A DNA stretch of 24,000 nt, taken from positions 45,652 to 69,651 of the forward strand of contig NZ_JALKBX010000002.1 of assembly GCF_023227745.1 (NCBI RefSeq), read 5' to 3'. A program made the position numbers and the translations under genes. Below are positions 1 through 24,000 of this stretch, piece by piece (positions within the stretch are counted from its first letter, which is position 1; every line of letters starts with the position of its first letter). The DNA comes from Natroniella acetigena (GTDB taxonomy: Bacteria > Bacillota > Halanaerobiia > Halobacteroidales > Halobacteroidaceae). The notes under the pieces were generated by a model that was not told the DNA's origin, ran no database searches, and saw only the letters and a program-made list of their open reading frames with translations.

Positions 1-27
1 TACTCTTTTATACTTCGCTTTTGTCAT
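1..27 (-). CDS. pyrH: UMP kinase, first 9 codons only (gene runs off the left edge)
   Basis: Reverse complement of 1-27 reads ATG ACA AAA GCG AAG TAT AAA AGA GTA = MTKAKYKRV, like the usual UMP kinase N-terminus (..KYKRVLLKLSGE). GGGGGA Shine-Dalgarno at 35-40. Conserved rpsB-tsf-pyrH synteny. Confidence 0.5.
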
Positions 28-102
28 TAATACATCCCCCAGTTCTATTTCATATTTCTAGAATCTATCTTTAATTCCTTGTTATAAACAAAAATCAACT
101 CT

Positions 103-133
103 AAAAAAAGAGAACACAAACCGTGTTCTCTTT
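103..133 (-). terminator. Intrinsic terminator downstream of tsf
   Basis: On the minus strand: AAAGAGAACAC-GGTTT-GTGTTCTCTTT (11-bp stem, 5-nt loop) running into a T tract (7 consecutive T, 109-103). It begins 13 nt after the tsf stop codon. Confidence 0.75.
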
Positions 134-145
134 GTAATTCAATTT

Positions 146-796
146 TTACTTGTTAACTTCACTCATAACTTCCTCTGCAAAATCTTCTTCTTCAATCTCT
201 ATTCCTTCTCCTAATTCATAGCGAGTAAAGCGGCGAACATTAATATTCTCACCTAATTCTGCAATCTTTTCTGTTAATAAGTCTTGAACGGTTTTATCAG
301 AGTCTTTAATATATTCCTGCTCTAATAAACACTCCTGACTATAAAATTTATCTAATCTACCTTCTACTATTTTTTCAATAATATGTTCTGGTTTATCTTC
401 ATTAGCGGCTTGTTTTCTAAGTACTTCTTTTTCTTGTTCGATATCATTAGCTGATACATCATCACGAGAAATATAACTTGGATTAGCAGCAGCAATCTGC
501 ATCGCAACATTATTAACTAATTCTTCAAATGAATCATTTTTAGCTACAAAATCTGTTTCACAGTTAACTTCTAATAATACACCAATCTTACCACCCATAT
601 GTATGTAAGAATGAACTAATCCTTGAGCAGCAGTTCTACCCGCTTTCTTCTCAGCAGCAGCAATCCCTTCTTCTCTTAAATATTCAACTGCCTTGTCCAA
701 ATCACCATCTTTCTTTTCTAAGGCTTTTTTACAATCTAACATTCCTGCACTAGTCTTTTCTCTTAACTTTTTAATATCTGCTGTAGATACTCCCAT
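146..796 (-). CDS. tsf: Translation elongation factor Ts (short form)
   Basis: 216-aa ORF. N-terminal EF-Ts UBA-like signature IKKLREKTSAGMLDCKKALE..GDLDKAVEYLREEG and a TDFVAKN motif. Lies immediately after rpsB. Confidence 0.95.
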   Translation of the reverse strand: MGVSTADIKKLREKTSAGMLDCKKALEKKDGDLDKAVEYLREEGIAAAEKKAGRTAAQGLVHSYIHMGGKIGVLLEVNCETDFVAKNDSFEELVNNVAMQIAAANPSYISRDDVSANDIEQEKEVLRKQAANEDKPEHIIEKIVEGRLDKFYSQECLLEQEYIKDSDKTVQDLLTEKIAELGENINVRRFTRYELGEGIEIEEEDFAEEVMSEVNK

Positions 797-818
797 TACC
801 TAACCCCCCTATTTATTC

Positions 819-864
819 AAAAAAGGCGTTTCATAAGGACGATAAACATCCTTATTTCCACGCC
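819..864 (-). terminator. Terminator-like or attenuator hairpin between rpsB and tsf
   Basis: Two-tier stem. GGCGT (825-829) pairs with ACGCC (860-864), and ATAAGGA (833-839) pairs with TCCTTAT (849-855). On the minus strand the stem is followed by TTTTTT (824-819). It sits 19 nt after the rpsB stop and 23 nt before the tsf start. Confidence 0.5.
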
Positions 865-882
865 CTTTTACAGTTAATTATT

Positions 883-1620
883 TTAGTCTTCTTCTACTTC
901 AGTTTCTTGCTCTTGAGTAGTCTCTTCTTGCTCAATTTGACCTTGTTTACCTTCTAAGACAGCATCAGCTATAACACCAGTTAATAACTTAACGGCTCTA
1001 ATAGCATCATCATTACCTGTAATCATGTAATCAATCACATCAGGATCACAGTTAGTATCAACAATTGCAACTACTGGAATTCCTAATTTATTCGCTTCAG
1101 CAACAGCAATCTCTTCTTTCCGTGGATCAGCAACATAAAGAGCATCAGGCAATCCATTCATATCTCGAATTCCACCTAAAAAACGCTTTAACTTGTTTCG
1201 TTCTTTTTCTAATTCCATTACCTCTTTTTTAGGTAAAACCTCGAAAATACCATCTTCTTCCATTTGCTCCAGTTCTTCTAGCCTCTCAATTCTCTTACGA
1301 ATTGTTTGATAGTTGGTTAACATACCACCTAACCATCTTTCATTAACATAAGGCATTCCACATCGTTCAGCTTCTTTTTTAATCGTATGTTTGGCCTGTT
1401 TTTTAGTACCTACAAATAAGATAGTCTTATCTTCACTTGCTAACTCACAAACAAAGTCATAAGCTTTTTCTGCAAACTTAACAGTTTGCTGTAAATCTAC
1501 TATGTAGATTCCATTTCTTTCAGTGAAGATATAATCTTTCATTTTAGGATTCCATCTCTTTGTTTGATGACCAAAATGAACTCCAGATTCTAATAATTGC
1601 TTCATAGTAACTACAGACAT
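883..1620 (-). CDS. rpsB: 30S ribosomal protein S2, with an acidic C-terminal tail
   Basis: 245-aa ORF. Canonical S2 N-terminus [27 protein letters not shown] Shine-Dalgarno upstream (RC of 1630-1637). Confidence 0.97.
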
Positions 1621-1666
1621 TACTTCGGCACCTCCTCTCGGTTTTTAATCCTCCATCTTCTTCATT

Positions 1667-1700
1667 CTTTGATAAGACCCATAGGGCACCTTTATCAAAG
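1667..1700 (-). promoter_or_regulatory. Hairpin in the rpsB 5' leader
   Basis: Minus strand reads CTTTGATAA-AGGTGCCC-TAT-GGGTC-TTATCAAAG. This gives a perfect 9-bp outer stem plus a CCC/GGG inner stem. It lies about 45 nt upstream of the rpsB ATG and downstream of the predicted promoter. Confidence 0.35.
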
Positions 1701-1745
1701 TCCAAAGATGTGTGTGCTAGTTTTATCTTTAATACACCATTAAGT

Positions 1746-1774
1746 AGTATACCACATGCCTAAAATAATATCAA
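1746..1774 (-). promoter_or_regulatory. Sigma-A type promoter for rpsB-tsf
   Basis: On the minus strand: TTGATA (1774-1769), a 17-nt spacer, then TGgTATACT (extended -10, with TATACT at 1751-1746). An A/T-rich UP-like tract lies upstream. This predicts a 5' UTR of roughly 120 nt. Confidence 0.6.
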
Positions 1775-1842
1775 CAATTTTAAATATTTTTTCTCACCTC
1801 AAGCTCAAATTTAAATCCAAGCTAAAATAACAGAAAATTCAT

Positions 1843-2409
1843 TTATTGTGCTAGCAAAGTTAATAATAATCTCAGAGGAGAAATATCAGTAGAAAATTGA
1901 TAGGTTCCTGCCATAACCTTCCTTTCACTATCCAGCTTATCTAAAATTTGAATGAAGACAAGTCGATCTTCAATTAGTTCTTGTTCTACTAATAAAGTAG
2001 CAACCTGCCTACTGGGCATCCCTTCTGGAATTGTAATTTCAATTACTTCTCCATCATTTTTTTCTTCAACTTCAAGCTCTTCTTGCTCTAATAATTTTTC
2101 CACCTCTGCAGTTGATTCTTCTTTTTCCTGCTCTATTTTATCTACTTCTTCCTCTTCTGCTAAATCAATTAGTACTTTCTCTAAATCAACCTCTTGTTGT
2201 AAGTTAATACTAGAATTATATTTTTGATAATTTTCACCAGAAAAAGTCATCCCCAACTCTCTAGCCTTACTTATAATATCCTCTTGCTCTACTTGCTCTT
2301 CCTTTTCAAAAACTAACTCTTCTTGTTGAAACTGATAATCAGTACCTAGCAACACTAAAGAAAACACCACAAGAGTTATTCCTATTCCCAATAAAGTGTG
2401 ACGAATCAT
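1843..2409 (-). CDS. Membrane-anchored acidic protein with a C-terminal domain like the YceG/MltG N-terminal (LysM-like) domain
   Basis: 188-aa ORF with an N-terminal TM segment (LLGIGITLVVFSLVLLG) and a Glu-rich linker. The C-terminal IEITIPEGMPSRQVATLLVEQELIED....MAGTYQF resembles the IPEG..........G.Y start of YceG-like proteins. Its ATG overlaps the upstream stop by 1 nt (TAATG). Confidence 0.55.
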   Translation of the reverse strand: MIRHTLLGIGITLVVFSLVLLGTDYQFQQEELVFEKEEQVEQEDIISKARELGMTFSGENYQKYNSSINLQQEVDLEKVLIDLAEEEEVDKIEQEKEESTAEVEKLLEQEELEVEEKNDGEVIEITIPEGMPSRQVATLLVEQELIEDRLVFIQILDKLDSERKVMAGTYQFSTDISPLRLLLTLLAQ

Positions 2410-2927
2410 TATTCTTCCCTCCGTAAATTCAACTTGCAGATCAATTCTACCTCGCGTGTTCCTTTACCTAATCTTTGAGCTACCTCTGATAATTCTAGTC
2501 CTTGCTTCAACAATTTTTTTATTTTATGATATTCTTCCTGCTCAGACGTGCTTTTTAATTTTTTATTATTACTAACTTTGACTTTGCTAGAACTTAAATT
2601 TGAGTTTGAAATATAATTAACATCAATTCTTTTTTTAATTCCTTCAATCTTTTGATTTAATAACTCAACATCTTCACCTATCTCTTTCATTAACTCTTTG
2701 ACTAAAGTCAGCTCTTGTTTAAAATCTTTGTTATCTAATTTAGTATTTAATACTTTAGTAAACTCTTCACTGGATTGTCTACTCTTTAATAACTCTTGTA
2801 ATTGGCTAAGTTGGGTAAGCACTTCCGATTTTAAGTAATAATCTCCTTCTTTTTTTTCAGCTCGATAGGTTAATAGTAAAGAACATAAAATTATTATAAT
2901 TCCTAAAGCAAAAAATAGATACTTCAC
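2409..2927 (-). CDS. Membrane-anchored coiled-coil protein with a C-terminal HTH-like motif (reminiscent of DUF2802/DUF6115 flagellar-locus proteins)
   Basis: 172-aa ORF with an N-terminal TM (YLFFALGIIIILCSLLLTY) and a K/E-rich helical middle. The C-terminal GLELSEVAQRLGKGTREVELICKL resembles the short HTH tail seen in small flagellar-cluster proteins. GGAGG RBS present. Confidence 0.5.
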   Translation of the reverse strand: MKYLFFALGIIIILCSLLLTYRAEKKEGDYYLKSEVLTQLSQLQELLKSRQSSEEFTKVLNTKLDNKDFKQELTLVKELMKEIGEDVELLNQKIEGIKKRIDVNYISNSNLSSSKVKVSNNKKLKSTSEQEEYHKIKKLLKQGLELSEVAQRLGKGTREVELICKLNLRREE

Positions 2928-2941
2928 CTTATGACCTCCTG

Positions 2942-3247
2942 TCAGATCTTAATATCAATATATGAGCCTCGTTTTGTATTGCTTGCCTGTTCATTTTTTT
3001 CCTCTTCTTCTTTACTTTCTTGCTCCTGATTCTGTTGTTCAGTCTCTTCTTGATCATTAATCTGTTTATGCTCAGTCTCCTCAGATTTATTAACTCGATT
3101 TTCTTTTTTGAGATTTTCTTTCTTTAGGTCTTGGGCTAACTGATGATGATCTAGATCAGGCTTATTTTGCCGTTCTTGTTCTATTCGATTAATTCTTAAA
3201 GAACGAGGAAGAGTTGTCTTAGGTGTAATTGGTTCAGTCATTTTCAA
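2942..3247 (-). CDS. Hypothetical highly charged, low-complexity protein
   Basis: 101-aa ORF rich in E/K/Q/N, with no TM segment. Tightly packed (11 nt after the upstream stop) with a GGTGGTG RBS. No recognisable domain by eye. Confidence 0.45.
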   Translation of the reverse strand: MKMTEPITPKTTLPRSLRINRIEQERQNKPDLDHHQLAQDLKKENLKKENRVNKSEETEHKQINDQEETEQQNQEQESKEEEEKNEQASNTKRGSYIDIKI

Positions 3248-3258
3248 TCACCACCTTC

Positions 3259-5058
3259 TTATGAATAAGATGTAGTCTTAATCTCCTCATCATCAACATA
3301 GTATTGAAGATGACTTTTAGACTTTGTTATCTTCTTACTACAGGTTCCAATCGTAAGTGATACCCCTGAATAAATAGTATCATAAACTTTAATTCTACCC
3401 TTCTTTCCTTTCTCTAATCTTTGAGCTAATTTATCCCGTTCAATCTTTAGCTTTTCTAATTCACCAGCAATATTAAACCGCTGACGAGTTAATTGATTCA
3501 ATAATTTCTGTTTTTTATTAGATAATCTCCCATCAGACTGCTCTTTTTTCTTCTTTAATACTCTAAGATCCTTAATCGTTTCATCTAATTTTTCTTGCTT
3601 GTGCTGATATTCAGCCTGCTTTGTTTCAAATTCATCTCTTAACTCAGGACTAATTCCTACACACACCTCAGTAGCAGTTGCCAAACTAGAACCAATGATC
3701 TTAGCATCTATTTCCTTCCCAGCTCTAACCTTTCCTCCTACAATCAATCCCTTATTTTGATTTGAAATTATCTGTTGACCCGCATCTATATCACTATGCA
3801 TAATTGCATCTTTAACAATTAAATCTTCTTCTGTTTTAAGTATGGCATTTTCAATAAACTTTACAGTAACAGTTCCTGTAGCATTGATCTCTCCTTTATT
3901 TAAACCAATAAACCCTTTCCCTATGGTTACTTGCCCTTGAGAATCAATCTTTCCCCCATAGACACTTCCCTTGACTTGAACGTTGCCTTTAGCCTTAATC
4001 TCTAATCCTTCATTAACATTACCTTTAACTATTACATTACCACTAAAATCTATATTTCCAGTCGATAAATCTAAATCACCATTGACTGTATGAACATCTA
4101 AGACACTAATAGCTCCTTGAGTATAGACAACTTGGCCCTCCATTCCTGCTTTAATAGCCAAACCATCCTCACTAACTTCAACATTTTCACCTACAGGTAA
4201 TTCAATATCTTCAACCGGCTCAGGTGGAATCTCTTCTCCTGTAACTGTTATTCCAGCTTCACCTTCCTTAGATGGGGTCTTGATAGCCAATATTTCTCCT
4301 TCTTCCACATTAATAATTCGGTTCAAATTATAAAAATCAACATTACCATCATCCAGCTGCTTAACCTTCTGCTTTTTTTGTTCAAGATCAAACTCAAAGT
4401 TTATCTTAGCGTCTTCCCCAGAAACTGGTTCTTCACCTACTGCTATCAAATAATTCTCATACTTTTCCTGAGGAGCAAAATCTGCAGCAAATTCTTCTTT
4501 TCGAATCCCAGCTACAACTCCTGCTTCTTTCACCTGCTCAATTATTTGCTCAACAGAATACTTCTCTCCTCCTAGCGGTGGATAATAATCTAAATAAACT
4601 GCCATCTGATCTGAACTAATAGTTACATTAACTTTTGCATCACGATCTAATTCTGGATTTCTATCAGCAATTTTGATCTCTTCATTTCCAATAGTTAATG
4701 CTTCACTAATAGCAGCATAATTTATATCTGTAATCTCCTTTTCTGCTAATATTCTTTCAATCATTTCAATTTTAACTTCTGCCCCATTTCCTTGAGGGAG
4801 TTTTACTTCTAGAAAAATTCCATCAGGCTTAACCTTAACCTCAAAACTTCCATCAATAGATTCTTCAACTTCTAAAACAGCTTGATAAACCTTCTTACTA
4901 CCAAACAGACCTAAAAACTTCTTTTCTTCAATTACTTCTAATGATATATCTTCCTTACTAAATTCCTCCGCTACTTTCTCTTTAAGCAGATCATAAGCCT
5001 GACCTAACGCTTCATCTTCTTGCTTTGCTTCTACTTGTACTCGCTCAACTATTAACAT
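3259..5058 (-). CDS. FapA-family (DUF342) flagellar-associated protein
   Basis: 599-aa ORF. The central region is a Gly/Val/Asn repeat predicted to form a beta-helix (GNIDFSGNVIVKGNVNEGLEIKAKGNVQVKGSVYGGKIDSQGQVTIG). This is followed by a C-terminal coiled coil, the typical DUF342 architecture. Located directly after the sigma-28 gene. Confidence 0.7.
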   Translation of the reverse strand: MLIVERVQVEAKQEDEALGQAYDLLKEKVAEEFSKEDISLEVIEEKKFLGLFGSKKVYQAVLEVEESIDGSFEVKVKPDGIFLEVKLPQGNGAEVKIEMIERILAEKEITDINYAAISEALTIGNEEIKIADRNPELDRDAKVNVTISSDQMAVYLDYYPPLGGEKYSVEQIIEQVKEAGVVAGIRKEEFAADFAPQEKYENYLIAVGEEPVSGEDAKINFEFDLEQKKQKVKQLDDGNVDFYNLNRIINVEEGEILAIKTPSKEGEAGITVTGEEIPPEPVEDIELPVGENVEVSEDGLAIKAGMEGQVVYTQGAISVLDVHTVNGDLDLSTGNIDFSGNVIVKGNVNEGLEIKAKGNVQVKGSVYGGKIDSQGQVTIGKGFIGLNKGEINATGTVTVKFIENAILKTEEDLIVKDAIMHSDIDAGQQIISNQNKGLIVGGKVRAGKEIDAKIIGSSLATATEVCVGISPELRDEFETKQAEYQHKQEKLDETIKDLRVLKKKKEQSDGRLSNKKQKLLNQLTRQRFNIAGELEKLKIERDKLAQRLEKGKKGRIKVYDTIYSGVSLTIGTCSKKITKSKSHLQYYVDDEEIKTTSYS

Positions 5059-5083
5059 ATCATTGCCCCCCTTCTTCCATATC

Positions 5084-5863
5084 TCACCCTACTAATAGCT
5101 CCTTTTTCCTACTTAAATGACCTCTTAATCTAAAGATGGCTTTTGTATGTAGTTGCGAAATTCTAGCTGTACTTAATTCCATAACTTCTCCTATCTCTTT
5201 TAAGGTCAAGTCTTCATAGTAATACAAGCTGATTACCAACTTTTCCTTTTTAGGTAATTTATTAATAGTTTCCCCTAAAATTTGTTTCATTTGATTATAC
5301 TCAAAGACATTATCTGGGCCAATCCCTTCCGGATCTTCAATCAAATCTTTTAGCCTTAACTTATTACCATCTTGTGGTGCAATTAGCCGCTCTAATGAAA
5401 TGTTTTCTGGAATATTAACTTCAGATAATAATTGTTTGAACTCTTGTTTAGTTAAATCTAACTCTACTCTCACTTCTTGCTCTGTAGGAGTACGATTTAA
5501 TTCATTCTCTAACTTAATATAAACTTTAGTCAAGTTCTTTGCTTTCCTTCTAATACTTTGGGGTACCCAATCTAACTTTCTAAGTTCATCATAGATTGCT
5601 CCTCTAATTCTTGGTACCGCATAGGTTGAAAATTTTATATTCCTCTCACTATCAAATCTCTCTAGTGCATCCATTAATCCCAACACACCATAATTGACTA
5701 AATCTTCAAACTTAAAATTATCAGGCAACTTAACAATAACCTTACCAGCAAGATGCTTAACCAATGGGAGATATTTCAAAACTAATTTTTCCTTAGCCTG
5801 TTGCGATTTTTCCTGCTTATATTTTCGCCATAATACATCTTCATCAGTCTTACTGCTGACCAT
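5084..5863 (-). CDS. fliA: Flagellar sigma factor sigma-28 (FliA/SigD/WhiG family)
   Basis: 259-aa ORF. Region 2 (LVNYGVLGLMDALERFD....FSTYAVPRIRGAIYDELR) and the region 4.2 HTH (LTLKEIGEVMELSTARISQLHTKAIFRLR) are visible. Sits at the distal end of the fla/che operon, as sigD does in Bacillus. Confidence 0.93.
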   Translation of the reverse strand: MVSSKTDEDVLWRKYKQEKSQQAKEKLVLKYLPLVKHLAGKVIVKLPDNFKFEDLVNYGVLGLMDALERFDSERNIKFSTYAVPRIRGAIYDELRKLDWVPQSIRRKAKNLTKVYIKLENELNRTPTEQEVRVELDLTKQEFKQLLSEVNIPENISLERLIAPQDGNKLRLKDLIEDPEGIGPDNVFEYNQMKQILGETINKLPKKEKLVISLYYYEDLTLKEIGEVMELSTARISQLHTKAIFRLRGHLSRKKELLVG

Positions 5864-5876
5864 TTAAAATACCCCC

Positions 5877-6260
5877 TTACTCATCCTCTTTCATATTTCG
5901 AATTATTTCTGCTGCTTTTTGAGAGTCTTCTTCTATTTCATTTATTATATTTGGATCATCTTGACTGAGATCATTAAATTCAAGTGGGGTCATTTCTGAT
6001 TTTTCTTCAGCTTGCTCACTCTCTTTATCTACTGCTATTTCAGCTTCAGCTCCTGCTAATTCTTGTGATTCAATAATAGTTAAATTATTAGTTATCAACT
6101 GACCTATAATTGCTCCAATTAAACTAAAAATCACTCCTCCAACCATTGACCTTTTGAATGCTGTTAACCAGCTTAAATTAGCAATTAAAGCTACCGCTAA
6201 AACTACAATAATAGCTATTACTAAAAATAACAAAGCTAATTTTTTAGCTAACCAGCTCAA
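5877..6260 (-). CDS. Hypothetical two-TM membrane protein with an acidic C-terminal tail
   Basis: 127-aa ORF with two hydrophobic segments (LALLFLVIAIIVVLAVALIANL and GGVIFSLIGAIIGQLI), then an E/D-rich tail. RBS GGAGAG. Packed between cheD and fliA. Confidence 0.5.
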   Translation of the reverse strand: MSWLAKKLALLFLVIAIIVVLAVALIANLSWLTAFKRSMVGGVIFSLIGAIIGQLITNNLTIIESQELAGAEAEIAVDKESEQAEEKSEMTPLEFNDLSQDDPNIINEIEEDSQKAAEIIRNMKEDE

Positions 6261-6276
6261 TTTTTAATCTCTCCTT

Positions 6277-6771
6277 TTATAAAACTATATCATCATGTTT
6301 TACCGTCTTAATTAATACTTTTCCAGTTAAATTATGTAATTCCATAGTTCTTCCATAATTTCCGCCTACTTCAGCTCCCAAAATAGGTATCCTCTTCTCC
6401 TGCAAAATTCGCTCAACAGCCTCTATATTTCTAGCTCCTATCCTCATTTTATCATTTGAACTAGAAAAATTAAACATTTGAGCCCCACCAGCCATTTTAG
6501 CTTCTAACCGATTGAGATTAACTTTCTTTTTCCTTAATTTATCTAATAAGGTATCTAAAGCAGTATCTGCATATTTGGCAGAATTTCCTTGGTTACGATT
6601 AGTAGGAAACTCAGGCAACATTACATGTGCCATACCCCCAATTTTAGTTGCTTTATTATACAAAGTTACCCCTACACAGGAACCTAAGCCAGAAGTAATA
6701 ATAATATCGTCTTCACTCCCAACTTTAAGATCTGCCATTCTTACTCTAATTTTACCCTTCACTGGCAACAC
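6277..6771 (-). CDS. cheD: Chemoreceptor glutamine deamidase / CheC activator CheD
   Basis: 164-aa ORF with the CheD hallmarks ITSGLGSCVGVTLYN and GMAHVMLP. The longest ORF starts at a GTG overlapping cheC by 20 nt, so the exact start is uncertain (internal ATG at 6738). Confidence 0.9.
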   Translation of the reverse strand: MLPVKGKIRVRMADLKVGSEDDIIITSGLGSCVGVTLYNKATKIGGMAHVMLPEFPTNRNQGNSAKYADTALDTLLDKLRKKKVNLNRLEAKMAGGAQMFNFSSSNDKMRIGARNIEAVERILQEKRIPILGAEVGGNYGRTMELHNLTGKVLIKTVKHDDIVL

Positions 6772-7387
6772 CCAACTTTTCTAGTATAAATTGCAAAGAT
6801 TCTGGTTCAGGTATTAAAAAAAAGTTTCCTTTAACCTCCTGTTCCATATCACTTAAAAACTCCGTTTCAATTACCAAAGCATAATCCCCTATTTGACCTA
6901 ATTCTATAAAGCAGACCTCTAAAATAGCTCCTGCCATATCAAATTCTAAAGAAGGAACTGAGGGACTAACTGTTATCCCTAACATCTGAGAAAAAGCATT
7001 CAAATTTGCTCCAGTTAAGATATTAGAAATCTCTTTTAAAGCAGAGGATTCAAATTCTCCTAGCTCATCTTCAATATCTGTTTTTTGACCAACAAGCAAC
7101 TGAATCAATAAATTAGCACTATCTGGTAGCAAGGTAAATAAGACTCCTCCATTAATATCTCCTTCAGTTCTAACTAACATTGCTACTATTAATTCTTCTT
7201 CATTGCCAATGATACCAGGCAGATCTGCGATTGGAATTAAATTAACATTAGGAACTGTCATTTTAATCTTACTATTTAGCATATCAGATAATGAAGTAGC
7301 AGCATTCCCTGCTCCAATACTAGCTACCTCTTTTAAAGCATCTAATTGCAATGGCCCTAACTGAGACAAACCATCATTATTAAGCAT
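6752..7387 (-). CDS. cheC: CheY-P phosphatase CheC
   Basis: 211-aa ORF with the duplicated CheC-type motif (LDALKEVASIGAGNAATSLSDML and SALKEISNILTGANLNAFSQML). GAGGTG RBS. Followed by cheD, as in Bacillus. Confidence 0.88.
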   Translation of the reverse strand: MLNNDGLSQLGPLQLDALKEVASIGAGNAATSLSDMLNSKIKMTVPNVNLIPIADLPGIIGNEEELIVAMLVRTEGDINGGVLFTLLPDSANLLIQLLVGQKTDIEDELGEFESSALKEISNILTGANLNAFSQMLGITVSPSVPSLEFDMAGAILEVCFIELGQIGDYALVIETEFLSDMEQEVKGNFFLIPEPESLQFILEKLGVASEG

Positions 7388-7422
7388 CAGTGATCACCTC
7401 TTATACATATATTCTAGATCAG

Positions 7423-8145
7423 TTAAATCAATCCCTTTTTTCTTAATTCACGCTGTTTATCAAAGATCCACTTTACTAATTTATCTTTATCCTCTTTAGC
7501 CAAGTTAATAAATTTTATTCCTACCACATACTTTTTTTGATCATTTTCAATCTTTTCTACCACTCGTACCACCTGACCTAACACCTTAGTCACTGAAAGA
7601 TCAGCAAAGTCAAGATTAATTCTAATAATCTCTTCTTCTTCCAACTCCATCATCGTCTGCATCTTCATCTTTAATCCACCGGCACTGAGATCAATAATCA
7701 GTGCTTTATAATCACTTTCTTCCCCATCAAGTCCAGCAATATTTTCTGCTTGAAAGGATTCTGCACCTACTAATTCATACTCTGTCTCCTCATAAATTTC
7801 TAATCTAAATGATTTCCGCTCTTGAGTCCTCTTAATCTGACCAGCTATCTTTAATTTTAGTAACGGCGTAACATCTACCTCTTTCCCTATTACTTTGACA
7901 GGTATAGTATATAATCCATTTTGTTCCTTCAAAAAAACAGTTCCTCTCGTTCCATTAGAAACCTTAATTAATTTCCCTTCAGCAAATGGATTATTAATCA
8001 AAAAAGTATCATCAGCTAAAACATCTGCTATCTGAGTTGCATACTTATCCTCATATTTATCATGCAAAAACTCTATCTCAATCCCCTGATTTATCTTCAG
8101 CTTTCTCCTAAGCTGAAAATTATCAATCTTTTGAGTATTCCTCAC
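7423..8145 (-). CDS. PilZ-domain c-di-GMP receptor, YcgR/MotI-like flagellar brake or clutch candidate
   Basis: 240-aa ORF with an N-terminal YcgR-like beta-barrel region. The PilZ motifs are intact: RxxxR (RKSFR) and DxSxxG (DLSAGG). Confidence 0.8.
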   Translation of the reverse strand: MRNTQKIDNFQLRRKLKINQGIEIEFLHDKYEDKYATQIADVLADDTFLINNPFAEGKLIKVSNGTRGTVFLKEQNGLYTIPVKVIGKEVDVTPLLKLKIAGQIKRTQERKSFRLEIYEETEYELVGAESFQAENIAGLDGEESDYKALIIDLSAGGLKMKMQTMMELEEEEIIRINLDFADLSVTKVLGQVVRVVEKIENDQKKYVVGIKFINLAKEDKDKLVKWIFDKQRELRKKGLI

Positions 8146-8160
8146 AATTCCCCTCCTTAA

Positions 8161-9069
8161 CTAAAAGTTTAATAGCTTATTAAAAAAACCTTTAATCCCT
8201 TTAGACTCTTTTTCTTTCACCTCTTTATCTAATAATTTAGCAACTATTTGATTGGTGCTTTTTACTACTTGGGCTTTAGGAAATTCTAAAAAAAATGGTC
8301 TTCTCCTTCTAACTGCTTTAGTTACTGCTTTATCAGTAGGTAAAACCCCCAATAAATTTATTTCAAGCTTTAAAAAATCATGAGCAGTTTTAACTAATCT
8401 ATCTGCCACCTTATTTCCTTCCTTACTATTCTCTGCTTGATTAACTACTAATCTAATAGTGGCTCCTTGATCATGTTTAGCAATTACCTTTATTACTCCA
8501 TAGGCATCAGTAATCGATGTAGGTTCTGGAGTAGAGATGATAATTACTTCATCCGCTGCTAAAACAAATTTAATAACATTGTTTGTTAAACCAGCACCTG
8601 TATCGATTAGAATAATATCGAACTTTTGATCTATTTTATTCCAACAATTGATTAAATTATTAATCTGATACGAAGATAGATTAGCTAATTCTTCTAATCC
8701 AGATCCCCCCGGAATTAAAGCTAAACCATCAGGACCATCTACAATTATCTCTCCTAACTCCTTTTCCCCTCCGATAACATGGCTTAAATTGTAGGTAGGA
8801 CTGACACCCAAAATAACATCTAGATTGGCCATTCCTAGATCAGCATCAATAACCATCACTTTTTTTCCTTCTTGTTGCAATCCTAAAGCTAAATTAGCAG
8901 TGAAATTTGATTTACCTACGCCACCCTTACCACTTGTTACAGCATAGACATAAGCTGAACCCTCTTTTTTTATTCCGTTATCTTTTGTTAATTTTTCCTT
9001 GTTTTTCCCTTCAGGCTTCTCTTTCATACTCTGGACTAAATTTCTCAACTTTTCTGCTTGATCTGTCAT
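8161..9069 (-). CDS. flhG: MinD/ParA-type ATPase FlhG (YlxH), regulator of flagellar number and placement
   Basis: 302-aa ORF. N-terminal DQAEKLR (the DQAxxLR FlhF-activating motif), deviant Walker A SGKGGVGKS, and a C-terminal amphipathic helix GIKGFFNKLLNF. Its ATG overlaps the flhF stop (ATGA). Confidence 0.92.
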   Translation of the reverse strand: MTDQAEKLRNLVQSMKEKPEGKNKEKLTKDNGIKKEGSAYVYAVTSGKGGVGKSNFTANLALGLQQEGKKVMVIDADLGMANLDVILGVSPTYNLSHVIGGEKELGEIIVDGPDGLALIPGGSGLEELANLSSYQINNLINCWNKIDQKFDIILIDTGAGLTNNVIKFVLAADEVIIISTPEPTSITDAYGVIKVIAKHDQGATIRLVVNQAENSKEGNKVADRLVKTAHDFLKLEINLLGVLPTDKAVTKAVRRRRPFFLEFPKAQVVKSTNQIVAKLLDKEVKEKESKGIKGFFNKLLNF

Positions 9070-10148
9070 AACTCAAACCCCTTAACAATATCAGCAGCTA
9101 ATTCATCAGATTCAGCTATCTTTATATCTTCTGGTACATCTTGTCCTAATGTAACATACGATAAGGGTTTTTCAGCTTTAGTCATCACCTCAAAAATAAT
9201 TCCTAACGAATTAGTTTCATCAATTTTAGTAATAATCAATTTATCTAAATCAATCTTTTGATAAGTATCAATTACCTCCATTGCATCCGTTATCTTAGTT
9301 GTAGCACTCAATACTAAATAAACCTCATCAATTGGAGCCTTTTTGATGAAGCTTTTTAATTCTGACATATGAACTTGGTTATTTTGACTTCTCCCAGCAG
9401 TATCAATTAGTATTAGATCATATCCTTGATAGTTTTCAATTGCTGTTACTAACTCTTGAGGGGTAAATACAACTTCTAAAGGTAGATCGATAATTTCACT
9501 ATAAGTTTTTAACTGATCAACTGCTGAAATACGATAAGTATCAGCTGTAATCAAACCTACCTTTTTATCTTCAAATAAAGCAAAATTAGCAGCTAATTTT
9601 GCCAACGTAGTAGTCTTGCCGACACCAGTTGACCCAACCAATGCTACTACTTTTGTTTCTCCATCTTCTAGTTGAATAGGTTCTATATTATCCAGTTGTC
9701 CTGTCAGCTCTTCTTGTAAGATTTCTTTGACCCCTTCTTGATCTTCTAAGGTAGGAGCTTCTAATCTTCTTACAATCTTACCAGCTAATTCATGGGCTGT
9801 ATCATGACTGACTCCAATCTCCAATAATGCTTCAATTAATTCTTGAAAACTTTGCTTAGACATTAAAGATAAATTTTGTTGACGATTATTCTCCATCTCT
9901 CCCATTAAATTATTCATCATACCCTTCATCTCTTTCAATTCACGCTCTAATTGATTATCTTCTCTCTGTTTACTTCTTTTTCCTTCAGTACTGGCTAAAA
10001 CTTCAACCATCTCCTTTGCAAATAATCCAAAAACCCCTCCTTGTTTAAACTTACGAGTATGAAGAATAACAGCATCAGAACCTAAGTCAGACTTAACTTT
10101 AGCAACTATTTCTTGCATATTCTCTCCACGATATTTTTTGATCTTCAT
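9066..10148 (-). CDS. flhF: SRP-like GTPase FlhF
   Basis: 360-aa ORF with G1 GSTGVGKTTT, G3 DTAGR and G4 TKIDET. Lies between flhA and flhG. Confidence 0.93.
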   Translation of the reverse strand: MKIKKYRGENMQEIVAKVKSDLGSDAVILHTRKFKQGGVFGLFAKEMVEVLASTEGKRSKQREDNQLERELKEMKGMMNNLMGEMENNRQQNLSLMSKQSFQELIEALLEIGVSHDTAHELAGKIVRRLEAPTLEDQEGVKEILQEELTGQLDNIEPIQLEDGETKVVALVGSTGVGKTTTLAKLAANFALFEDKKVGLITADTYRISAVDQLKTYSEIIDLPLEVVFTPQELVTAIENYQGYDLILIDTAGRSQNNQVHMSELKSFIKKAPIDEVYLVLSATTKITDAMEVIDTYQKIDLDKLIITKIDETNSLGIIFEVMTKAEKPLSYVTLGQDVPEDIKIAESDELAADIVKGFEL

Positions 10149-10149
10149 T

Positions 10150-12225
10150 TTATAACCTCACCATCCCTACTGTCTGGACATTAAGATAAGGTTCTAGTTC
10201 ATTAAACGATAATACAACTAAATTAGGTGCTATCTGTTGCGTCAATTCTTTGAAATGATACCTAATAATCGGAGCAGTCAATACAATTGGCTCATAACCT
10301 TGATTAGTTACTTTTTCTACTTCCTGGGCCAAATTATTTAAGATCTGCTGGGTTGTATTAGGTTCGAGTGCTAAATAAGAACCTTGTTCAGTATGCTCCA
10401 TTGCTTCAGAAAGTTTTTCTTCTAGCTGTGGTGCCAATGTAATTACGTAAATATTGCCATTATCATCCTTATACTCTTTAGAAATATGCCGAGCCAACGC
10501 ATCCTGTCTAACATATTCAGTTAAGATCTTCGTATCTTGTGTATTTCTTGCCTGATCAGCAAGCACCTCTAGAATTGAAACTAAATCTCTAATTGAAATA
10601 CTTTCTTTTAATAAATTCTGTAAGACCTTCTGTACCTGCCCTACCGATAATAAATCAGGAATCAACTCCTCAACAACTGCTGAATGATCCTCTTTAACAT
10701 TATCGATTAGCTCTTTAACCTCTTGTCTTCCTAGCAACTCATAAGCATGTGACTTAACCAATTCAGTCAAATGAGTTGCTACCACAGAAGGAGGATCAAC
10801 TATTGTATAACCTGCCATTTCTGCCTTTTCTTTCTCATCCTCATCAATCCATAAAGCAGGCAGACCAAATGCTGGCTCTGTCGTCTCTATCCCTTCAATC
10901 TCTTCTGTAGCCATTCCAGAGTCCATTGCTAAATATTTATCAACTAAAATTTCATGCTCTGCTATCTCAATCCCACGTAGATTAACCCGATAATAGGTCG
11001 GCTCTAACTGCATATTATCTCTAATTCTAATTGGAGGAATCACAATTCCTAACTCTAGAGCACACTGCCTTCTGATCATGGAGACTCGATCTAATAAATC
11101 TCCTCCCTGTTCAGGTACTACGAGAGGAATTAGATTATATCCTACCTCTACCTCCATTGGATCAACCTGCAATAATTGAGTTATATTCTCTTGTTCTCGA
11201 TACTCTTCAACCTCTTCCTCTTCCACAGCAGCTACCTCTTCTTGTACCTCTTGAACAGAAGCATTATGTAAAAGGTAACCTAATCCCCCTGCTAAAATAG
11301 CCAATAACAAAAAAGGGAATGTCGGTAACGGACTAAAAGCCCCTAAGACAAATAAAACTACTGCAACCAATACTAAACTTTTAGGCTGGGCCAATAACTG
11401 CTTAGTAAAGTCTTGACCTAAATTTCCTTCTGAAGCTGCTCTAGTTACAACAATACCGGTTGCTGTAGAGATCAATAAAGCAGGAACCTGACTGACCAAA
11501 CCATCACCAACAGTCAATAATGTATATGTCTGTAATGCATCTGTGATTGGCATTCCTAGCTGAATAACCCCAATAACTAATCCACCTAAAACATTGATTA
11601 AAGTAATTATAATCCCTGCTATTGCATCACCTTTTACAAACTTACTGGCACCATCCATTGCTCCATAAAAGTCTGCTTCCTGGCGAATCTCTTCTCTTTT
11701 CTGCCTTGCTTCAGCTTCGGTAATCAATCCTGAATTCAGATCAGCATCAATACTCATCTGCTTACCAGGCATAGCATCTAAAGTAAAACGGGCTGAAACT
11801 TCTGCTACCCTTTCAGCCCCTTTAGTAATTACAATAAATTGAATTGCAACTAAAATAATAAAAATAACAAACCCTACTACATAATTCCCACCAACAACAA
11901 AGTCTCCAAAGGCCTCTATTACATTTCCAGCATCTGCTTGGCCCAAAATCAATCGGGTAGTAGAGACATTCAATGCTAATCTAAACAGTGTAGCTATTAA
12001 TAATAATGATGGAAAAACAGACAACTCTAAAGGATTTACTAAATACATCGAAACTAACAGAATAGTTAGCCCTAAACTGATATTTAGCGTTAATAAAAGA
12101 TCCAATAAAGCTGTCGGTAAAGGAATAATAAACATTATTACTACCATAATTACTGCCACTGCAAAGATAACATCATTATATTGGGCCAAATTACTCTGTT
12201 GAATTCTTTCTAAGGGTGTCGCCAC
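10150..12225 (-). CDS. flhA: Flagellar type III export gate protein FlhA
   Basis: 691-aa ORF with a multi-TM N-terminal domain, the conserved FHIPEP-type segment (GAERVAEVSARFTLDAMPGKQMSIDADL) and a large cytoplasmic C-domain. GTG start 8 nt after AGGAGG. Confidence 0.97.
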   Translation of the reverse strand: MATPLERIQQSNLAQYNDVIFAVAVIMVVIMFIIPLPTALLDLLLTLNISLGLTILLVSMYLVNPLELSVFPSLLLIATLFRLALNVSTTRLILGQADAGNVIEAFGDFVVGGNYVVGFVIFIILVAIQFIVITKGAERVAEVSARFTLDAMPGKQMSIDADLNSGLITEAEARQKREEIRQEADFYGAMDGASKFVKGDAIAGIIITLINVLGGLVIGVIQLGMPITDALQTYTLLTVGDGLVSQVPALLISTATGIVVTRAASEGNLGQDFTKQLLAQPKSLVLVAVVLFVLGAFSPLPTFPFLLLAILAGGLGYLLHNASVQEVQEEVAAVEEEEVEEYREQENITQLLQVDPMEVEVGYNLIPLVVPEQGGDLLDRVSMIRRQCALELGIVIPPIRIRDNMQLEPTYYRVNLRGIEIAEHEILVDKYLAMDSGMATEEIEGIETTEPAFGLPALWIDEDEKEKAEMAGYTIVDPPSVVATHLTELVKSHAYELLGRQEVKELIDNVKEDHSAVVEELIPDLLSVGQVQKVLQNLLKESISIRDLVSILEVLADQARNTQDTKILTEYVRQDALARHISKEYKDDNGNIYVITLAPQLEEKLSEAMEHTEQGSYLALEPNTTQQILNNLAQEVEKVTNQGYEPIVLTAPIIRYHFKELTQQIAPNLVVLSFNELEPYLNVQTVGMVRL

Positions 12226-12227
12226 TC

Positions 12228-13289
12228 TTACGACCTCCTTTCCTCATCCAATTGATACACATAAGCTAAGATTTCTGCTACAGCTTGATATAATTCATAT
12301 GGTATCTCGTCACCAATCTCGACCAACTTATATAATGCTCTTGCTAAAGGCTTCTCCTCTACAATCTCGATCTCATTCTCTGTAGCTACTTCCTTAATTC
12401 TTTGTGCAATCTCTCCTTGACCCTTAGCTATCAAGATTGGAACTTCCATTGTTTCCAAATCAAATTTAACAGCTACAGCAATATGAGTTGGGTTAGTAAT
12501 AACTACATCCGCTTCCGGTACCTCTTGCATCATCCTACTCATAGCCATCTCTTGTTGTTTCTGTTTACGCTTCGATTTGACCTCTGGACTACCTTCCATC
12601 TGTTTTCTCTCTTCTTTAACCTCTTGTTTAGTCATCTTCAATTGTTGCTCATGCTCCCACTTTTGATAAATCAAATCAATAATCCCTATCACAATCATAA
12701 AAGCACTGACTCTCATTGCTAAAGAAAAGGCCGTATCACCGATTAATTCTAAAGCATGATTTAAGCCAACTGTAGTTAATAATAGGTACTGGCTTAAGAC
12801 ATCTCTAATAGTTAAGTATGATATATAAGTAATAATTCCTACTTTTGCTAAAGATTTAATCAATTCTACAAAAGTCCGCTTAGAAAAGAGCTGCTTGGCC
12901 CCTTCAATCGGGTTCAATTTATTTAATTTAGGGACTAAAACCTTAGGAGTAAACAAAAAACCGATCTGTAAATAGGTAATAGTTACCCCTACTGCAGTAA
13001 CTATCAGCAAAATTGGTGCTATTAATCTAAATCCTAAAAACCCTATTTCTAATAATAAATTATAAAAGTTATTGGCAGTTATCTCCATTGTAAGATAACT
13101 TGCAAATGATTTATAAGTAAACTCTATAATCTGCTCTATTAAATATCTCATTAAAAAATATAAAACTATAAAACTGAATAATAAAGTAAACGCACTATTT
13201 AGCTCCTTACTACTTGCTACTTGACCTTCTTCTCTAGCTTCTTGTCTCCGTTTGGGGGTGGGATCTTCCGTTTTTTCTTCTTCAGGCAT
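12228..13289 (-). CDS. flhB: Flagellar export switch protein FlhB
   Basis: 353-aa ORF. N-terminal EEKTEDPTPKRRQEAREEGQV and the autocleavage motif NPTH (VITNPTHIAVA). Confidence 0.96.
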   Translation of the reverse strand: MPEEEKTEDPTPKRRQEAREEGQVASSKELNSAFTLLFSFIVLYFLMRYLIEQIIEFTYKSFASYLTMEITANNFYNLLLEIGFLGFRLIAPILLIVTAVGVTITYLQIGFLFTPKVLVPKLNKLNPIEGAKQLFSKRTFVELIKSLAKVGIITYISYLTIRDVLSQYLLLTTVGLNHALELIGDTAFSLAMRVSAFMIVIGIIDLIYQKWEHEQQLKMTKQEVKEERKQMEGSPEVKSKRKQKQQEMAMSRMMQEVPEADVVITNPTHIAVAVKFDLETMEVPILIAKGQGEIAQRIKEVATENEIEIVEEKPLARALYKLVEIGDEIPYELYQAVAEILAYVYQLDEERRS

Positions 13290-13293
13290 CAGT

Positions 13294-14079
13294 TCATCCT
13301 CTTTCTATCATTAAATTTAAAATTTGATATAACTCATCAAACCGCTCCATAAATAAATTTTGCATAAACCCAAGATAATTTGGCAAAATAAAACCCAAAA
13401 TAACCAAGCCAACAAAGACCTTAGTCGGTAAACCCAGCATAAAGACATTCATCTGCGGAACAGTTCGAGCAACCAGACCAAAAGCAAGATCAACAATAAA
13501 CACAATCGCCATGATTGGTAAAGCAATCTGGAAAGCTAGCGGAAATAGATCACCAATAATTCTTAATACTGCCCTTAAAAACTGTGGTGATGACTGAAAA
13601 TTAGTCACTTGAACCAGTTTAAAACTATCGGACAATAATCTCAATTGATAATGATGAGCATCAATTGACAAAAAAAGCAAGGTAGCTAATACATTCTTAA
13701 ATTGCCCTATCAAAGGAGCTTGAATCCCATGTAATGGATCCATAACACTGGCCATCATAAATCCCATCTTCCGATCAATAAATATTCCGGCTAACTGAAC
13801 AGTAATAAATGTTAATTGCAAAAGAAATCCAACTAGTAATCCGATAAATAACTCAATTACCAGTTGAAATCCGACCACTAATAGTTGTTCCGGGACTCCA
13901 ATTCCTTCCCACGACAGAGTCGGAAATAAGACAAAGACGATCAAGACTGCAAATCCAACCCGTAACCTGCGTGGCAAAACCTCACTGCCAAAGATAGGAG
14001 CAACTGCAAAAAATCCTATTATCCGGGCTAATACTAAACTAAACTGATATACTTGAGTCAACAATTCTACTTCTTCCAT
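13294..14079 (-). CDS. fliR: Flagellar export apparatus protein FliR
   Basis: 261-aa polytopic membrane ORF positioned between fliQ and flhB. Confidence 0.9.
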   Translation of the reverse strand: MEEVELLTQVYQFSLVLARIIGFFAVAPIFGSEVLPRRLRVGFAVLIVFVLFPTLSWEGIGVPEQLLVVGFQLVIELFIGLLVGFLLQLTFITVQLAGIFIDRKMGFMMASVMDPLHGIQAPLIGQFKNVLATLLFLSIDAHHYQLRLLSDSFKLVQVTNFQSSPQFLRAVLRIIGDLFPLAFQIALPIMAIVFIVDLAFGLVARTVPQMNVFMLGLPTKVFVGLVILGFILPNYLGFMQNLFMERFDELYQILNLMIERG

Positions 14080-14094
14080 ACTTACTCCACCTTA

Positions 14095-14364
14095 CTATCC
14101 GACATAACTGGGAATATTAATAAACAACTCACTAACAAAATCCAATAGAACATTTAACATCCAGGGACCAAAGACCATCAAAGCCACTAAAACAGCCAAA
14201 ATTTTGGGGATAAAACTTAAAGTCTGCTCCTGAATCTGAGTCGTTGCTTGAAAAATACTGACTATTAAACCTGCTAACATTCCTAGTAATAACATCGGTG
14301 CTGCTACTTGAATAGTTACCAGCAGTGCTTTACGTCCAATTTCAATTACTAAAGTTTGACTCAT
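14095..14364 (-). CDS. fliQ: Flagellar export apparatus protein FliQ
   Basis: 89-aa two-TM ORF with the typical FliQ sequence (LLVTIQVAAPMLL..LIVSIFQATTQIQEQTLSFIPK). Confidence 0.93.
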   Translation of the reverse strand: MSQTLVIEIGRKALLVTIQVAAPMLLLGMLAGLIVSIFQATTQIQEQTLSFIPKILAVLVALMVFGPWMLNVLLDFVSELFINIPSYVG

Positions 14365-14382
14365 CTACTCTCCGCTCCTTAA

Positions 14383-15153
14383 TTAAAAAGTCTCAACTAA
14401 AGACCTAATTACTAAATACCACCCATCGACTAATACAAATAATAGTACTTTAAAGGGGAGAGAAATCATAACTGGTGGCAACATCATCATCCCCATTGAC
14501 ATCAAAACACTAGCTACAATCATATCGATTACTATAAACGGAATATAAATAATAAATCCGATTTGAAAAGCGGTCCTCAATTCACTGGTTATAAATGCTG
14601 GTATTAAAGTAAAAGTTGGTACATCCTCTTGATTATTAGGTCGTTCTAATTCTGACATATTAATAAATAAAGCAATATCCTTCTCTCGAGTATTGCTAAA
14701 CATAAACTCCCTTAATGGATCTAAAGTATTCTCTAAAGCTACGCTCTGTTCAATCTCTTCTGCCAAATAAGGTTGTACAGCTTCTTGATTAATTTGACCC
14801 CAGACAGGTGACATCACATAAATTGTCAAAAAGATTGCTAAACCAATTAAAACCTGATTGGGAGGCATAGTCTGTGTTGCTAATCCTCTCCGCAACAAAG
14901 ATAAAACTACAATAATTCTAGTAAATGATGTCAACAGGATCAAAATTGCCGGTGCTAAAGTTAGTACCGTTAGTAATATTAAAATCTGTAATGAATTCGC
15001 CAGATCTTGTGGTTCTTCTGTACCTTCCCCAATCTGAATATCTAAGTTCGGTAGATTAAATTCGGTAACTGCTAAAGCACTACTCTGGACTAAGACTAAT
15101 CCCAGCAAAACTAATGTAATAATTATTAGATACTTACTCCTCATTAAATCCAT
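14383..15153 (-). CDS. fliP: Flagellar export apparatus protein FliP
   Basis: 256-aa ORF with a signal-like N-terminus and conserved FliP blocks (LTSFTRIIVVLSLLRRGLATQTMPPNQVLIGLAIFLT and FKVLLFVLVDGW). Overlaps the fliO end by 20 nt. An alternative ATG at 15144 is possible. Confidence 0.94.
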   Translation of the reverse strand: MDLMRSKYLIIITLVLLGLVLVQSSALAVTEFNLPNLDIQIGEGTEEPQDLANSLQILILLTVLTLAPAILILLTSFTRIIVVLSLLRRGLATQTMPPNQVLIGLAIFLTIYVMSPVWGQINQEAVQPYLAEEIEQSVALENTLDPLREFMFSNTREKDIALFINMSELERPNNQEDVPTFTLIPAFITSELRTAFQIGFIIYIPFIVIDMIVASVLMSMGMMMLPPVMISLPFKVLLFVLVDGWYLVIRSLVETF

Positions 15154-15463
15154 CCTTACCCTTTTTGAAAAGATTTAATAATCCGACCTCTTTCTCAATT
15201 ACTAAAGAATCAACAGCTAGATCAACCTCTTTAATAAACTCTAATTTCTCTTTAGTACCAGAGACTAGCCAAACTTGGTCAACTACCTTAATTAAGTATA
15301 ACGTCTGATTACTATTCAGATAACAACGCTCTAACACCTTAATCTGGTCGGTCTGATTTAATAGACCTTGCTTTCCTTGTAAAAATTTAATTATTAAATA
15401 AAATAATCCTAAAATAGCTCCTAATGTAATCAATACTTTGATAATTTCCAACCCATAGGACAT
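15134..15463 (-). CDS. fliO: FliO/FliZ-type small flagellar export chaperone membrane protein
   Basis: 109-aa ORF with a single N-terminal TM (IIKVLITLGAILGLFYLII). Sits immediately upstream of fliP, as fliZ/fliO do. Confidence 0.7.
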   Translation of the reverse strand: MSYGLEIIKVLITLGAILGLFYLIIKFLQGKQGLLNQTDQIKVLERCYLNSNQTLYLIKVVDQVWLVSGTKEKLEFIKEVDLAVDSLVIEKEVGLLNLFKKGKDGFNEE

Positions 15464-15479
15464 AATATCAATCCTTAAT

Positions 15480-16643
15480 TTATAATTTCTTCAATCGCTC
15501 TTCAGCACTGACAATATCTGTAACCCTGAACCCAAAGTTCTCATCAATCACAACTACCTCACCTTTAGCAATCAATTTTCCATTAACCAATAGATCAACT
15601 GCTTCCCCTGCTAACCTATCTAACTCAATCACAGAACCAGGACCTAAATCAAGAATTTCTTTAATCGACATTCTGGTCTTACCTAATCTAACAGTCAATT
15701 CCAATGGTACATCATAAATCAAGCTAATATCATTATTTAAATCACTAGCCAATTGTCCTCCTAATTGCTCAAACTCAACACCTTCGACTTCAACATCTGG
15801 CTGAGGACTCATTGCTGAAGGTTGCTGAGGTTGGCCCTGTTGGGGCTGACTTCTCATTTGGGTTTGAGGTTGCTGTTGTTGGGAATTAACCTGAGTTTGT
15901 TGCTGTTGGGATTGTTGTGGTTGAACTTCTTCAACTTCTGGCTCTTCCTCTTGATTATCACCCATTAAGCCCTCTACTAGCTGTTTAGCAAAAGCCATAG
16001 TCATTATCTGTATGATTTGACTATCTATCAAATCTCCAATATGCATATTAAATGCTACCTGAACAATATCATCATCCCCTGAAATACCTTCCAAATCAAC
16101 ATGATCGCTACTTAATTCCAATAGTTCAGCATTTGGAGGAGAGATATTAATCTTATTACCCTCAAAAAAGTCTGACATCGATGTAGCAGCAGACCCCATC
16201 ATCTGATTCATTGCTTCACCTACAGCACTGATATGTAACTCACTCAATTCACTTGGAGGCTCCGTTCCATCTCCGCCCATCATTAAGTCAGCAATAATAG
16301 CAGCATCTTCTGTTTCAACGATTAATTGATTACTTCCTTGCAATCCTTCTACATATTGGACATCAACTAAAATACACGGTCTAACATAACCCTCCACCAA
16401 TCGATTAATTGTACTTAATGATACTTCTGGAGCTGTAATTTCTACTTTTTGATCTAATAGTCCATATAAAGCTGTAGCAGCAGACCCCATCGAGATATTA
16501 GCAACTTCCCCAATTGCATCCTTTTCTAACGGACTTAATAGCTCTTTGCTTTCATCTATTTGATCTCCTGGTACATCATTTATATTATTTTCTTCTAATA
16601 AAGCACTAATTTCATCTTGAGATAACATTTCATCACTCATCAT
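15480..16643 (-). CDS. fliY: Flagellar switch protein FliY (CheC-like phosphatase domains fused to a FliN/SpoA C-terminus)
   Basis: N-terminal CheY-docking motif MSDEMLSQDEISALL and CheC-like repeats (DAIGEVANISMGSAATAL and SAVGEAMNQMMGSAATSM). A Gln/Pro-rich linker precedes the C-terminal FliN block (LELTVRLGKTRMSIKEILDLGPGSVIELD...GKLIAKGEVVVIDENFGFRV). The start is placed at the ATG ATG preceded by GGGAGGAGG. The longest ORF reaches 16670 but lies inside the fliM 3' end. Confidence 0.9.
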   Translation of the reverse strand: MMSDEMLSQDEISALLEENNINDVPGDQIDESKELLSPLEKDAIGEVANISMGSAATALYGLLDQKVEITAPEVSLSTINRLVEGYVRPCILVDVQYVEGLQGSNQLIVETEDAAIIADLMMGGDGTEPPSELSELHISAVGEAMNQMMGSAATSMSDFFEGNKINISPPNAELLELSSDHVDLEGISGDDDIVQVAFNMHIGDLIDSQIIQIMTMAFAKQLVEGLMGDNQEEEPEVEEVQPQQSQQQQTQVNSQQQQPQTQMRSQPQQGQPQQPSAMSPQPDVEVEGVEFEQLGGQLASDLNNDISLIYDVPLELTVRLGKTRMSIKEILDLGPGSVIELDRLAGEAVDLLVNGKLIAKGEVVVIDENFGFRVTDIVSAEERLKKL

Positions 16644-17643
16644 CTTCCTCCTCCCACTCATCTTGATCATCTATTGTCGAAATAATTTCAACAGCTAAAT
16701 TACTACCCTTTCTACCTGGCTTAGCTTCAAATTTTCTACGTTTGCTAACATGCACCTTCAAATTATCTTCTACTTTAGTATCTAATTTAATAACATCCCC
16801 TTGATTTAATTCCAACAACTGACCAACAGTAATACTTGCTCTTCCTAGTTCAGCTATTACTGGTAATTTAGCTTTTCCTAATCTCTTCTTTAGTTTTTCT
16901 AGCGTTTCAGTAGTAGAACCTTTCCTTGATGTTGAAAACCAATATTGAGCACTCAACTTAGAGACAATTGGTTCTAACACTATGTAAGGAATACAAATAT
17001 TAATTAAGCCTTCAACTTCCCCAATTACTGTTTCTATAGTAGCTAAAATCACCATGTCATTACTGGGAACAATTTGAGTAAATTGTGGATTAGATTCCAA
17101 CTCCTTAAGGCGTGGTCTCAAATCAACCACATTTTCCCATGCTTCACTAAAATTATTTAAGATCCGTTTATTGATCTTCTTTAATACTACTTCTTCAATA
17201 TCAGTAAATTCTCTACTCCTGTCTAAAGAACCACCTTCTCCCCCAAAGAGCCTCTCAACAATAGTATATGCTATCTTAGGATTCATCTCAATAATAAACT
17301 CTCCATGAAGAGGATAAAAATCACAAACCGACATGATTGTAGGTTGTGGTAAAGAACGAATAAATTCATCATAAGATAACTGCTCAATCGATGTCAATTC
17401 AGACTTAACCATAGTCCTTAATTGCGTAGAGATTGAAGTAGTTAACAACCGACAAAAACCTTCATAAATCATCCTTAAAGTTCTTAGCTGATCTTTAGAC
17501 AATTTGTTGGGATGTTTAAAATCATAAACCTCTATTACCTCTTCTGCTTCTTGTTTTAATTCATCTGCTTCTACTTTTCCAGATGATACAGCGTCCAATA
17601 ACGAATCAATTTCATTTTGGGATAAAACTCTATTTGATGACAT
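16633..17643 (-). CDS. fliM: Flagellar switch protein FliM
   Basis: 336-aa ORF. N-terminal CheY-P binding motif VLSQNEIDSLL, a central FliM domain, and a C-terminal SpoA-like segment (LPVIAELGRASITVGQLLELNQGDVIKLD). Confidence 0.96.
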   Translation of the reverse strand: MSSNRVLSQNEIDSLLDAVSSGKVEADELKQEAEEVIEVYDFKHPNKLSKDQLRTLRMIYEGFCRLLTTSISTQLRTMVKSELTSIEQLSYDEFIRSLPQPTIMSVCDFYPLHGEFIIEMNPKIAYTIVERLFGGEGGSLDRSREFTDIEEVVLKKINKRILNNFSEAWENVVDLRPRLKELESNPQFTQIVPSNDMVILATIETVIGEVEGLINICIPYIVLEPIVSKLSAQYWFSTSRKGSTTETLEKLKKRLGKAKLPVIAELGRASITVGQLLELNQGDVIKLDTKVEDNLKVHVSKRRKFEAKPGRKGSNLAVEIISTIDDQDEWEEEDDE

Positions 17644-17710
17644 GAATCTACCCCCTACTTAATTAAAAAACAGAATTAACAATCACTAAAATCTATAGTT
17701 GAAATCATTA

Positions 17711-17776
17711 TCATTCTTCTGTCTTAGCTTTGATCAACTCGTCTATCTCCTCTTGAGATAGAACCTCATCAGACAT
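17711..17776 (-). CDS. Candidate 21-aa micro-protein consisting of a CheY-P docking motif (MSDEVLSQEEIDELIKAKTEE)
   Basis: ATG at 17776-17774 and TGA at 17713-17711. AGGAGG lies 7 nt upstream of the ATG, overlapping the end of fliL. The peptide matches the LSQxEIDxL N-terminal motif of FliM and FliY. It is too short for the supplied ORF track and was found by translating the fliL-fliM gap. Confidence 0.45.
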   Translation of the reverse strand: MSDEVLSQEEIDELIKAKTEE

Positions 17777-17789
17777 CCTTATCCCTCCT

Positions 17790-18239
17790 TTATTGAATTA
17801 CAAATTCGGTAAAGAAGACATTAGTCACTGTTCCTTCTAACAATTTTTCATTTGTTTTTTCCATAATCTCACTTCTCAATTCCATAGCTCCTTGTTCAGA
17901 ACTTATTTCTTCTTGTTCTTTACTTCTTAAGATAGAGATAATTGTATCTCTAATTTGTGGTCTCCGTCTATCTATTTCTTCGGCAACATCTGCATCATCA
18001 ACCTCAACAGTAATATTTAACCTAATAAACCTTCTTCCCCCAGCAAGATTAACTAAAAACTCACCTATCTCAGTAATTGGCCCTAATTCTCGAGCTGTAG
18101 TACTTACTTCACTCTCTTCACTCTGATCAATCCCAGCTAAATTAACCATCATAAAATAAGAGATTCCAGTAGCCAATACTACTGCGATCAATATTCCTAC
18201 AATCAGACTATAATTCAAACCACTTTTCTCTTCGCTCAT
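17790..18239 (-). CDS. fliL: Flagellar basal-body-associated protein FliL
   Basis: 149-aa ORF with a single N-terminal TM and a FliL-type C-domain (FLVNLAGGRRFIRLNITVEVDD......RPQIRDTIISILRSK). Lies between motB and fliM. Confidence 0.9.
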   Translation of the reverse strand: MSEEKSGLNYSLIVGILIAVVLATGISYFMMVNLAGIDQSEESEVSTTARELGPITEIGEFLVNLAGGRRFIRLNITVEVDDADVAEEIDRRRPQIRDTIISILRSKEQEEISSEQGAMELRSEIMEKTNEKLLEGTVTNVFFTEFVIQ

Positions 18240-18242
18240 TAC

Positions 18243-18962
18243 TTATATCCCCCCATTAATCTCACCATCGTCAGCCCTCAAAATAATAATATCTACTCTG
18301 CGATTCAACTCTCTATTTTTTGGTGTATCATTAGGCTCAATGGGTTTATATTTAGAATATCCTGCAGCGAACAATCTTTCCGGATTTATCTCCTGCTGCT
18401 CAATAAAGTATCTGACTACATTAGTTGCTCTCGTTGTCGATAGTTCCCAATTAGAAGGAAATTTAGGATTACTAATCGGAAGATTATCTGTATGACCTTC
18501 TACAGCCACATCATTAGGAATTGTCTTTATAAACCCAGCTATCCTGTCTAAAATATCATAAGCACTCTCTCTGATTGTTGCTTCTCCTAAAGGAAATAAA
18601 ACCTTCCCCGTAAAATGAATGGTCAAACCTCTATCTGTCATCTCCAATCTAACATCATCTTCTAACTCTTCCTCTGCTACAAAACCTGAGAGCATTTCAT
18701 AATATTCACTAAGCTGATCAACTCCTAATTCCTCAGTAGTCAACCCCGCATCTATTAACTCATTTCTAGAAATTGTCCGACCACCATCCATAATCCCTAA
18801 TCTTCCTTGAAGTCCTTCTATTACCATTTTAAACCTCTCTGTATCAATACTGGAGTAAGAATATAATAACACAAAAAAAGCTAATAGCAAAGTCATCATA
18901 TCTCCATAGGTGGTCAACCAGCTATCGCCTTTTTTATCTTCATCCCGTTTACGTCGCGGCAT
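18243..18962 (-). CDS. motB: Flagellar stator protein MotB (OmpA-like peptidoglycan-binding C-terminus)
   Basis: WLTTYGDMMTLLLAFFVLL contains the conserved stator Asp. OmpA-like block VEGHTDN.....NWELSTTRATNVVRYF...NRRVDIIIL. The start is placed at ATG 18962 (MPRRKRDEDKK..), preceded by GGTGGG. The longest ORF starts at 19001 with no RBS. Confidence 0.9.
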   Translation of the reverse strand: MPRRKRDEDKKGDSWLTTYGDMMTLLLAFFVLLYSYSSIDTERFKMVIEGLQGRLGIMDGGRTISRNELIDAGLTTEELGVDQLSEYYEMLSGFVAEEELEDDVRLEMTDRGLTIHFTGKVLFPLGEATIRESAYDILDRIAGFIKTIPNDVAVEGHTDNLPISNPKFPSNWELSTTRATNVVRYFIEQQEINPERLFAAGYSKYKPIEPNDTPKNRELNRRVDIIILRADDGEINGGI

Positions 18963-19761
18963 TTCTTCCCACCGCCCCTCCTTCAGTTTCTGGTTCTTCA
19001 TTAAGTTGATTACGAGATTTAGGGGCTAAAAAGGCCTTTAGTTTCTCTTCTACAATGCGAGGGTTTTCCCCTGCCTGAATTGATAAGATCCCTTCAATCA
19101 TTACCTCTCTAACTAAAATCTCTTCTTCACTCTTAACTCTTAACTTTTCAGCCAACGGAATAAAGACTAAATTAGCTAGCAAAGCACCATATAAAGTCGT
19201 AATTAGAGCTGTAGCCATCCCCGGGCCAATTGCATCAGGATCATCTAAATGGCTTAACATACCAATCAAACCAATCAATGTTCCAATCATCCCAAAGGCA
19301 GGTGCTAATTCACCAGCTTTGTCAAAAACTCCTCGATTAATTGCATGGCGTTGTTCTAAAAAATCTAATTCAGTCTCTAGTATATTTCTGACTAATTGAG
19401 GATCTGTTCCATCTACTACCAATTGAATTCCTTTCTTCAAAAACTCATCATCTAATTGATAAGCCTCATCCTCTAAAGCAAGTAACCCCTCTCTTCTTGC
19501 TTTTTCAGCAAAACTGACCAAAACAGAAATTATATCACCTGGTTCCTCATTTTGCCTTGAAAAGGCTATCTTCAATGCCCCAACTGCATCCTTTAATTGT
19601 CTAAAAGAGTAAGCAAGAATTACCCCACCCAGTGTACCTCCAAAGACGATAAAAGCAGAAACGAGATTTAAATAAATAACAATATTCCCTTCCAATATCA
19701 TTCCAAAAGCTACTAAAGAAATCCCTAAAACTAAACCTACTATCGTTGCTAAATCCAACAT
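18949..19761 (-). CDS. motA: Flagellar stator protein MotA
   Basis: Four-TM MotA/TolQ/ExbB-type channel (GELAPAFGMIGTLIGLIGML, TALITTLYGALLANLVFIPLAEKL). The start is placed at ATG 19761 (MLDLATIVG..), preceded by GAGGTG. The longest ORF begins at a TTG at 19812 inside flbD. Confidence 0.92.
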   Translation of the reverse strand: MLDLATIVGLVLGISLVAFGMILEGNIVIYLNLVSAFIVFGGTLGGVILAYSFRQLKDAVGALKIAFSRQNEEPGDIISVLVSFAEKARREGLLALEDEAYQLDDEFLKKGIQLVVDGTDPQLVRNILETELDFLEQRHAINRGVFDKAGELAPAFGMIGTLIGLIGMLSHLDDPDAIGPGMATALITTLYGALLANLVFIPLAEKLRVKSEEEILVREVMIEGILSIQAGENPRIVEEKLKAFLAPKSRNQLNEEPETEGGAVGRNAAT

Positions 19762-19768
19762 TATCACC

Positions 19769-19969
19769 TCATTCCCATTCTGGTTTAAGTCTAATCCTCC
19801 TCTTGTAATCAATTATCATCTCGATTATATCATCTACATCCTCTTTAACAATCAAACGGTGATTAGTTGTCAATGTAATTACAGTATCAGGGGTTGCTTC
19901 AATTGTTTCAATCAATTCGGCATTAACAACTATCTCTGAATCATTTAATCTCCTTAATTTTATGATCAT
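19769..19969 (-). CDS. flbD: Flagellar protein FlbD
   Basis: About 66 aa. MIIKLRRLNDSEIVVNAELIETIEATPDTVITL is the typical FlbD sequence. Directly upstream of motAB, as in Clostridia and spirochetes. The ATG at 19969 is preceded by AGGGG, and the track start at 19975 is a GTG. Confidence 0.88.
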   Translation of the reverse strand: MIIKLRRLNDSEIVVNAELIETIEATPDTVITLTTNHRLIVKEDVDDIIEMIIDYKRRIRLKPEWE

Positions 19970-20093
19970 TATCACCCCTTACTTATGTAATAATCCCTTT
20001 GCTAAAAATTCAGTCTTGCTATAACAGCCTTTAGCAGATATCTAAATCTTTCTGCACTTTATTTTTATTGACAATTAACGTATGTTTTTGTAG

Positions 20094-20115
20094 GGGCGAC
20101 TCCCCGTAGTCGCCC
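20094..20115 (-). other. GC-rich 8-bp hairpin downstream of flgE
   Basis: GGGCGACT (20094-20101) pairs with AGTCGCCC (20108-20115) around a 6-nt loop. On the sense (minus) strand an A-rich tract follows, not a U tract, so it is not a canonical intrinsic terminator. Confidence 0.6.
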
Positions 20116-20135
20116 TGGGTTTAATCTAATTTTAC

Positions 20136-20157
20136 GGGCAGACACGGGGACCTGCCA
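20136..20157 (-). repeat. Hairpin motif copy 2 (GGGCAG-ACACGGGGAC-CTGCCA), about 40 nt downstream of the flgE stop
   Basis: GGCAG/CTGCC stem with a 10-nt loop. 15 of 22 positions are identical to the copy at 21903-21924, in the same orientation, with compensatory stem substitutions. Confidence 0.55.
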
Positions 20158-20196
20158 CTACTTAAACCTTAAACTCAAACTATATTTTAACTCTTA

Positions 20197-21687
20197 TTAT
20201 CGTTTCATATTGACAATCTCTTGTAATAATTCATCAGCAGTCGTAATACTTCTTGAATTACCTTGGAAACCACGCTGAGTCGTAATCATCTCAGTAAACT
20301 CGCGGGACATATCTACATTTGACATCTCGATCGTTCCACCACTGATAGTTCCTCGACCACCAGCACCTGGAGCACCGATATTAGCTACCCCAGAGTTATT
20401 AGACTCTCTAAAGGTCGTATCTCCCTCTTCAGAAAGACCAGATGGATTATTGAAGGTAGCAGTGGCTATTTGAGCCAAGGTCTGCCGTTGGCCATTATCA
20501 TAATAACCAGTGATAGTCCCTGAACCATCGATATCGAAACTATCTAAGTCACCAGCCTGATAACCATTGACAGTATCGACATCAGCACTAAAATCCCCTG
20601 CATATTGATTCATATCTTCAAAGTTTAAATCAATTGGTAAAGGATTTACTCCCTCAGGATCTAGTTGAATCCCACTATTTCCTGACTCATAATTACCATC
20701 TTCATCAAAAGTAATCACTCTATTCTCATCAACAAATTCATCTGCTCCATCATCACCTATATTTAACTGAGTAACATTATCTTCATCTATATCTAAAGCA
20801 GTTGCTATATCAGTATCCTCAACACCATCTAACTCTTGAACCCAAACATTCCCTAACTCATCCTTGATATCGACTATATTCCATTCCCACTCTCCACCAT
20901 CACCATTGCCTTCTCCTACTCTCGTAAATGCTAAATTCACATCATACGTTCTACCTTGTGAATCGTAAGATTGGATTGAAGTATAGCGGGTAGAATCTTC
21001 AAATTGAGCAAAATCTGCTTCAAAATTTTCATCATCATCACCTGGAATGTCATCTGTTACTAAGTATTCTAATATTTCATCTCTTGGTGTTTTATTCTCA
21101 AGATCAAAACCATGTGCAGATTCATAATCATCTTCATCACTAATTCCAGGTACATCAGCACTCAAGTTTCCATCATAGGCAATCTCACTAGTCGCATTAG
21201 CATCCATCGACTGGCGCAGACTGATATCTTCTAACGGCTGATTGCTATCTATATTCTCATCCGCATCAGCCATCCAACCCTGCATCCGATAGCCATTACT
21301 CGAATTAACGAGATAGCCGTCTCTATCAAAGTTAGTATTTCCTGCTCTCGTATAGAGATCGGACGTCCCATCATTGACGACGAAGAATCCATCACCCTCG
21401 ATAGCTAGGTCAGTATTTCGACCTGTTGACTCAAGACTACCCTGTTCCATACTCTTATCGATACTACCCAAACTAACACCAAGACCAACCTGTTGCGGGT
21501 TAGTACCTCCGCGACCATCCTGCGGTGCAGATGCCCCCTCCATCGTCTGGCTTAGCATACTCTGAAATGTTGCCCGACTCGACTTAAAGCCGGTCGTATT
21601 CACATTAGAGATATTATTACTGATAACATCCATTTTATCCATATGGGCTCCTAACCCTGAAACACCTGCAAACATTGATCGTAACAT
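20197..21687 (-). CDS. flgE: Flagellar hook protein FlgE
   Basis: 496-aa ORF. Conserved N-terminus MLRSMFAGVSGLGAHMDKMDVISNNISNVNTTGFK and C-terminus GTIEMSNVDMSREFTEMITTQRGFQGNSRSITTADELLQEIVNM. The central domain is very acidic. GGAGGGG RBS. Confidence 0.96.
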   Translation of the reverse strand: MLRSMFAGVSGLGAHMDKMDVISNNISNVNTTGFKSSRATFQSMLSQTMEGASAPQDGRGGTNPQQVGLGVSLGSIDKSMEQGSLESTGRNTDLAIEGDGFFVVNDGTSDLYTRAGNTNFDRDGYLVNSSNGYRMQGWMADADENIDSNQPLEDISLRQSMDANATSEIAYDGNLSADVPGISDEDDYESAHGFDLENKTPRDEILEYLVTDDIPGDDDENFEADFAQFEDSTRYTSIQSYDSQGRTYDVNLAFTRVGEGNGDGGEWEWNIVDIKDELGNVWVQELDGVEDTDIATALDIDEDNVTQLNIGDDGADEFVDENRVITFDEDGNYESGNSGIQLDPEGVNPLPIDLNFEDMNQYAGDFSADVDTVNGYQAGDLDSFDIDGSGTITGYYDNGQRQTLAQIATATFNNPSGLSEEGDTTFRESNNSGVANIGAPGAGGRGTISGGTIEMSNVDMSREFTEMITTQRGFQGNSRSITTADELLQEIVNMKR

Positions 21688-21717
21688 CTCTAAAACCCCT
21701 CCGTTTTATTAATTAAT

Positions 21718-21745
21718 AATTGATAATTTACAATTGATAATTAAA
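21718..21745 (-). repeat. AT-rich repeat: two copies of AATTGATAATT (14-nt offset), 45-58 nt upstream of the flgE ATG
   Basis: AATTGATAATT occurs at 21718-21728 and 21732-21742. The 14-mer AATTGATAATTAAA (21732-21745) recurs exactly at 22613-22626. Confidence 0.5.
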
Positions 21746-21902
21746 CACTTTCAACATAATTTTTTTACTGACACTTAATTACACTATAATTACAATTCCA
21801 TCTATAATTTATCAAGATTCAACTTGATTTATCGCGTATAACTATCAACCGTAAAATTACTTTTATCATCTGTCGTGTATCAATCAACCAGTCTGACAGC
21901 CT

Positions 21903-21924
21903 GGGTCGACACAGAGACCGACCC
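21903..21924 (-). repeat. Hairpin motif copy 1 (GGGTCG-ACACAGAGAC-CGACCC) in the spacer upstream of flgE
   Basis: 6-bp stem with a 10-nt loop. Related to 20136-20157, with an 8/10 identical loop and two covarying stem pairs. Confidence 0.55.
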
Positions 21925-21982
21925 TTACATTTTTCTTGGTAAATCAACACACAGATTGGCCTACTAGTCTGAATCTGCCTTT

Positions 21983-22006
21983 AAATTCAACCTTGCTTTT
22001 GAATTT
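21983..22006 (-). other. Perfect 8-bp AT-rich inverted repeat
   Basis: AAATTCAA (21983-21990) pairs with TTGAATTT (21999-22006) around an 8-nt loop. No flanking U tract on the sense strand. Confidence 0.4.
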
Positions 22007-22052
22007 GAGCTCTTACTACCACAGACACAGACTACTGACACAGACACATATC

Positions 22053-22087
22053 TCACTAATCACTCGTCACTCATAACTTATCACTAA
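22053..22087 (-). repeat. Imperfect 7-nt tandem repeat, 5 units (plus-strand TCACTAA TCACTCG TCACTCA TAACTTA TCACTAA)
   Basis: Read directly from the sequence. TCACT recurs at 22053, 22060, 22067 and 22081 with strict 7-nt phasing. Confidence 0.7.
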
Positions 22088-22190
22088 ATCCAGCCACCTC
22101 TGTCGGTTAGCGGCCAATAGCCTCCCTGAGAGCATCCAAATAATAAATTCCAATTAAACTTATTATTTTCCTACTCTTTAGCGGGTCCAG

Positions 22191-22571
22191 CTACTTCATC
22201 ACAATCGCACTATCAATATCAGTAAATAGATTCTCCTCACTACTCTCTTCATCCATCGCCGTAATCACCGTCTCATTTTTAACACTGACAATATAAGCAT
22301 TATTATCAGTCAAGACCAGCGATTCTTGAGCCCCTTTTGCTTTGGCTTTAGCAACTGCCTCTTCTAATTTCTGCAGTTCTTGACCATCAAAGTCAATCTC
22401 TCTTGACTTTAATCTTTGAGCTGCATGCTTAGAAAACTTCAACTTCTTACTATTTTTCAGCTTATCCTGTAGGAGTTGCTTAAAATCACTTTCCTTTTTA
22501 TCTACTTTAATAGACTTCTTATTTTGAGGTGGGACTAAAGGCTGATTAGAATAGATTCTGGTCATGATCAA
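22191..22571 (-). CDS. Small flagellar operon protein (TIGR02530-like family found between flgD and flgE in Firmicutes)
   Basis: 126-aa ORF. The segment FKQLLQ....KLKFSKHAAQRLKSREIDF is typical of this family. Positioned right after flgD. GGGGAGGTGG RBS. Confidence 0.7.
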   Translation of the reverse strand: MIMTRIYSNQPLVPPQNKKSIKVDKKESDFKQLLQDKLKNSKKLKFSKHAAQRLKSREIDFDGQELQKLEEAVAKAKAKGAQESLVLTDNNAYIVSVKNETVITAMDEESSEENLFTDIDSAIVMK

Positions 22572-22605
22572 CCACCTCCCCTAATTACATCAATTAACAA
22601 TTTGT

Positions 22606-22626
22606 AATTGATAATTGATAATTAAA
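22606..22626 (-). repeat. AT-rich repeat: two overlapping copies of AATTGATAATT, 42-55 nt upstream of the ORF starting at 22571
   Basis: AATTGATAATT occurs at 22606-22616 and 22613-22623. The 14-mer AATTGATAATTAAA at 22613-22626 is identical to 21732-21745. Confidence 0.5.
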
Positions 22627-22646
22627 TTCAAAAGATAAAACCAGAT

Positions 22647-23126
22647 TTAGGCTGTTTCTTCTCCAGCACTACCTTCGCTTAATACCTTCTGAACATCTTC
22701 AATTGAATATTCTTTACCATCAACAACAATCTGGCTAGCTCTATCTTGACTGATGATTACCTTTTCTACCTTACCAGTAATCGGGGCCAACTCTTCTTTC
22801 TCTCCATCTTCACCTTCAACAGTCTGAACAATCTCAACCTGTTTATCTATAAAACTACTAGCATAAGTCAACTCTTGCTTTCTACTCTGACTTTCAACAA
22901 AACTAGACATTGTATTATTCAGATTCTGCATCTGCTCTAAAGCACTAAATTGAGCCGTTTGAGCGATAAATTCTTTATCATCCATTGGATCTAGAGGATC
23001 TTGATGCTTAAGCTGAGTAACCAACAATTCCAAAAATTCATCCTTCCCTAAATCCTGTGACCCAGGTTCTGTCTTACCAGTCAAATCAACATTACCACTA
23101 GCAGAAGCTCCTTCAACTGAACTCAT
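22647..23126 (-). CDS. flgD: Flagellar hook capping/assembly protein FlgD
   Basis: 159-aa ORF with the canonical FlgD block [45 protein letters not shown]. Confidence 0.95.
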
Positions 23127-23138
23127 CTTCTCCCCCCT

Positions 23139-24000
23139 TTAAACTACATAATCAACACCATCTAACTCAACATTTGTCTGTTGTTGCATTTCTTCCAGTA
23201 TTTCTTCTGCAGTCAACTCTTCCAGATCTAGACTAAACTCTCGCTTGCTCTTTTGTTCCTGTTGCTGATTAAATAAGAATCCATCCTGTTCTTGCTCCGC
23301 AAAGCTTCCAGCATAATTCTCTCCTGCTTGAGCAGATAAAACATCAATCTGCCCTACCTCTAAATCTCGCTGTACCAAGATAGAACGTAATTTAGATAAG
23401 TTATTTTCTAATAACTCCTTTACCTCACCATTCTCAGAAAGTATCCTTGCAGAAACAACCCCATCATTCAGACCTATCCGTAAATTCAACTTCCCTAAAG
23501 ACTCTGGGTATAATTGAATAGTAACTTGATTTTGATTCTTATTGGCTCCTAACAACTTAATTTCCTCACTGATCTGCCCTAATATACTTTCTAAGTTAAG
23601 CTGTTGACCAAAATCAACATTATTTACCTGCTGTTTTCCTTCAATCTGCTGATTATTAGCTAATAAATTATTAAGCTCAGCCAAATCAAATTCTTGCATT
23701 TCTTGTTCAGAAAAGTTAAAATCTGACGATCCATCCTGAAGCAACTTATCCAATTTTTCTTCATTTCCAGCAAATTGCTCTAGCAACTCCATATTTAATT
23801 GGTCTTCATTATTGAGTTGCACAGTTCCATCATTTTTAACCCTCTTTCCTTCTTGAGTCCTCTTACTTGCTTGAGCTAAATCAGCTTTATGTAGCATATC
23901 CTGAGCAAAGAGTGATTGTTCAGCATCAGTAGTTGATTCTTCTGTCATTAAAACTTCTCCATCCATCTGAGCTGCTAACTCTTTCAATTTTAACATCTCT
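23139..24000 (-). CDS. fliK: Flagellar hook-length control protein FliK (C-terminal part; the gene probably continues beyond the right edge)
   Basis: The C-terminal Flg_hook-type domain is visible (VTIQLYPESLGKLNLRIGLNDGVVSARILSENGEVKELLENNLSKLRSIL). The upstream region is Q/N/E-rich and low-complexity. Lies immediately upstream of flgD. The frame is open to the window end. Confidence 0.8.
   Translation of the reverse strand, partial: EMLKLKELAAQMDGEVLMTEESTTDAEQSLFAQDMLHKADLAQASKRTQEGKRVKNDGTVQLNNEDQLNMELLEQFAGNEEKLDKLLQDGSSDFNFSEQEMQEFDLAELNNLLANNQQIEGKQQVNNVDFGQQLNLESILGQISEEIKLLGANKNQNQVTIQLYPESLGKLNLRIGLNDGVVSARILSENGEVKELLENNLSKLRSILVQRDLEVGQIDVLSAQAGENYAGSFAEQEQDGFLFNQQQEQKSKREFSLDLEELTAEEILEEMQQQTNVELDGVDYVV

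Follow-up and report, generated by a model that had tools for sequence, protein, structure and literature searches.

No docking site in bacterial chemotaxis is better characterised than the N-terminal EIDAL helix of FliM and FliY, of which synthetic versions have served in studies of CheY for decades. Other short elements are known to act on an overlapping surface of CheY and to compete with the N-terminus of FliM (FliM-N), namely the C-terminal peptide of CheZ and the P2 domain of CheA, both from E. coli. A different solution is found in the CheY 'phosphate-sink' arrangements of the α-proteobacteria, where extra CheY proteins drain phosphoryl groups by means of added receiver proteins. FliM-N itself lies in the α4/α5 groove of CheY, where it acts as the high-affinity tether while binding proceeds in two steps; as a free peptide, FliM-N binds activated CheY with a Kd of ~27 µM (PMC9126983).

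The same motif has a second documented partner, the MinD-like ATPase FlhG, for whose binding EIDAL is described as necessary and sufficient. A 36-residue N-terminal fragment of FliY (FliY-N36; Schuhmacher et al. 2015, cited in PMC12327844) binds FlhG robustly on its own, in dependence on FlhG residues K177, R207 and F215. The switch protein used by FlhG varies by species (in B. subtilis, FlhG takes FliY and not FliM; PMC12826062), and the ATPase activity of FlhG rose in vitro on addition of FliM. In each of these cases the docking element is part of a larger protein or an experimental fragment of one. Described here is a very short gene of Natroniella acetigena that encodes little else than such an element. 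A description of a stand-alone EIDAL docking-peptide gene was not found in the literature searched.

A micro-gene in the fliL–fliM gap

The gene lies in a 24-kb stretch of DNA, analysed in its entirety and referred to below as the window. Besides the micro-gene, the minus strand of the window carries one long flagellar and chemotaxis operon that runs through fliK, flgD, flgE, flbD, motA, motB, fliL, fliM and fliY, and onward through fliO, fliP, fliQ, fliR, flhB, flhA, flhF, flhG, a gene for a PilZ protein, cheC, cheD, sigD and fapA. The presence of cheC and cheD in this operon indicates that a CheY-based pathway is in use, and since FliY is encoded alongside them, the turnover of phosphorylated CheY (CheY-P) belongs to the system. 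The initial annotation had remarked on the lack of a cheY, which lies outside the window; none of the window ORFs scanned with Pfam matched a receiver domain, and two small unassigned ORFs of the window (127 and 101 aa) gave no Pfam match at all.

The gap between fliL and fliM measures 146 nt. Its length had been called unusual for this operon, a view that the 26 junctions measured bear out: 19 overlap or span at most 16 nt, and gaps of at least 75 nt occur elsewhere only around flgE (75, 221 and 503 nt). Neither a terminator nor a same-strand promoter match was found in the gap. On the minus strand, the 3' end of fliL reads GTA ATT CAA TAA and is followed by AGGAGG GATAAGG and the ATG of the micro-gene, whose codons are ATG TCT GAT GAG GTT CTA TCT CAA GAG GAG ATA GAC GAG TTG ATC AAA GCT AAG ACA GAA GAA TGA TAA. 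The encoded peptide has a net charge of -6. The frame, peptide and ribosome-binding site originally reported proved correct in every detail, as did the FliM and FliY N-termini and the codon differences from fliY that had been quoted beside them (Table 1). FliM begins MSSNRVLSQNEIDSLL, from a gene opening with ATG TCA TCA AAT AGA GTT TTA TCC CAA AAT GAA ATT GAT, and FliY begins (M)MSDEMLSQDEISALL. A six-frame translation of the window contains exactly three matches of the LSQxEIDxL type, those of FliM, FliY and the micro-ORF, the same number of docking motifs that the initial annotation had counted in the operon.

Table 1. Features of the fliL–fliM region and related genes of the window, with micro-ORF orthologues of uncultured lineages
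Feature	Position	Strand	Description
fliL	17790..18239	-	Upstream gene, 149 aa; product 100% identical to N. acetigena FliL; Pfam PF03748; stop TAA at 17790-17792
Shine-Dalgarno sequence of micro-gene	17784..17789	-	AGGAGG; abuts fliL stop, 7 nt before ATG
Micro-gene CDS	17711..17776	-	21 codons plus TGA stop, encodes MSDEVLSQEEIDELIKAKTEE; ORF finder
Docking-motif core	17732..17764	-	VLSQEEIDELI, spanning codons 5-15; invariant in 7/7 genomes: V, L, S, Q, E, E, I, D and second L
Second in-frame stop	17708..17710	-	TAA; abuts micro-gene TGA, giving tandem stops
Non-coding spacer	17644..17707	-	Micro-gene stops to fliM, 64 nt; 3' end AAGTAGGGGGTAGATTC; fliM Shine-Dalgarno AGGGGG at 17651-17656
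fliM	16633..17643	-	Downstream gene; Pfam PF02154 and PF01052; own motif VLSQNEIDSLL encoded at 17596-17628
fliY	15480..16643	-	Pfam CheC-like phosphatase domains and FliN C-terminal domain; own motif MLSQDEISALL encoded at 16596-16628
flhG	8161..9069	-	MinD-like ATPase; keeps K194, R224, F232 and N-terminal DQAxxLR motif
cheC, cheD	6277..7387	-	cheC 6752-7387, cheD 6277-6771; CheY-P phosphatase-pathway genes, same operon
Micro-ORF orthologue L080	fliL–fliM gap		MSGVLSQEEIDKLIADMKDGEEDED; uncultured lineage
Micro-ORF orthologue L082	fliL–fliM gap		MANEVLSQEEIDELVKQLTDDD; uncultured lineage
Micro-ORF orthologue L210	fliL–fliM gap		MSDVLSQEEIDALVDEMKDEEDDED; uncultured lineage
Micro-ORF orthologue L211	fliL–fliM gap		MSNEVLSQEEIDALVEQMKNED; uncultured lineage

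Likeness to the FliM and FliY docking motif

Judged by its sequence, the micro-peptide belongs to the motif class of FliM-N and FliY-N. The LSQxEIDxL(L) signature that defines the EIDAL motif a few residues behind the initiator Met is present in MSDEVLSQEEIDELI, and the micro-peptides align to profile positions 1-22 of both NCBIfam TIGR01397 (FliM) and NF005995 (FliY), with E values of 0.01-0.09. When all chains of the PDB were compared, the best match (E 0.071) was 4IGA_B, a 20-residue FliM peptide from Thermotoga (T. maritima) that was crystallised with CheY; 12 of the 16 aligned residues are identical (S-DVLSQEEINQLIEAL in 4IGA_B and SDEVLSQEEIDELIKAK in the micro-peptide), including the 'LI' ending. 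With LSQxEIDxL placed 4-6 residues past the initiator Met and a total length (20-21 aa) matching that of the peptide used in crystallography, the product resembles both this chain and the FliM-N16 peptide bound to E. coli CheY-BeF3 in 1F4V.

The differences are equally plain. FliM, a switch protein of 330 aa, carries the motif as its tethering end, whereas here it is a separate gene with an acidic tail, and the CheC-like middle domain and/or SPOA domain that a switch protein carries downstream in the same polypeptide is missing, as a stop codon follows after 21-25 codons. The micro-peptides also form an orthologous group of their own, set apart from FliM-N and FliY-N by the E after Q and by I or V in place of the second L: their group pattern is VLSQEEID[EKA]L[IV], compared with VLSQ[NS]EID[SL]LL for FliM and [MVS]LSQ[DE]EI[SN][AS]LL for FliY in the same genomes. 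The motif alone is no proof of function, since DnaK and further unrelated proteins recovered in a metagenome motif scan contain the bare LSQEEIDKL string as well. The motif class assigned in the initial annotation stands, while its label of a CheY-P docking peptide is drawn from homology and overlooked FlhG, the documented second partner.

Distribution and age of the micro-gene

Natroniella belongs to the Halobacteroidaceae of the Halanaerobiales. A scan of relatives with FliM, taking one genome per species, gave 79 related loci, two of which carry the micro-ORF in the same gap: Natroniella sp. ANB-PHB2, with a GTG start (…SDEVLSQEEIDELIKAKAEEE), and N. sulfidigena (MSDEVLSQEEIDELIKAKTEEE). 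The remaining 77 lack it. Further contigs, taken for more distant relatives of FliL and FliM in a large protein collection, added four copies, all from uncultured lineages (Table 1), whose FliL proteins share no more than 55-62% identity with the Natroniella protein and among themselves. A first metagenome scan with FliL, using patterns specific to the window sequence, found nothing. In total, seven genomes of one Halobacteroidaceae clade, representing five deep lineages, hold the gene (the window and loci L001, L002, L080, L082, L210 and L211).

The seven copies share one architecture. All have kept a start codon (ATG in six, GTG in one) and a strong Shine-Dalgarno (SD) sequence directly behind the fliL stop, which reads GGAGG, GAGGTGAT or GGGGTGA and lies 5-10 nt upstream of the start; the frame spans 21-25 codons and is disrupted in none. 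Absence, frameshifting or loss of the start or SD in relatives had been named in the initial annotation as the findings that would speak against the gene, and the ORF came through this check in six further genomes.

The history of the gene can be read from a bootstrapped FliM tree, in which a clade with 100% support unites Natroniella, L211 and L210, all of which have the micro-ORF, with Orenia, Halonatronum and L209, which do not. Within it, L211 is sister to the ORF-negative group of Orenia, Halonatronum and L209 (93% support). The micro-gene therefore predates the split of these genera; it is old, and at least one loss has occurred, in the group of Orenia and Halonatronum. The gaps of these two measure 68-122 nt, are rich in AT and contain no ORF, and show what neutral decay looks like at the same site. 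As Orenia, Halonatronum and Halanaerobacter, related genera in which the gene is not present, do without it, the micro-gene is dispensable. Separately, the AT-rich sequence of an Orenia gap contains a possible decayed ORF remnant, 'TGATGAGATTATA…', which is suggestive only and was not used as evidence.

Selection on the peptide and alternative readings of the ORF

The encoded core VLSQEEIDxL is unchanged in all seven genomes. Its nine invariant-residue codons contain nine variable nucleotide columns, every one of them synonymous: eight are at third positions and one at a first position (CTA/TTA for Leu), with none at a second position. Among the three Natroniella species, dN/dS of the micro-ORF is 0-0.14 at a dS of 0.29-0.97 (Nei-Gojobori), values comparable to those of fliL and fliM in the same species (dN/dS 0.03-0.13, dS 0.5-1.05). 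The tail behind the motif is divergent but consistently short and acidic, giving the whole peptides net charges of -6 to -12. The micro-ORF is a genuine conserved gene under purifying selection at the protein level, which agrees with the initial suggestion that the peptide itself is selected, and is probably translated.

Several ways of accounting for the ORF without a functional peptide can be set against these data. Recent duplication of a neighbouring gene is dismissed by DNA identities to the fliY and fliM 5' ends of 58-71%, no higher than that between fliY and fliM; the distance is ancient, like that between those two old paralogues. Nor is an alignment of the fliL 3' end plus micro-ORF with the spacer plus fliM 5' end significant as a tandem duplication, as 79 of 1000 shuffles in one trial and 110 of 500 in another scored as high, so that the initial judgement against a recent duplication scar holds. 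A split, frameshifted or readthrough fliM is rejected as well: the distance from the micro-ORF stop to the fliM ATG ranges over 27-67 nt with a frame offset of 0, 1 or 2, and this variation, together with the tandem stops of the window, makes fusion to fliM by readthrough or frameshift impossible. An RNA element in place of a peptide was likewise discarded. The Natroniella micro-ORF does contain a perfect 8-bp hairpin (UCUAUCUC-AAGAG-GAGAUAGA), but this is conserved only in Natroniella and L082 and is broken in L080, L210 and L211 though the peptide is kept; the predicted fold of the region has a z of -1.84, and Rfam gave no match, either in the gap or in the window as a whole.

The same observations weigh on the proposal, raised in the initial annotation, that the ORF is a cis-acting upstream ORF or leader which, by being translated, governs the translation of fliM or the stability of the mRNA, the peptide itself being functionless. 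Its place immediately upstream of fliM, within one transcript and in a gap lacking a terminator or same-strand promoter match, would suit such a role, as would the hairpin and a predicted fold that pairs the SD region of the micro-ORF with the fliM 5' coding region. This fold is not significant, however, and neither a fixed spacing to the downstream start nor a conserved alternative RNA structure, the usual marks of a leader peptide, is seen among the seven genomes. Conservation of amino acids through synonymous change, the variable spacer with its three frame relations, the strong SD that fliM itself carries in every genome, and relatives with gaps of 6-46 nt that express fliM without any micro-ORF all disfavour this option, which is very improbable. 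The least probable of the readings considered is that of a non-functional relic of a partial fliM or fliY 5' duplication, merely undecayed so far. In favour of it, the first eight residues of the peptide are those of FliY in N. sulfidigena (MSDEVLSQ), and the gene is missing from several related genera. Yet it is intact in seven genomes whose adjoining spacer has ceased to align except near the fliM SD, its dS is near saturation with dN close to zero, and no copy has lost its start codon or SD, whereas the sites of loss in Orenia and Halonatronum became AT-rich and ORF-free. The frame disruptions, lost start and dN/dS near 1 that betray a pseudogene are not seen, dN/dS being far below 1, and the relic reading is already contradicted by this pattern of conservation.

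Candidate partners of the micro-peptide

What the peptide might do is best approached through the two proteins known to receive the motif. The preferred reading, whose chances we would put at about even, is that of a translated micro-protein of 21-25 codons, co-transcribed with fliL, fliM and fliY and acting in trans on the docking groove of CheY-P. The product would amount to a free copy of the N-terminal EIDAL helix of FliM and FliY with a short, strongly acidic tail, and because it has neither a FliM middle domain nor a SPOA domain, it cannot join the C-ring. It might instead occupy the α4/α5 groove of phosphorylated CheY, the normal site of FliM-N and FliY-N, and so act as a soluble rival of the switch and the FliY phosphatase for CheY-P, changing the share that reaches FliM and that phosphatase, with the possible result that the level of CheY-P needed for motor switching is buffered or raised. 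CheY-P is ranked first as partner because the closest structural relative of the peptide is a FliM peptide bound to CheY and because the operon encodes CheC, CheD and FliY; both the binding and the direction of its physiological effect are predictions. The main weakness of the proposal is the modest affinity of the free peptide, since a Kd in the tens of µM means that effective competition would require the micro-peptide at levels far above those of the switch proteins.

Alternatively, the micro-peptide may target FlhG, binding to its docking surface for FliY and FliM and thereby tuning C-ring assembly and the number or placement of flagella, either by titrating FlhG away from FliM and FliY or by stimulating its ATPase. 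This is rather unlikely, but FlhG is a serious rival, since the motif binds FlhG in the literature and the flhG of this operon keeps the binding residues, read from an alignment to the Geobacillus FlhG structure 4RZ2 (K194, R224 and F232, equivalent to K177, R207 and F215), along with the DQAxxLR motif. The strong acidity of the peptides would suit a surface containing Lys and Arg, and a fusion of nine motifs to FliL, described below, is encoded directly after flhF-flhG-fliA. FliY-N36 provides the nearest precedent, likewise a short N-terminal EIDAL segment that is by itself sufficient for partner binding, but it is a piece of a larger protein, made for experiments, and a natural stand-alone version was not found reported in the literature searched. 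Against FlhG stands the closest solved relative of the micro-peptide, which is the CheY-bound FliM peptide. The EIDAL variants accepted by FlhG, moreover, differ by species and are unpredictable from sequence, and the presence of FliY-N would in any case lead one to expect its three residues to be conserved. FlhG is accordingly ranked second to CheY-P, and support for the cis-regulatory and relic readings is poor.

If CheY-P is the partner, the nearest functional parallels are only partial. The CheZ peptide and the CheA P2 domain are parts of larger catalytic enzymes and are unrelated to the micro-peptide in sequence; neither is a free micro-protein. The phosphate-sink systems share the proposed outcome, a tuning of the CheY-P that reaches the motor, but they attain it with receiver proteins, whereas the micro-peptide would sequester the output face of CheY-P by mimicry of the motif.

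Other docking-motif-only proteins

Proteins that consist of the docking motif and little else are also found away from the fliL–fliM gap. When metagenomes were scanned with the degenerate motif LSQEEID[EK]L[IV] in back-translated form, a pattern that misses the 'A' variants of L210 and L211, the matches were mostly DnaK and unrelated proteins. The scan also brought up free-standing micro-proteins of 28-32 aa, e.g. MAEVSNSSTMLSQEEIDKLIKKLEEEKENNA, those of the Butyrivibrio type (P0148-P0151) measuring 30-32 aa, each with its own ribosome-binding site and terminator hairpin and each present on 12-114 contigs. One such entry, SFU59632.1 from Butyrivibrio sp. M55, is catalogued as a 'hypothetical protein', and some sources label such micro-proteins 'flagellar motor switch protein FliM'. 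They resemble the Natroniella peptide in their single LSQEEIDKLI motif and Lys/Glu-rich tail (…LSQEEIDKLIKKLEEEKENNA compared with …LSQEEIDELIKAKTEEE), but differ in lying outside flagellar operons, in having their own terminators and in a leader of 9-11 residues before the motif; motif and tail are thus similar while the context is different, and the sequences are too short for significant homology scores.

With one of the free-standing micro-proteins as its seed, an exhaustive HMMER scan returned proteins of ~125 aa that consist of four tandem motifs, some of them from Lachnospiraceae, and long proteins in which 9-11 motifs are strung on flexible Pro-rich or acidic linkers. In P0166, nine motifs are followed by a hydrophobic segment and then a FliL domain (29.5 bits in Pfam, with a cutoff of 24.6), the gene lying directly after flhF-flhG-fliA. 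The joining of motifs to FliL in this protein is worthy of note, as the Natroniella micro-gene sits directly behind fliL. Another protein returned by the scan, P0165, was a false positive with an unrelated VLSQNEVGK repeat domain.

It is conceivable, though on balance doubtful, that the Natroniella micro-gene is one member of a broad and so far unrecognised class of docking-motif-only proteins without a switch domain that together form a regulatory layer not described before. Such a class might take in the single-motif peptides of the fliL–fliM gap, the free-standing proteins of 30-32 aa on up to 114 contigs, the four-motif proteins of ~125 aa and the proteins with 9-11 motifs, including the FliL fusion. 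Were this true, the class would serve to buffer CheY-P (or FlhG), to sequester it or to raise its local concentration, and so set switching sensitivity or flagellar number.

Concluding remarks

What is new here is that a docking motif already known has been set free as a gene in its own right. All seven copies are unannotated, the exact micro-peptides are absent from a collection of 15 billion proteins and have therefore been called by no pipeline, and neither Pfam nor NCBIfam holds a model that covers them; these searches, with that of the literature, uphold the initial remark that no annotated family was known. The case shows that gene finders miss functional genes of less than ~30 codons, and the related motif-only proteins, the nine-motif FliL fusion included, are catalogued only as hypothetical or mislabelled as 'FliM'. 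The natural product is, in effect, the reagent that structural biologists synthesise. If the proposed action is true, some bacteria would tune how CheY-P and the motor interact, or perhaps the FlhG-driven assembly of the C-ring, by means of a micro-protein that mimics the docking motif, a layer of control that is missing from current models of chemotaxis.

Possible remnants and internal structure at the fliL-fliM gap

The 21-codon micro-ORF that encodes only the FliM/FliY-type docking motif (EIDAL) is absent from Orenia species, yet these retain an AT-rich fliL-fliM gap of 115-122 nt. The gap of O. metallireducens and of L208 aligns weakly to the micro-ORF ('TGATGAGATTATA…'), and the same gap holds a small ORF, MMIYEGLNIIIFNSLME, whose MIYEG matches the RMIYEGF of FliM; the likeness may reflect a decayed remnant or else chance. 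Within the N. acetigena micro-ORF itself lies a perfect 8-bp hairpin (UCUAUCUC-AAGAG-GAGAUAGA), the stem of which is unchanged across the three Natroniella species and disrupted in the copies at L080, L210 and L211. The hairpin probably arises incidentally from the codons for S-Q-E-E-I-D. The Ile codon ATA is the same in all seven copies of the micro-ORF.

Elsewhere in the window, the gaps on either side of flgE are unusually long for the operon, and in neither is there a small ORF that convinces or any match to Rfam. The 127-aa and 101-aa operon ORFs gave no Pfam match at E <= 0.001.

Coordinates of the features discussed
Feature	Locus	Position	Strand	Remarks
Hairpin in micro-ORF	window	17740-17760	minus	
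Intergenic gap	window	21688-22190		503 nt, upstream of flgE
Intergenic gap	window	19976-20196		221 nt, downstream of flgE
127-aa ORF	window	5877-6260	minus	between cheD and sigD
101-aa ORF	window	2942-3247	minus	after fapA
Orenia fliL-fliM gap	L004	3883-4003		
Orenia fliL-fliM gap	L208	1379-1501		
Orenia fliL-fliM gap	L206/L207	2441-2564		
Free-standing micro-gene	L110	3875-3847 region		
Free-standing micro-gene	L137	8884-8980		
Four-motif protein	L091	397-771		
Four-motif protein	L167	927-1301		
P0166	L212	4714-6411		nine motifs with FliL domain
21-aa ORF	L055	about 5030		Turneriella MAG
Altered FliM frame	L083	746-934		JGI contig

Docking motifs outside the switch proteins

Free-standing micro-genes of 28-32 aa occur at seven loci (L110, L137, L111, L187, L127, L135 and L189), as exemplified by MAEVSN(G/S)STMLSQEEIDKLIKKLEEEKENNA and MADTNDMTLLSQEEIDKLIKKMEEEKNS. 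Every one has a GGAGG-type ribosome-binding site, a GC hairpin and T-run immediately 3' of the stop codon, and a location outside any flagellar operon. Each is represented in public collections by 12-114 contigs, under the labels 'hypothetical' or 'FliM'; one of the micro-genes is from Butyrivibrio sp. M55. A CheY-like single receiver (…DFIVKPF…) is encoded about 1.7 kb upstream of the micro-gene in L137.

The metagenome motif scan (L086-L205) also returned the exact string LSQEEID(K/E)L(I/V) within a conserved DnaK segment, GLSQEEIDKLVKDAELHAEDD, and in several further families of unrelated proteins, so a search for docking peptides by motif alone has to be filtered by ORF length and context. 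The 21-aa ORF of L055 (…DFLSQKEVSSLFRKSSLIYYG*), found at the expected fliN/fliY start, may be an assembly frameshift or a truncated docking segment. The FliM frame of L083 passes from a normal N-terminus (MPSDEVLSQSEIDSLLEALSSGEVEAD) into unrelated Gly/Arg/Lys-rich sequence, which suggests an insertion or a chimera made in assembly.

Multi-motif proteins

Four tandem EIDAL-like motifs (for example VLSQKEIDALI / VLTQSEIDKLI / VLSQKEIDSLV / VLSQAEIDKLI) make up the 107-130-aa database proteins P0163, P0164, P0167, P0172 and P0178, none of which matched a Pfam family at or above cutoff. One derives from a Lachnospiraceae MAG, one carries the source label 'FliM', and the genes adjoining the L167 and L091 loci are non-flagellar. 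Among longer proteins, P0161 (741 aa) repeats LSQ(D/N)ELDKLL in many copies and P0162 (541 aa) has about 11 motif copies and a hydrophobic segment. In P0166, nine (L/I)(S/T)Q(D/E)(D/E)IDxL(L/F) motifs are spaced by linkers that are acidic or rich in Pro, and a hydrophobic segment and then a FliL domain come after them; the P0166 gene lies immediately 3' of flhF-flhG-fliA and is followed by DUF6115/DUF2802 and FliK-like genes.
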